From the NCBI RefSeq assembly GCF_024700885.2, contig NZ_CP117016.1: 64,000 nt of DNA; one strand, given 5' to 3'. The stretch comes from Escherichia coli. Lineage in GTDB: Bacteria > Pseudomonadota > Gammaproteobacteria > Enterobacterales > Enterobacteriaceae. The notes below the pieces were generated by a model. That model did not search any database. It saw nothing but the letters and a program-made list of their open reading frames with translations, and had not been told where the DNA came from. Made by a program: the position numbers and the translations under genes. Shown here one piece after another: positions 1 through 64,000 of this stretch; the stretch's first letter is position 1, and the number at the start of each line of letters is the position of its first letter.

Positions 1-12
1 TGGGAACCGTAA

Positions 13-663
13 TCAGAAAATGCGCTCCTGATGCACCCATACCGCTGCTTCCACGCGAGACTTGAGCTTCATTTTCTTCAGCATGTGCTTGACGTGCACT
101 TTTACTGTGCTTTCGGTGATGTCCAGGCGGCGGGCAATCATCTTGTTCGGCAAACCCTGGGCAATCAGCTTGAGAATATCGCGCTCGCGTGGGGTTAACT
201 GGTTAACATCGCGTTCAGTCGTGGCACGGTTAGCGCGCAAGCTGGCGGCCAGAACCGGCGTTAATGCTTCGCTTAATACCATTTCGCCAGCAGCTGCCTG
301 ATGCAATGCTTTCAGCAGATCTTCCGGCTCCATATCTTTTAACAGATAGCCATCCGCGCCGCGTTTCAGTGCGGTGACCACATCTTCTTCATGGTTAGAG
401 ACGCTGAATACCACAATGCGCCCGGAGAGGGACTTTTCGCGCAGTTTATCCAGCGTTTCCAGACCATTCATGCCGGGCATATTGAGATCTAACAGGATCA
501 GATCGGGATCAAGAGATTCCGCCAGTTCAATACCCTGTTCGCCATTACTCGCTTCGCCAACCACGGTGATATCTGGTGCCATACTGATAAGCTGTTTTAC
601 GCCAGTTCGCAGCATCGGGTGATCGTCGATCAGCAGGATAGTAGCCGGTTCCTGATTACTCAT
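13..663 (-). CDS. narL: nitrate/nitrite response regulator NarL
   Basis: ORF 13..777(-); from the internal Met ([19 protein letters not shown]...) it is a 216-aa receiver + LuxR-type HTH protein recognised as NarL. Confidence 0.93.
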
Positions 664-2452
664 GGGTATCTCCTTGGACGTCTGTGAAAGTTTTTTCGGG
701 AATAAAGGTGACAACCACTTCGGTGCCACCTGATTCACGACGGCGGACGCGGCAATCGCCTCGTAAACTTTGCGCACGGTCGCGCATTATTATCATGCCG
801 TAGTGATTGCTGCGGATGGCATTTTCAGGCACGCCGCAGCCGTTATCCTGGACGGTCAGTTTGACCTGATTATCGTTTTGCGCCACCGTCACCACGACCT
901 CACTCGCTTGCGAATGTTTGAGGGCGTTACTTAATGCCTCACGGGCAATTTGCAACAAGTGGATTGCCTGATGCGAAGGCACCAGACGAGGCGGCAATTG
1001 ATAATCCAGCTTCACCGGGAAGCCAAATTTGGCGCTGTACTCTTCGCAACTCGCCTCCAGCGCTGGACGTAATCCAGGCTCGGTGAGCTGCAAGCGGAAT
1101 GTGGTGAGCAATTCACGCAACTGCGCCCAGGATGCATTCAGTTCGTTACGGATCTGACTTAACAGTTCGCGGCTGCTTTCTGGCAGCGCATCGCCCTGCA
1201 TCTGTAAACAACTCACCTGCATCTTCATGCAAGAGAGAGATTGGGCAATAGAATCATGCAGTTCGCGCGCAATGGTGGCACGCTCTTCCATCACGATCAA
1301 CTGTTGCTGACGTTCCTGATGGCGATCCAACGCCAGCGTGGCGGTGAGTTGTTCAACCAGGGTATCCACCAGTTGTTGTTGATCATGGCTAAGATGACGC
1401 CCCTGCGGCAGGGTCGCCAGCAAAATACCGTACTGCGTATGAGAGTCAGCCAGCCGCCACTTCAGGGTTGTGCCGCGATCGCCAACGGGTAATACGCCGC
1501 GCGGGCAGAGCTGGCAGCCTTTATCATCACAAGTCATATCTGGCTGGCAGGTAAACTCCTGATGATTCTCTTCATCATCAGTGTCATACACCCGCAGTTC
1601 AATATCACGTAGCAGGGTCAAATTCTGTAAGCCGTTGAGTACAGGTGACAGGCGTTCACACAGCGGGGCGCGGGAATGCAATCGGCGGTTGGCCTGCCAT
1701 AAAAAAGAGAGGATCTGATTTTTATGCTCCAGCCCGGCGGTTTTCTCCTGAACCCGCTGCTCAAGTACGGCATAACTTTCGGCCAGTTCTGCAGACATAT
1801 TGTTCAATGCAGTTCCAAGCATCGCCATTTCGTTGCGCCCGCTGATGTTTGCGCGTTGGGTAAAATCGCGATGGCTGACGGCACTCGCCATTGCCAGCAG
1901 TTGCCGCCACGGTTGTAGCAGTCGCGCCCGCAACCAGATAATAGTGAACACCAGTAAAAGTGCCATAAATACCGCCATTACCCGATGGACCAGTACCACT
2001 GTCTCAATGCGCATTTCCGTGGTGCGGTCAAAACCAGATACCAGCTGATCAAGCCCGGCAACAAACTGGCTGACATCCGCTGACACCGTTTCGCGGTTTT
2101 GTGCACGCATCAGCGCAGGGATCAGTTCATTACGCCAGTAATCTTGTAAACCCTGTAATTGCGCCAGTTGTCCGTCTCGTTCCGCTGCTCGAGTCAACTC
2201 GGCGCTAAATGCCGTTTGTTCCATTTCTTTAATTAAGGGCTTGTCTTTCTCGCTTAATGGCACTGCCGCCAACAGACGATAACTTTGCATGCGCAGCGAT
2301 CCCGCTTTGTTGATCGCATGGGCGCTACCCTGAACGCCTTGCACCAGCCAGCCAGAAACTGCCATCCCTGCCAGTCCAATAGCAGTAGAAAGCAACACAA
2401 TAAGCGCAACCTGATTAACCAGGGTGAGCGGAGAGAGACAACGTTTAAGCAT
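656..2452 (-). CDS. narX: nitrate/nitrite sensor histidine kinase NarX
   Basis: 598-aa ORF with TM segments, HAMP and histidine kinase motifs (ELHDSIAQ...); directly upstream of narL with a short overlap. Confidence 0.93.
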
Positions 2453-2548
2453 GTAAACCTCTTCCTTCAGGCTTTAAATGAGCAATAACCTTAATGAATG
2501 TGACGATACATTCTGGAATGGCAGTATTCTCGGCTATTGGCTGAAGTA

Positions 2549-2575
2549 TACCCATACCCGGAAAGAGTTACTCCT
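2549..2575. promoter_or_regulatory. NarL heptamer-like sites (TACCCAT, TACTCCT) upstream of narK
   Basis: Matches to the TACYYMT heptamer consensus at 2549-2555 and 2569-2575 in the narX-narK intergenic region. Confidence 0.35.
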
Positions 2576-2717
2576 TATTTGCCGTGTGGTTAGTCGCTTT
2601 ACATCGGTAAGGGTAGGGATTTTACAGCACCGTGAAAAATCTCATAATTTTTATGAAATCACTGTACTCACTATGGGTAATGATAAATATCAATGATAGA
2701 TAAAGTTATCTTATCGT

Positions 2718-2731
2718 TTGATTTACATCAA
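2718..2731 (+). promoter_or_regulatory. FNR box of the narK promoter
   Basis: TTGAT-N4-ATCAA (ttgatttacatcaa) about 60-70 bp upstream of the narK ATG. Confidence 0.6.
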
Positions 2732-2790
2732 ATTGCCTTTAGCTACAGACACTAAGGTGGCAGACATCGAAACGAGTATCAGAGGTGTCT

Positions 2791-4182
2791 ATGAGTCACT
2801 CATCCGCCCCCGAAAGGGCTACTGGAGCTGTCATTACAGATTGGCGACCGGAAGATCCTGCGTTCTGGCAACAACGCGGTCAACGTATTGCCAGCCGCAA
2901 CCTGTGGATTTCCGTTCCCTGTCTGCTGCTGGCGTTTTGCGTATGGATGTTGTTCAGCGCTGTTGCGGTGAACTTACCGAAAGTCGGTTTTAATTTTACG
3001 ACCGATCAGCTATTTATGTTGACTGCGCTGCCTTCGGTTTCTGGCGCGTTATTACGTGTTCCATACTCCTTTATGGTTCCTATCTTCGGTGGTCGTCGCT
3101 GGACGGCGTTCAGCACCGGTATTCTGATTATTCCTTGCGTCTGGCTGGGTTTTGCCGTGCAGGATACCTCCACGCCTTATAGCGTCTTCATCATCATCTC
3201 TCTGCTGTGCGGCTTTGCTGGCGCGAACTTCGCTTCCAGTATGGCAAACATCAGTTTCTTCTTTCCGAAACAGAAGCAGGGTGGCGCGCTGGGTCTGAAT
3301 GGTGGTCTGGGCAACATGGGCGTCAGCGTCATGCAGTTGGTTGCTCCGCTGGTGGTATCACTGTCGATTTTCGCAGTATTTGGTAGCCAGGGTGTCAAAC
3401 AGCCGGATGGGACTGAGCTGTATCTGGCGAATGCGTCCTGGGTATGGGTGCCGTTCCTTGCCATCTTCACCATTGCGGCGTGGTTTGGCATGAACGATCT
3501 TGCTACCTCGAAAGCCTCCATCAAGGAGCAGTTGCCGGTACTCAAACGGGGTCATCTGTGGATTATGAGCCTGCTGTATCTGGCAACCTTCGGCTCCTTC
3601 ATCGGCTTCTCCGCAGGCTTTGCGATGCTGTCAAAAACGCAGTTCCCGGATGTTCAGATTCTGCAATACGCTTTCTTCGGGCCGTTTATTGGTGCGCTGG
3701 CGCGTTCTGCAGGTGGTGCATTATCTGACCGTCTGGGCGGAACTCGTGTCACACTGGTGAACTTTATCCTGATGGCGATTTTCAGCGGCCTGCTGTTCCT
3801 GACCTTACCGACTGACGGGCAGGGCGGAAGCTTCATGGCGTTCTTCGCAGTATTCCTGGCGCTGTTCCTGACAGCTGGGCTGGGTAGTGGTTCCACTTTC
3901 CAGATGATTTCCGTGATCTTCCGTAAACTGACAATGGATCGCGTGAAAGCAGAAGGGGGTTCTGACGAACGTGCGATGCGTGAAGCGGCAACCGACACGG
4001 CGGCGGCGCTGGGTTTCATCTCTGCGATTGGCGCGATTGGTGGCTTCTTTATCCCGAAAGCGTTCGGTAGCTCGCTGGCATTAACGGGTTCGCCAGTCGG
4101 CGCAATGAAAGTATTTTTGATTTTCTATATCGCCTGCGTAGTGATTACCTGGGCGGTATACGGTCGGCATTCTAAAAAATAA
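2791..4182 (+). CDS. narK: nitrate/nitrite antiporter NarK (MFS)
   Basis: ORF 2785..4182; ATG at 2791 gives a 463-aa polytopic membrane protein (MSHSSAPERATGAVITDWRPEDPAFW...) recognised as NarK. Confidence 0.93.
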   Translation: MSHSSAPERATGAVITDWRPEDPAFWQQRGQRIASRNLWISVPCLLLAFCVWMLFSAVAVNLPKVGFNFTTDQLFMLTALPSVSGALLRVPYSFMVPIFGGRRWTAFSTGILIIPCVWLGFAVQDTSTPYSVFIIISLLCGFAGANFASSMANISFFFPKQKQGGALGLNGGLGNMGVSVMQLVAPLVVSLSIFAVFGSQGVKQPDGTELYLANASWVWVPFLAIFTIAAWFGMNDLATSKASIKEQLPVLKRGHLWIMSLLYLATFGSFIGFSAGFAMLSKTQFPDVQILQYAFFGPFIGALARSAGGALSDRLGGTRVTLVNFILMAIFSGLLFLTLPTDGQGGSFMAFFAVFLALFLTAGLGSGSTFQMISVIFRKLTMDRVKAEGGSDERAMREAATDTAAALGFISAIGAIGGFFIPKAFGSSLALTGSPVGAMKVFLIFYIACVVITWAVYGRHSKK

Positions 4183-4319
4183 ATCTTAATATTTGATTAT
4201 CCTTTGCGCGGCATGATGTCGCGCTTTTTTTATGCATCATTTAGTTACAACATACTAATGTTATATGGCTTATTTCGCCGGATTTCATTAAGAGCCATTA
4301 ATATGTTACCCATGGGGAA

Positions 4320-4432
4320 TACTCCTTAATACCCATCTGCATAAAAATCTTAATAGTTTAAATAACTACAGGTATAAAATGCCTTAATTTACAGTCTTTT
4401 ATGCTGTAACTGTTAATTATCCTAAAGGGGTA
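4320..4432. promoter_or_regulatory. NarL heptamer sites upstream of narG
   Basis: TACTCCT (4320-4326), TACCCAT (4330-4336) and inverted TACCCCT (4426-4432); spacing to the FNR box fits the recalled narG -195/-185/-89 NarL sites. Confidence 0.5.
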
Positions 4433-4469
4433 TCTTAGGAATTTACTTTATTTTTCATCCCCATCACTC

Positions 4470-4483
4470 TTGATCGTTATCAA
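4470..4483 (+). promoter_or_regulatory. FNR box of the narG promoter
   Basis: TTGAT-N4-ATCAA (ttgatcgttatcaa) about 95 bp upstream of the narG ATG. Confidence 0.65.
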
Positions 4484-4574
4484 TTCCCACGCTGTTTCAG
4501 AGCGTTACCTTGCCCTTAAACATTAGCAATGTCGATTTATCAGAGGGCCGACAGGCTCCCACAGGAGAAAACCG

Positions 4575-7500
4575 ATGAGTAAATTCCTGGACCGGTTTCG
4601 CTACTTCAAACAGAAGGGTGAAACCTTTGCCGATGGGCATGGCCAGCTTCTCAATACCAACCGTGACTGGGAGGATGGATATCGCCAGCGTTGGCAGCAT
4701 GACAAAATCGTCCGCTCTACCCACGGGGTAAACTGCACCGGCTCCTGCAGCTGGAAAATCTACGTCAAAAACGGTCTGGTCACCTGGGAAACCCAGCAGA
4801 CTGACTATCCTCGTACCCGCCCGGACCTGCCAAACCATGAACCTCGCGGCTGCCCGCGCGGTGCCAGCTACTCCTGGTATCTTTACAGTGCCAACCGCCT
4901 GAAATACCCGATGATGCGCAAACGCCTGATGAAAATGTGGCGTGAAGCGAAGGCGCTGCATAGCGATCCGGTTGAGGCATGGGCTTCTATCATTGAAGAC
5001 GCCGATAAAGCGAAAAGCTTTAAGCAGGCGCGTGGACGCGGTGGTTTTGTTCGTTCTTCCTGGCAGGAAGTGAACGAACTGATCGCCGCATCTAACGTTT
5101 ACACCATCAAAAACTACGGCCCGGACCGTGTCGCTGGCTTCTCGCCAATTCCGGCAATGTCGATGGTTTCTTACGCGTCGGGTGCGCGTTATCTTTCGCT
5201 GCTTGGCGGTACTTGCTTAAGCTTCTACGACTGGTACTGCGATCTGCCTCCTGCGTCTCCGCAAACCTGGGGCGAGCAAACTGACGTACCGGAATCTGCT
5301 GACTGGTACAACTCCAGCTACATCATCGCCTGGGGGTCAAACGTGCCGCAGACGCGTACTCCGGATGCTCACTTCTTTACTGAAGTGCGTTACAAAGGCA
5401 CCAAAACTGTTGCCGTCACACCGGACTACGCTGAAATCGCCAAACTGTGCGATCTGTGGCTGGCACCGAAACAGGGCACCGACGCAGCAATGGCGCTGGC
5501 GATGGGCCACGTAATGCTGCGTGAATTCCACCTCGACAACCCAAGCCAGTATTTCACCGACTATGTGCGTCGCTACACCGACATGCCGATGCTGGTGATG
5601 CTGGAAGAACGCGACGGTTACTACGCTGCGGGTCGTATGCTGCGCGCTGCTGATCTGGTGGATGCGCTGGGCCAGGAAAACAATCCGGAATGGAAAACTG
5701 TCGCCTTTAATACCAACGGCGAAATGGTTGCGCCGAACGGTTCTATTGGCTTCCGCTGGGGCGAGAAGGGCAAATGGAATCTTGAACAGCGCGACGGCAA
5801 AACTGGCGAAGAAACCGAGCTGCAACTGAGCCTGCTGGGTAGCCAGGATGAGATCGCTGAGGTGGGCTTCCCGTACTTTGGTGGCGACGGCACGGAACAC
5901 TTCAACAAAGTGGAACTGGAAAACGTGCTGCTGCACAAGCTGCCGGTGAAACGCCTGCAACTGGCTGATGGCAGCACCGCCCTGGTGACCACCGTTTATG
6001 ATCTGACGCTGGCAAACTACGGTCTGGAACGTGGCCTGAACGACGTTAACTGTGCAACCAGCTATGACGATGTGAAAGCTTACACCCCTGCCTGGGCCGA
6101 GCAAATCACTGGCGTTTCTCGCAGCCAGATTATCCGTATTGCCCGTGAATTTGCCGACAATGCTGATAAAACGCACGGTCGTTCGATGATTATCGTCGGC
6201 GCGGGGCTGAACCACTGGTATCACCTCGATATGAACTATCGTGGTCTGATCAACATGCTGATTTTCTGCGGCTGTGTAGGTCAGAGCGGTGGTGGCTGGG
6301 CGCACTATGTAGGTCAGGAAAAACTGCGTCCGCAAACCGGCTGGCAGCCGCTGGCGTTTGCCCTTGACTGGCAGCGTCCGGCGCGTCACATGAACAGCAC
6401 CTCTTATTTCTATAATCACTCCAGCCAGTGGCGTTATGAAACCGTGACCGCAGAAGAGTTGTTGTCGCCGATGGCGGATAAATCCCGTTATACCGGACAT
6501 CTGATCGACTTTAACGTCCGTGCAGAACGTATGGGTTGGCTGCCGTCTGCGCCGCAGTTAGGCACTAACCCGCTGACTATCGCTCGCGAAGCGGAAAAAG
6601 CGGGCATGAATCCGGTGGATTACACCGTGAAATCTCTGAAAGAGGGTTCTATCCGTTTTGCGGCAGAACAACCAGAAAACGGTAAAAACCACCCGCGTAA
6701 CCTGTTCATCTGGCGTTCTAACCTGCTCGGTTCTTCCGGTAAAGGTCATGAGTTTATGCTCAAGTACCTGCTGGGGACGGAGCACGGTATCCAGGGTAAA
6801 GATCTGGGGCAGCAGGGCGGCGTGAAGCCGGAAGAAGTGGACTGGCAGGACAATGGTCTGGAAGGCAAGCTGGATCTGGTGGTGACGCTGGACTTCCGTC
6901 TGTCGAGCACCTGTCTCTATTCCGACATCATTTTGCCGACGGCGACCTGGTACGAAAAAGACGACATGAATACTTCGGATATGCATCCGTTTATTCACCC
7001 GCTGTCTGCGGCGGTCGATCCGGCCTGGAAAGCGAAAAGCGACTGGGAAATCTACAAAGCCATCGCGAAGAAATTCTCCGAAGTGTGCGTTGGTCATCTG
7101 GGTAAAGAAACTGACATCGTCACGCTGCCTATCCAGCACGACTCTGCCGCTGAACTGGCGCAGCCGCTGGATGTGAAAGACTGGAAAAAAGGCGAATGCG
7201 ACCTGATCCCAGGTAAAACTGCACCGCACATTATGGTCGTAGAGCGCGATTATCCGGCAACTTACGAACGCTTTACCTCTATCGGCCCGCTGATGGAGAA
7301 AATCGGTAACGGCGGTAAAGGGATTGCCTGGAACACCCAGAGTGAGATGGATCTGCTGCGTAAGCTCAACTACACCAAAGCGGAAGGTCCGGCAAAAGGT
7401 CAGCCGATGCTCAATACCGCAATTGATGCGGCAGAGATGATCCTGACGCTGGCACCGGAAACCAATGGTCAGGTAGCTGTAAAAGCCTGGGCTGCCCTGA

Positions 7501-8318
7501 GCGAGTTTACCGGTCGTGACCATACGCATCTGGCGCTGAATAAAGAAGACGAGAAGATTCGCTTCCGCGATATTCAGGCACAGCCGCGCAAAATCATCTC
7601 CAGCCCGACCTGGTCTGGCCTTGAAGATGAACACGTTTCTTACAACGCCGGTTACACCAACGTTCACGAGCTGATCCCGTGGCGTACGCTCTCTGGCCGT
7701 CAGCAGCTGTATCAGGATCACCAATGGATGCGTGATTTCGGTGAAAGCTTGCTGGTTTATCGTCCGCCGATCGACACCCGTTCGGTGAAAGAAGTGATGG
7801 GCCAGAAATCTAATGGCAACCCGGAAAAAGCGCTCAACTTCCTGACGCCGCACCAGAAGTGGGGTATCCACTCCACTTACAGCGACAACCTGCTGATGCT
7901 GACTTTAGGTCGCGGTGGTCCGGTGGTCTGGTTGAGTGAAGCCGATGCCAAAGAGCTGGGTATCGCCGATAACGACTGGATTGAAGTCTTCAACAGCAAC
8001 GGTGCACTGACTGCCCGTGCGGTTGTCAGCCAGCGTGTTCCGGCAGGGATGACCATGATGTACCACGCGCAGGAACGTATCGTTAACCTGCCTGGTTCAG
8101 AAATCACCAGCCAGCGCGGCGGTATTCATAACTCGGTCACCCGTATCACGCCGAAACCGACGCATATGATCGGTGGCTATGCCCATCTGGCATACGGCTT
8201 TAACTACTACGGCACCGTAGGTTCTAACCGCGATGAGTTTGTTGTGGTGCGTAAGATGAAGAACATTGACTGGTTAGATGGCGAAGGCAATGACCAGGTA
8301 CAGGAGAGCGTAAAATGA
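4575..8318 (+). CDS. narG: respiratory nitrate reductase A alpha subunit
   Basis: 1247-aa ORF with N-terminal Cys cluster (HGVNCTGSCSWKIY) and molybdopterin oxidoreductase hallmarks; operon position. Confidence 0.95.
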   Translation: MSKFLDRFRYFKQKGETFADGHGQLLNTNRDWEDGYRQRWQHDKIVRSTHGVNCTGSCSWKIYVKNGLVTWETQQTDYPRTRPDLPNHEPRGCPRGASYSWYLYSANRLKYPMMRKRLMKMWREAKALHSDPVEAWASIIEDADKAKSFKQARGRGGFVRSSWQEVNELIAASNVYTIKNYGPDRVAGFSPIPAMSMVSYASGARYLSLLGGTCLSFYDWYCDLPPASPQTWGEQTDVPESADWYNSSYIIAWGSNVPQTRTPDAHFFTEVRYKGTKTVAVTPDYAEIAKLCDLWLAPKQGTDAAMALAMGHVMLREFHLDNPSQYFTDYVRRYTDMPMLVMLEERDGYYAAGRMLRAADLVDALGQENNPEWKTVAFNTNGEMVAPNGSIGFRWGEKGKWNLEQRDGKTGEETELQLSLLGSQDEIAEVGFPYFGGDGTEHFNKVELENVLLHKLPVKRLQLADGSTALVTTVYDLTLANYGLERGLNDVNCATSYDDVKAYTPAWAEQITGVSRSQIIRIAREFADNADKTHGRSMIIVGAGLNHWYHLDMNYRGLINMLIFCGCVGQSGGGWAHYVGQEKLRPQTGWQPLAFALDWQRPARHMNSTSYFYNHSSQWRYETVTAEELLSPMADKSRYTGHLIDFNVRAERMGWLPSAPQLGTNPLTIAREAEKAGMNPVDYTVKSLKEGSIRFAAEQPENGKNHPRNLFIWRSNLLGSSGKGHEFMLKYLLGTEHGIQGKDLGQQGGVKPEEVDWQDNGLEGKLDLVVTLDFRLSSTCLYSDIILPTATWYEKDDMNTSDMHPFIHPLSAAVDPAWKAKSDWEIYKAIAKKFSEVCVGHLGKETDIVTLPIQHDSAAELAQPLDVKDWKKGECDLIPGKTAPHIMVVERDYPATYERFTSIGPLMEKIGNGGKGIAWNTQSEMDLLRKLNYTKAEGPAKGQPMLNTAIDAAEMILTLAPETNGQVAVKAWAALSEFTGRDHTHLALNKEDEKIRFRDIQAQPRKIISSPTWSGLEDEHVSYNAGYTNVHELIPWRTLSGRQQLYQDHQWMRDFGESLLVYRPPIDTRSVKEVMGQKSNGNPEKALNFLTPHQKWGIHSTYSDNLLMLTLGRGGPVVWLSEADAKELGIADNDWIEVFNSNGALTARAVVSQRVPAGMTMMYHAQERIVNLPGSEITSQRGGIHNSVTRITPKPTHMIGGYAHLAYGFNYYGTVGSNRDEFVVVRKMKNIDWLDGEGNDQVQESVK

Positions 8319-9853
8319 AAATTCGTTCACAAGTCGGCATGGTGCTGAATCTCGATAAGTGCATCGGCTGCCACACCTGTTCAGTTACCTGTAAAAACGT
8401 CTGGACCAGCCGCGAAGGTGTGGAATACGCGTGGTTCAACAACGTGGAAACCAAGCCGGGCCAGGGCTTCCCGACTGACTGGGAAAACCAGGAAAAATAC
8501 AAAGGCGGCTGGATCCGTAAAATCAACGGCAAACTGCAGCCGCGCATGGGTAACCGCGCCATGCTGCTGGGTAAAATCTTTGCTAACCCGCATCTGCCGG
8601 GTATCGACGATTATTACGAGCCGTTCGATTTTGATTATCAGAACCTGCATACCGCGCCGGAAGGCAGCAAATCGCAGCCGATTGCCCGTCCGCGTTCGCT
8701 GATTACCGGCGAACGGATGGCGAAAATCGAAAAAGGGCCGAACTGGGAAGATGACCTGGGCGGTGAGTTTGACAAGCTGGCGAAAGACAAGAACTTCGAC
8801 AACATCCAGAAGGCGATGTATAGCCAGTTCGAAAACACCTTCATGATGTATTTGCCGCGCCTGTGCGAACACTGCCTGAACCCGGCATGTGTGGCGACCT
8901 GCCCGAGTGGTGCGATTTACAAGCGTGAAGAAGATGGCATCGTCCTGATCGACCAGGATAAATGCCGTGGCTGGCGTATGTGCATCACCGGATGCCCGTA
9001 CAAAAAAATCTACTTCAACTGGAAGAGCGGTAAGTCTGAGAAGTGCATCTTCTGCTATCCGCGTATTGAAGCCGGTCAGCCGACGGTATGCTCTGAAACC
9101 TGTGTCGGTCGTATCCGTTATCTCGGCGTGCTGCTGTACGATGCGGACGCCATTGAACGTGCAGCCAGCACCGAGAACGAGAAAGATCTCTACCAGCGTC
9201 AGCTGGAGGTGTTCCTCGATCCGAACGATCCGAAAGTCATCGAGCAGGCAATTAAAGACGGTATTCCGCTGAGCGTTATTGAAGCCGCACAGCAGTCGCC
9301 GGTTTATAAAATGGCGATGGAATGGAAACTGGCGCTGCCGCTGCATCCGGAATATCGCACACTGCCGATGGTCTGGTACGTGCCGCCTCTGTCTCCGATT
9401 CAGTCTGCAGCAGATGCGGGCGAGCTGGGCAGCAACGGAATTCTGCCAGACGTCGAAAGCTTGCGTATTCCGGTACAGTATCTGGCGAATCTGCTGACCG
9501 CCGGTGATACCAAACCGGTACTGCGCGCGCTGAAACGTATGCTGGCGATGCGTCATTACAAACGTGCTGAAACCGTTGACGGTAAAGTTGATACCCGTGC
9601 GCTGGAAGAGGTCGGTCTGACCGAAGCCCAGGCACAGGAGATGTACCGTTATCTGGCGATTGCTAACTACGAAGATCGCTTTGTGGTGCCGAGTAGTCAT
9701 CGTGAACTGGCACGGGAAGCCTTCCCGGAGAAAAATGGCTGCGGCTTTACCTTTGGTGATGGCTGCCACGGTTCAGATACCAAATTCAATCTGTTCAACA
9801 GCCGTCGTATCGATGCCATCGATGTGACCAGCAAAACGGAGCCGCATCCATGA
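8315..9853 (+). CDS. narH: respiratory nitrate reductase A beta subunit (Fe-S)
   Basis: 512-aa ORF with multiple CxxCxxCxxxC ferredoxin motifs; start overlaps narG stop. Confidence 0.95.
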   Translation: MKIRSQVGMVLNLDKCIGCHTCSVTCKNVWTSREGVEYAWFNNVETKPGQGFPTDWENQEKYKGGWIRKINGKLQPRMGNRAMLLGKIFANPHLPGIDDYYEPFDFDYQNLHTAPEGSKSQPIARPRSLITGERMAKIEKGPNWEDDLGGEFDKLAKDKNFDNIQKAMYSQFENTFMMYLPRLCEHCLNPACVATCPSGAIYKREEDGIVLIDQDKCRGWRMCITGCPYKKIYFNWKSGKSEKCIFCYPRIEAGQPTVCSETCVGRIRYLGVLLYDADAIERAASTENEKDLYQRQLEVFLDPNDPKVIEQAIKDGIPLSVIEAAQQSPVYKMAMEWKLALPLHPEYRTLPMVWYVPPLSPIQSAADAGELGSNGILPDVESLRIPVQYLANLLTAGDTKPVLRALKRMLAMRHYKRAETVDGKVDTRALEEVGLTEAQAQEMYRYLAIANYEDRFVVPSSHRELAREAFPEKNGCGFTFGDGCHGSDTKFNLFNSRRIDAIDVTSKTEPHP

Positions 9854-10560
9854 TCGAACTCGTGATTGTATCGCGTCTCCTTGAATATCCGGATGCTGCC
9901 TTATGGCAGCATCAACAAGAGATGTTTGAGGCGATTGCCGCGTCGAAAAATCTGCCAAAAGAGGATGCCCACGCGCTGGGCATTTTCCTGCGCGATTTAA
10001 CGGCGATGGATCCGCTCGATGCTCAGGCCCAGTACAGCGAACTGTTCGACCGTGGCCGCGCCACGTCGTTGTTGCTGTTTGAACATGTGCACGGCGAATC
10101 CCGCGACCGCGGTCAGGCGATGGTAGACCTGCTGGCGCAGTATGAGCAGCACGGTTTGCAGTTAAACAGCCGCGAATTGCCGGACCATCTGCCGCTGTAT
10201 CTGGAGTACCTGGCGCAGCTGCCGCAAAGCGAAGCCGTGGAGGGTTTGAAAGATATTGCGCCGATTCTGGCATTGCTGAGTGCGCGTCTGCAACAGCGTG
10301 AAAGCCGTTATGCCGTGCTGTTTGATCTGCTGCTGAAACTGGCGAATACCGCAATCGACAGCGACAAAGTGGCGGAAAAAATTGCCGACGAAGCGCGCGA
10401 CGATACGCCGCAGGCGCTGGATGCTGTCTGGGAAGAAGAGCAGGTTAAATTCTTTGCTGACAAAGGCTGCGGTGATTCAGCAATCACTGCCCATCAACGT
10501 CGCTTTGCCGGTGCCGTCGCGCCGCAATATCTGAATATCACCACCGGAGGACAGCACTAA
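9850..10560 (+). CDS. narJ: nitrate reductase assembly chaperone
   Basis: 236-aa ORF translationally coupled between narH and narI. Confidence 0.9.
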
Positions 10561-11237
10561 TGCAATTCCTGAATATGTTCTTCTTTGATATCTACCCGTA
10601 CATAGCCGGGGCGGTCTTCCTGATTGGTAGCTGGCTGCGTTATGACTACGGGCAGTATACCTGGCGCGCGGCGTCCAGCCAGATGCTGGATCGCAAAGGG
10701 ATGAACCTGGCGTCGAACCTGTTCCATATCGGTATTCTGGGGATTTTTGTCGGTCACTTCTTCGGTATGCTGACGCCGCACTGGATGTATGAAGCCTGGC
10801 TGCCGATTGAAGTGAAACAGAAAATGGCGATGTTTGCTGGTGGTGCCAGCGGCGTGCTGTGTCTGATTGGCGGCGTACTGTTGCTGAAACGTCGTCTGTT
10901 CAGCCCACGCGTGCGTGCAACGACTACCGGAGCGGATATCCTGATCCTGTCGCTGCTCGTTATCCAGTGCGCACTCGGCCTGCTGACCATTCCTTTCTCC
11001 GCCCAGCATATGGATGGTAGCGAGATGATGAAACTGGTTGGCTGGGCGCAGTCGGTGGTGACCTTCCACGGTGGTGCTTCTCAACACCTTGATGGCGTGG
11101 CGTTTATCTTCCGTCTGCACCTGGTACTGGGGATGACGTTATTCCTGCTGTTCCCGTTCTCACGTCTGGTGCACATCTGGAGCGTACCGGTGGAGTATCT
11201 GACACGTAAGTATCAGCTGGTGCGCGCTCGTCACTAA
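10560..11237 (+). CDS. narI: respiratory nitrate reductase A gamma subunit (cytochrome b)
   Basis: 225-aa polytopic membrane ORF, last gene of narGHJI. Confidence 0.93.
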
Positions 11238-11257
11238 GCGAATTTTAGTTTGCATAG

Positions 11258-11282
11258 ACCCCGCTTCGGCGGGGTTTTTTTA
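11258..11282 (+). terminator. rho-independent terminator of narGHJI
   Basis: GC stem accccgc/gcggggt with ttcg loop followed by a T-run, 20 bp after the narI stop. Confidence 0.8.
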
Positions 11283-11303
11283 TGGGCACGGTACGGGGTG
11301 AGT

Positions 11304-11357
11304 TGTCGGATGCGCTTCGCTTATCCGACCTACAGGGGAGGATATTGTAGGTCCGGT
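11304..11357. repeat. REP/BIME-like palindromic element
   Basis: gtcggatgcgcttcgcttatccgacctaca resembles the REP consensus (GCCGGATG...TTATCCGGCCTAC), followed by a partial inverted copy. Confidence 0.6.
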
Positions 11358-11417
11358 AAACGCGGTGCCATTGGGCAGAATTAGCTCGGAGTAACAGGTT
11401 TTGAGTATTTACAGGAA

Positions 11418-12132
11418 GTGATGGTGGTGGGGGAAGGATTACTCAGCGCTGCGCGCTTCACCCTTCGGGTCGTTGCCTGCGGCAACGCTTTCTCGCTGGC
11501 GCTCGAGTCGCACCTTGGTCGAAGCTTCTCATCCTTCCCCGCATGGGCAGAATATTTAATTGCGGATTCGTTTGAGAGTTCACGGACTTTTGAAAAGTGA
11601 TGGTGGTGGGGGAAGGATTACTCAGCGCTGCGCGCTTCGCCCTTCGGGTCGTTGCCTGCGGCAACGCTCTCTCGCTGGCGCTCGAGTCGAACCTTGGTCG
11701 AAGCTTCTCATCCTTCCCCGCATGGGCAGAATATTTAATCGCGGATTCGTTTGAGAGTTCACGGACTTTTGAAAGTGATGGTGGTGGGGGAAGGATTACT
11801 CAGCGCTGCGCGCTTCGCCCTTCGGGTCGTTGCCTGCGGCCACGCTCTCTCGTTGGCGCTCGAGTCGAACCTTGGTCGAAGCTTCTCATCCTTCCCCCGC
11901 TTGGGCAGAATATTTAATTACGGATTCGTTTGAGAGTTCAGGGACTTTTGAAAGTGATGGTGGTGGGGGAAGGATTACTCAGCGCTGCGCGCTTCGCCCT
12001 TCGGGTCGTTGCCTGCGGCCACGCTCTCTCGCTGGCGCTCGAGTCGAACCTTGGTCGAAGCTTCTCATCCTTCCCCGCATGGGCAGAATATTTAATCGCG
12101 GATTCGTTTGAGAGTTCACGGACTTTTGAAAG
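11418..12132 (-). repeat. rtT: rtT tandem repeats downstream of tyrV (four ~178-179-bp units, each ending in the tRNA-Tyr 3' segment)
   Basis: Unit starts at 11418, 11597, 11775, 11954 (next unit is tyrV at 12133), plus a degenerate partial unit at ~11340-11417; an Arg-rich small ORF ([24 protein letters not shown], ~11458-11532, -) resembles the recalled protamine-like Tpr. Confidence 0.8.
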
Positions 12133-12135
12133 TGA

Positions 12136-12220
<85 letters not shown>

Positions 12221-12254
12221 AGGGGTAATTCAAATTTTGAGGTAATGCTTGAGA

Positions 12255-12339
<85 letters not shown>

Positions 12340-12384
12340 ACGGGGTAATGCTTTTTACTGGCCTGCTCCCTTATCGGGAAGCGG

Positions 12385-12420
12385 GGCGCATCATATCAAA
12401 TGACGCGCCGCTGTAAAGTG
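12385..12420 (-). promoter_or_regulatory. tyrT promoter (-35 TTTACA, -10 TATGAT, GC-rich discriminator)
   Basis: On the minus strand TTTACA (12412-12417) and TATGAT (12390-12395) with 16-bp spacer and GCGCCCCGC discriminator; matches the recalled classic stringently controlled tyrT promoter. Confidence 0.8.
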
Positions 12421-12498
12421 TTACGTTGAGAAAAATGAACTGGTTGCGTAATTTTCACCCGTAACGGATTAAAGGTAACCAGTTATTTTTGCTGGCGA

Positions 12499-13341
12499 TT
12501 AAAGAATAATCGTCCGATTACCGTAAACAAAGACGCGCTGCGCCAGTACTTTGTAGAGTGCGCGACTTAAGACGTTTTTCTCGACGTCACGACCTGCGCG
12601 CATCATATCTTCAGCTGTGTAGGTATGATCGACATGAATAACGTCCTGCATGATGATTGGACCTTCGTCCAGATTGTCATTCACATAGTGAGCGGTTGCG
12701 CCAATAATCTTCACGCCACGTTCATAGGCCTGGTGATAAGGACGTGCGCCGATAAACGCTGGCAGGAATGAATGGTGAATATTGATGATCTTATTCGGGA
12801 AGCGTGCCACAAATTCTGGCGTTAATACCCGCATATACTTCGCCAGCACCACGTAGTCAGGCTGATAAGCATCAATGGCATCCGCCATCTTTTGATCGTG
12901 CTCGTTGCGGCTTAACCCTTCATGGCTTACCAGCTCAAACGGAATATCAAAACGCTCAACCAGAGAACGTAAAGTATCGTGGTTACCAATAACTGCCGCG
13001 ATTTCGACATCCAGGCCGCCGTAATTGGCTTTCATCAACAAATCGCCGAGGCAATGCGCCTCTTTAGTGACCAGAATCACTATCCGGCGACGACCGGCAG
13101 GATTCAGCTCACGTACGGAGCCTTCTGGCAATGCGCTGTCGAGATCCGCCAGCAGGGTGGAATCATTAAAAATTCCTTCCAGTTCCGTGCGCATAAAAAA
13201 GCGCCCGGTACGGTGATCAACAAATTCATTGTTCTGTACGATATTTAACTCGTGCTTGTAGCAAATATTGGTAATACGTGCGATCAGACCTTTTTGGTCC
13301 GGACAAATAGTACGCAGAACTTTACGTTGGAGTGAATGCAT
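12499..13341 (-). CDS. purU: formyltetrahydrofolate deformylase
   Basis: 280-aa ORF with N-terminal ACT-like domain and formyltransferase core. Confidence 0.93.
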   Translation of the reverse strand: MHSLQRKVLRTICPDQKGLIARITNICYKHELNIVQNNEFVDHRTGRFFMRTELEGIFNDSTLLADLDSALPEGSVRELNPAGRRRIVILVTKEAHCLGDLLMKANYGGLDVEIAAVIGNHDTLRSLVERFDIPFELVSHEGLSRNEHDQKMADAIDAYQPDYVVLAKYMRVLTPEFVARFPNKIINIHHSFLPAFIGARPYHQAYERGVKIIGATAHYVNDNLDEGPIIMQDVIHVDHTYTAEDMMRAGRDVEKNVLSRALYKVLAQRVFVYGNRTIIL

Positions 13342-13390
13342 TGCTGGAAAAACCTTGTTGAGAGTGTTTGCTAAACCGTACCGTCAACCA

Positions 13391-13849
13391 TTATTGGCCG
13401 CAGCACTTTTTAAATTTTTTACCTGAACCACAAGGGCAGGGATCGTTGCGGCCAAACTGCGGACGTGTACCGTCAATATAGTACCATTGACCGTTTTCTT
13501 TCAAAAATCGCGAACGTTCAATTATTGCACCTGTTTTGCCACCTTCGGTAAATCGCGCAACAAAACTGACAAATCCGATATTGTCGCCGTCCTGCCAACA
13601 ATGTTCAAATACGGTCAATCCCAACCATTCAGTATGCGCAAATCCGGCAATCAATTCGGCACGTAACGCCGCCGCTCCACAAGATGGATGCCAGGTCTTT
13701 ATTAAATAATCTGCGTCTTGCATCACAAAAGCGCAGTAACGCGAACGCATGAGATGTTCTGGATCAGGTGCAACCTTTTCACCAGACACATAAGGGTGGC
13801 AACATAGGCTATACTCGACAGCACTACCACAGGGACAAAGCTGAGACAC
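13391..13849 (-). CDS. ychJ: UPF0225 protein YchJ (SEC-C motif)
   Basis: ORF 13391..13870; GTG start gives 152 aa with N- and C-terminal CPCGSG/CxC motifs. Confidence 0.85.
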
Positions 13850-13961
13850 AAATAATCTCCCTGGAAACAATAACGGCGTATTAACCGCCTGAGTAGCACT
13901 ATGTTAACCGAGCAGTAGCGATGTTGCTACGATTGCATTCCAGGGGAATCTTGCGGGAATA

Positions 13962-14867
13962 ATGAGAAAGATAAAAATAGGGCTGGCGCTGGGATCTGGC
14001 GCGGCGAGAGGTTGGTCGCATATTGGCGTTATTAATGCGCTAAAAAAAGTGGGTATTGAAATTGATATCGTTGCAGGATGTTCAATTGGTTCGCTGGTGG
14101 GCGCTGCCTATGCATGCGATCGATTATCTGCGCTGGAAGATTGGGTGACCTCTTTCAGTTATTGGGATGTTTTACGCCTGATGGATCTCTCCTGGCAGCG
14201 CGGTGGGTTACTGCGCGGCGAGCGTGTCTTCAATCAATATCGCGAAATAATGCCGGAAACAGAGATCGAAAATTGTTCCCGTCGCTTCGCGGCTGTTGCC
14301 ACCAATTTAAGTACTGGGCGCGAATTATGGTTTACTGAAGGCGATCTCCATCTTGCTATTCGTGCATCATGCAGTATTCCAGGACTAATGGCACCCGTTG
14401 CGCATAACGGCTACTGGCTGGTTGATGGCGCTGTAGTTAACCCAATTCCTATTTCGCTCACGCGTGCATTGGGTGCTGATATTGTGATAGCGGTCGACCT
14501 GCAGCACGATGCTCATTTGATGCAACAAGATCTGCTCTCCTTTAATGTCAGTGAAGAAAATAGCGAGAATGGTGATTCTCTGCCGTGGCATGCGCGTCTG
14601 AAAGAAAGGTTGGGCAGCATAACGACACGTCGGGCGGTGACAGCGCCAACGGCAACAGAGATTATGACCACTTCTATCCAGGTGCTGGAGAACCGCCTTA
14701 AAAGGAACCGCATGGCAGGTGATCCGCCCGATATTCTGATTCAACCTGTTTGCCCGCAAATATCTACGCTTGATTTCCATCGCGCGCACGCTGCCATTGC
14801 GGCTGGGCAGCTGGCAGTGGAAAAGAAAATGGACGAACTTTTGCCGTTGGTACGCACCAACATTTGA
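13962..14867 (+). CDS. rssA: patatin-like phospholipase RssA
   Basis: 301-aa ORF with GxGxxG (GSGAARGWSHIGV) and GCSIGS nucleophile-elbow motifs. Confidence 0.9.
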   Translation: MRKIKIGLALGSGAARGWSHIGVINALKKVGIEIDIVAGCSIGSLVGAAYACDRLSALEDWVTSFSYWDVLRLMDLSWQRGGLLRGERVFNQYREIMPETEIENCSRRFAAVATNLSTGRELWFTEGDLHLAIRASCSIPGLMAPVAHNGYWLVDGAVVNPIPISLTRALGADIVIAVDLQHDAHLMQQDLLSFNVSEENSENGDSLPWHARLKERLGSITTRRAVTAPTATEIMTTSIQVLENRLKRNRMAGDPPDILIQPVCPQISTLDFHRAHAAIAAGQLAVEKKMDELLPLVRTNI

Positions 14868-14958
14868 CCAGAATTTTTATCTACACTTAAGTTAATTCTG
14901 ACAGGCGCAGGTGGCAATAGCATGCCACTATTGAGTAAAGCCAGTCAGGGGAGAGAAC

Positions 14959-15972
14959 ATGACGCAGCCATTGGTCGGAAAACAGATTCTCATTGTTGAA
15001 GATGAGCAGGTATTTCGCTCGCTTCTGGATTCGTGGTTTTCCTCATTGGGAGCGACAACGGTACTGGCGGCTGATGGGGTGGATGCCCTTGAGTTGCTGG
15101 GAGGTTTCACTCCAGACCTGATGATATGTGATATCGCGATGCCACGAATGAACGGGCTTAAACTGCTGGAACATATACGCAACAGAGGTGACCAGACACC
15201 GGTTCTGGTGATATCTGCCACTGAAAATATGGCAGATATTGCCAAAGCGTTACGTCTGGGCGTTGAAGATGTTTTGCTGAAACCAGTTAAAGATCTGAAT
15301 CGCTTGCGCGAGATGGTTTTTGCCTGTCTCTATCCCAGCATGTTTAATTCCCGCGTTGAGGAAGAGGAAAGGCTTTTTCGCGACTGGGATGCAATGGTTG
15401 ATAACCCTGCCGCAGCGGCGAAATTATTACAGGAACTACAACCGCCGGTTCAGCAGGTGATTTCCCATTGCCGGGTTAATTATCGTCAATTGGTTGCCGC
15501 GGACAAACCCGGCCTGGTGCTTGATATTGCCGCACTTTCGGAAAACGATCTGGCATTTTATTGCCTTGATGTCACCCGAGCTGGACATAATGGCGTACTT
15601 GCTGCCTTGTTATTACGCGCATTGTTTAACGGATTATTACAGGAACAGCTTGCACACCAAAATCAACGGTTGCCAGAGTTGGGCGCGTTATTGAAGCAGG
15701 TAAACCATTTACTCCGTCAGGCCAATCTGCCGGGGCAGTTTCCGCTATTAGTTGGCTATTATCATCGCGAACTGAAAAATCTCATTCTGGTTTCTGCGGG
15801 GCTGAATGCGACGTTAAATACCGGCGAACACCAGGTGCAAATCAGTAATGGTGTTCCGTTAGGCACTTTAGGTAACGCTTATTTGAATCAATTGAGCCAG
15901 CGATGCGATGCCTGGCAATGCCAAATATGGGGAACCGGTGGTCGGCTGCGCTTGATGTTGTCTGCAGAATGA
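14959..15972 (+). CDS. rssB: RpoS proteolysis adaptor/response regulator RssB (SprE)
   Basis: 337-aa ORF with N-terminal receiver domain (ILIVEDEQVFRSLL...ICDIAMPRMNG). Confidence 0.92.
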   Translation: MTQPLVGKQILIVEDEQVFRSLLDSWFSSLGATTVLAADGVDALELLGGFTPDLMICDIAMPRMNGLKLLEHIRNRGDQTPVLVISATENMADIAKALRLGVEDVLLKPVKDLNRLREMVFACLYPSMFNSRVEEEERLFRDWDAMVDNPAAAAKLLQELQPPVQQVISHCRVNYRQLVAADKPGLVLDIAALSENDLAFYCLDVTRAGHNGVLAALLLRALFNGLLQEQLAHQNQRLPELGALLKQVNHLLRQANLPGQFPLLVGYYHRELKNLILVSAGLNATLNTGEHQVQISNGVPLGTLGNAYLNQLSQRCDAWQCQIWGTGGRLRLMLSAE

Positions 15973-16173
15973 GCAAACGATAACGCGGGCTAAATTTGCA
16001 TTACCAGCTAATGTCGGCTGGTGGTACTATCGTCGCCATTCGTATAAGTAATTGTCTTAATTATGCTAACTCGCATCCTTTTCAGAACTTAGCCCCTTCG
16101 GGGTGCTGATATACTGGGATGCGATCCAGAAATATGAACACGTTCAAAACACGAACAGTCCAGGAGAATTTAA

Positions 16174-17082
16174 ATGGCTGCCATTAATACGAAAGTCAAA
16201 AAAGCCGTTATCCCCGTTGCGGGATTAGGAACCAGGATGTTGCCGGCGACGAAAGCCATCCCGAAAGAGATGCTGCCACTTGTCGATAAGCCATTAATTC
16301 AATACGTCGTGAATGAATGTATTGCGGCTGGCATTACTGAAATTGTGCTGGTTACTCACTCATCTAAAAACTCTATTGAAAACCACTTTGATACCAGTTT
16401 TGAACTGGAAGCAATGCTGGAAAAACGTGTAAAACGTCAACTGCTTGATGAAGTGCAGTCTATTTGTCCGCCGCACGTGACTATTATGCAAGTTCGTCAG
16501 GGGCTGGCGAAAGGCCTGGGACACGCGGTATTGTGTGCTCACCCGGTAGTGGGTGATGAACCTGTGGCTGTTATTTTGCCTGACGTTATTCTGGATGAAT
16601 ATGAATCCGATTTGTCACAGGATAACCTGGCAGAGATGATCCGCCGCTTTGATGAAACGGGTCATAGCCAGATCATGGTTGAACCGGTTGCTGATGTGAC
16701 CGCATATGGCGTTGTGGATTGCAAAGGCGTTGAATTAGCGCCGGGTGAAAGCGTACCGATGGTTGGCGTGGTTGAAAAACCAAAAGCGGATGTTGCGCCG
16801 TCTAATCTCGCTATTGTGGGTCGTTACGTTCTTAGCGCGGATATTTGGCCGTTGCTGGCGAAAACACCTCCGGGTGCTGGTGATGAAATTCAGCTCACCG
16901 ACGCAATTGATATGCTGATCGAAAAAGAAACGGTGGAAGCCTATCATATGAAAGGGAAGAGCCATGACTGCGGTAATAAATTAGGTTACATGCAGGCCTT
17001 CGTTGAATACGGAATTCGTCATAACACCCTTGGCACGGAATTTAAAGCCTGGCTTGAAGAAGAGATGGGCATTAAGAAGTAA
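16174..17082 (+). CDS. galU: UTP--glucose-1-phosphate uridylyltransferase
   Basis: 302-aa ORF, nucleotidyltransferase signature [24 protein letters not shown]. Confidence 0.95.
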
Positions 17083-17105
17083 CTTCTGTATCGGTGTTAT
17101 CCACG

Positions 17106-17138
17106 AAACGGCGTTGAGCAATCGACGCCGTTTTTTTA
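17106..17138 (+). terminator. galU rho-independent terminator
   Basis: Stem acggcgt/gacgccgt followed by TTTTTTT. Confidence 0.7.
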
Positions 17139-17175
17139 TAGCTTATTCTTATTAAATTGTCTTAAACCGGACAAT

Positions 17176-17202
17176 AAAAAATCCCGCCGATGGCGGGATT
17201 TT
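17176..17202 (-). terminator. hns rho-independent terminator
   Basis: On the minus strand, stem atcccgcc/ggcgggat followed by a T-run, just downstream of the hns stop. Confidence 0.75.
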
Positions 17203-17225
17203 AAGCAAGTGTAATCTACAAAAGA

Positions 17226-17639
17226 TTATTGCTTGATCAGGAAATCGTCGAGGGATTTACCTTGCTCATCCATTGCTTTTTTGATTACAGCTGGAGTACG
17301 GCCCTGGCCAGTCCAGGTTTTAGTTTCGCCGTTTTCGTCAACGTAGCTATATTTTGCCGGACGCTGAGCACGTTTAGCTTTGGTGCCAGATTTAACGGCA
17401 GCAAGGCTATTCAGCAGTTCGTTCGGGTCAATACCGTCAGCGATCAGCATTTCGCGATATTGCTGCAGTTTACGAGTGCGCTCTTCAACTTCAGCAGCAG
17501 CCGCGCTTTCTTCTTCGCGACGTTCGTTAACAACAACTTCTAATTTTTCCAGCATTTCTTCCAGCGTTTCAAGTGTACATTCTCTTGCCTGCGCACGAAG
17601 AGTACGGATGTTGTTCAGAATTTTAAGTGCTTCGCTCAT
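17226..17639 (-). CDS. hns: nucleoid-associated protein H-NS
   Basis: 137-aa [44 protein letters not shown]...TWTGQGRTP. Confidence 0.97.
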
Positions 17640-18242
17640 TGTAGTAATCTCAAACTTATATTGGGGTGGTTTGTTGAGGTAATAATAGAGCCTTAAATTC
17701 AGTTGTGCAATAGCCAGGAATGTAAGGAATTCAAAATTGTTCTTTATTTTGTGCCGCCAATAAATATCTTTTCATAAAATTAGCCAGAAAAGACGCGGCA
17801 TATAGCCCTATTTGCGCCGATGATTTCGCAGCACGTGAGGTTAAAACTTCCTGATTCATGTCACATTTTATGGGGAGATTATCGTAGGCTGACGACCTTT
17901 CAGTCTTCTGTATTAGTCGTGTTTACGAGAATTCCCTATTAAGCGAATGATGAAAAGTAGAACAGTCGCAATAAGAGCAGGGACTTAGTATTGCACTATC
18001 TCCAGGAGGTCAACAGAGGGCTATTACTTGCACAACAGGTTAAAGATTGTGAATAGTTACCAGCAGTCATTTACCCGCTTATAACAAGCGAGGCAGTTGT
18101 AATGATAGCTCAGAAGGATTATGCAAGGCTTCGTAAGGGAGAACGCATATACTACTTCTATGCATACTGTTGAGCTGAAAAACTGACGAATTATGATAAA
18201 CTCCAGCCAACTTTAATTCATATCATTGAGGGCCTGTGGCTG

Positions 18243-18860
18243 ATGGCACAGCTATATTTCTACTATTCCGCAATGAATGCGGGTAAGTCTACAGCATTGT
18301 TGCAATCTTCATACAATTACCAGGAACGCGGCATGCGCACTGTCGTATATACGGCAGAAATTGACGATCGCTTTGGTGCCGGGAAAGTCAGTTCGCGTAT
18401 AGGTTTGTCATCGCCTGCAAAATTATTTAACCAAAATTCATCATTATTTGATGAGATTCGTGCGGAACATGAACAGCAGGCAATTCATTGCGTACTGGTT
18501 GATGAATGCCAGTTTTTAACCAGACAACAAGTATATGAATTATCGGAGGTTGTCGATCAACTCGATATACCCGTACTTTGTTATGGTTTACGTACCGATT
18601 TTCGAGGTGAGTTATTTATTGGCAGCCAATACTTACTGGCATGGTCCGACAAACTGGTTGAATTAAAAACCATCTGTTTTTGTGGCCGCAAAGCAAGCAT
18701 GGTGCTGCGTCTTGATCAAGCAGGCAGACCTTATAACGAAGGTGAGCAGGTGGTTATTGGTGGTAATGAACGCTACGTTTCTGTATGCCGTAAACACTAT
18801 AAAGAGGCGTTAGAAGTCGGCTCATTAACGGCTATTCAGGAAAGGCATCGCCACGATTAA
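18243..18860 (+). CDS. tdk: thymidine kinase
   Basis: 205-aa ORF with P-loop (MNAGKST) and C-terminal zinc-ribbon cysteines. Confidence 0.95.
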
Positions 18861-19102
18861 TAAGAATTTCTTTACTGACAGGGTGAGCAGGGCGCTTTTA
18901 TCCTGTCAGTTCGTTTTACTCACTTCATCCGGTGTATATACCCTTCTCGACAGTTCTTTAACGCTACTATACCCCTCACAGAGCGCTTTACAGTGACGTT
19001 GACTTGTGACCTGTAAAGTACAATATCGCTGTGTGTAGGCGTTATACATCGCCGTAAATATGATGAAGGCAAATGCTGTCGGTTTATGGGAAAGTTGCTT
19101 TG

Positions 19103-19140
19103 GGTAAAACAAAAAAACGGCCCCAGAAGGGACCGTTTAT
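19103..19140 (-). terminator. adhE rho-independent terminator
   Basis: On the minus strand, stem aaacggtccc/ggggccgttt followed by a T-run, ~20 bp after the adhE stop. Confidence 0.7.
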
Positions 19141-19161
19141 GTTGCCAGACAGCGCTACTGA

Positions 19162-21837
19162 TTAAGCGGATTTCTTCGCTTTTTTCTCAGCTTTAGCCGG
19201 AGCGGCTTCTTTTTTCGCTGCAGTTTCACCTTCTACATAATCACGACCGTAGTAGGTATCCAGCAGAATCTGTTTCAGCTCGGAGATCAGTGGGTAACGC
19301 GGGTTAGCACCGGTGCACTGGTCATCGAATGCATCTTCAGACAGTTTATCCACATTCGCCAGGAAGTCTGCTTCCTGAACGCCAGCTTCACGGATAGATT
19401 TCGGAATACCCAGTTCAGCTTTCAGCGTTTCCAGCCATGCCAGCAGTTTCTCGATCTTAGCAGCAGTACGGTCGCCCGGTGCGCTCAGACCCAGGTGGTC
19501 AGCAATTTCAGCATAACGACGGCGAGCCTGCGGACGGTCATACTGGCTGAATGCAGTCTGCTTGGTCGGGTTGTCATTCGCGTTGTAGCGAATAACGTTA
19601 CAAATCAGCAGGGCGTTTGCCAGACCGTGCGGAATATGGAACTGGGAACCCAGTTTGTGCGCCATTGAGTGACATACACCCAGGAAGGCGTTCGCAAACG
19701 CGATACCCGCGATAGTTGCTGCACTGTGAACACGTTCACGCGCTACCGGATTTTTAGATCCTTCGTGGTAGGACGCTGGCAGATATTCTTTCAGCAGTTT
19801 CAGCGCCTGCAGAGCCTGACCATCAGAGAACTCAGATGCCAGTACAGAAACATAAGCTTCCATGGCGTGAGTTACTGCGTCCAGACCACCGAAAGCACAC
19901 AGGGACTTCGGCATGTCCATAACCAGGTTGGCATCGACAATCGCCATATCCGGGGTCAGCGCATAGTCTGCCAGCGGATATTTCTGACCAGTAGCGTCGT
20001 CAGTTACAACCGCAAACGGAGTGACTTCAGAACCTGTACCAGAAGTGGTGGTGACAGCGATCATTTTCGCTTTCACGCCCATTTTCGGGAACTTGTAGAT
20101 ACGTTTACGGATATCCATAAAGCGCAGCGCCAGTTCTTCGAAGTGAGTTTCCGGATGTTCGTACATGACCCACATGATCTTCGCGGCGTCCATCGGGGAA
20201 CCACCACCCAGCGCGATAATCACGTCTGGTTTGAAGGAGTTTGCCAGTTCTGCACCTTTACGAACGATGCTCAGGGTCGGGTCAGCTTCTACTTCGAAGA
20301 AGACTTCAGTTTCAACGCCTGCTGCTTTCAGTACGGAAGTGATCTGATCAGCATAACCATTGTTGAACAGGAAGCGGTCAGTCACGATGAGCGCACGTTT
20401 GTGGCCATCAGTAATCACTTCATCCAGCGCGATTGGCAGAGAGCCACGGCGGAAGTAGATAGATTTCGGAAGTTTGTGCCACAACATGTTTTCAGCTCGC
20501 TTAGCAACGGTTTTCTTGTTGATCAGGTGTTTCGGACCAACGTTTTCAGAGATGGAGTTACCACCCCAGGAACCACAACCCAGAGTCAGGGAAGGTGCGA
20601 GTTTGAAGTTATACAGGTCACCGATACCACCCTGAGAAGCCGGGGTGTTAATCAGGATACGAGCCGTTTTCATTTTCTGACCGAAGTAAGAAACGCGAGC
20701 CGGTTGGTTATCCTGGTCAGTGTACAGGCAAGAGGTATGACCGATACCGCCCATAGCTACCAGTTTCTCTGCTTTTTCTACCGCGTCTTCGAAATCTTTA
20801 GCGCGGTACATTGCCAGAGTTGGGGACAGTTTTTCATGTGCGAACGGTTCGCTTTCATCAACAACGGTCACTTCACCGATCAGAATCTTGGTGTTTTCTG
20901 GTACAGAGAAGCCTGCCAGTTCAGCAATTTTATAGGCTGGCTGACCAACGATAGCCGCGTTCAGCGCACCGTTTTTCAGGATAACATCCTGAACAGCTTT
21001 CAGCTCTTTACCCTGCAACAGATAGCCGCCGTGGGTTGCGAAACGTTCACGTACTGCGTCATAAACAGAGTCAACAACAACAACAGACTGTTCAGACGCA
21101 CATATTACGCCGTTGTCGAAGGTTTTGGACATCAGCACAGATGCAACTGCACGTTTGATATCAGCAGTTTCATCGATAACAACTGGCGTGTTACCCGCGC
21201 CTACACCGATAGCTGGTTTACCGGAGCTGTATGCGGCTTTAACCATGCCCGGACCACCAGTCGCGAGGATCAGGTTGATGTCTGGGTGGTGCATCAGTGC
21301 GTTAGACAGTTCAACAGAAGGTTGATCGATCCAGCCGATCAGATCTTTCGGAGCACCGGCAGCGATAGCAGCCTGCAGAACGATATCAGCCGCTTTGTTG
21401 GTTGCATCTTTTGCACGCGGGTGCGGGGAGAAGATAATGGCGTTACGGGTCTTCAGGCTGATCAGCGATTTGAAGATAGCAGTTGAAGTCGGGTTAGTGG
21501 TCGGAACGATACCGCAAATAATACCGATTGGTTCAGCGATAGTGATGGTACCAAAAGTGTCGTCTTCAGACAGAACACCACAGGTTTTTTCATCTTTATA
21601 GGCGTTATAGATATATTCAGAAGCAAAGTGGTTTTTGATCACTTTATCTTCGACGATACCCATGCCGGATTCGGCAACGGCCATTTTCGCGAGTGGGATT
21701 CGAGCATCTGCAGCAGCCAGAGCGGCGGCGCGGAAGATTTTGTCTACTTGCTCTTGAGTGAAACTGGCATATTCACGCTGGGCTTTTTTTACACGCTCTA
21801 CGAGTGCGTTAAGTTCAGCGACATTAGTAACAGCCAT
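19162..21837 (-). CDS. adhE: bifunctional acetaldehyde-CoA/alcohol dehydrogenase
   Basis: 891-aa ORF with N-terminal aldehyde dehydrogenase and C-terminal iron-ADH domains ([20 protein letters not shown]...). Confidence 0.97.
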
Positions 21838-22313
21838 AATGCTCTCCTGATAATGTTAAACTTTTTTAGTAAATCATCTGCTCGAATACGAGAGTATAGT
21901 CAGTGCGGTGATGATTTGCTTAACCGATGAAAATCAAAAGCTTACTCGCGCTCACACTCACTGTGATTTACTAAAAGAGTTTAAACATTAGAGTTATTAT
22001 CTCTAATGCGTCACTTCCAGGTGGCGTAAGCAAGATTACTCACTTCTGGGTACTGATTACGTGATCCAAATCAAATTTTTGCAAAGCTGACACCTTTCAG
22101 CATCGCTTTTCGCCATTATAGCTAACAGTTAATAAATTGTAGTATGATTTGTTGGCTACATTATCATGTTTTGCACAACTAGATAACAATAACGAATGAT
22201 AGCAATTTTAAGTAGTTAGGAGGTGAAAAATGCTGTCAAAAGGCGTATTGTCAGCGCGTCTTTTTAACCTTATTTATGGCTAACATTATCCGGCTTTTGC
22301 TTCGGAGCTAACC

Positions 22314-22961
22314 GTGATTCAGACCCTTTTTGATTTTCCCGTTTACTTCAAATTTTTCATCGGGTTATTTGCGCTGGTCAACCCGGTAGGGATTATTCCC
22401 GTCTTTATCAGCATGACCAGTTATCAGACAGCGGCAGCGCGAAACAAAACGAACCTTACAGCCAACCTGTCTGTGGCTATTATCTTGTGGATCTCGCTTT
22501 TTCTCGGCGACACGATTCTGCAACTTTTTGGTATATCAATTGATTCGTTCCGTATCGCCGGGGGCATCCTGGTGGTGACGATAGCGATGTCGATGATCAG
22601 CGGCAAGCTTGGCGAGGATAAACAGAACAAGCAAGAAAAATCAGAAACCGCGGTACGTGAAAGCATTGGTGTGGTGCCACTGGCGTTGCCGTTGATGGCG
22701 GGGCCAGGGGCGATCAGTTCTACCATCGTCTGGGGTACGCGTTATCACAGCATTAGCTATCTGTTTGGTTTCTTTGTGGCTATTGCATTGTTCGCTTTAT
22801 GTTGCTGGGGATTGTTCCGCATGGCACCGTGGCTGGTACGGGTTTTACGCCAAACCGGCATCAACGTGATCACGCGTATTATGGGGCTATTGCTGATGGC
22901 ATTGGGGATTGAATTTATCGTTACTGGTATTAAGGGGATTTTCCCCGGCCTGCTTAATTAA
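22314..22961 (+). CDS. ychE: MarC-family inner membrane protein YchE
   Basis: 215-aa polytopic membrane ORF at the expected position between adhE and oppA. Confidence 0.85.
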   Translation: MIQTLFDFPVYFKFFIGLFALVNPVGIIPVFISMTSYQTAAARNKTNLTANLSVAIILWISLFLGDTILQLFGISIDSFRIAGGILVVTIAMSMISGKLGEDKQNKQEKSETAVRESIGVVPLALPLMAGPGAISSTIVWGTRYHSISYLFGFFVAIALFALCCWGLFRMAPWLVRVLRQTGINVITRIMGLLLMALGIEFIVTGIKGIFPGLLN

Positions 22962-23698
22962 TTCCTTTCAAATGAAACGGAGCTGCCATGCTCCGTTTAC
23001 TTCGTCATTATTTTTACTTTGTACCCGCGCAGTTATCAAAAGCAAAAGGAATAGGTAAAAATATTCTTCTCAAATTACAGTTAGTTATAAGGATTTCCTT
23101 AACTGCTTCTCCTCACCATCATGTTATTTTCGCCACATCATAATCCTGGGCTTGCTGAAGAATAATTGAAATGATATTAGTAATTCCACTGCCTTTGGTA
23201 GAGGAAAGTGCTAAATAATAATCAATTGTTAAATTATTGTGCATTTCACTACTGGAACTGTAATCAGAAAAGAGAGACATGCTTAACCAATCTCTATTTG
23301 ATTGAATTAAAAGATGTTTGTTAAGACATGGATGCAAGCTATAGATTCTGATACGGTCAATAAAAGAGAATTGCTTAACAATTTTGCAAAATGTATTGGC
23401 GAGTAAGAAGCGCATTTGGTACTTTCCGGGCAACCGCCAGACGATTCTTTATTGGTAATGAGAATAATTAACAATTAAAGAGCGTCGCGAAAGAATAATG
23501 TGTCTCGACAGGGGAGACACAGTACGAATCGACATAAGGTGATCGTCTGAATCACCAGAATAAATAAAGTCGGTGATAGTAATACGTAACGATAAAGTAA
23601 CCTGACAGCAGAAAGTCTCCGAGCCTGTGCAGGGTCCCAATCCGGGATTACACATGCTGGTTAATACCAGTAATTATAATGAGGGAGTCCAAAAAACA

Positions 23699-25330
23699 AT
23701 GACCAACATCACCAAGAGAAGTTTAGTAGCAGCTGGCGTTTTGGCTGCGCTTATGGCAGGGAATGTCGCGCTGGCAGCTGATGTACCCGCAGGCGTCACA
23801 CTGGCGGAAAAACAAACGCTGGTACGTAACAATGGTTCAGAAGTTCAGTCATTAGATCCGCACAAAATTGAAGGTGTTCCGGAGTCTAATATCAGCCGAG
23901 ACCTGTTTGAAGGCTTACTGGTTAGCGATCTTGACGGCCATCCGGAACCTGGCGTCGCTGAATCCTGGGATAATAAAGACGCGAAAGTCTGGACCTTCCA
24001 TTTGCGTAAAGATGCGAAATGGTCTGATGGCACGCCAGTCACAGCACAAGACTTTGTGTATAGCTGGCAACGTTCTGTTGATCCGAACACTGCTTCTCCG
24101 TATGCCAGTTATCTGCAATATGGGCATATCGCCGGTATTGATGAAATTCTTGAAGGGAAAAAACCGATTACCGATCTCGGCGTGAAAGCTATTGATGATC
24201 ACACACTAGAAGTTACCTTAAGTGAACCCGTTCCGTACTTCTATAAATTACTTGTTCACCCATCAACTTCACCGGTGCCAAAAGCCGCTATCGAGAAATT
24301 CGGCGAAAAATGGACCCAGCCTGGTAATATCGTCACCAACGGTGCCTATACCTTAAAAGATTGGGTCGTAAACGAACGAATCGTTCTTGAACGCAGCCCG
24401 ACCTACTGGAACAACACGAAAACCGTTATTAACCAGGTAACCTATTTGCCTATTGCTTCTGAAGTTACCGATGTCAATCGCTACCGTAGTGGTGAAATCG
24501 ACATGACTTATAACAACATGCCGATCGAATTGTTCCAGAAGCTGAAAAAAGAGATCCCGGACGAAGTTCACGTTGATCCATACCTGTGCACTTATTATTA
24601 CGAAATTAACAACCAGAAACCGCCATTTAACGATGTACGTGTGCGTACCGCACTGAAACTGGGTATGGACCGCGATATCATTGTTAATAAAGTGAAAGCG
24701 CAGGGCGACATGCCCGCCTATGGTTACACTCCACCGTATACTGATGGCGCAAAATTGACTCAGCCGGAATGGTTTGGCTGGAGCCAGGAAAAACGTAACG
24801 AAGAAGCGAAAAAACTGCTGGCTGAAGCGGGTTATACCGCAGACAAACCGTTAACCATCAACCTGTTGTATAACACCTCCGATCTGCATAAAAAGCTGGC
24901 GATTGCTGCCTCTTCATTGTGGAAGAAAAACATTGGTGTAAACGTCAAACTGGTTAACCAGGAGTGGAAAACATTTCTCGACACCCGTCACCAGGGCACT
25001 TTTGATGTGGCCCGTGCAGGCTGGTGTGCAGACTACAACGAACCAACTTCCTTCCTGAACACCATGCTGTCGAACAGCTCGATGAATACCGCGCATTATA
25101 AGAGCCCGGCCTTTGACAGCATTATGGCGGAAACGCTGAAAGCGACTGACGAGGCGCAGCGCACAGCTCTGTACACTAAAGCAGAACAACAGCTGGATAA
25201 GGATTCGGCCATTGTTCCTGTTTATTACTACGTGAATGCGCGTCTGGTGAAACCGTGGGTTGGTGGCTATACCGGCAAAGATCCGCTGGATAATACCTAC
25301 ACCCGGAATATGTACATTGTGAAGCACTAA
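23699..25330 (+). CDS. oppA: periplasmic oligopeptide-binding protein OppA
   Basis: ORF 23627..25330; ATG at 23699 gives 543 aa with signal peptide MTNITKRSLVAAGVLAALMAGNVALA. Confidence 0.95.
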   Translation: MTNITKRSLVAAGVLAALMAGNVALAADVPAGVTLAEKQTLVRNNGSEVQSLDPHKIEGVPESNISRDLFEGLLVSDLDGHPEPGVAESWDNKDAKVWTFHLRKDAKWSDGTPVTAQDFVYSWQRSVDPNTASPYASYLQYGHIAGIDEILEGKKPITDLGVKAIDDHTLEVTLSEPVPYFYKLLVHPSTSPVPKAAIEKFGEKWTQPGNIVTNGAYTLKDWVVNERIVLERSPTYWNNTKTVINQVTYLPIASEVTDVNRYRSGEIDMTYNNMPIELFQKLKKEIPDEVHVDPYLCTYYYEINNQKPPFNDVRVRTALKLGMDRDIIVNKVKAQGDMPAYGYTPPYTDGAKLTQPEWFGWSQEKRNEEAKKLLAEAGYTADKPLTINLLYNTSDLHKKLAIAASSLWKKNIGVNVKLVNQEWKTFLDTRHQGTFDVARAGWCADYNEPTSFLNTMLSNSSMNTAHYKSPAFDSIMAETLKATDEAQRTALYTKAEQQLDKDSAIVPVYYYVNARLVKPWVGGYTGKDPLDNTYTRNMYIVKH

Positions 25331-25415
25331 TGGCAATACGTGGGGCAGGCGTGTCCTGCTCCACGGTGTCTGATTTTTATCGCATTACAGAAGGCACAGG
25401 CCAGAAGGTAGGGCA

Positions 25416-26336
25416 ATGTTAAAATTTATTCTACGTCGCTGTCTGGAAGCGATTCCGACGCTATTTATTCTTATTACTATTTCGTTCTTTATGATGCGCC
25501 TCGCGCCGGGAAGCCCTTTTACCGGCGAACGTACTTTACCGCCGGAAGTGATGGCCAATATCGAAGCGAAATATCATCTTAATGATCCGATCATGACACA
25601 GTATTTCAGCTACCTGAAACAACTGGCGCATGGCGATTTCGGTCCATCGTTTAAATATAAAGATTATTCGGTCAACGACCTGGTTGCATCCAGTTTTCCC
25701 GTTTCTGCCAAACTGGGAGCCGCAGCATTTTTCCTTGCGGTAATACTGGGTGTTAGTGCTGGCGTTATTGCCGCATTAAAACAAAACACCAAATGGGACT
25801 ATACCGTGATGGGGCTGGCAATGACCGGGGTTGTTATCCCCAGTTTTGTGGTTGCGCCATTATTAGTCATGATATTTGCGATCATTTTGCATTGGCTGCC
25901 GGGCGGTGGCTGGAATGGTGGGGCGCTTAAATTCATGATATTGCCGATGGTGGCGTTGTCACTCGCCTATATCGCCAGTATTGCGCGTATTACCCGTGGC
26001 TCTATGATTGAGGTTTTACACTCCAACTTTATTCGTACTGCCCGGGCGAAAGGGTTACCTATGCGGCGGATCATTTTACGCCACGCATTAAAACCTGCTC
26101 TGTTACCCGTGCTCTCCTATATGGGCCCCGCATTTGTCGGCATTATTACCGGTTCTATGGTTATCGAAACCATTTATGGTTTGCCGGGGATTGGGCAACT
26201 GTTCGTTAATGGCGCATTGAACCGTGACTATTCCTTAGTGTTAAGCCTGACTATCCTGGTTGGTGCGTTAACCATTTTGTTTAATGCCATTGTCGATGTG
26301 CTATATGCGGTTATCGACCCGAAAATCCGTTACTGA
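25416..26336 (+). CDS. oppB: oligopeptide ABC transporter permease OppB
   Basis: 306-aa polytopic permease ORF. Confidence 0.93.
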   Translation: MLKFILRRCLEAIPTLFILITISFFMMRLAPGSPFTGERTLPPEVMANIEAKYHLNDPIMTQYFSYLKQLAHGDFGPSFKYKDYSVNDLVASSFPVSAKLGAAAFFLAVILGVSAGVIAALKQNTKWDYTVMGLAMTGVVIPSFVVAPLLVMIFAIILHWLPGGGWNGGALKFMILPMVALSLAYIASIARITRGSMIEVLHSNFIRTARAKGLPMRRIILRHALKPALLPVLSYMGPAFVGIITGSMVIETIYGLPGIGQLFVNGALNRDYSLVLSLTILVGALTILFNAIVDVLYAVIDPKIRY

Positions 26337-26350
26337 TACTGGAGCTCGCG

Positions 26351-27259
26351 ATGATGTTAAGTAAGAAAAACAGCGAGACGCTGGAAAATTTCAGTGAAAA
26401 GCTGGAGGTCGAAGGGCGCAGCTTGTGGCAGGACGCACGTCGACGTTTTATGCATAACCGTGCGGCGGTTGTCAGTCTGATAGTGCTGGTGCTGATCGCG
26501 TTATTTGTAATCCTGGCACCGATGCTTTCGCAGTTTGCCTATGACGATACTGACTGGGCGATGATGTCCAGTGCCCCGGATATGGAGTCCGGTCACTACT
26601 TTGGTACTGACTCATCCGGTCGCGACCTGCTTGTGCGTGTTGCGATTGGCGGGCGTATCTCACTCATGGTCGGTGTTGCTGCGGCACTGGTGGCTGTGGT
26701 CGTCGGGACACTTTATGGTTCGCTTTCCGGTTATCTGGGCGGTAAAGTGGATTCGGTAATGATGCGTCTGCTGGAAATCCTCAACTCCTTCCCATTCATG
26801 TTCTTCGTCATTTTGCTGGTGACCTTTTTCGGTCAAAACATCCTGCTGATTTTCGTGGCGATTGGCATGGTTTCCTGGCTGGATATGGCTCGTATTGTGC
26901 GTGGGCAAACCCTGAGTCTGAAGCGTAAAGAGTTTATTGAGGCGGCACAAGTTGGCGGTGTATCGACGTCGGGCATTGTTATTCGCCACATTGTGCCGAA
27001 TGTACTCGGTGTGGTGGTGGTCTACGCATCACTTCTGGTGCCCAGCATGATCCTCTTTGAATCTTTCCTTAGCTTCCTGGGGTTGGGTACGCAAGAGCCG
27101 TTAAGCAGCTGGGGTGCATTGCTGAGTGATGGCGCGAACTCGATGGAAGTCTCTCCATGGTTATTGTTGTTCCCAGCGGGATTCCTCGTGGTGACACTGT
27201 TTTGTTTCAACTTTATCGGCGATGGCTTGCGTGATGCCCTCGACCCGAAAGATCGTTAA
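26351..27259 (+). CDS. oppC: oligopeptide ABC transporter permease OppC
   Basis: 302-aa polytopic permease ORF. Confidence 0.93.
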   Translation: MMLSKKNSETLENFSEKLEVEGRSLWQDARRRFMHNRAAVVSLIVLVLIALFVILAPMLSQFAYDDTDWAMMSSAPDMESGHYFGTDSSGRDLLVRVAIGGRISLMVGVAAALVAVVVGTLYGSLSGYLGGKVDSVMMRLLEILNSFPFMFFVILLVTFFGQNILLIFVAIGMVSWLDMARIVRGQTLSLKRKEFIEAAQVGGVSTSGIVIRHIVPNVLGVVVVYASLLVPSMILFESFLSFLGLGTQEPLSSWGALLSDGANSMEVSPWLLLFPAGFLVVTLFCFNFIGDGLRDALDPKDR

Positions 27260-27270
27260 GGAGTGCAGCC

Positions 27271-28284
27271 ATGAGCGTAATTGAAACTGCAACTGTGCCG
27301 CTCGCACAACAACAGGCTGACGCACTTCTGAACGTGAAAGATTTGCGTGTCACCTTTAGTACCCCGGACGGCGACGTCACGGCGGTCAATGATTTGAATT
27401 TTTCCCTACGTGCCGGAGAAACGCTGGGCATTGTAGGTGAGTCTGGTTCGGGTAAATCGCAAACTGCATTTGCGTTGATGGGCCTGTTGGCTGCCAACGG
27501 ACGTATTGGCGGATCGGCAACCTTCAATGGGCGTGAAATCCTCAATTTGCCAGAGCGTGAACTCAATAAACTGCGCGCTGAACAAATCTCAATGATTTTT
27601 CAGGACCCAATGACTTCGTTGAATCCCTATATGCGCGTCGGTGAGCAGTTGATGGAAGTGCTGATGCTGCATAAGAACATGAGCAAAGCTGAGGCGTTTG
27701 AAGAGTCGGTGCGGATGCTCGATGCGGTAAAAATGCCGGAAGCGCGTAAACGCATGAAAATGTACCCGCACGAATTTTCTGGCGGCATGCGTCAGCGAGT
27801 TATGATTGCGATGGCATTGCTATGTCGACCTAAGCTGCTGATTGCGGATGAACCCACTACTGCGCTGGACGTCACCGTACAGGCGCAGATCATGACGCTA
27901 TTGAATGAACTGAAGCGGGAATTTAATACCGCCATCATTATGATCACCCACGATCTTGGCGTGGTTGCGGGGATCTGCGACAAAGTGCTGGTAATGTACG
28001 CCGGGCGCACGATGGAATATGGCAACGCGCGCGATGTCTTTTATCAACCCGTTCATCCTTATTCTATCGGTTTACTCAACGCGGTGCCGCGTCTCGATGC
28101 GGAAGGTGAAACAATGTTGACCATCCCGGGTAATCCGCCAAACCTGTTGCGATTACCGAAAGGTTGCCCGTTCCAGCCACGTTGTCCGCATGCGATGGAA
28201 ATTTGTAGTAGCGCACCGCCGCTGGAAGAGTTTACGCCTGGCCGTCTGCGTGCTTGCTTTAAACCGGTGGAGGAACTGTTATGA
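27271..28284 (+). CDS. oppD: oligopeptide ABC transporter ATPase OppD
   Basis: 337-aa ORF with Walker A (GESGSGKS), ABC signature (FSGGMRQR) and Walker B (LLIADE). Confidence 0.95.
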   Translation: MSVIETATVPLAQQQADALLNVKDLRVTFSTPDGDVTAVNDLNFSLRAGETLGIVGESGSGKSQTAFALMGLLAANGRIGGSATFNGREILNLPERELNKLRAEQISMIFQDPMTSLNPYMRVGEQLMEVLMLHKNMSKAEAFEESVRMLDAVKMPEARKRMKMYPHEFSGGMRQRVMIAMALLCRPKLLIADEPTTALDVTVQAQIMTLLNELKREFNTAIIMITHDLGVVAGICDKVLVMYAGRTMEYGNARDVFYQPVHPYSIGLLNAVPRLDAEGETMLTIPGNPPNLLRLPKGCPFQPRCPHAMEICSSAPPLEEFTPGRLRACFKPVEELL

Positions 28285-29285
28285 ATGCTGTAACCGAAGG
28301 AAGAAAAGTCCTCCTCGAAATCGCCGATCTGAAAGTGCACTTTGAAATCAAAGATGGCAAACAGTGGTTCTGGCAACCGCCGAAAACGCTCAAAGCCGTC
28401 GATGGTGTCACTCTTCGCCTGTATGAAGGGGAAACATTAGGTGTGGTAGGGGAATCGGGATGCGGTAAGTCCACCTTTGCTCGCGCCATCATTGGTTTGG
28501 TCAAGGCGACCGACGGTCATGTTGCCTGGTTAGGTAAAGAGTTGCTGGGCATGAAGCCCGATGAATGGCGTGCCGTTCGCAGTGATATTCAGATGATTTT
28601 CCAGGATCCATTGGCATCGCTTAACCCGCGTATGACCATCGGCGAGATTATCGCTGAACCGCTGCGTACCTATCATCCGAAAATGTCACGCCAGGAAGTT
28701 CGCGAGCGCGTGAAGGCGATGATGCTGAAAGTCGGGTTATTGCCTAACCTGATTAACCGCTATCCGCATGAGTTCTCTGGTGGGCAGTGCCAGCGTATCG
28801 GGATTGCTCGTGCTCTTATTCTTGAACCGAAGCTGATTATCTGTGATGAGCCGGTGTCGGCGCTGGACGTGTCAATTCAGGCGCAGGTGGTCAACCTGCT
28901 CCAGCAGCTGCAACGCGAGATGGGATTGTCATTAATTTTTATCGCTCACGACCTGGCCGTGGTAAAACACATTTCCGATCGTGTGCTGGTGATGTATCTC
29001 GGCCATGCGGTAGAACTGGGGACCTATGATGAGGTCTATCACAATCCGCTACATCCTTACACCAGGGCATTGATGTCGGCAGTCCCCATACCTGATCCGG
29101 ATCTGGAGAAGAACAAAACCATCCAGTTACTGGAAGGGGAATTACCGTCGCCGATCAACCCGCCTTCCGGTTGTGTTTTCCGTACCCGTTGCCCGATTGC
29201 CGGTCCGGAGTGTGCCAAAACACGTCCTGTGCTGGAGGGGAGTTTCAGACACGCTGTTTCTTGCCTGAAAGTCGATCCGCTTTAA
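28281..29285 (+). CDS. oppF: oligopeptide ABC transporter ATPase OppF
   Basis: 334-aa ORF with Walker A (GESGCGKST), signature (FSGGQCQR) and Walker B (LIICDE). Confidence 0.95.
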   Translation: MNAVTEGRKVLLEIADLKVHFEIKDGKQWFWQPPKTLKAVDGVTLRLYEGETLGVVGESGCGKSTFARAIIGLVKATDGHVAWLGKELLGMKPDEWRAVRSDIQMIFQDPLASLNPRMTIGEIIAEPLRTYHPKMSRQEVRERVKAMMLKVGLLPNLINRYPHEFSGGQCQRIGIARALILEPKLIICDEPVSALDVSIQAQVVNLLQQLQREMGLSLIFIAHDLAVVKHISDRVLVMYLGHAVELGTYDEVYHNPLHPYTRALMSAVPIPDPDLEKNKTIQLLEGELPSPINPPSGCVFRTRCPIAGPECAKTRPVLEGSFRHAVSCLKVDPL

Positions 29286-29294
29286 ACACAATAA

Positions 29295-29320
29295 GGGCTG
29301 ACAGTTGTCAGCCCTTTTTC
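29295..29320. terminator. opp operon terminator hairpin (possibly bidirectional with yciU)
   Basis: Stem gggctgaca/tgtcagccc followed by TTTTT. Confidence 0.75.
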
Positions 29321-29337
29321 ACGCCAAAAGCGATTAT

Positions 29338-31162
<1,825 letters not shown>

Positions 31163-31532
31163 AGATTAGAAATCCTTTTGAAAGCGCATTGTTATGAGTT
31201 TACGCATATGGATTCATCTGGCAAATAAAAACGCGGGAAAAGCACTGGTCAGCGTCGGGGGTGGGGGTATAATGACCATTCTGTTATTGCATAGAGTAGT
31301 TAACATGAAGCGGAGTAGAACGGAAGTGGGGCGCTGGCGCATGCAGCGTCAGGCTAGCCGACGTAAATCGCGTTGGCTTGAGGGGCAGTCGCGCCGAAAT
31401 ATGCGTATCCACAGCATCAGGAAGTGCATTCTAAACAAACAGCGTAACTCGTTATTGTTTGCGATCTACAATATCTAAATGTACTGGGCACCATTGCGGT
31501 GCCCAATAAGTTTACTCTTCCGTCTTTAAAGT

Positions 31533-32786
31533 CTATTTTTGCGCCGATTCTTTATTGTCAGCTTTCGTTTCTTGTTCATCGTTATCGCTGAAAATACCAT
31601 GACCGGAGTTCAACAACATTGAAACGAGCATATCATTATTAATCTCTTCACCATTTAAAACTCGCGCCAGAATTTCGCTGCCAAACAGTTGCGGTGAGAG
31701 AATGATATCCGGATGTACCATCTTAATCTTATTCAGGTTTTTGCTATCACTGACGGCGAGAACTGTTTTGACATCACTGCTCATATCTTTTGCCGAGAGT
31801 ACAACAAACGCGTTATCTGCATCGTTATCACTCAGCGCCAGAATGGCCCGGCATCGATCGATTCCCGCTTTCTTTAATACTGAACTGTCATTACTGTCAC
31901 CGGGGATAACATCAGCGTTATCGCCTAAGCGTTGCTCAAGTTGCTTGATATCATCTTCAGGCAAGTTGCTGATAACCGTTACGTTTTGTCCGCGTTGATT
32001 CAGTTGCAGGATCGTATTGATGGCGAGAATCGAATGTCCGCAAACAATAAAATGATCTTTACGATGCATTGTATGATTGTTTCCTTTTACAAGTTTGTTG
32101 AATCCCCCGCGGATAAGCGGACCAAAAATTGAGGTCATAGAGGTGGCAAAAACGGTAATGCCGGAAATAATGACCGAAATAGTGAACAATCGTGCTGATT
32201 CAGAAACAGGGACAATATCGCCATAGCCGACGGTTGACATGGTTTCTATCGAAAAATAGAACGCGGTCATCAAACTTTCTATTCGCGGATTAAAACCTTC
32301 GCTTAAATAAAGCGCACCGTAGGTGGAGTAAAACAGTAACGTCGTGAAACTAATAAATGCGAAAATTGTCCCGGCTGCGGCGCTACTGTGGGAGAAGTCT
32401 TTGCGCAGTATCAGCAAAAACACCAGCGTAAAAATGCAAAATCCAATACTAAATTTCAGCCAGGGATAAAAATGCAGGGTGTAAATTAGCGCTATCAACA
32501 ACAAAATGATACTGATTGCCCATGCGAGCTTTGCCCGGAACAGTAAGCCAATGGAGTTCAGGACAAGAAAGACGCCGAGCATAAATAGTGGGGCGTTTGC
32601 CAGCAAGGAGAGATCCAACTCTGAAAATGCTTTGATATGGAAAATATCAAGCAAATTGACCGACATACCATAGATTGTTTTAAAAATAAGCAATCCATTT
32701 AAAAAGACGGCCAGCGCGAGAATGTCGTGCCGTAGGGTCACCCATAAATTTGTTGCTGTTTGTTTGAATGTAGCCCAGTGACTCAC
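31533..32786 (-). CDS. kch: voltage-gated potassium channel Kch
   Basis: ORF 31533..32804; GTG at 32786 gives 417 aa; K+ selectivity filter TVGYGD and C-terminal RCK/TrkA domain. Confidence 0.9.
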   Translation of the reverse strand: MSHWATFKQTATNLWVTLRHDILALAVFLNGLLIFKTIYGMSVNLLDIFHIKAFSELDLSLLANAPLFMLGVFLVLNSIGLLFRAKLAWAISIILLLIALIYTLHFYPWLKFSIGFCIFTLVFLLILRKDFSHSSAAAGTIFAFISFTTLLFYSTYGALYLSEGFNPRIESLMTAFYFSIETMSTVGYGDIVPVSESARLFTISVIISGITVFATSMTSIFGPLIRGGFNKLVKGNNHTMHRKDHFIVCGHSILAINTILQLNQRGQNVTVISNLPEDDIKQLEQRLGDNADVIPGDSNDSSVLKKAGIDRCRAILALSDNDADNAFVVLSAKDMSSDVKTVLAVSDSKNLNKIKMVHPDIILSPQLFGSEILARVLNGEEINNDMLVSMLLNSGHGIFSDNDEQETKADNKESAQK

Positions 32787-33086
32787 TGATACCTCTGTAA
32801 CCACAATTTTGTTTAATTATCTCAACGTGCACATTTTCTGAACATACATGCGGCACGTGAATGTGTTAAACAATAGTAGATGACTTTATCCGCAGTAATC
32901 AAAGGTTTTGAGTGAGCAACTCTGCGTCAGGAAAGGGCATTTTTCCTGAATATGCTCACATCATATAAAGAAATACAGATAAAGTTATTATCTGCTTGTG
33001 GGGGTGAATGCACTGACCGACCTATAAGGAAAGGCCAAACAAGAACACGGTTGCAAAAACCGTGCCCTTAAATATTGAATCTCTAT

Positions 33087-33383
33087 TCAGAACACTTTCT
33101 TAAATGGTTTCACTGAAACGTGTTCATAGACTCCTGCCGCTACGTACGGGTCAGCATCGGCCCAGGCCTGAGCTGCTTCCAGCGATTCAAATTCAGCAAT
33201 AACGGTTGAGCCAGTAAATCCCGCAGCCCCTGGATCGTTACTGTCTACCGCTGGCATTGGACCAGCTGTCAACAAACGACCTTCATCATGCAGTAACTGT
33301 AAACGTGCTAAATGTGCCGGACGAACGGAAAGGCGTTTTTCGAGGCTATCAGCTTTGTCTTGAGCGTAAATAACATACAACAC
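33087..33383 (-). CDS. yciI: YciI-like protein
   Basis: ORF 33087..33479; GTG start gives 98 aa ([17 protein letters not shown]...). Confidence 0.85.
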
Positions 33384-33529
33384 GGGCACAACTCCTTGTT
33401 CGGGAAAGTTGTAAAGTACGTTATTTGAAAGGGCGAAGATCTGCAACGGAAAGATGATGTCTTTGTTAAGACCATGCATAAAGTAAGGTCAATTACGCCA
33501 AAAATGACATTTTCACTGATCCTGATCGT

Positions 33530-33575
33530 CTTGCCTTATTGAATATGATTGCTATTTGCATTTAAAATCGAGACC
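33530..33575 (+). promoter_or_regulatory. tonB promoter with Fur box
   Basis: ttgaatatgattgctatttgcatt resembles the Fur consensus (GATAATGATAATCATTATC) immediately upstream of tonB. Confidence 0.5.
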
Positions 33576-33606
33576 TGGTTTTTCTACTGAAATGATTATG
33601 ACTTCA

Positions 33607-34326
33607 ATGACCCTTGATTTACCTCGCCGCTTCCCCTGGCCGACGTTACTTTCGGTCTGCATTCATGGTGCTGTTGTGGCGGGTCTGCTCTATACCTCGG
33701 TACATCAGGTTATTGAACTACCTGCGCCTGCGCAGCCAATTTCTGTCACGATGGTTGCGCCTGCGGATCTCGAACCGCCACAAGCCGTTCAGCCGCCACC
33801 GGAGCCGGTGGTAGAGCCAGAACCGGAACCTGAGCCGATCCCCGAACCGCCAAAAGAAGCACCGGTGGTCATTGAAAAGCCGAAGCCGAAACCTAAGCCA
33901 AAACCGAAGCCGGTGAAAAAGGTACAGGAGCAGCCAAAACGCGATGTCAAACCCGTAGAGTCGCGTCCGGCATCACCGTTTGAAAATACGGCACCGGCAC
34001 GCCCGACATCAAGTACAGCAACGGCTGCAACCAGCAAGCCGGTTACCAGTGTGGCTTCAGGACCACGCGCATTAAGCCGTAATCAGCCGCAGTATCCGGC
34101 ACGAGCACAGGCATTGCGCATTGAAGGGCAGGTTAAAGTTAAATTTGACGTCACGCCGGATGGTCGCGTGGATAACGTACAAATCCTCTCAGCCAAGCCT
34201 GCGAATATGTTTGAGCGTGAGGTGAAAAATGCGATGCGCAGATGGCGTTATGAGCCGGGTAAGCCAGGCAGTGGGATTGTGGTGAATATCCTGTTTAAAA
34301 TTAACGGCACCACCGAAATTCAGTAA
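33607..34326 (+). CDS. tonB: energy transducer TonB
   Basis: ORF 33556..34326; ATG at 33607 gives 239 aa; EP/KP proline-rich repeats ([24 protein letters not shown]) and C-terminal domain. Confidence 0.97.
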
Positions 34327-34331
34327 GCATA

Positions 34332-34364
34332 AAGTCAAAAGCCTCCGACCGGAGGCTTTTGACT
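34332..34364. terminator. bidirectional terminator between tonB and yciA
   Basis: Hairpin aagtcaaaagcctccg/cggaggcttttgactt flanked by A/T runs on both sides. Confidence 0.8.
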
Positions 34365-34365
34365 A

Positions 34366-34764
34366 TTACTCAACAGGTAAGGCGCGAGGTTTTCCTTCAG
34401 GATCAACCGCGACATACTTAAATAATGCTTCTGTCGCTTTATAGCGTTGCCCGATGGGTTCAGACGCGACTTTTTTCACCCACACTTCAATATTAATGCT
34501 GACCGATGTCGTCCCTTTCTGGACACAGCGTGCATAGCAGCACACCACATCGCCGACCGCAACCGGCCGTAAGAAAGTCATTCCTTCAACCCGCACGGTC
34601 ACTACGCGACCGTGGGCAATTTCTTTCGCCAGAATAGCGCCGCCAATATCCATTTGTGACATTAACCAACCACCAAAGATGTCACCATTGGCATTGGTAT
34701 CGGCGGGCATGGCTAAAGTACGTAAAACAAGATCGCCCTGAGGGACGTTATGTGTTGTAGACAT
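34366..34764 (-). CDS. yciA: acyl-CoA thioesterase YciA
   Basis: 132-aa hotdog-fold ORF. Confidence 0.9.
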   Translation of the reverse strand: MSTTHNVPQGDLVLRTLAMPADTNANGDIFGGWLMSQMDIGGAILAKEIAHGRVVTVRVEGMTFLRPVAVGDVVCCYARCVQKGTTSVSINIEVWVKKVASEPIGQRYKATEALFKYVAVDPEGKPRALPVE

Positions 34765-34868
34765 GGTAAAACCGACTTAAAAGGAAAATCACAGGCGCGA
34801 TGCTACTATGATTTTCCTGAGGAGAACAGAGGAGATACAGCGCCAGCCCCGAAGGACTGGCAGTCTGG

Positions 34869-35408
34869 TTAGGATTTATCTTCCTGCGGCATGTGGCGGT
34901 AGATATAGATACCGCTTAACAATGTGAAGATTAAGGTAAGGGCGGTCAGGCCAAAGACTTTAAAGTTGACCCAAATATTTTGCGGCAGCCAGAATGCGAT
35001 GTAGATGTTTGCCAGACCGCAAAGGATAAAGAAAACAGCCCAGGCCAGATTCAGCTTCGACCATACCGGTTGCGGCAGCGTGAGTTCTTTACCCAGCATC
35101 CGCTGAATTAGCGGCTTTTTCATCACCCATTGGCTGACTAACAGGGCTCCCGCAAACAGAGCATAAATGACTGTAACCTTCCATTTAATAAACTCATCAT
35201 TGTGGAAGAACAGCGTCAAGCCACCGAAGACGACCACCAGAACAAAAGTGATCAGGGCCATCTTCTCAACCTTACGAAAGCGAACCCAGCTATATATAAG
35301 CACAATCGCCGTGGCGACGATCAGCGCCGCAGTAGCCGCATAGATGTCATAAATCTTGTAAAACGCGAAAAAGACAACCAGCGGTAAAAAATCAAGAAAC
35401 TGCTTCAT
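34869..35408 (-). CDS. yciB: inner membrane protein YciB (intracellular septation protein A family)
   Basis: 179-aa polytopic membrane ORF. Confidence 0.9.
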
Positions 35409-35437
35409 TTTACGATTCCGTAATCAAATGCTTAAGG

Positions 35438-36181
35438 TTATTGGCGAATCAACATATACAGGCGGAACAGATAGATGAGCAGTACGGCTGAAATCAGGTT
35501 GCTCAAGGTGTTCGCCAGTACGGCACCAATTTCCGGGGTTAATGCGGCAAAAGAAGAGGCAAAAAGCAGCAACAGTGTCTTTGCCAGCAACCAGCTCAGT
35601 ACTGCGGGTGCCACCAGACGCATATTCGCCCAAGTCAGCCGCATACTGCTACGCATCGAGGCAAAAACGCCCATTTTGTCCTGTACCAACATCACCGGTG
35701 CCAGAGCCAGTAAAATGGCCATGATAATTCCCGGAACGACCACCAGCATGATGCCAATCTGTACTAAAAGGGTAGTCAGAAAAATCAGAATAAATAACTT
35801 TGGCAATATCGGCGCACTGGCACCAATAGCTCGAAGCGCACTGACTCTCTGACCCGCAGACACCAGCTGGATAATTAATATTACGCCTCCGGCGAGAATG
35901 GCGTTACCGATTAATCCTGAAAAAGTGGACGCCGCTGAAGCCTGCAGCAAAATTTGTTGCTGTTCCGGTGACATATTCTGAACCAGGTCGAACAACCCAC
36001 TACTGCCGCTAACGGGCACGCCGTCATTGAGCTGCGCAAGCTGTGCATCACTGGGTGAGAAAACATGCCCTAACACCACTGTGATAAACGCACATAGCAA
36101 CGATACCAACAGAATGGTCATAAATTGATTACGGAAGAAATTTCCGGTGTCACGGTATACGGACTGCGCCGTGATAGACAT
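35438..36181 (-). CDS. yciC: UPF0259 membrane protein YciC
   Basis: 247-aa polytopic membrane ORF. Confidence 0.9.
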
Positions 36182-36375
36182 GCACTCTCCTTGAGTTTTA
36201 TGCAGGTGTTAATTAGCGGGCAATTGTACCCTGGTTAAGCCTCGGGTGGCAGCATCAGGTCTTGTATGGAAAAGCATATCTTTGTAAAGCGGAGGTAATT
36301 GCTGGCCTTCAGGCGTGGGCAAACCGCTGCAAGTGGCGAGCGAGTTAATATTTGCGTAGCGAAAATATGTAAAAA

Positions 36376-36389
36376 TTGATTTAAATCAC
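36376..36389 (+). promoter_or_regulatory. FNR-like box upstream of ompW
   Basis: TTGAT-N4-ATCAC (ttgatttaaatcac) ~150 bp upstream of the ompW ATG; ompW is recalled to be FNR-activated. Confidence 0.5.
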
Positions 36390-36537
36390 ATTAACCAGGA
36401 TTTTCAATGCAACTTCTAAATTAATCCAGATCAATAAAGGGTGAATTATCATATGTAATGTGATCTATGTAGGATCATTTGTTACTCCAATGTAGGTATA
36501 TTCGTCACGTTTTTATAACCATAACGACGGAGCGGAT

Positions 36538-37176
36538 ATGAAAAAGTTAACAGTGGCGGCTTTGGCAGTAACAACTCTTCTCTCTGGCAGTGCCTTTGCG
36601 CATGAAGCAGGCGAATTTTTTATGCGTGCAGGTTCTGCAACCGTACGTCCAACAGAAGGTGCTGGTGGTACGTTAGGAAGTCTGGGTGGATTCAGCGTGA
36701 CCAATAACACTCAACTGGGCCTGACGTTTACTTATATGGCGACCGACAACATTGGTGTGGAATTACTGGCAGCGACGCCGTTCCGCCATAAAATCGGCAC
36801 CAGGGCGACCGGCGATATTGCAACCGTTCATCATCTGCCGCCAACACTGATGGCGCAGTGGTATTTTGGTGATGCCAGCAGCAAATTCCGTCCTTATGTT
36901 GGGGCAGGCATCAACTACACCACCTTCTTTGATAATGGATTTAACGATCATGGCAAAGAGGCGGGGCTTTCCGATCTCAGTCTGAAAGATTCCTGGGGAG
37001 CTGCCGGGCAGGTGGGGGTTGATTATCTGATTAACCGTGACTGGTTGGTTAACATGTCAGTGTGGTACATGGATATCGATACCACGGCTAAGTACAAATC
37101 TGGTGTTACTACCGTAAAAGACTCGGTACGACTGGATCCGTGGGTGTTTATGTTCTCCGCAGGATATCGTTTTTAA
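36538..37176 (+). CDS. ompW: outer membrane protein W
   Basis: 212-aa ORF with signal peptide MKKLTVAALAVTTLLSGSAFA and beta-barrel ending in F. Confidence 0.95.
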   Translation: MKKLTVAALAVTTLLSGSAFAHEAGEFFMRAGSATVRPTEGAGGTLGSLGGFSVTNNTQLGLTFTYMATDNIGVELLAATPFRHKIGTRATGDIATVHHLPPTLMAQWYFGDASSKFRPYVGAGINYTTFFDNGFNDHGKEAGLSDLSLKDSWGAAGQVGVDYLINRDWLVNMSVWYMDIDTTAKYKSGVTTVKDSVRLDPWVFMFSAGYRF

Positions 37177-37180
37177 TTTT

Positions 37181-37239
37181 CTCTGCAAAACCTCTGCAAA
37201 ACCCCTCTGCAAAACTGGTCATCAAATGACCAGTTTTTT
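37181..37239. other. putative attL region: 3 x CTCTGCAAAAC tandem repeat plus ompW terminator hairpin overlapping the int stop codon
   Basis: Repeats at 37181-37191, 37192-37202, 37205-37215; hairpin ctggtcat/atgaccag (37215-37233) followed by TTTTTT; int stop codon lies inside the hairpin. Confidence 0.5.
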
Positions 37240-38352
37240 CCATTCCTTACCGCGTGCATCGTTATAAATATCGGTCATTTTTTGATTCGAATGGCCTAGC
37301 AAAATTTTGGTATCAACCCCCTGCTCTCTGAACAATCGCTCTGATAAAGATCTCTGCTCATGGAAAGAGGGTGGGGTGCCATTAGCACGCCAGTTGTAAT
37401 CCACAGAATCCCGGGCTTTTTTAAATGCAACGGTTAATGTTGCTGGCTTAACCATCCCGCCGCGCTTAGCTGTCCCTTTCGCGTGATGGTGGTGCAATAG
37501 CCACGGACTAAGAACGCAATCGCGGCAGGATGACACTACATCATCCAGGGTGAGATTTAATTTATCGCAACGCAGAGCCAGAGGGATGGCAATCCGGGTT
37601 CCTGTTTTTTGCTGTTCGACATGAAGATAACCATCCCGGATATCCGAAAATTGCATTTTGCAAATATCTGAAAGGCGCTGGCCTGTCATCAGTGCCAGCA
37701 GCATACCGCGCTGTAAAAAGTAACCATCCTTTTCCGCTGCGTTATAAATCATCATCCACTCATCAAAAGTCAGTCGCTGTCTTGATATCCGCACCTGCGG
37801 TTTTTTTGCCGATTCTGCAGGGTTAAAGCCTGGCGGGACATCGCCCGTTTGCTGAGCTTCCCGGAAAACATCGATCAGTACTTTCCTGAAAATTTGTCCC
37901 ATTCTGTTATGTCCTCTGGCCTTGTACTCTTCCAGTACTGATACCACATCTTTTACGGTTATGGCATCTAACGGTCTGGTGCCAAAACGTTCATCAAATA
38001 CCCTGAGAGGGGCCGCTTTCTGTTTCAGCGTGTTGAGTTTGATCTCGCCGTTTTCATATCTTTCCTGTTGAATTTTTCTGTAATTATTCAGAAAAATGGT
38101 AACGGTTGATGAACCGCCGGTATCACTAATAATTTTCTCCTGCAGACTGAGCATTTGTTCCATTTGCTGCCGGGCAAGACGGCTGTTCGCTTCTGCTGCA
38201 ATAGTTTCTGCCAGTTTCTGGTCAATACTGCCGAGACCGTGATTTTTGCCTGTTATGGGATGCCTGTAACGCCAGTAAACTTTGTTATTTCTTTTGTCAA
38301 AATACGGAGATAATCCCGGAACATCGGTTTTATATTTTCGCGGGCGCGCCAT
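37222..38352 (-). CDS. int: tyrosine-type site-specific integrase
   Basis: 376-aa ORF; the C-terminal HxxR...Y catalytic region typical of phage integrases is inferred, not aligned. Confidence 0.9.
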   Translation of the reverse strand: MARPRKYKTDVPGLSPYFDKRNNKVYWRYRHPITGKNHGLGSIDQKLAETIAAEANSRLARQQMEQMLSLQEKIISDTGGSSTVTIFLNNYRKIQQERYENGEIKLNTLKQKAAPLRVFDERFGTRPLDAITVKDVVSVLEEYKARGHNRMGQIFRKVLIDVFREAQQTGDVPPGFNPAESAKKPQVRISRQRLTFDEWMMIYNAAEKDGYFLQRGMLLALMTGQRLSDICKMQFSDIRDGYLHVEQQKTGTRIAIPLALRCDKLNLTLDDVVSSCRDCVLSPWLLHHHHAKGTAKRGGMVKPATLTVAFKKARDSVDYNWRANGTPPSFHEQRSLSERLFREQGVDTKILLGHSNQKMTDIYNDARGKEWKKLVI

Positions 38353-38578
38353 CTTCCAGTATCCTCTTCAAAGCAGGGTGATCTGTGGCGATCACCTCCG
38401 GCTTGTTTACCATTCCGACAAAGCGAGCTTGCGGATCCACTCGCCAGCGTCTTCCAACTTTTTTGGGGAGAGGAAATATCATTCCGGCTTTAGCGTATTT
38501 ACTTAACGTACTCGGAGTAGGGACCGGTTCACTGAATTCCTCTTTTGCCCACTCAGTGAGCAGAATAAGTCTTGCCAT
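38330..38578 (-). CDS. xis: excisionase
   Basis: 82-aa ORF overlapping the int start; winged-helix Xis-like sequence (MIFPLPKKVGRRWRV). Confidence 0.8.
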   Translation of the reverse strand: MARLILLTEWAKEEFSEPVPTPSTLSKYAKAGMIFPLPKKVGRRWRVDPQARFVGMVNKPEVIATDHPALKRILEDGAPAKI

Positions 38579-38642
38579 GAGCGTCGTTCGCTAATCATGG
38601 TCGCCGCCACTATAGCTGGTGGGCAACGACCGGGGTTGAACA

Positions 38643-41087
38643 TTAAAAATCAGCCTGATTCGGGATCAGTTTTTGCCAGATAACTGAAACGTATTTTGCC
38701 TGGTAACGGGCGTCATCAAGTGCATTATGGCGCTCACCTTCGAATGGAATAGCCGTTCTGGCATCGAAGTCTATGGCTTTCCCCAGCTCAACGATTGTGC
38801 GTACATCTCGATCGTTGTAGTAACGCCACGGGCAGGGGATCCCCTGCCGTTCGTATGAACGGCGCAAAATCGTGTTGTCGAAGTTGGCTCCATTTCCCCA
38901 GACCTGAACAAAAAATTCACCGGAGTTTTCGTCGATAAATTCCCGCAATTGTAACAGTGCATCATCTAACGGGATTTCATCGGTCATAATGGCAGATTGC
39001 GCTTCGCGTGATTGCTTAAGCCACCATTTAATGGTGTCCCGATCAATGACCCCGCCAGCAGTTTCCAGATCGATAGTCTTACTAAATTCCGGTCCCATAT
39101 CTCCGGTTTGCGGATCGAAAAATATTGCACCTATTGAGATGATCGGGGCATCAGGATTTTTTCCCATGGTTTCAAGGTCGATCATTAGATGGTCACACGT
39201 CCTGCTGGTGGATGTGATAATGTAATGATCGTTCACCGTAATTAAGGGATCTGCCGTCTCGCCAGTTTCACTATCGCTGGCGTGATCCTGAGCGCTGCCA
39301 GCATTCTCCTTGTGTGGATGTTCAGCGCCTTCCATTTCCTTCGGATCATTTTCCTGAACTTCAACCTGATTCTCTTCATCGAATGTTTCCTGGTATGTTG
39401 CGTCGCCCATCACCGCGCCACAATCAGGGCAGTTACCGCCGCCGGTCTGACCGCAGGCGGTGCAGACTTTTTCCACTTCCTGTTGCGCCACTGGTTCAGG
39501 CTGTTTCGTTTCTGGCTCGTTTTGTTGCGTATTTGGGCTGTTTTGTTCCGCTTTCTGGTCGTTCTGTTCCGATTCTTGCTGGTTCTGGTTTACAGAATCG
39601 CGGGTTTCAATCCCCTTTACCCATTTCGGATCATTCGGGTCGCTAATCCCTGCAACAAATTCTCCGCGAGAGGCAGCCAGTAATTTGTCTGCATCGACAG
39701 GATTTTTGGGCGGAATGTTTTTCCGGGCTTCATAGAGTTCTGCCCGCAGTTTCTGATATTTCGCATCAACAGAATTTACCTGTGACTGAGCATCCAGCGG
39801 CTGCGTGTCCTGATGATGTTCAGTTGCATCCGGTTCCACTGTTTCAGCCGTTGCCTGTTCATCTGCCATTGCGCAAGATGGTTGCAGTTTTTCTTCATCA
39901 TCCTGTTTTTCTTCTTCTGTTACACGCTGCGGCATCGGGGCAGAGGAACGACCGCAGGCAATATCCACGATTTCTGGATCAGGGTTGGCATGATCAGTTT
40001 CAGTCAGTACTTTGTTAAGATATTCAGTGACGTGTGCGGGGATAACCTCGATCCCAATTGGTGCTTCTTTTACGGACGCAACCACGATGGCGCGGGAATA
40101 ATCCAGCCCGCCAGGCATGGTGATGAATTTGTCGCGGAAAACAGAAAAGGGCGGTTTATTTTCAGCGATAATTTCCTCGACACGTTTAGCGTGTGCCGGA
40201 TGAAGGTTATAAATGTCCACGTCCATTGAACGAGCCAGTACGCCAGTGGCTACGTCGCGCGCCAGTGACGTCAGATCGTGAACGAAACCTTCGCCGCGAT
40301 CGGTGAGGTTCCCGCCGCCAGCATTAGCGCCGGAAGCCGTGCGCGTGATGCGTGAAACACGATTTCCTTTCATCCACTCTTTTGTCAGCAGACCGCGATC
40401 GGTGTAGTCTGCGTCCAGGTATGCTTCGAAAAAAGCAGTCATCAGCCCCAGGCTTGAATTGCCTGGATTAGGGAAAACTCTGTCAGTATCACGCACCAGT
40501 TTGTGGAGATCGCGAATTTCCAGCGGGTCGAGCAGGCTGGTTTTGTGGGAAACAGCCAGGGCAGTAACAGCTGGTAGTTCTTCAGCTCGTGCAATGTGTA
40601 ATGCCTGTAGTTCGTTGCGTGAAACGTGCGTTACCGGTTTTTCGCTGCCGTGTTGAGCAAGCCAGCGAATGGGCAGCTCCTGACCGGAAATCGGGAGTAG
40701 CATATTCTCCTCAATCTCCGTCATGTCTTCGCCATTAACATTGGTATTGTCAGTGCTGGCTGGCTTGTCCTGCGCAGAGGATGAGGGCGCGATAAATACC
40801 ATTGTGATGCCATCTTCCCCGCCTTTTTCGTAACGGTTGCAGAATTCCGTATCAAATACGCCTTCTGGTGGAAGGTCATCAACAACGGGCAAATTGACGC
40901 GAACAGGTTTTTTAAAGTCATCTTCATCGTAGCCAGCATCGTCAATCGCAACAGCACCACGATAGATGGCAATGGATAATTTTTTCGCTTCAGCCCAGTA
41001 GAAACCGCCTTTAATACCGAGACGTTTTCTTACTTTGTCATTTTTTGCTTCGTAATACAGTGGGTAAACTTGTTTATCGGTGCTCAT
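38643..41087 (-). CDS. large phage exonuclease with C-terminal DEDD-type 3'-5' exonuclease domain
   Basis: 814-aa ORF; C-terminus has DnaQ-like motifs (MIDLETMG...WGNGANFD...HNALDDA); central CxxC...CxxC zinc ribbon; position after xis matches 'exonuclease VIII-like' genes of lambdoid prophages. Confidence 0.6.
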
Positions 41088-41186
41088 TGCTTTTTAACCT
41101 CAACTCAGATTAAAATTAATGCGAGTGATGAATAAATGTCCCAGGTTCTTCACTCAGGCCTGCACAGTGTGCAGGCTTTCTTTTTT

Positions 41187-41462
41187 TCAGATTTCACCTT
41201 TTAATTTCATTGCAATCAGAGTTGCCAGAAATTCGGCTTTTTTTTCTGCGGGCAGATTCTTTCCTATGTGCACCAGACACATTTTTTTAACACCATCGTT
41301 AAGTGTTTTAACGTTGCCTGTTGAACTGTCGATATCAACCACAGTGAATGGGGTTTCTTTATTTTCTGTTTTAATCACGTAGCCAATACGTTTTCCCTCC
41401 AGGATAACTTCGAGCACAATGCCATCAGTAGTAACAATGGTGGCTTCATAACTGTTAATCAT
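41187..41462 (-). CDS. hypothetical phage protein
   Basis: ORF 41187..41510; Met at 41462 (MINSYEATIV...) has a strong AAGGAG Shine-Dalgarno. Confidence 0.55.
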   Translation of the reverse strand: MINSYEATIVTTDGIVLEVILEGKRIGYVIKTENKETPFTVVDIDSSTGNVKTLNDGVKKMCLVHIGKNLPAEKKAEFLATLIAMKLKGEI

Positions 41463-41536
41463 GTTTTTCTCCTTAATTAAGGTTGAGCGAATCTCTGCCA
41501 TTGCTGGCATAAATTCAGTTTTGAATAGTCAGTTAA

Positions 41537-41824
41537 TTAAAGTTCGTGTGCCATCTGGTATTTTTCGGCGCATTGCTTACAGCAGTATTTATGCTCCTTA
41601 CGTGCAATAAGGGAACCGTGCATATAAATAATTTCAGCGGTAAAGGCTTTTTCAGGTTCAATTTGTTTATTACAGAGCGTATATGCACAGGGAATTAAAT
41701 CCGGGTCACCCTTTTGCTGGAGGATTTTTCTGATTCTCCACAGCCATTTTTTAATTCCGGTGTGACTGATGGTCTGCCTGGAGGCAGGCGTAAAACAATA
41801 ATCAAGCATGGGGTTCATATCCAT
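41537..41824 (-). CDS. hypothetical protein with C-terminal CxxC...CxxC zinc-ribbon-like motif
   Basis: 95-aa ORF; cysteine pairs CAYTLC and CCKQC. Confidence 0.5.
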   Translation of the reverse strand: MDMNPMLDYCFTPASRQTISHTGIKKWLWRIRKILQQKGDPDLIPCAYTLCNKQIEPEKAFTAEIIYMHGSLIARKEHKYCCKQCAEKYQMAHEL

Positions 41825-41834
41825 AGCTCCATTT

Positions 41835-42389
41835 TTATTTTAAGGAAAGCAACTGCTCTACGGTCATATTTTTAATTGCGCTCCGGTTTACAAGAGTCCA
41901 GCCTTGTTGCTCCAGATAAAACAGGAAGGTATCCAGGGTGCAGACCATTGCGCCGTCAGGAACGGTTTCAGTGAATTTGATATTGCCGTGTTCGTCGAGA
42001 CGGATAACCAGGGTGCGTCCGTCCCCGTGAATCATTTTGTCGGGAGACGGGGCGTTATTCTGGCGCAGTTCAGCTTCCATGCGGTCGAACTCAGCAATGT
42101 ATGCCTCTTTAAATGCAGCGGCTTTTTTGCCAGTGAAGCCCATCACCAGGAAAACGAAGCCGTTTTTGGTGATTTGGTACATTGGGAGTTTGCGCCCGGT
42201 TGAGTCGGTGTATTCGCTCGACACAAAATTGTGCTCAGTGAATTTTGCTGAACAGTCCAGATTGCGAATTTTATCCAACACTCGTTCGTGGCGTTTGCCA
42301 AAGAACTCGGCGATCGCAACAGACGTAGTGACAGCGCGACCATTTTCGATGGTTACGTCAGGGTGAGAAAGGGTAAGGATAGTAGCCAT
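41835..42389 (-). CDS. Rha-family phage regulatory protein
   Basis: ORF 41835..42686; the segment from the Met at 42389 (MATILTLSHPDVTIENGRAVTTSVAIAEFFGKRHERVLDKIRNL...) resembles the Rha family; the N-terminal extension in the ORF track is probably not translated. Confidence 0.65.
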   Translation of the reverse strand: MATILTLSHPDVTIENGRAVTTSVAIAEFFGKRHERVLDKIRNLDCSAKFTEHNFVSSEYTDSTGRKLPMYQITKNGFVFLVMGFTGKKAAAFKEAYIAEFDRMEAELRQNNAPSPDKMIHGDGRTLVIRLDEHGNIKFTETVPDGAMVCTLDTFLFYLEQQGWTLVNRSAIKNMTVEQLLSLK

Positions 42390-43253
42390 GATGGCAGCCT
42401 CCGCGATGAATTTGATTAACTCACCACCGAGGTTTTCCACGACCATAAGGGTGGTGAGACGTACAGGGGTGGAAATACCGGTCATCACGGAACCCGGCCA
42501 GCCTTGCGGCTGCCCTGCACGCCCCACCATAATGCGAATGTGGCTGTGCTTAACGCATAAAAAAACCGCCTGAGCGCGGTTATGCGCCGTGAATGATTTC
42601 GGGTTTCCACGCCCGGCACCCGTTTTATGAGGTGCAGGTGCACTATAATTCCACCCGTTCTGGTTTTCAATAGCTACATTCAACATTTTCTCTACCTTTC
42701 ATCACCGAAGTGAACTTTGTTGATGCGGTGCCTGGTGCCTCCAGGTGATGTTAACCAGTTAACAATTAACGCCGGATACAGAGAATCCACCCATAACACT
42801 GTTTTTGGTTTTAACTGTTCCGCGTGCGCTGAGCCGCATTCACCGCATCACAAAATTCACTTTAAAAAGGGCGGCAGAGCAGTCACGGAGTAAAACTGAT
42901 ACCGCCAAAAGTCACCAGAAAATTGATAACAGAGGGCGTTGCAGCGGAGTTGTCACTTAAGCGTATGGTCAACCTGACAACCCGGTGTCCTCAACGGGGG
43001 AAGGAATAACCCCGCCATACTTACCGCCGCGCCATTTCGCGGAGTGCCACAACCGGAAGCGCACGGTCGAACTAAATTTAACGACACCGTACAGAGAGAC
43101 CAATTTCGCCGTGCGCTTTCGCGTTATGCCCTGACTTTTCAGGGACATATCCTTTCAGTAAACTGTCAGTGCCGGATGTTCACCCGTGTCCGGCGCACGC
43201 ACTCCACCTGACCCGTGGAGAACTCCTTAATTACCAACCCTCAGGAGGGTGAA

Positions 43254-43532
43254 ATGGATAAAAAGCAAATTGAGGCCCTGCAATCTATTATTGAAAAACA
43301 AGATGAAGCTATCAGGATTCTTTCATATCGCACTGATATGATACTAAATATGCTTTCTGCATTAACGGCTGCGCTTGGTGGTACAAAAACAAACGTATAC
43401 CGCGAAGTTGTTATTCAACAGATAGATAAATTTGAAAAAACCATACCAGGTATTAATGCTCATCTTGCAGAACAAGAGAAAGACCATGCTCTTATGGCAA
43501 TTTCTTCAGTAGCTCTCCCGAAAGTTGAGTAG
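43254..43532 (+). CDS. hypothetical protein, oriented against the early-left operon
   Basis: ORF 43215..43532; ATG at 43254 preceded by AGGAGG; 93 aa, predicted helical. Confidence 0.5.
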   Translation: MDKKQIEALQSIIEKQDEAIRILSYRTDMILNMLSALTAALGGTKTNVYREVVIQQIDKFEKTIPGINAHLAEQEKDHALMAISSVALPKVE

Positions 43533-43905
43533 TTTTAATTGTTGTTTTGAAATAATCACTGCTTTCACATTTGAGTGATTTCATGGCAATCCAAATGCGG
43601 GCCTCTGTGCCTGCATTTGGTTCCAGTTGCTGTAGACGTTTTGCGTCTTCCAAAAGTAAGGCGATAATGTGTTTCAGCTTCTCATCATTTGCTTGATTCT
43701 TGTTTTCAGGCGAATTCTGTCCGCCGAATAGGCGCTTCTCTTCATACAGACCTATAAAGGCACGACGCACGTTACCGGATATAGTATCGATGGTTTCCTT
43801 TTCTACAGTACTCAGGTCAAGAGTCGCCAGTTGAGAGCGAACCACATTCGATGCCATTTCCTGGAATGGTACTGGTAAATCTTTAAATTCCATCGTCAAC
43901 CTCAT
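43492..43905 (-). CDS. hypothetical early-left protein
   Basis: 137-aa ORF, start overlaps the stop of the upstream gene (ATGA coupling); 3' end overlaps the convergent 43254..43532 gene by ~40 bp. Confidence 0.5.
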   Translation of the reverse strand: MRLTMEFKDLPVPFQEMASNVVRSQLATLDLSTVEKETIDTISGNVRRAFIGLYEEKRLFGGQNSPENKNQANDEKLKHIIALLLEDAKRLQQLEPNAGTEARIWIAMKSLKCESSDYFKTTIKTTQLSGELLKKLP

Positions 43906-44138
43906 CAGTCAGTGTTTCTGGTTAACCAGCGACGTGCGCCAGCTTCAGTTTTAAACGTTTTGCTTCTGGTATATGTCATCGCGGTAAACGTGCCGTCCTG
44001 GTTGGGAAACACGCCGCATACCAGAGATTCGTTGTTGCCAAGCTCGATAGTATCCATGCTGACCTCATTTCCCCTTAACGCCGGGGTAGCGGAACAAAAA
44101 CCTGCTGCATAGTTATTAAAGTTGAACCCTGCCGTCAT
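43905..44138 (-). CDS. hypothetical early-left protein (first gene downstream of the putative PL)
   Basis: 77-aa ORF directly downstream of the operator-containing promoter region. Confidence 0.5.
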   Translation of the reverse strand: MTAGFNFNNYAAGFCSATPALRGNEVSMDTIELGNNESLVCGVFPNQDGTFTAMTYTRSKTFKTEAGARRWLTRNTD

Positions 44139-44239
44139 GTTCTTACGCCTCGGGCTGGCTACTTACCCCCTGACCACTGCTTGGTAACTCGAAGTATTGC
44201 CCGGCGTTCTGTGGGGCGGGGTGGGTTGGTATGTTGTTA

Positions 44240-44270
44240 AGGTAACAAGAGTTACCTTTCGAGTCAATAC
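44240..44270 (-). promoter_or_regulatory. putative PL/OL: -35 TTGACT with operator palindrome GGTAAC-N4-GTTACC
   Basis: On the minus strand TTGACT (44262-44267) followed by palindrome ggtaacaagagttacc (44241-44256); same half-site as the operators at the cI-cro junction. Confidence 0.45.
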
Positions 44271-44297
44271 AATGTTGCAAAAGGTACATTTGAGGGC

Positions 44298-44325
44298 ATA
44301 AAAAACCCGCAATGAATGCGGGTTC
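44298..44325 (-). terminator. terminator immediately downstream of the repressor gene
   Basis: On the minus strand, stem aacccgcattcattgcgggtt followed by TTTTTTAT. Confidence 0.65.
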
Positions 44326-44329
44326 TGAC

Positions 44330-45004
44330 TCAGTCTAAGTATTGATGTATTTGTGAAACTTTACCTTTAATGGTGTAACCACCATTCAGTTCGATGGGTT
44401 TGTAAAGCGGATTCAGTGACAACAGATAGATGTTTGGTCCGTCAATCGCAACTTTTTTTAGTGTTACGTTTGGCGTTCCTTCCAATTGGATTAAGATTAT
44501 TTTTCCCACCAGTTCTCTAATGTTACTTGAGCATGGTGTGATCAGCACGGTAGATCCGTCGGGGATGGTTGGGAGGCCGTTAGAGTTTGTCATCGCATCT
44601 CCCTCAACATGCAATAAAAAAGAGTTTTCAGCGGTTTTTGTCATGACATCAACCCAGTTCTTAATACCAGGAATCTTGGTTACTGGACAACTCATATCCC
44701 AATAACCAGCCTGTTCCCACGTTAAAACGGGCAACCGGGCGATGTTGTCACTAATGTAAGGGTACTGATTCAGACGCAGATCATCGGTTTTATCGTGACC
44801 GTCCTTTCCATAAAGAATCCATTCAGGAGATTTGGAAAGCAATTTTGACAGTAGATACAAATTCTCACCGTCAGGTTTTGAAGAGCCATTTTCCCATTTT
44901 GTTACGGATACACGAGATATGCCGATTGCTTTCGCAACCTGCTGTTGGGTTAATCCAACGTCTTTTCGACGATTCCGAATACGTTCGCTGATAGTGTTTT
45001 TCAT
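44330..45004 (-). CDS. cI: CI-like prophage repressor (HTH-XRE + S24 LexA-like peptidase domain)
   Basis: ORF 44330..45103; HTH (VGLTQQQVAKAIGISRVSVTKWENG) and C-terminal autocleavage domain; start placed at the Met at 45004 so operators stay intergenic (alternative Met at 45046). Confidence 0.75.
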   Translation of the reverse strand: MKNTISERIRNRRKDVGLTQQQVAKAIGISRVSVTKWENGSSKPDGENLYLLSKLLSKSPEWILYGKDGHDKTDDLRLNQYPYISDNIARLPVLTWEQAGYWDMSCPVTKIPGIKNWVDVMTKTAENSFLLHVEGDAMTNSNGLPTIPDGSTVLITPCSSNIRELVGKIILIQLEGTPNVTLKKVAIDGPNIYLLSLNPLYKPIELNGGYTIKGKVSQIHQYLD

Positions 45005-45068
45005 GTAACCAATGTTACTACCAAGTGATGTTGCTATGGTTGACATTGTTATGTAACTATTGTTACCC
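45005..45068. promoter_or_regulatory. putative OR/PR/PRM region with GTAAC-N4-GTTAC operators
   Basis: Palindromes gtaaccaatgttac (45005-45018) and gtaactattgttac (45053-45066); perfect -35 TTGACA at 45040-45045 facing the cro-like gene. Confidence 0.5.
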
Positions 45069-45095
45069 TTCTGCTCGAAATAACAGGAGAGTTTT

Positions 45096-45311
45096 ATGTT
45101 CAAAGATGATGTTCTGCGCTATTTCAAAAAAAAGCGACTAGTAGCTGAGGCTCTTGGAATTTCACATGTGGCTGTTGTGCGGTGGAAAGCAGTTATTCCC
45201 AAACTTCGCGCAATGGAACTGGATGAAATTACTAACGGTGAATTGAAATACAACCCAGAACTTTACAAGAAGCAGGATAGCACCTCGAACGAAGGAAAGA
45301 ATGATTCATGA
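45096..45311 (+). CDS. Cro-like HTH regulator
   Basis: 71-aa ORF with AGGAGA Shine-Dalgarno; HTH (KKRLVAEALGISHVAVVRWK); divergent from the repressor. Confidence 0.65.
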   Translation: MFKDDVLRYFKKKRLVAEALGISHVAVVRWKAVIPKLRAMELDEITNGELKYNPELYKKQDSTSNEGKNDS

Positions 45312-45733
45312 AAATCAAGCATGAACACATCCGCATGGCGATGAATGCCTGGGCGCATCCGGACGGCGAAAAAGTACCGGCTGCGAAAATTACCAAAGCG
45401 TATTTCGAGCTGGGAATGACGTTCCCGGAACTGTATGACGACAGCCATCCGGAAGCCCTGGCCCGTAATACCCAGAAAATTTTCCGTTGGCTGGATAAAG
45501 ACACCCCTGATGCTGTTGAAAAAATGCAGGCTCTGTTACCGGCGATCGAAAAGGCGATGCCGCCTTTGCTGGTGGCCCGTATGCGCAGCCACAGTTCTGA
45601 ATATTACCGTGAGATCGTCGAACGGAGGGATCGGCTGGTGAAGGATGTCGATGATTTTGTTGCGTCAGCGGTTGTTTTGTATGACCAGATGAATCGCGGC
45701 GGCCCGGCAGGGAATGCTGTGGTGATGCACTAA
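45308..45733 (+). CDS. hypothetical early protein at the cII position (possibly YdaT-like)
   Basis: 141-aa ORF translationally coupled to the cro-like gene; family assignment is from memory only. Confidence 0.4.
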   Translation: MKIKHEHIRMAMNAWAHPDGEKVPAAKITKAYFELGMTFPELYDDSHPEALARNTQKIFRWLDKDTPDAVEKMQALLPAIEKAMPPLLVARMRSHSSEYYREIVERRDRLVKDVDDFVASAVVLYDQMNRGGPAGNAVVMH

Positions 45734-45755
45734 AAGCACGGTGTTCGGGGGTTTT

Positions 45756-46718
45756 ATGAGCAGCAAGCTTCATGGTCTTGTCTGGGAAGGGTGCGCCTTC
45801 ACCGGCATGATCTTATCCAGGGTGGCGGTTATGGCCCGTCTTGCAGACTACAGCAATGACGAGGGCGTGTCATGGCCTGCCATTGAAACTATCCGGCGTC
45901 AGATCGGTGCAAGAAGTGAATCCACAGTGAAATCGGCTATTGCAGAACTGGCGAAAGAGGGCTGGCTGACGAAGGAAGAGCGTAAGGTCGGTGGGCGTAA
46001 TGTAAGCAATATCTATCGGCTTAATGTGGAAAAACTCGAAGCAGCTGCGGCGGCGGCGCGTGAGTCATATAAACCGAAAAGAAAAATTAGCCCGGCAAAA
46101 AATGACCCGTTAACAGTTGACCCGTCAAATATTGACCCCTCAACGGTTGACCCGTCAAATTTTGATGGATCAACTGTTGATAAAAAACTGCCGATTAGGG
46201 GGCCGATGATTGACCCCGATCCGTCAGTATTAAAACCTGATCCGTCAGATAAAAGATCTTCTTGTCCGGACGCTTCGCAACCGGACCCGCAGACGGCTGA
46301 ACAGGATTTTTTAACCCGACACCCTGACGCGGTTGTGTTCAGTGCGAAAAAACGCCAGTGGGGAAGTCAGGAAGATTTGGTGTGCGCACAGTGGATCTGG
46401 GGACGAATCGTGAGTCTTTACGAGCAGGCGGCCAGCTATGATGGCGAGATCACTAGACCGAAAGAACCCAACTGGACAGCATGGGCCAATGACGTTCGCA
46501 CAATGCGGATGCTGGATGGCAGAACTCACAGACAAATTTGTGAAATGTTTGGGCGTCTCCAGCGGGATTCGTTCTGGGTAAAAAACATCATGAGTCCGGC
46601 AAAACTCCGGGAAAAATGGGATGAACTGGTTATCCGCCTGGGGCGTTCGCCTGCGCAGCGTTGCGTGAATCACATTTCTGAACCGGACACTGAAATACCG
46701 CCGGGATTCAGGGGGTGA
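45756..46718 (+). CDS. replication initiator (phage O-like, N-terminal HTH)
   Basis: ORF 45741..46718; ATG at 45756; N-terminal HTH; contains internal iterons (next feature). Confidence 0.7.
   Translation: MSSKLHGLVWEGCAFTGMILSRVAVMARLADYSNDEGVSWPAIETIRRQIGARSESTVKSAIAELAKEGWLTKEERKVGGRNVSNIYRLNVEKLEAAAAAARESYKPKRKISPAKNDPLTVDPSNIDPSTVDPSNFDGSTVDKKLPIRGPMIDPDPSVLKPDPSDKRSSCPDASQPDPQTAEQDFLTRHPDAVVFSAKKRQWGSQEDLVCAQWIWGRIVSLYEQAASYDGEITRPKEPNWTAWANDVRTMRMLDGRTHRQICEMFGRLQRDSFWVKNIMSPAKLREKWDELVIRLGRSPAQRCVNHISEPDTEIPPGFRG
46100..46180 (+). repeat. candidate origin iterons inside the O-like gene
   Basis: Four ~18-bp direct repeats (ccgttaacagttgac / ccgtcaaatattgac / ccctcaacggttgac / ccgtcaaattttgat) followed by an A/T-rich stretch; encode the peptide repeat DPLTVDPSNIDPSTVDPSNFD. 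Confidence 0.65.
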
Positions 46719-46724
46719 CGTGTC

Positions 46725-47471
46725 ATGAAAAACATTGCGGCAGTTGGGGTTCTTGAACGTATTCGCAGACTTGCACCACAGGGGTCGGTTCCACCGTACC
46801 GGACGGTGGAGGAGTGGCGGGAATGGCAACTTGCTGAAGGACGAAAACGCAGCGAGGAGATTAACCGCCAGAATCGCCAGTTGCGGGTGGAAAAAATCCT
46901 GAATCGTTCGGGCATCCAGCCTCTGCACAGCAAATGCTCGTTTGCAAATTATCAGGTGCAGAACGACGGGCAAAAATACGCGCTGAGCCAGGCCAAATCC
47001 ATAGCTGACGAACTGATGACCGGGTGCACGAATTTTGTGTTCAGCGGTAAAACCGGCACCGGGAAAAATCACCTTGCAGCGGCGATGGGCAACCGGCTGA
47101 TGGTGAAGGGGCGCAGCGTGATTATCGTCACCGTGTCTGACGTCATGAGCGTGTTGCATGACAGCTACGACAACGGCAAATCCGGGGAAAAATTTTTACA
47201 GGAGCTTTGCGGGGTTGATTTGCTGGTCCTGGATGAAATAGGCGTTCAGCGGGAGACGAAAAACGAGCAGGTGGTATTGCACCAGATAATTGATCGCCGG
47301 ACAGCATCACTGTGCAGTGTCGGGATGTTAACAAACCTGAATCATGCCGCAATGAGTACGCTTCTTGGTGAGAGGATTATGGACCGCATGACCATGAACG
47401 GTGGTCGATGGGTGACGTTTAACTGGGATAGCTGGCGTCCAAATGTCAGCAATATGAGGGTTGTGAAGTAA
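46725..47471 (+). CDS. DnaC/IstB-like AAA+ helicase loader
   Basis: 248-aa ORF with Walker A (GKTGTGKNHLAAA) and Walker B (LLVLDEIG). Confidence 0.8.
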   Translation: MKNIAAVGVLERIRRLAPQGSVPPYRTVEEWREWQLAEGRKRSEEINRQNRQLRVEKILNRSGIQPLHSKCSFANYQVQNDGQKYALSQAKSIADELMTGCTNFVFSGKTGTGKNHLAAAMGNRLMVKGRSVIIVTVSDVMSVLHDSYDNGKSGEKFLQELCGVDLLVLDEIGVQRETKNEQVVLHQIIDRRTASLCSVGMLTNLNHAAMSTLLGERIMDRMTMNGGRWVTFNWDSWRPNVSNMRVVK

Positions 47472-47492
47472 TTTTGTCCGGAGGAAATTTTA

Positions 47493-48263
47493 ATGGAAAC
47501 CGTATCTGACGCACTGAAAGCACTGAAAAAAGCCTCTTCACATGTGGTGGCAGCTCGCCTTGGAATCAGTCGTGAAGAGGCTGTCAACGAGCTGTGGGAA
47601 CTCAAAAGAAATGGCGTCGTTGATAAAACTGGTCACACCTGGTTTCTGGCTGGCGAAGGTGAATCCCGGGTAACCGAAGAGCGGCCAGTAAAATCTGAAG
47701 CACAGGATATGCTGACCGGGGAGGTCGAACAAAAAGTTACCGCAGACATGATGATTGAGTTTATCGGTCAGGATGGGGCTAAAACGTGTGAGGAACTGGC
47801 GGGTAAGTTCGGTGTCAGTACTCGCAAGGTTGCTTCCACGCTGGCGGTGGTAACCGCAACGGGGCGGCTGGCACGCGTTAATCAGAACGGTAAATTTCGT
47901 TACTGCATGCCGGGCGATAATTTACCAGCAGAGCCGAAAGCCGCGCTGGTAACGGAAAGTGATGGTAAGGCCTTTCCTCAGCCAGCAGGTGCTGCGTTAC
48001 CAGTCCGGGAAGCCGCAACACAGGAAGAAATTAAAACAGAAACTGTGGCGGACATTGTGCAGCCGTTGCCATCGTTTACCGAAACGCAAGCAGATGAGCT
48101 GATTTTTCCGTCCCTTCGCAGGGCAAACCTGGCGCTGCGCAGGGCGAAAAGTGATGTTCAGAAGTGGGAGCGAGTCTGCGCCGCGCTGCGGGAGCTGAAC
48201 AAGCACCGGGATATTGTTCGACAGATTACTGATTCTTCCCGCCGTGTTGTATCGGAAAAGTGA
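47493..48263 (+). CDS. hypothetical phage protein
   Basis: 256-aa ORF with N-terminal winged-helix-like segment; nin-region position. Confidence 0.5.
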   Translation: METVSDALKALKKASSHVVAARLGISREEAVNELWELKRNGVVDKTGHTWFLAGEGESRVTEERPVKSEAQDMLTGEVEQKVTADMMIEFIGQDGAKTCEELAGKFGVSTRKVASTLAVVTATGRLARVNQNGKFRYCMPGDNLPAEPKAALVTESDGKAFPQPAGAALPVREAATQEEIKTETVADIVQPLPSFTETQADELIFPSLRRANLALRRAKSDVQKWERVCAALRELNKHRDIVRQITDSSRRVVSEK

Positions 48264-48278
48264 TTGCCGGAGGCGCTT

Positions 48279-48701
48279 ATGGCAAAAGTATTTACACAAG
48301 AAGAGCGGGAAAAAATTAAAGGGCAGGTTGTTGAACTTGTACGTCTGAGCGGTCGCGAGACGTTGCGGCAACTGGAAGCCAAGACAGGTGCGACAAGATA
48401 TCTGATGAGTGTTCTCGCCAGAGAGCTGGTTGCCAGTGGCGATGTATACAACTCTGTTTACGGGTTATTCCCGTCTGAACAGGCGCGTAAGGACTGGCAA
48501 AACGCCCGCAAAAAACTCTCAAGGGCAAATCTGAAGAAACCATCTGTGGTTGATCCTGACCTTATCTGGACATTACCCGACGGAGAAATACGCCGCTACG
48601 ACAGGCGTATGAACATAATCTGTCGCGAGTGCCGGAAGAGTGAAGTTATGCAGCGCATATTGTCGTTTTATCAGGGTGATGTTCGGTATTTATTGAAGTG
48701 A
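48279..48701 (+). CDS. hypothetical phage protein
   Basis: ORF 48264..48701; ATG at 48279 preceded by GGAGG; C-terminal CxxC (ICRECRK). Confidence 0.5.
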   Translation: MAKVFTQEEREKIKGQVVELVRLSGRETLRQLEAKTGATRYLMSVLARELVASGDVYNSVYGLFPSEQARKDWQNARKKLSRANLKKPSVVDPDLIWTLPDGEIRRYDRRMNIICRECRKSEVMQRILSFYQGDVRYLLK

Positions 48702-48868
48702 CGAGATTAAAGTGCATTAGTTCAGATGCAAATTGACATTTTGTGGCACAGGGTAGAGCTAGCGTGGTTGTCCGCTTTGTGCCAGAAGCGGACATAGCAG
48801 GTGCCAGATGCATTTGTTATTCTTCATTGAATTGAGCAGTATCCTTAACAGGAACTCTGAATACATAA

Positions 48869-49507
48869 ATGAAGATGAAAAACATGTCTGAAGTGTTGAC
48901 CCAAGAAAAGCTTATTTTTGTTGCCCAGAGACTAAATGCCCTCGCGCAGTCAGGCCTGACCTATTCAAAAGACGTCTTTGACAAGGAACGCTATGAAGCC
49001 TTGCGTGAAATTGCCGCTGGACTGCTGAGTTCGCAGTTTGATATTAGCCGCAATGATTTGTTTCATGTATCGGAAACGGGTTACGCGACGCCCAAAACAG
49101 ATGTGCGTGCGTTTATCCTGCGTAATAATCGTATTCTGATGGTGAAAGAGGCTGCAGATGGATTATGGAGTCTTCCTGGCGGATGGGCAGATGTTGGAGA
49201 TACACCTTCTGAAGCTGTGCGTCGAGAGGTCGAAGAAGAAACCGGATTAAAAGTCAGAGTGACTAAACTATTGGGAGTTTGGGATCGTAATCTTCACGGC
49301 CATCCGCCTTTACCCTGGCATGTTTACAAGCTGATTTTTCTCTGTGAAGAAGTAGGTGGCAGCCTGTCAATCAGCCATGAGTCACTCGATGCTGATTTTT
49401 TTGATGTCAACGACCTGCCTGAATTGTCGCTTTCAAGAATTGTGCCTGAGCAGATTGCTGTCAGCCTGAGAGTAGCGAAAGGTGATGAAAAAACATGGTT
49501 TGATTAA
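48869..49507 (+). CDS. NUDIX hydrolase with N-terminal extension
   Basis: 212-aa ORF with canonical Nudix box GGWADVGDTPSEAVRREVEEETGL (GX5EX7REUXEEXGU). Confidence 0.8.
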   Translation: MKMKNMSEVLTQEKLIFVAQRLNALAQSGLTYSKDVFDKERYEALREIAAGLLSSQFDISRNDLFHVSETGYATPKTDVRAFILRNNRILMVKEAADGLWSLPGGWADVGDTPSEAVRREVEEETGLKVRVTKLLGVWDRNLHGHPPLPWHVYKLIFLCEEVGGSLSISHESLDADFFDVNDLPELSLSRIVPEQIAVSLRVAKGDEKTWFD

Positions 49508-49530
49508 CTTTCTTCTGCAACCATTAAGGA

Positions 49531-50175
49531 ATGGCAATGATATTCAACGCTAAGGGTTTTTTATTCGATATGGACGGTACGCTGGTTGATTCAACAGCCG
49601 TAGTGGAAAGCGTCTGGAGAGATTTTTGTGCAGAATACGGTCTTGATACTCAGGCTGTGATTGCTTACGCACACGGGCGGCAAACGATTGATACACTGAC
49701 GCATTTTATTGGTGCAGGTGAGAAAACCAATAAAATCGCGGCCTCACTCGAAGAGGTTGAAATCAACACGACAGAAGGCGTTACTGAAGTAAAAGGGGCC
49801 GCTGCACTCTTATCAAAACTGCCACCGGATAGCTGGGCACTTGTTACTTCTGCAGGCAGAATGCTTGCCGAAAACAGGATGAAAGCGGCTAATCTCCCCT
49901 TACCCATAGTAATGGTGTGTGCAGAAGATGTAATGACGGGAAAACCAAGTCCCGAGGGTTACATCAAAGCAGCTTTGGCTTTGGGCCTTGAGCCTGGTGA
50001 ATGCGTGGTATTTGAGGATGCATCTGCGGGTATAAAAGCAGGGCTGGCAAGTGGAGCTTCGGTAATAGCTGTTCAGCCTGACGCTCTGGGATCATCTGAA
50101 GCCCATGCCGTCAGCGAGCTGTCTGACATTATGGTCAAGATTTCCGGAGAACGTTTCAATATCATCTGTGGTTAA
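49531..50175 (+). CDS. HAD-superfamily phosphatase
   Basis: 214-aa ORF with motif I FDMDGTLVDS and downstream HAD motifs; AAGGA Shine-Dalgarno. Confidence 0.8.
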   Translation: MAMIFNAKGFLFDMDGTLVDSTAVVESVWRDFCAEYGLDTQAVIAYAHGRQTIDTLTHFIGAGEKTNKIAASLEEVEINTTEGVTEVKGAAALLSKLPPDSWALVTSAGRMLAENRMKAANLPLPIVMVCAEDVMTGKPSPEGYIKAALALGLEPGECVVFEDASAGIKAGLASGASVIAVQPDALGSSEAHAVSELSDIMVKISGERFNIICG

Positions 50176-50438
50176 TCACGTTACACAATACGCATCAATG
50201 GACGCTGAGTAGTTCGCGAGTTTTAAACTTCCAACGTCCGCTTTTCGCTCAAAGCGGACTAGAAGGTTAGCTTGCGTCGGACTTGGCGTATTTAAAGAAG
50301 TGCTGGTGGTGACTGGTTGTTGTGTTCCATTTCTACAGAACAAAATCACAGAAACTATACCCAATAGTTGTATTGAATCACTGACGAGACAGCCTCATAT
50401 TTATCAGGACTGGTGTACGTCCAATACAGGAGGTTGTG

Positions 50439-50528
50439 GTGCTGGTTCTCAAATGTGCGCTGGCTATTGCTGCTGTAATGGCAATTTATTGCCTTGCTGT
50501 TGTTCTTATGGATCGCCTTTCTGATTGA
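50439..50528 (+). CDS. candidate small hydrophobic peptide (29 aa)
   Basis: AGGAGG (50428-50433) followed by GTG at 50439; MLVLKCALAIAAVMAIYCLAVVLMDRLSD; one predicted TM helix; not in the ORF track (below length cutoff). Confidence 0.25.
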   Translation: MLVLKCALAIAAVMAIYCLAVVLMDRLSD

Positions 50529-50739
50529 TTTCATATTGGCGAGGTGACGGGAGTTAAGTAGAATGGCTGCGGGTGCTTGAGGCTATCTGTCTCAGGCATG
50601 AACACCAAAGGCAGATAGAGAAAAGCCCCAGTTAACATTACGCGTCCTGCAAGACGCTTAACATTAATCTGAGGCCATATCTATGCTCTACACACGTAGG
50701 TTAGCCTCTTACGTGCCGAAAGGCAAGGAGAAGCAGGCT

Positions 50740-50895
50740 ATGAAGCAGCAAAAGGCGATGCTAATCGCCCTGATCGTCATCTGTTTAACCGTCATGGTGA
50801 CGGCACTGGTAACGAGGAAAGACCTCTGCGAGGTACGAATCCGAACCGGCCAGACGGAGGTCGCTGTCTTCACAGCTTACGAACCTGAGGAGTAA
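50740..50895 (+). CDS. hok: Hok/Gef-family type I toxin
   Basis: MKQQKAMLIALIVICLTVMVTALVTRKDLCEVRIRTGQTEVAVFTAYEPEE (51 aa) with AAGGAG Shine-Dalgarno; the in-frame upstream extension from 50683 may be a mok-like leader frame. Confidence 0.85.
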   Translation: MKQQKAMLIALIVICLTVMVTALVTRKDLCEVRIRTGQTEVAVFTAYEPEE

Positions 50896-50965
50896 GAGAC
50901 CCGGCGGGGGAGAAATCCCTCGCCACCGCTGATGTGTCAGGCATCCTCAACGCACCCGCACTTAA

Positions 50966-50990
50966 CCCGCTTCGGCGGGTTTTGTTTTTT
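50966..50990 (+). terminator. terminator downstream of hok
   Basis: Stem cccgc/gcggg with ttcg loop followed by a T-rich run. Confidence 0.65.
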
Positions 50991-51062
50991 CTGGTCGTTC
51001 TGGTTTACAATCCATCCGTCAGCCTGAACAACTGGCACCTGCTGCGCCAGCAGAGAAAACAG

Positions 51063-51341
51063 ATGGCGCACGATACCAAATTTTACAATTCGGATAACTC
51101 TGCCGCCCCTGCCAGCAGGCACGGGCGGCGTTCTCATGCATTCAAATCTGACTGGTATCAGCACGACCCCTGCACCGAAGAACAGGCTGAATGGCTCATT
51201 CAGTGTTACCGCAGGCGCGGATGCGAGGTTAAAAAAGCCCTTAGCCTCGACTACCGTCACTGGATAATCTCCGTCAGGCTCCCTTACTCAGAACGGCCAG
51301 CGCGTCCGTCCCGCACATTCCAGCAACGGATCTGGAGGTAA
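51063..51341 (+). CDS. hypothetical phage protein
   Basis: ORF 50934..51341; the Met at 51063 lies after the terminator; 92 aa. Confidence 0.4.
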   Translation: MAHDTKFYNSDNSAAPASRHGRRSHAFKSDWYQHDPCTEEQAEWLIQCYRRRGCEVKKALSLDYRHWIISVRLPYSERPARPSRTFQQRIWR

Positions 51342-51342
51342 T

Positions 51343-52401
51343 GTGCGGGTATTACTTCGACCTGTTCTGGTACCGGAACTCGGTCTGGTTATCGTTAAGC
51401 CAGGCCGTGAATCAATGTCAGCATTCCATAACGGCAGAATACTGGTGGAGCCGGAACCAAAAAGCATGCGTAATCTGCCGTCCGGGGTCGTTCCTGCCGC
51501 TCGCCAGCCGCTGGTGGAAGACAAAACATTGCTGCCGTTTTTCAGTAACGCACGGGTGATTCGTGCTGCTGGTGGTGCTGGTGCATTGTCTGACTGGCTG
51601 TTGCGCCATATTAAATCCTGCCAGTGGCCACACGGCGATTATCATCACAGCGAAACCGTCATTCACCGTTATGGTACCGGCGCAATGGTGTTGTGCTGGC
51701 ACTGCGACAACCAGCTGCGTGACCAGACATCCGAATCACTCGGGCAACTTGCTCATCAAAACCTGTCAGCATGGATGATTGACGTCATCGGTCACGCAAT
51801 AAGCGGTACGCAGGAGCGTGAATTATCTCTGGCTGAATTATCCTGGTGGGCGGTCCGCAATCAGGTGGCGGACGCGCTACCGGAAGCGGTATTACGTCGT
51901 TCGCTGGGGTTGCGTGCGGAAAAAATTCGCTCTGTGTACAGTGAAAGCGACATCATACCGGGAGAGCAGACCGCCACCAGCATACTGAAGCAGCGCACAA
52001 AAAATATTGCGTTACTGCCTCACGTCCACCAGCAACAGAACCCACCACAGGAAAAGACGGTGGTCAGCATTGCCGTTGATCCGGAGTCACCGGCTCAGTA
52101 TCTCCAGCGCCAGAAATCACAACGGGAAGAGATGCCTGTATACACGCGCTGGGTAAAAACGCAGAAATGCATGACGTGTGGCAATCAGGCAGATGATCCG
52201 CATCACATCATTGGTCATGGACTGGGAGGGATGGGAACAAAGGCTGATGATTTGTTTGTTATTCCGTTATGCCGTAAATGCCGTAACGAACTACATGCCG
52301 GAGTAAAAGATTTTGAAGAGAAACACGGCAGTCAGCTGTTGTTGCTGATTCGTTTTTTAATGCACGCGAGAAATTCGGGTGTTCTGAAGTGGAAAGCATA
52401 A
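51343..52401 (+). CDS. DUF968-family protein (YdfU-like) with C-terminal HNH-like Cys/His motif
   Basis: 352-aa ORF, GTG start with GGAGG; C-terminus KCMTCGNQADDPHHIIGHG...CRKCRNELH. Confidence 0.6.
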   Translation: MRVLLRPVLVPELGLVIVKPGRESMSAFHNGRILVEPEPKSMRNLPSGVVPAARQPLVEDKTLLPFFSNARVIRAAGGAGALSDWLLRHIKSCQWPHGDYHHSETVIHRYGTGAMVLCWHCDNQLRDQTSESLGQLAHQNLSAWMIDVIGHAISGTQERELSLAELSWWAVRNQVADALPEAVLRRSLGLRAEKIRSVYSESDIIPGEQTATSILKQRTKNIALLPHVHQQQNPPQEKTVVSIAVDPESPAQYLQRQKSQREEMPVYTRWVKTQKCMTCGNQADDPHHIIGHGLGGMGTKADDLFVIPLCRKCRNELHAGVKDFEEKHGSQLLLLIRFLMHARNSGVLKWKA

Positions 52402-52782
52402 ATGACCGAGCGCATAGAATTTGTTTTACCTTACCCGCCGACGGTGAACACTTACTGGCGACGCCGTGGCAGCACATATTTTATCTCGGAGGAGGGAAAG
52501 CGTTATCGCCGGGCTGTGGCGCTTATTGTTCGCCAGCAGCGGCTGAAATTAAGCCTGTCCGGAAGGCTGGCGATAAAGGTGATTGCAGAGCCACCGGATA
52601 AGCGTCGTCGCGACCTGGACAATATCCTGAAAGCACCGCTGGATGCGCTGACGCATGCGGGAGTGTTAATGGACGATGAGCAGTTTGATGAAATCAATAT
52701 CGTTCGTGGTCAGCCAGTATCTGGTGGACGTCTGGGGGTGAAGATTTACCCCATAATGCATGAAGAGCAGGTCAAAAAATGA
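52402..52782 (+). CDS. rusA: Holliday junction resolvase RusA
   Basis: 126-aa ORF with the RusA-like pattern (LPYPPTVNTYWRRRG...RRRDLDN...). Confidence 0.8.
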   Translation: MTERIEFVLPYPPTVNTYWRRRGSTYFISEEGKRYRRAVALIVRQQRLKLSLSGRLAIKVIAEPPDKRRRDLDNILKAPLDALTHAGVLMDDEQFDEINIVRGQPVSGGRLGVKIYPIMHEEQVKK

Positions 52783-53600
52783 AACTGGAAGATTTACCGA
52801 AATACTACTCCCCAAAATCCCCTGGCCTGACCGATGCATCGGCCTCAACGTCAAAAGATGCGCTGAGTATCACTGATGTGATGGCCGCGCAGGGCATGAC
52901 ACAGAATCGGGCTGAGATGGGGTTTTCTGCGTTCCTGGGGAAAATGGGCATCAGTATGAATGACAGGGCGCGGGCAACAGAATTACTGGCAGATTATGCA
53001 CTCAGTCGGTGCGATCGTGTGGCGGCGTTGAGAAAACTTCCGGCAGAAATAAAACCGGTAGTGATGCGCATTATGGCTTCGTACGCTTTTGAGGATTATG
53101 CCCGCAGCGCAGCGAGTAAAAAGCAGTGCCCCTGTTGCCGAGGGGAAAAATTTATTGAAGGCGAAGTTTTTACAAACAAGGTTCAGTATCCGGATGGCAA
53201 GCCGCCAGTATGGGCAAAGTGTACGAAAGGTGTGTATCCGTCTTACTGGGAAGAATGGAAAAAAATTCGGGAGGTGGTGAAAGTTTCTTGTCCTGAATGT
53301 AAAGGGAAGGGGGAGATTTCCACTGCCTGTAAAGACTGCCGTGGGCGTGGTGTTGCCATTCATCGTGAAGAGTCGGTAAAACGTGGTATGCCTGTTATCA
53401 GAGACTGCCAGCGTTGTGGTGGTCGTGGCTGTGAAAGACTACCATCAACGGAGGCATTTAATGCCATACGCAAAGTGACGAGTGCTATCACGCTTGATAC
53501 GTGGAAAAAATCAGTGAAACGCTTTTACGATACGTTGGTGGTTCGGTTTGACATTGAAGAGGCATGGGCGGAGCGGCAGTTAAAGAGGGTAACGCGATAG
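52779..53600 (+). CDS. putative late-gene antiterminator Q (large, multi-CxxC type)
   Basis: 273-aa ORF with several CxxC pairs, immediately upstream of a PR'/tR'-like promoter-terminator pair. Confidence 0.55.
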   Translation: MKLEDLPKYYSPKSPGLTDASASTSKDALSITDVMAAQGMTQNRAEMGFSAFLGKMGISMNDRARATELLADYALSRCDRVAALRKLPAEIKPVVMRIMASYAFEDYARSAASKKQCPCCRGEKFIEGEVFTNKVQYPDGKPPVWAKCTKGVYPSYWEEWKKIREVVKVSCPECKGKGEISTACKDCRGRGVAIHREESVKRGMPVIRDCQRCGGRGCERLPSTEAFNAIRKVTSAITLDTWKKSVKRFYDTLVVRFDIEEAWAERQLKRVTR

Positions 53601-53605
53601 TGTTG

Positions 53606-53634
53606 TTGATTTTTCCCGAATCTGTGGTAAATTT
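53606..53634 (+). promoter_or_regulatory. putative late promoter PR'
   Basis: TTGATT (53606-53611), 16-bp spacer, TAAATT; located between Q and the tR'-like terminator. Confidence 0.45.
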
Positions 53635-53681
53635 GCTCTAACGATGGGCGTTTTATGCCTGACGTTAGAAGATTTTTTACA

Positions 53682-53705
53682 CCCCGCCGCCTGGCGGGTT
53701 TTTTA
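53682..53705 (+). terminator. tR'-like terminator downstream of PR'
   Basis: Stem ccccgcc/ggcggg followed by TTTTTTAT. Confidence 0.7.
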
Positions 53706-53826
53706 TGACTGAAATCGCGTCAGTACAGTAAACGCGCTGGTGGCGGTGAATACCTGTCTTTCAGCTTGCTGGCTTTTTCGACAAGAGTTATTGGTGTGTC
53801 ACGTTAACCGGAAAAGGGAAAAAGAC

Positions 53827-54024
53827 ATGCTAAAACAGCAGGATATGACAGAAACCGCCAGAGTGGTGTTTAATGAATTAAGCGTTACCGAACCGGCGAC
53901 AGTCGGGGAGATAGCGCAGAATACTTACCTTTCACGCGAACGCTGCCAGTTAATACTGACCCAGCTGGTTATGGCGGGTCTGGCAGACTATCAGTTCGGT
54001 TGTTACAGACGCCTTCAGTCCTGA
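53827..54024 (+). CDS. small winged-helix protein (possibly FaeA/PapI-like)
   Basis: ORF 53740..54024; Met at 53827 gives 65 aa with an HTH-like segment (ATVGEIAQNTYLSRERCQLILTQL). Confidence 0.4.
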   Translation: MLKQQDMTETARVVFNELSVTEPATVGEIAQNTYLSRERCQLILTQLVMAGLADYQFGCYRRLQS

Positions 54025-54035
54025 AGGCTTTTTTA
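54011..54035 (+). terminator. rho-independent terminator
   Basis: Stem gccttca/tgaaggc with gtcc loop followed by TTTTTT. Confidence 0.65.
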
Positions 54036-54174
54036 TTTGTGGTAAATGGGCGGCTGGTGGGTGTTAGGGGCACCCACCAGCCATCTGCTCATGCGTTGGG
54101 TTCACAAGCAAACCTCAGGCCCACTGCTTTGCGCAAAAGCAGAATGAGCCTATCAGAGACAGGCTTAATGATCC

Positions 54175-55224
54175 ATGCTTAATACTGTAAAAATATCCAG
54201 TTGTGAGTTAATCAACGCCGACTGCCTGGAATTTATCCGGTCGTTACCCGAAAATTCTGTTGACCTGATAGTCACGGACCCGCCGTACTTTAAAGTGAAG
54301 CCTGAGGGCTGGGATAACCAGTGGAAGGGCGACGATGATTACCTGAAGTGGCTGGACCAGTGTCTGGCGCAGTTCTGGCGGGTGCTGAAACCTGCCGGAA
54401 GTCTTTACCTGTTCTGTGGTCATCGCCTGGCATCTGATATCGAAATCATGATGCGTGAACGCTTCAGTGTGCTGAACCATATTATCTGGGCGAAGCCGTC
54501 CGGACGCTGGAACGGATGCAACAAGGAAAGCCTGCGGGCGTATTTCCCCGCCACAGAGCGCATTCTGTTCGCGGAACATTATCAGGGGCCGTATCGTCCG
54601 AAAGATGCCGGGTATGCGGCGAAGGGCAGTGCACTGAAACAGCATGTGATGGCCCCGCTGATTTCTTACTTTCGTGATGCGCGCGCGGCCCTGGGGATAA
54701 CGGCAAAACAGATTGCAGATGCCACAGGAAAGAAAAACATGGTGTCGCACTGGTTCAGTGCCAGTCAGTGGCAGCTACCGAATGAAAGCGATTATCTGAA
54801 ATTACAGGCGCTGTTTGCCCGGGTGGCAGAAGAGAAGCATCGGCGTGGTGAACTGGAAAAGCTCCACCACCAGCTGGTGGATACGTATACCTCACTGAAC
54901 CGGCAGTATGCGGAGCTGCTGAGTGAATATAAACATCTGCGGCGGTATTTTGGCGTGACGGTGCAGGTGCCGTATACCGATGTGTGGACGCATAAACCGG
55001 TGCAGTTCTATCCCGGGAAACATCTGTGCGAAAAACCGGCAGAAATGCTGCAGCAGATAATCAGCGCAAGCAGTCGTCCGGGTGACCTGGTTGCAGATTT
55101 TTTCATGGGGTCGGGTTCAACGGTAAAAGCGGCGATGGCACTGGGGCGTCGTGCGATTGGCGTTGAACTGGAGACCGGACGTTTTGAGCAGACAGTCAGG
55201 GAAGTTCAGGATTTAATCGTTTGA
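54175..55224 (+). CDS. orphan DNA N6-adenine/N4-cytosine methyltransferase (DPPY motif)
   Basis: 349-aa ORF with catalytic IVTDPPYF near the N-terminus and AdoMet-binding FFMGSGST near the C-terminus; no adjacent restriction endonuclease ORF. Confidence 0.8.
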   Translation: MLNTVKISSCELINADCLEFIRSLPENSVDLIVTDPPYFKVKPEGWDNQWKGDDDYLKWLDQCLAQFWRVLKPAGSLYLFCGHRLASDIEIMMRERFSVLNHIIWAKPSGRWNGCNKESLRAYFPATERILFAEHYQGPYRPKDAGYAAKGSALKQHVMAPLISYFRDARAALGITAKQIADATGKKNMVSHWFSASQWQLPNESDYLKLQALFARVAEEKHRRGELEKLHHQLVDTYTSLNRQYAELLSEYKHLRRYFGVTVQVPYTDVWTHKPVQFYPGKHLCEKPAEMLQQIISASSRPGDLVADFFMGSGSTVKAAMALGRRAIGVELETGRFEQTVREVQDLIV

Positions 55225-55273
55225 AACGGATGAGATTGCAGAATTAATTACGCACCATTATTATTCTGCTTCC

Positions 55274-55349
55274 GGCCCTTTAGCTCAGTGGTGAGAGCGA
55301 GCGACTCATAATCGCCAGGTCGCTGGTTCAAATCCAGCAAGGGCCACCA
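55274..55349 (+). tRNA. tRNA-Ile (anticodon CAU, ileZ-like) or tRNA-Met
   Basis: 76 nt; perfect 7-bp acceptor stem (GGCCCTT/AAGGGCC), D and T arms, anticodon loop CTCATAA, 3' CCA. Confidence 0.85.
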
Positions 55350-55449
55350 TCACAAACCGCCATTAGCTTATCAGGAAGAGCAGACGACACGATAACAGGG
55401 TTGTTGGTGCGGGGGCGGGTCCCCGATGGCGGTCCATTATCGGTATTCA

Positions 55450-55526
55450 GCGTTGTTAGCTCAGCCGGACAGAGCAATTGCCTTCTAAGCAATCGGTCAC
55501 TGGTTCGAATCCAGTACAGCGCGCCA
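55450..55526 (+). tRNA. tRNA-Arg (anticodon UCU, argN/argO-like)
   Basis: 77 nt; acceptor stem GCGTTGT/ACAGCGC, anticodon loop CTTCTAA, T loop TTCGAAT, 3' CCA. Confidence 0.85.
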
Positions 55527-55633
55527 TATTCATTCTTCCAGATTCCTTTCGGCAGAGCCTTATACTGAAATATACCTGGCTCAGGATATTGTTGAAAATA
55601 TTATATGTTTGTCAAAAATAAAAGTTCTGTTAA

Positions 55634-55990
55634 GTGTTGATTGAGTGTTTGTTATACGGTCTAATGGTTTTTTCAGCATTAAATATTTATCATTCATATG
55701 GTGTGGGTAGAGTGAATATTGATGAGGCGTCGGGGTGTTTCATCCTTAGGCAGCGTATTGATATAGTCAATGCAGAACGAGCAAAGGCCTTCAGCCGTTT
55801 GACAGTTTTGTTCTGTACTCCTGATCGTCTTTCGGGAAGAGACGTTATTATTCTGAATAGTGATGCTATACAGAGGGTTTGCGATGAGTTCATGGTGGCT
55901 AATTCAGAATTATTTGCTCTTGTTCAGGAGTACAACAGAATAGCCAGGACCTGTGGTATGGATGAACTTCGGATTACTCATCTGGGGTAG
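55634..55990 (+). CDS. hypothetical cargo protein in the AT-rich slot downstream of the phage tRNAs
   Basis: 118-aa ORF (GTG start; internal ATG alternatives); no recognisable motif. Confidence 0.4.
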   Translation: MLIECLLYGLMVFSALNIYHSYGVGRVNIDEASGCFILRQRIDIVNAERAKAFSRLTVLFCTPDRLSGRDVIILNSDAIQRVCDEFMVANSELFALVQEYNRIARTCGMDELRITHLG

Positions 55991-56437
55991 ATACATATCT
56001 GGATTATCACCGGTTACGGTAAAAAGTGATTGCTTACTGTTTTTGTGAATGGCATTGCAGCAGCCGGATAATGTCAGTGCTGGCTGACGGTGTGCTGGTG
56101 GCGGGTGTGGTGGTTGCTGCTTTCCCGTTGCTGAAAAAGAAAACGCCAGACTGTTAGCCGGGTATCAGTTAGCGGGAGAAATTTTTAAATACTTCACAAT
56201 TCAGGCGGTTGACTGTTGTCTGGTTTGCGGGGAGTTTGTTAAAAGAAACTGGCATGGTGAATCCCCCTGTGCGGAGGGGCAATCAGCGAGTAGGTATATG
56301 GGATAATCGCGGATTCAGGTGCTGGTACTGAATTCACCGGGAGGCACCCGGCACCATGCAATGGCACATAGCGCCACTCTCCAGCCCCTCTCCGGAGGGG
56401 CTGTTTATATTGATTTTGTCAGATGTGAGTAAACTCC

Positions 56438-56773
56438 TTATGGACTTTGTTGTTTTAGCCCATAAGGACATATTTGCAGAGTGCAACGGTTATTAAAGCA
56501 TTCATTCAATACGTTATCTGTATTTGTAGGGCATTCCTGGCTGTTTTTGATTAAATTCCAGAATGTTTTATTGAATGGTACTACGTTGTAAATGGTTACA
56601 GGCAGCACTTTGTTATTGAGCATGATGCCTGTGTGAGTCAGTGTAAATATACTTTCAGGAGGTAAGAAAGCATCCGATTGATACCAGATTATTAATTTTA
56701 TTTTACTCCATATGACTGAAAAAGATATTCCGCATGATGGCTGGATAACTGTATCAATCACAATCCACTTCAT
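56438..56773 (-). CDS. hypothetical cargo protein (Cys-containing C-terminus)
   Basis: 111-aa ORF on the minus strand with AGGAAA Shine-Dalgarno; AT-rich context. Confidence 0.4.
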
Positions 56774-57033
56774 TTAGTTTCCTTGTTTATGCCTTGCTGG
56801 TGATGTTCTGAAAAGTATAAATGATATTTTTGATTGTAAACCATAGAGCAGAATTATTTTTCTGATGTTGTTTATTGTTTATTTAAATGCAGGGTGGTTT
56901 ATATCTCGTCTTGTAGTTTATCCATGCATATCTGCTTGATGATGAGGTTTTTAATTAAGGTATGGTTTTGTGTTTTTTCTGTATTACATGTCAGGTATTT
57001 TAAAGAATCATTTTTCAGATGGTGGAAAGAACC

Positions 57034-58890
57034 ATGGCATTTAAACACTATGATGTTGTCAGGGCGGCGTCGCCGTCAGATCTTGCGGAAAAGCTGACAC
57101 ATAAAATGAAAGAGGGCTGGCAGCCGTTTGGTAGTCCGGTGGCCATAACCCCTTATACCCTGATGCAGGCGATTGCAGCAGAAGGTGATGTGGTCGTCAG
57201 TGGTGCAACTGAGCCGGAGTGGTACTACGTCATCGTACTGGCCGGGCAATCCAATGCCATGGCTTACGGTGAAGGGCTTCCGCTTCCGGATTCTTACGAT
57301 GCGCCCCACCCACGCATTAAGCAACTGGCCCGTCGCAACACAGTGACTCCCGGTGGTAAAGCATGCGCATTTAACGACATCATTCCGGCAGACCACTGCC
57401 TGCATGATGTTCAGGATATGAGCGCACTGAATCATCCGAAGGCAGACCTGAGCAAAGGGCAGTACGGCTGTGTCGGCCAGGGCTTACATATTGCCAAAAA
57501 ACTGCTTCCGTATATCCCGAATAACGCGGGGATCCTGCTGGTACCATGCTGTCGTGGTGGTTCGGCATTCACCCAGGGCGCGGAGGGGACATTCAGTGCG
57601 GACACGGGGGCCAGCCAGGATTCGGCACGCTGGGGTGTGGGTAAACCGTTATATCAGGACCTGATCGCACGCACCAAAGCGGCATTACAGAAGAACCCGA
57701 AAAATGTGTTGCTGGCGGTGTGCTGGATGCAGGGCGAATTTGACATGAGCGCTGCCACCTACGCACAGCAACCGGACCTGTTCACGGCCATGCTGAAGCA
57801 GTTCCGTACTGACCTTTCCGGATTTAACGCGCAGTGCCATGGCGGCAGTGCTGCAGTTGTACCGTGGATTTGTGGCGACACGACGTATTACTGGAAAAAC
57901 ACATACGGCACACAGTATGACTCCGTCTACGGCGCGTACAAAAACAGGGAGAGCGACAACGTTTTCTTTGTGCCGTTCATGACCGACGGTAACGGCAACA
58001 ACACGCCCACCAACTTACCGGCAGAAGACCCGGATATTGCTGATGCAGGTTATTACGGCGCGCAATCCCGTAGTAATGGTAATTGGGTATCGTCAAATCG
58101 TCCGACACATTTCAGTTCATGGGCGCGCAGGGGCATTATTTCGGATCGCCTGGCAACCGCTATTCTGAACGCAGTTGGTCGAACCAGCGCCTTCATCAGC
58201 GGTACCGCACCGGAGATTAAACCCTCGCCCGGCGGCGACACGCCATCGGGGCCGTCTGATGGTGACACATCCGTTCGTACAGTCTCCCTGCTGCCGACAG
58301 CCGGAGAGGCTGCTGCGCAGGGCTGGACCATCACCGGCGGCAGTGTTGCGCTGGAAGATGGTGTGTTTAAGGTTACCAAGCAGAGCAATAAAACCTGGTC
58401 CCTGATGCATCCGGTGGATGACGCGGTCTCCCTGCTGACACGGGGTGGCAGACTGAGCTGTAAGTTTCGACTGTCAGGCGCACTGACCAACAACCAGTTC
58501 GGTCTGGGAATTTATCTGTATACCGATGTAGCGTTACCTGACGTCGTGGCGATGACCGGGACTGGTAACCCGTTCCTGATGTCGTTCTTCACCCAGACCA
58601 CAGACGGCAAACTGAATCTGATGCATCACAAGAAAGCCGGAAACACAAAGTTGGGCGAGTTCGGGAATTACAGTAACGACTGGCAGACGCTGGAGCTGGT
58701 GTTCACCGCCGGCAGTGCCACGGTTACTCCGAAACTGAATGGAGTGGCTGGCCCGGCATTCCAGGTCATAAAAGACAGTCTGACACTGGGGCTGAATGCG
58801 CTGACGCTGACGGATATTACCAAAAATGCAGCGTATGGCGTTGAGATAGAAAGTCTGGTGCTGGAGATAAATGCACCGGCATCATCATAA
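57034..58890 (+). CDS. NanS-p-like esterase (N-terminal DUF1737-like + SGNH/sialate O-acetylesterase-like domain)
   Basis: ORF 57019..58890; ATG at 57034 with GGTGGA Shine-Dalgarno; N-terminus MAFKHYDVVRAASPSDLAEKLTHKMKEGWQPFGSPVA; same position as the large esterase downstream of stx in Stx phages. Confidence 0.6.
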   Translation: MAFKHYDVVRAASPSDLAEKLTHKMKEGWQPFGSPVAITPYTLMQAIAAEGDVVVSGATEPEWYYVIVLAGQSNAMAYGEGLPLPDSYDAPHPRIKQLARRNTVTPGGKACAFNDIIPADHCLHDVQDMSALNHPKADLSKGQYGCVGQGLHIAKKLLPYIPNNAGILLVPCCRGGSAFTQGAEGTFSADTGASQDSARWGVGKPLYQDLIARTKAALQKNPKNVLLAVCWMQGEFDMSAATYAQQPDLFTAMLKQFRTDLSGFNAQCHGGSAAVVPWICGDTTYYWKNTYGTQYDSVYGAYKNRESDNVFFVPFMTDGNGNNTPTNLPAEDPDIADAGYYGAQSRSNGNWVSSNRPTHFSSWARRGIISDRLATAILNAVGRTSAFISGTAPEIKPSPGGDTPSGPSDGDTSVRTVSLLPTAGEAAAQGWTITGGSVALEDGVFKVTKQSNKTWSLMHPVDDAVSLLTRGGRLSCKFRLSGALTNNQFGLGIYLYTDVALPDVVAMTGTGNPFLMSFFTQTTDGKLNLMHHKKAGNTKLGEFGNYSNDWQTLELVFTAGSATVTPKLNGVAGPAFQVIKDSLTLGLNALTLTDITKNAAYGVEIESLVLEINAPASS

Positions 58891-59040
58891 AAAGTGAGCC
58901 AGTCAAATGGAAGGTATCGTTAAACTCACCGGTAGTGTCAGTGGGTCGTCTGAGATGCCTGCATGAGTTATCAGAGCCATCAGTACTTAACTGGTGGCTT
59001 TTTTTATTGTTGTCAGCTTCCGGATAACGGGAGACGGGGT

Positions 59041-59256
59041 ATGTACCAGATGGAAAAAATCACAACAGGTGTGTCATACACCACGTCAGCGGTGGGAACG
59101 GGCTACTGGTTCCTGCAGTTGCTGGACAGGGTTTCCCCGTCTCAGTGGGCGGCAATAGGCGTGCTGGGGAGTCTGCTGTTTGGGCTGCTGACATATCTGA
59201 CTAACCTGTATTTCAAAATCAGAGAGGACCGTCGTAAGGCTGCACGGGGAGAGTAA
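59041..59256 (+). CDS. phage-21-type pinholin (class II holin, dual-start motif)
   Basis: ORF 58963..59256; [71 protein letters not shown] (71 aa), two Met starts three codons apart. Confidence 0.8.
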
Positions 59257-59302
59257 TTCAATGACTCAAAACTATGAACTGATTGTGGGTAATGACTCCA
59301 AC

Positions 59303-59806
59303 TTATTGATAGTGTTTTATGTTCAGATAATGCCCGATGACTTTGTCATGCAGCTCCACCGATTTTGAGAACGACAGCGACTTCCGTCCCAGCCGTGCCA
59401 GGTGCTGCCTCAGATTCAGGTTATGCCGCTCAATTCGCTGCGTATATCGCTTGCTGATTACGTGCAGCTTTCCCTTCAGGCGGGATTCATACAGCGGCCA
59501 GCCATCCGTCATCCATATCACCACGTCAAAGGGTGACAGCAGGCTCATAAGACGCCCCAGCGTCGCCATAGTGCGTTCACCGAATACGTGCGCAACAACC
59601 GTCTTCCGGAGCCTGTCATACGCGTAAAACAGCCAGCGCTGGCGCGATTTAGCCCCGACGTATCCCCACTGTTCGTCCATTTCCGCGCAGACGATGACGT
59701 CACTGCCCGGCTGTATGCGCGAGGTTACCGACTGCGGCCTGAGTTTTTTAAATGGCGGAAAATCGTGTTGAGGCCAACGCCCATAATGCGGGCGGTTGCC
59801 CGGCAT
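59303..59806 (-). CDS. insB: IS1 transposase InsB
   Basis: 167-aa [53 protein letters not shown]... Confidence 0.95.
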
Positions 59807-60000
59807 CCAACGCCATTCATGGCCATATCAATGATTTTCTGGTGCGTACCGGGTTGAGAAGCGGTGTAAGTGAACTGCAGTTGCCATGTTTTACGGCAGT
59901 GAGAGCAGAGATAGCGCTGATGTCCGGCGGTGCTTTTGCCGTTACGCACCACCCCGTCAGTAGCTGAACAGGAGGGACAGCTGATAGAAACAGAAGCCAC
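59725..60000 (-). CDS. insA: IS1 protein InsA
   Basis: 91-aa [46 protein letters not shown]... Confidence 0.95.
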
Positions 60001-60451
60001 TGGAGCACCTCAAAAACACCATCATACACTAAATCAGTAAGTTGGCAGCATCACCCTGATTGTGAAAGGGATCCGCAATTTTGAGAATAAAGTTACGGTA
60101 ACTTTAGCGTTACGGGACAAAAAACGCTTTGACGGTGAAATTTTTGACCTGGACATCTCGCTGGACCGTGTTGAAGGTGCCACGCTGGAGTTTTATGAGG
60201 CAGCAGCCAGAAGGAGCATCAGACAGGTCTTCCTGGATGTTGCTGCCGGGTTATGTGAAGGGGATGAGCAGTCGCCGGAAAAGCGCCCCGTAATTTTAGA
60301 GGCGCAGAATGTATGGATAACCTACAAAGGAAAGCTACCGGGAATAATTACTGGTTCTCTGAAGACTCCTCCGGAATCACAACCTTAAGTCACTGACCGG
60401 AACAGATAAACCTGTCCGTGGGCAGAAACCGATAAATCCTGATAAATATCC

Positions 60452-60985
60452 ATGAACACCAAAATCAAATACGGCCTGTCGGCTGCCGTTCTGGCGCTGA
60501 TTGCCGCTGGTGCGCCTGCGCCTGACATTCTCGACCAGTTTCTGGATGAAAAGGAAGGTAACCACACCACGGCATACCGTGATGGCGCGGGTATCTGGAC
60601 CATCTGCCGCGGTGCCATCCTGGTGGATGGCAAACCTGTCGTTCCTGGCATGAAGTTGTCGAAGGAAAAATGCGACCGGGTTAACGCCATTGAGCGTGAT
60701 AAGGCGCTGGCATGGGTGGAGAAAAACATCAGAGTGCCATTGAGTGAACCCCAGAAAGCGGGGATCGCGTCATTCTGTCCGTACAACATTGGCCCCGGTA
60801 AGTGTTTTCCGTCGACGTTTTATAAACGAATTAATGCAGGTGATCGCAGGGGAGCGTGTGAGGCGATTCGCTGGTGGATTAAGGACGGTGGCAGGGACTG
60901 CCGTATTCGCTCAAATAACTGTTACGGTCAGGTATCCCGTCGTGACCAGGAGAGCGCGCTGGCGTGCTGGGGAATCGACAGATAA
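60452..60985 (+). CDS. SAR (signal-anchor-release) endolysin, phage-21 R-type lysozyme
   Basis: 177-aa ORF with N-terminal hydrophobic SAR segment (GLSAAVLALIAAGAPAP) and lysozyme catalytic region (E...D...T). Confidence 0.85.
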   Translation: MNTKIKYGLSAAVLALIAAGAPAPDILDQFLDEKEGNHTTAYRDGAGIWTICRGAILVDGKPVVPGMKLSKEKCDRVNAIERDKALAWVEKNIRVPLSEPQKAGIASFCPYNIGPGKCFPSTFYKRINAGDRRGACEAIRWWIKDGGRDCRIRSNNCYGQVSRRDQESALACWGIDR

Positions 60986-61076
60986 GCAGAATATTTTGCT
61001 AATAAATGACGTTGGCCAAGGCGGATGGATAACACGAAATCCTGCGAACTGGCAAAATGTAAGTGAATAAAAGTAA

Positions 61077-61115
61077 AAACCCCGTTTGTTGGCAGCAAGC
61101 GGGGTTTTGTTTTTA
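61077..61115 (+). terminator. terminator-like hairpin downstream of the endolysin
   Basis: Stem aaccccg/cggggtt with 15-nt loop followed by TTGTTTTT. Confidence 0.5.
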
Positions 61116-61179
61116 TGGCAGTAAGCTATGGGAGGCTGCCTTGATTGATTTTAGCAAACTGATTAGGGAGTTGCGACTC

Positions 61180-61275
61180 ATGATTAGTCAATTACCAAAC
61201 TGGAAATTTTTGCTGGTCTGGAGCATCCCTTTTTTATGGGTAGTATCCCAGTTAATTGTGGCAATTAAGGGGTAG
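61180..61275 (+). CDS. candidate small membrane peptide (31 aa)
   Basis: AGGGAG then ATG; MISQLPNWKFLLVWSIPFLWVVSQLIVAIKG. Confidence 0.3.
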   Translation: MISQLPNWKFLLVWSIPFLWVVSQLIVAIKG

Positions 61276-61277
61276 CT

Positions 61278-61409
61278 ATGTCAGACAAACTCATAACGCC
61301 GGCAAAGGTCCTGTGTGTGATTGTCGGTATTTCATTTTCACTAATGCTGGTTGCTCTTTTTCTGTCCTTCGCCTGGGTGATGTTGTCTTCGTCGGGGCTG
61401 CTGGGGTGA
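61278..61409 (+). CDS. candidate small membrane peptide (43 aa)
   Basis: AAGGGG then ATG; MSDKLITPAKVLCVIVGISFSLMLVALFLSFAWVMLSSSGLLG. Confidence 0.3.
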   Translation: MSDKLITPAKVLCVIVGISFSLMLVALFLSFAWVMLSSSGLLG

Positions 61410-61528
61410 CAGTGACTGATGACATCAGCAGAGCGCTGGCTTTTGCTATTAAGTGGGTGGCTGTTGGTATTGCTGTGTCTCCGATGCTGTATGGGCTGGC
61501 AAAACTGGTCATTGCGCTGAAATCGTGA
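61406..61528 (+). CDS. candidate small membrane peptide (40 aa)
   Basis: GTG start overlapping the previous stop (GTGA); VTVTDDISRALAFAIKWVAVGIAVSPMLYGLAKLVIALKS; similar to the next peptide. Confidence 0.3.
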   Translation: MTVTDDISRALAFAIKWVAVGIAVSPMLYGLAKLVIALKS

Positions 61529-61539
61529 ACTTTAAAAAG

Positions 61540-61626
61540 ATGAGTGCTGAACTTATTCGGGCAATGGCATTTGCCATTCGTATTGTGGCCATTGCTGTTC
61601 TGGTCTGGGCAATCCGTTGGTGGTGA
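61540..61626 (+). CDS. candidate small membrane peptide (28 aa)
   Basis: [28 protein letters not shown]; stop 1 nt before the Rz start. Confidence 0.3.
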
Positions 61627-61627
61627 T

Positions 61628-62122
61628 ATGAACCGTGTTCTGTGTGTGGTGATTATTGTCCTGCTGGTAGCCTGTGGTGTGCTTAGTCTGGGGCTGAATC
61701 ATTACCGCGATAACGCCATCACCTACAAAGCGCAGCGCGATAAAAAAGTCAGTGAGCTGAAACTGGCGAATGCCACTATTACTGACATGCAGCAGCGCCA
61801 GCGAGATGTCGCTGCGCTTGATGCCAGATACACGAAGGAATTAGCCGATGCGAGAGCTGAAAATGAAACTCTGCGCGCTGATGTTGCCGCTGGTCGTAAG
61901 CGCCTGCGGGTCAACGCCACCTGCCCCGGTACCGTGCGTGAAGCCACCGGCACCTCCAGCGTGGATAATGCAACCGGCCCCCGACTGGCAGACACCGCTG
62001 AACGGGATTATTTCATCCTCAGAGAACGGTTGATGACAATGCAGAAGCAGCTGGAAGGGGCGCAGGAATATATCCGCACTCAGTGCACTAAGCTGGCTTT
62101 TTATTATCCGGAGGATACATGA
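61628..62122 (+). CDS. i-spanin Rz
   Basis: ORF 61544..62122; Met at 61628 gives 164 aa with N-terminal TM helix and coiled-coil periplasmic domain; embedded Rz1 frame. Confidence 0.8.
61863..62033 (+). CDS. o-spanin Rz1 (lipoprotein embedded in Rz in the +1 frame)
   Basis: [15 protein letters not shown] lipobox followed by a proline-rich mature peptide, entirely inside Rz. Confidence 0.8.
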
Positions 62123-62343
62123 AGAAATTACGGGTAACCGTAGAACCTTTTCAGGGAACAATTCCGTTCCGTATTTTGCAGCGTGGTCGTGTTCTTGTTG
62201 AAGGTTCGTTCAGTGGTAAATGTACGCAATTACACTCCCGGACCTTTCAGGTGAATGCCACGAATGAAGAGCTAACCGTGGAGTGTACGATGAATGCCGC
62301 TAAATGCCGCATGGTATCCGCTGCATTACAGCCAGTGTGTTGA
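62119..62343 (+). CDS. hypothetical protein translationally coupled to Rz
   Basis: 74-aa ORF, ATG overlaps the Rz stop (ATGA), GGAGGA Shine-Dalgarno. Confidence 0.45.
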
Positions 62344-62541
62344 GCGACCTTATTATCCATGCGCGGTATTGTCGCCGTATTCCTGCATTAACAGAGACCG
62401 CAGCCCGACAGGGAGACTCCTCTGCGCGAGTGTGCGGGGATAATCAAAAACGATACACACCGGGGTTTACCGCGTTAACGGAGCGCGGCGTTGTCCCCTC
62501 ATAGTCGCCTGTCCGGTGCGATGGTGGAAGAAACCGAACGT

Positions 62542-62742
62542 TCATTTCTCGTTATTTGTCATGCTGGCCGGGCGCAGATGCGTTGCATCTGTTGCCAGCC
62601 TTCTCCTGCAGGCTTCAATAACCCACGCTGAAAAGTTACCGGACCCTTTATGCTCAAGGGCGATGTTGATCTGTTCAATTATGTGATTGGGGAAACGGAT
62701 ATTGCGGGTTGTGGTTCTGCGGGTACGGTTTTTCGATGACAT
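62542..62742 (-). CDS. small ribbon-helix-helix-like DNA-binding protein (YlcI-like)
   Basis: ORF 62542..62802; Met at 62742 with AAGGAAA Shine-Dalgarno; MSSKNRTRRTTTRNIRFPNHIIEQINIALEHKGSGNFSAWVIEACRRRL. Confidence 0.5.
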   Translation of the reverse strand: MSSKNRTRRTTTRNIRFPNHIIEQINIALEHKGSGNFSAWVIEACRRRLATDATHLRPASMTNNEK

Positions 62743-62783
62743 ATTTATTTCCTTTACTGATTGCCATATGACGGGGATTTTAC

Positions 62784-63149
62784 ATGGCTGAGCTTCGTAC
62801 ACTCCAGAGCAGAATCAAAACACTGAATACCCGACGGGTGAATATTCTGAAGGGTGAACAGCGTCGTGTCAGTGGCAGTGCACGTGTTTCCCTCAAGCGT
62901 CATATCTGGCTCAGGGACGCCGGGCAGTGCCGTCTCTGTGGTCGTGTGGTTGACCTCTGTGACAGTGAACTCGATCACCGAATTGCACTTCAGTTCGGTG
63001 GTGGTAATGAGGAGACGAATCTCTGGACGCTCTGTACCGAATGCCATCGACAAAAGTCTGCTCGTGAAGCGGCGAGTGGTATGCCGGACCCGACGCTGCC
63101 GGAGGTGTCCGGAGGTAGTGGCAGAGAGGACGACATCATCGGACTGTAA
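62784..63149 (+). CDS. HNH endonuclease (terminase-associated)
   Basis: 121-aa ORF with HNH zinc-binding motif (CRLCGRVV...DHRIALQFGG...NLWTLCTECHRQK) directly upstream of the terminase. Confidence 0.8.
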   Translation: MAELRTLQSRIKTLNTRRVNILKGEQRRVSGSARVSLKRHIWLRDAGQCRLCGRVVDLCDSELDHRIALQFGGGNEETNLWTLCTECHRQKSAREAASGMPDPTLPEVSGGSGREDDIIGL

Positions 63150-63242
63150 CCCAACCCGGGGGGGGGTATCATCCGGCGTAAAAAACGATCGCTTTGGACA
63201 CCGCGCCCCCTCTCACGCAGAGAAAAAATTCCCGTTTCAGGG

Positions 63243-63366
63243 CAGTTAACATGTTAACTGGCTGCCCGGGCATTTTTGCGGTTTTTATCTTTATTATTCA
63301 GTTTGTTGTGCGGAAAAAATGTTAACAGGCTTTTTCAGCAAATGTTAACCAGGCAGCAGTTAACAT
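63243..63366. repeat. GTTAACAT repeat cluster (18-bp perfect palindrome plus three more copies), candidate cos/terminase-binding region
   Basis: cagttaacatgttaactg (63243-63260), atgttaac at 63319-63326 and 63342-63349, inverted gttaacat at 63359-63366, with an A/T-rich spacer. Confidence 0.5.
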
Positions 63367-63440
63367 TTGCGGCATGAGACGCCGGGAAAAATGGGCTGAA
63401 CCATACCCGGCTGAGTGCGTTCTGGACCCGGGAGGAGGCT

Positions 63441-64000
63441 GTGCTGACAACGCAAAAACGAAAATTTGCGCTGGCGCTCATGTCCGGGAAAAACAAAACA
63501 GCGTCAGCCATTGCCGCCGGTTATTCGGCGAAGACCGCCAGGGTTAAAGGCTCGCAGCTGGCAAAAGATCCGGAGGTGCTTGCGTTTATAGCCCGTAAAC
63601 AATGCGAGACGGTGGAGGTGGATGAGGTTCCTGTTTACCGGCAGAAAAAATCAGAGCAGGAGGATAAACCCCGTCGCCGTGAGGCGGCTGCAATACCACA
63701 GCCGGACGAAAACAATCCGGAGATGCCACCGTCCGCGGTGATGTCTCCTGGTATTGAATATATGGAGGATGGTCTTCCCGATCCGGTGAAAGCCATGGGG
63801 CGGATCCTGGTGGAAAACCTCTGCATTGATCCGAAACTGGCACTGGATGCGGCCTGGCGTCTGGCGCAGTTCACGCACCATAAAAAAGGGGATACCGGGA
63901 AAAAATCGGCAAAAGGTGATGCCGCGAAAAAAGCGGCTAACCGTTTTGCGGTGCCACCGCCACCCCGACTGGTGGTGAATAACGATAATGAGGGCAACGG
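63441..64000 (+). CDS. terminase small subunit (5' partial; runs off the window end)
   Basis: GTG at 63441 preceded by GGAGGAGG; the frame is open to position 64000 (VLTTQKRKFALALMSGKNKTASAIAAGYSAKTARVKGSQLAKDPEV...); not in the ORF track because no stop lies within the window. Confidence 0.7.
   Translation, partial: MLTTQKRKFALALMSGKNKTASAIAAGYSAKTARVKGSQLAKDPEVLAFIARKQCETVEVDEVPVYRQKKSEQEDKPRRREAAAIPQPDENNPEMPPSAVMSPGIEYMEDGLPDPVKAMGRILVENLCIDPKLALDAAWRLAQFTHHKKGDTGKKSAKGDAAKKAANRFAVPPPPRLVVNNDNEGN

Follow-up and report, generated by a model that had tools for sequence, protein, structure and literature searches.

How small terminase subunits (TerS) recognize viral DNA is still debated. 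For the SPP1/SF6 pac region, Chai et al. in 1995 reportedly described short repeated boxes in pacL/pacR, together with bent DNA. The TerS proteins of SPP1 and SF6 are reported to make multiple contacts flanking the position at which the large subunit (TerL) cuts, and the binding of DNA by G1P in vitro is weak and largely non-specific (PMC9611059). Phages with cohesive ends present several further cases. The helix-turn-helix (HTH) of TerS from the Pseudomonas cos phage PaP3/NV1 binds cos DNA specifically (PMC9611059), and the only solved TerS-cos complex, that of HK97, involves a single site at +15..+29 with an A-tract (PMC11331095). In lambda/21 and the PICI protein Rpp, site specificity co-varies with the TerS HTH (PMC6739421), as it also does at the locus described here.

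This locus lies near the end of a 64,000-nucleotide stretch of Escherichia coli DNA (contig NZ_CP117016.1), which was analyzed as a whole and is called the window below. Positions 1-37950 are E. coli chromosome (narL to ompW), and from about 38000 onwards the window is occupied by a lambdoid prophage integrated beside ompW. Its lysis genes are followed by a DUF3950/YlcI-YnfO gene on the minus strand, an HNH endonuclease gene, an intergenic region of 291 bp, terS and terL; after terL come a protease-capsid fusion gene and a portal gene. The intergenic region holds a cluster of the motif GTTAACAT that is probably a cosB-like TerS recognition array belonging to the packaging site of the prophage, a function assigned here from sequence comparison. 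Of 5426 complete E. coli genomes, 1276 contain the same intergenic region, which also occurs in 94 phage records, most of them Stx1/Stx2-converting phages (BP-4795, 2851, 1717). Elements of this kind are already known, and this one is without a description for this phage family: the literature was searched for the palindrome and for any cosB of phages of the HNH type, with most subscription journals outside reach, and yielded no earlier account.

The genes flanking the cluster identify the type of packaging module. The HNH gene (62784-63149, plus strand) is an open reading frame of 121 aa that matches phrog_589 (E=4e-44) and is annotated as an HNH endonuclease in RefSeq; it is a predicted packaging accessory nuclease of the HNH-dependent cos phages. 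An adjacent HNH endonuclease had already been pointed out in the first-pass annotation of this DNA, and the gene is indeed there, within a module that has the features of the HK97-type, HNH-dependent cos phages. The terS gene (plus strand, from 63441 to 64000 and past the window end) is annotated in RefSeq, starts with GTG and is preceded by a ribosome binding site, GGAGGAGG, at 63431-63438. Its product matches the Pfam family Terminase_2 (PF03592) over residues 2-57 (E=2e-8) and phrog_641 (E=2e-68); phmmer against the PDB gave only E=0.2-0.8. The AlphaFold2 model of the N-terminal domain (pLDDT 93-96) has helices at residues 4-14, 19-25, 33-41 and 44-56. The best Foldseek match of this domain is the DNA-binding domain of SF6 G1P in entry 4ZC3 (TMt, the TM-score normalised to target length, 0.84; rmsd 1.6 A), and a second entry for the SF6 G1P DNA-binding domain, 2CMP, scores TMt 0.82. 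The modelled protein is a Terminase_2 (SF6/SPP1 G1P-type) TerS with a predicted four-helix N-terminal HTH. TerL is annotated downstream of terS in the prophage, and in relatives with the same module it is of the HK97 type (PF03354 and PF20441).

An exact-match search placed GTTAACAT at 63245 (+), 63251 (-), 63319 (-), 63342 (-) and 63359 (+). These five copies span 63245-63366; the HNH stop (63149) precedes the cluster by 96 bp, and the terS start follows at a distance of 75-196 bp. The first two copies (site 1 at +34 and site 2 at +40, counted from the cos cut placed below) overlap in a perfect 18-bp palindrome, CAGTTAACATGTTAACTG, at 63243-63260, which is here called the proximal dyad. Site 3 (+108; 63319-63326, minus strand) reads ATGTTAAC on the plus strand and is a direct repeat of site 2, with which it has the 16-nt sequence AAxATGTTAACxGGCT in common. 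Sites 4 (+131) and 5 (+148) form a distal inverted pair at 63338-63370, GCAAATGTTAAC-n9-GTTAACATTTGC, whose 12-nt arms match perfectly and stand 9 nt apart. A spacer rich in T/A tracts (63270-63318) separates the proximal dyad from sites 3-5; it is probably intrinsically bent and has tracts at +62, +71, +79, +91 and +103 from the cut. It includes the conserved element TCTTTATTATTCA at 63288-63300, and it is T-rich in every lineage despite sequence divergence. The initial description of an 18-bp perfect palindrome with three further copies is thus borne out by the exact-match search, and the A/T-rich segment that it placed between the copies is real, being T-rich with its tracts at +62 to +103.

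The whole window contains 12 copies of GTTAACAT against 2.16 +/- 1.69 expected from dinucleotide-preserving shuffles, none of which held 12 copies. About 0.004 copies are expected per 122 bp where five are observed, and the clustering is therefore not attributable to chance. A chance accumulation of a short AT-rich word could appeal to the seven further occurrences of the 8-mer in host and prophage coding sequence, but against the expectation just given, and with the architecture conserved in the 1276 E. coli genomes mentioned above and across lineages, its probability is negligible. The seven dispersed copies compare with 2-3.5 expected under Markov orders 1-6, and their density is similar in host and prophage DNA. 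Four lie in host genes and three in prophage coding sequences, namely those for Rha (42748), a replication HTH protein (47325) and a HAD hydrolase (50631). The three prophage copies were considered as functional relatives of the cluster and rejected, all being within coding sequence and at near-background frequency; the dispersed copies look incidental. The first-pass annotation had listed as related a copy at 42748 and copies flanking a hairpin upstream of hok (50631-50665). Neither suggestion is supported: the copies are single or short, lie inside coding sequence and occur at close to background frequency, and the one at 50631 is within the HAD hydrolase coding sequence, about 850 bp upstream of hokD.

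The position of the cos cut was mapped from Lys8385Vzw, a near-identical phage whose TerS is 95% identical to that of the window. Virion DNA of the induced phage has 3' cohesive ends according to PhageTerm, with the cos sequence CGCCCCCCCT at the record end (PMC7946995). The cut position rests on this single PhageTerm analysis of a relative, for which the published coordinates are inconsistent as printed and the GenBank record is labelled circular. The record ends in ...GACACCGCCCCCCCT and starts with CTCACGCAGAG / CTCACGCAGAGAAAAAATTCCCG..., the start being equivalent to window position 63212. Transferred to the window, these termini give a putative cosN, CGCGCCCCCT, with a 10-nt 3' cohesive end at 63202-63211, and make 63212 position +1 of the terS-proximal genome end. 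The linear record of the Burkholderia phage Bcep176, whose TerS is 37% identical, stops exactly 10 nt short of the homologous CTCACGC; this terminus marks the other edge of the same 10-nt stagger and provides independent support for the cut. The record of phi330 (PV189401) notes joined cohesive ends, but it breaks inside terS and gives no end position.

The sequences around the cut form a core that is conserved well beyond E. coli. Upstream lies a G9 run (63158-63166, plus strand) that is conserved in all relatives, a G-run being found at the equivalent position in those from Enterobacterales and from Burkholderia. The core as a whole reads G-run...GACACCGC(G)CCCC(C)T CTCAYGC.CAGAAAAAAT. It is maintained in relatives as distant from E. 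coli as Burkholderia and Janthinobacterium, and a satellite has it too. Its part downstream of the cut, CTCACGCAGAGAAAAAATTCC (63212-63232, plus strand), includes an A6 tract at +12..+17; this element, too, is maintained between E. coli and Burkholderia and recurs in the satellite, and AGAAAAAATT is invariant in an alignment of seven lineages. Measured from the cut, the five sites stand at +34, +40, +108, +131 and +148 and terS starts at +230. The cluster is thus located 34-155 bp inside the terS-proximal genome end, with all five sites between the cut at 63211/63212 (cosN) and terS, and it occupies the position that cosB has in lambda.

Close relatives of the prophage are uninformative as to which parts of this region matter, for the 80 IMG/VR loci reduce to 52 distinct cos-terS spacers that hardly vary over their whole length. 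Diverged TerS homologues and their loci were therefore collected. Eight long-spacer lineages were compared whole (the window, L086, L177, L178, L176, L090, L088 and L180), and L175, whose locus is cut at its 5' end, contributes the distal sites only. Offsets of +34, +40, +107/108, +130-132 and +147-148 are found in five of the eight complete lineages; three lineages have one extra copy, and where it is inserted the last site is at +158/159. Site offsets are kept to within 1-2 bp though the intervening spacer has diverged. Invariant columns make up 36 of 38 within the motifs, as opposed to 71 of 156 (46%) in the rest of the spacer (Fisher p=8e-9). In L088/L089, L180 and L175, every copy is ATAAACAT or GTAAACAT ([AG]TAAACAT, written RTAAACAT below) instead of GTTAACAT. 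The RTAAACAT copies have the same offsets and orientations as those of GTTAACAT, and site 3, which is without an inverted partner, is switched as well. This variant occurs in 11 complete E. coli genomes.

These comparisons bear on the idea that the dyads act as nucleic acid, by forming an RNA hairpin, by weak termination or by promoter activity in the stretch of late transcript from the lysis/HNH genes to terS, so that their symmetry is what matters. A perfect 18-bp palindrome and a 12-nt inverted repeat are what such a role would call for, and in several lineages the proximal palindrome reaches 8-11 bp per arm, with differing flanks and then T runs; a sigma-70-like match on the minus strand also makes use of two of the motifs. 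That match, however, is not conserved in the RTAAACAT lineage, no terminator-like site is present in 62700-63500, the fold z-score of -1.54 is not significant, no Rfam match was obtained at E<=1, and the dyad of short-spacer relatives, GTAAACATGTTAAC, is unable to form a stable hairpin. Site 3 has no partner with which to pair, yet its position is kept and its sequence has switched with the others. Moreover, lineage-specific flanks are common to sites 1-3 as direct repeats (in L090, GGTGGTTAACAT occurs three times). Hairpin covariation in the palindrome flanks was proposed and rejected, as the non-palindromic site 3 has the same flanks. Because the flanks of each lineage recur at this partnerless site, protein sites of 10-12 bp fit better than a hairpin, and a role as nucleic acid is distinctly unlikely.

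The switch in motif is accompanied by a switch in TerS. Residues A/T25-T32-V35 occur with GTTAACAT at 85 loci and E25-S32-C35 with RTAAACAT at three, without exception, although the RTAAACAT lineages may stem from one or two recombination events, which leaves few independent points behind this perfect association. The minority lineage differs in the TerS HTH by the substitutions A25E, T32S and V35C. L090 and L180 follow the same rule of residue and motif, and P0033 (locus L175), which was picked beforehand by its KSARC helix to test the rule, matched it. The three positions fall within the HTH, where the model has pLDDT >93: residue 25 closes helix 2, and helix 3 has residue 32 as its N-cap and residue 35 as its third residue.

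Neighboring genes behave differently. L180 has an HNH protein and a DUF3950 protein that are each 98% identical to those of the window, an identical cosN, and TerL residues 1-118 that are 100% identical to those of the GTTAACAT phage L086, and yet it combines RTAAACAT with E-S-C. Likewise the TerL of L175 is 99% identical to that of the GTTAACAT phage L090, yet L175 has GTAAACAT and E-S-C. The HNH protein of L178 is only 64% identical to that of the window, and GTTAACAT is nevertheless kept. There is no tracking of motif type by the C-terminal two-thirds of TerS. In these mosaics, motif type tracks the TerS N-terminal domain and not HNH, DUF3950, TerL or the C-terminal part of TerS. Since the mosaics separate TerS from its neighbors, the array and the TerS N-terminal domain form a single recombination unit.

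Such a distribution makes it unlikely that the sites bind some other protein (HNH, the ribbon-helix-helix-like DUF3950/YlcI-YnfO protein, TerL or host IHF) while TerS reads only the A-tract core. The HNH and DUF3950 genes are adjacent, the palindrome differs from the IHF core by two mismatches, and the A-tract site at +15..+29 bound by HK97 TerS has a counterpart here in the invariant A6 at +12..+17, all of which would favor that arrangement. Motif type is nonetheless independent of HNH (98% and 64% identity), of DUF3950 (98%) and of the TerL N-terminus (100% and 99%), and L088 lacks DUF3950, as do short-spacer relatives in which the dyad is retained. A host factor would leave two motif types within E. 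coli unexplained, and IHF in particular is disfavored in that the RTAAACAT variant fits its core worse; no IHF consensus with fewer than two mismatches was found in the T-rich spacer. The A-tract at +12..+17 could be the real TerS contact or an additional one, but it cannot encode lineage specificity because it is invariant. Recognition of the array by TerS is thus the preferred reading, and the suggestion in the first-pass annotation that this is a cos/cosB-type terminase region draws support both from the Lys8385Vzw cut at 63211/63212 and from the co-variation of the motif with the TerS HTH.

The wider family reveals where the proximal dyad may have come from. This dyad is the one element common to the whole family, and distant relatives have it as a single copy at +34. 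In most relatives (Enterobacter, Kluyvera, Kosakonia, Citrobacter, Pantoea, Erwinia, Serratia, Rouxiella and Buttiauxella), terS has its ATG at +40, within a dyad RTWAAC-ATG-TTAAC starting at +34. Burkholderia and Janthinobacterium have the dyad GTTAATGGCTTTAAC instead, and a GTWAAC dyad at about +34 can be followed from Enterobacterales to Burkholderia. ATG TTA ACx encodes the conserved Met-Leu-Thr N-terminus of TerS, and the left half of the dyad falls in the non-coding gap between RBS and ATG. Because ATGTTAAC equals the terS start (Met-Leu-Thr), part of the conservation of the proximal dyad in relatives is coding. The gene has moved downstream in the window lineage (+230), in Pantoea L105 (+76) and in Morganella L109 (+65). 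These moved genes start with ATG/GTG CTG ACA (GTG CTG ACA in the window), and separate GTTAAC-type copies stay near +34. Among relatives, Thr at residue 32 goes with a left half-site GTTAAC or ATTAAC and Ser mostly with RTAAAC, which in these sequences is a trend only, the lineages not being independent. Short motifs, identical or related, form arrays beside cos in some relatives: there are three copies in Pantoea, four (GTTAAY) in Morganella and seven (G[CA]AACAT) in Janthinobacterium, the last two arrays being on the far side of cos. A satellite that combines the same cosN with a TerS of its own carries different repeats, at +33.

This history gives some substance to a further alternative, according to which the terS 5' end was duplicated and the copies, now inert, stayed in place as relics when the gene shifted about 190 bp downstream. 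The terS gene of most relatives starts at +40 with ATGTTAAC inside the dyad, the window lineage has its true start, GTG CTG ACA, at +230 with copies of ATGTTAAC upstream, and 16 nt are common to sites 2 and 3. Relics would, however, be expected to decay, where 36 of 38 motif columns are invariant against 46% of the surrounding spacer; the offsets are fixed, and all copies have switched in concert with the TerS HTH. The short ORF that begins at the dyad ATG is not conserved either (25, 24 and 14 aa), and for this reason a small ORF in the window (25 aa, Phe-rich) was rejected as a gene. That the copies are inert is accordingly very improbable, although an origin by duplication is plausible and is compatible with a present role as binding sites.

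A broader evolutionary reading is possible and is put forward tentatively: the +34 GTWAAC dyad would be an ancestral TerS element of HNH-dependent Terminase_2 cos phages from Enterobacterales to Burkholderiales, which became a specificity-coded array in E. coli. In most members, recognition of the genome and the translation start of terS may share the same 14 bp. In the Stx-phage lineage of E. coli, the dyad may have been uncoupled from the gene and expanded to an array of five or six sites, with a specificity code in which TerS T32/V35 may go with GTTAAC and S32/C35 with GTAAAC. If true, an SF6-type TerS HTH would for the first time be known to have a natural code for sequence-specific recognition, which could be used to engineer the packaging specificity of Stx phages and their satellites.

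For the array itself, the following mechanism may be envisaged. A TerS oligomer would bind sites of about 10-12 bp (nnnGTTAACAT) through its N-terminal HTH domains, at the proximal dyad (+34/+40) and at the three distal sites (+108, +131 and +148), and the two groups would be joined across the T-tract-rich, probably bent spacer. About 32 bp upstream, at the cosN core, this nucleoprotein complex would position TerL and the HNH nuclease, whose staggered cut would produce the 10-nt 3' overhang, and packaging would then proceed rightwards with the terS end first. We infer TerS as the binder, and likewise the bending or wrapping of the DNA and the positioning of the nucleases.

About one complete E. 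coli genome in four carries the module, as do many Stx1/Stx2-converting phages. A sharply defined array together with a natural three-residue variant of the HTH makes sequence-specific recognition by this class of TerS directly testable. If the proposal is true, it explains packaging specificity, and hence transduction and satellite exclusion, among the lambdoid prophages that reside together in EHEC. It also allows cosN and cosB to be annotated precisely in a large family of prophages, where annotations of cos are rare.

The array has the attributes of a cosB-type element, being positioned by the cut and by terS, consisting of several copies at fixed offsets and co-varying with the TerS HTH, and it combines features of several described systems. 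HK97 resembles it in the order HNH-cos-terS-terL, in an HK97-type TerL and a 10-nt 3' overhang, and in having its TerS site just downstream of the cut with an A/T tract nearby (PMC11331095). HK97, however, has one 15-bp site and terS at +50, as opposed to five sites over 120 bp and a 229-bp leader here; its TerS (gp1) has no Terminase_2 match and reads DNA threading through the ring, and no homology of the present locus to the HK97 cos (left end) or TerS was found. In PaP3/NV1 the TerS is a weaker structural match to the N-terminal domain (Foldseek ranks 6-7), cos differs in sequence and architecture, and neither a multi-copy motif array nor a dependence on HNH is known.

The cosB of lambda (R3-I1-R2-R1, bound by gpNu1) likewise has short sites in two orientations between the cut and the small-terminase gene, at the end that is packaged first, and a bendable segment between proximal and distal sites. 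It differs from the prophage array in that the TerS here is of the Terminase_2/SF6 G1P type and not Nu1, in the 12-nt 5' overhang of lambda as opposed to a 10-nt 3' overhang (reported in the relative) with an HNH partner, and in the spacer and sites themselves, which here show no IHF consensus, a perfect proximal dyad and no similarity to R sites. Assignment to lambda cosB proper was rejected on account of the PF03592 TerS, the lack of an IHF consensus and the 3' ends of the relative. SPP1 and SF6 have the same DNA-binding fold in their TerS G1P (PF03592; Foldseek 4ZC3). Headful packaging from a pac site was considered for the prophage and set aside, given the defined cohesive ends of the relative and the presence of the conserved cosN core. 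Thus, whereas SPP1 and SF6 package by headful from pac with imprecise cuts, the same fold is found here beside a defined cos and a sharp motif that co-varies with the HTH.

Across a range that extends from Enterobacterales to Burkholderia, most relatives (loci L093, L097-L112 and L182, which carry diverged TerS homologues) have the terS start codon inside the dyad, at +40 from the terS-proximal genome end, because the ATG TTA ACx within the dyad (window equivalent 63251-63258) encodes Met-Leu-Thr. Translation of terS in those relatives thus begins within the recognition element itself. In the lineage of the window, the dyad and the terS translation start are ~190 bp apart, and drift has turned the actual start into GTG CTG ACA. 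The pattern suggests a duplication with later division of roles, or possibly that TerS regulates its own expression in the short-spacer phages.

In the window, a short open reading frame runs from the dyad ATG to a TAA inside site 3, the motif copy at +108 (63251-63328; 25 aa, MLTGCPGIFAVFIFIIQFVVRKKC). Its counterpart has 24 aa and ends in KC at L090 and has only 14 aa at L088; the reading frame probably arises from the T-richness of the spacer and is not a gene. In the middle of the spacer, TCTTTATTATTCA (63288-63300) is kept in six of seven diverged lineages despite variable surroundings, and it does not fit the IHF consensus. A promoter scan also returned a sigma-70-like match on the minus strand (63319-63348), made of two motif copies (TTAACA and TAACAT, 18 nt apart, with TG). 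This match is not kept in the RTAAACAT lineage, the minority lineage in which all motif copies are changed, and probably reflects the likeness of the motif to promoter hexamers.

A small gene of the DUF3950 / YlcI-YnfO family (phrog_949; 62542-62742, minus strand) adjoins the HNH gene and cos on the opposite strand, and its N-terminal sequence looks ribbon-helix-helix-like. The gene is missing from some relatives (L088 and the short-spacer phages), and it does not follow motif type. Farther away, at 50629-50668, lies AGTTAACATTA-cGCGTC-ctgcaa-GACGC-TTAACATTA, a 5-bp hairpin flanked by a direct repeat of TTAACATTA. The first-pass annotation had described copies at 50631 as flanking a hairpin upstream of hok and as related to the cos motif; the repeat instead sits within an annotated HAD-family hydrolase CDS, ~850 bp upstream of hokD, and no evidence linked it to the cos array.

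The cos of Lys8385Vzw, a near-identical induced phage, was printed as '50,977-50,953' for a genome of 50,953 bp (PMC7946995), and its GenBank record (MT225100) is labelled circular. The reported cos is therefore usable only via the actual first and last bases of the record.

Two distant relatives carry arrays of related motifs across the cut from terS, before the G-run: seven G[CA]AACAT copies in Janthinobacterium sp. UMAB-56 (L114, about 1000-1100) and four GTTAAY copies in Morganella morganii (L109, about 900-960). Members of the family thus differ in where accessory sites lie with respect to cosN. Two further loci, L091 and L092 (about 1870-2010; E. coli contigs AATOBA010000003.1 and JBLTNK010000003.1), carry a D5_N/AAA_25 primase, small ORFs, a capsid-like gene and their own Terminase_2 TerS (46% identical), and the element looks like a PICI-like satellite. 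It has the same cosN core (GACACCGCCCCCCGT CTCATTCGTAGAAAA), and two direct GTTACAC repeats at +33 replace the GTTAACAT dyad. The satellite seems to combine the cut site of the helper with a TerS and a recognition site of its own.
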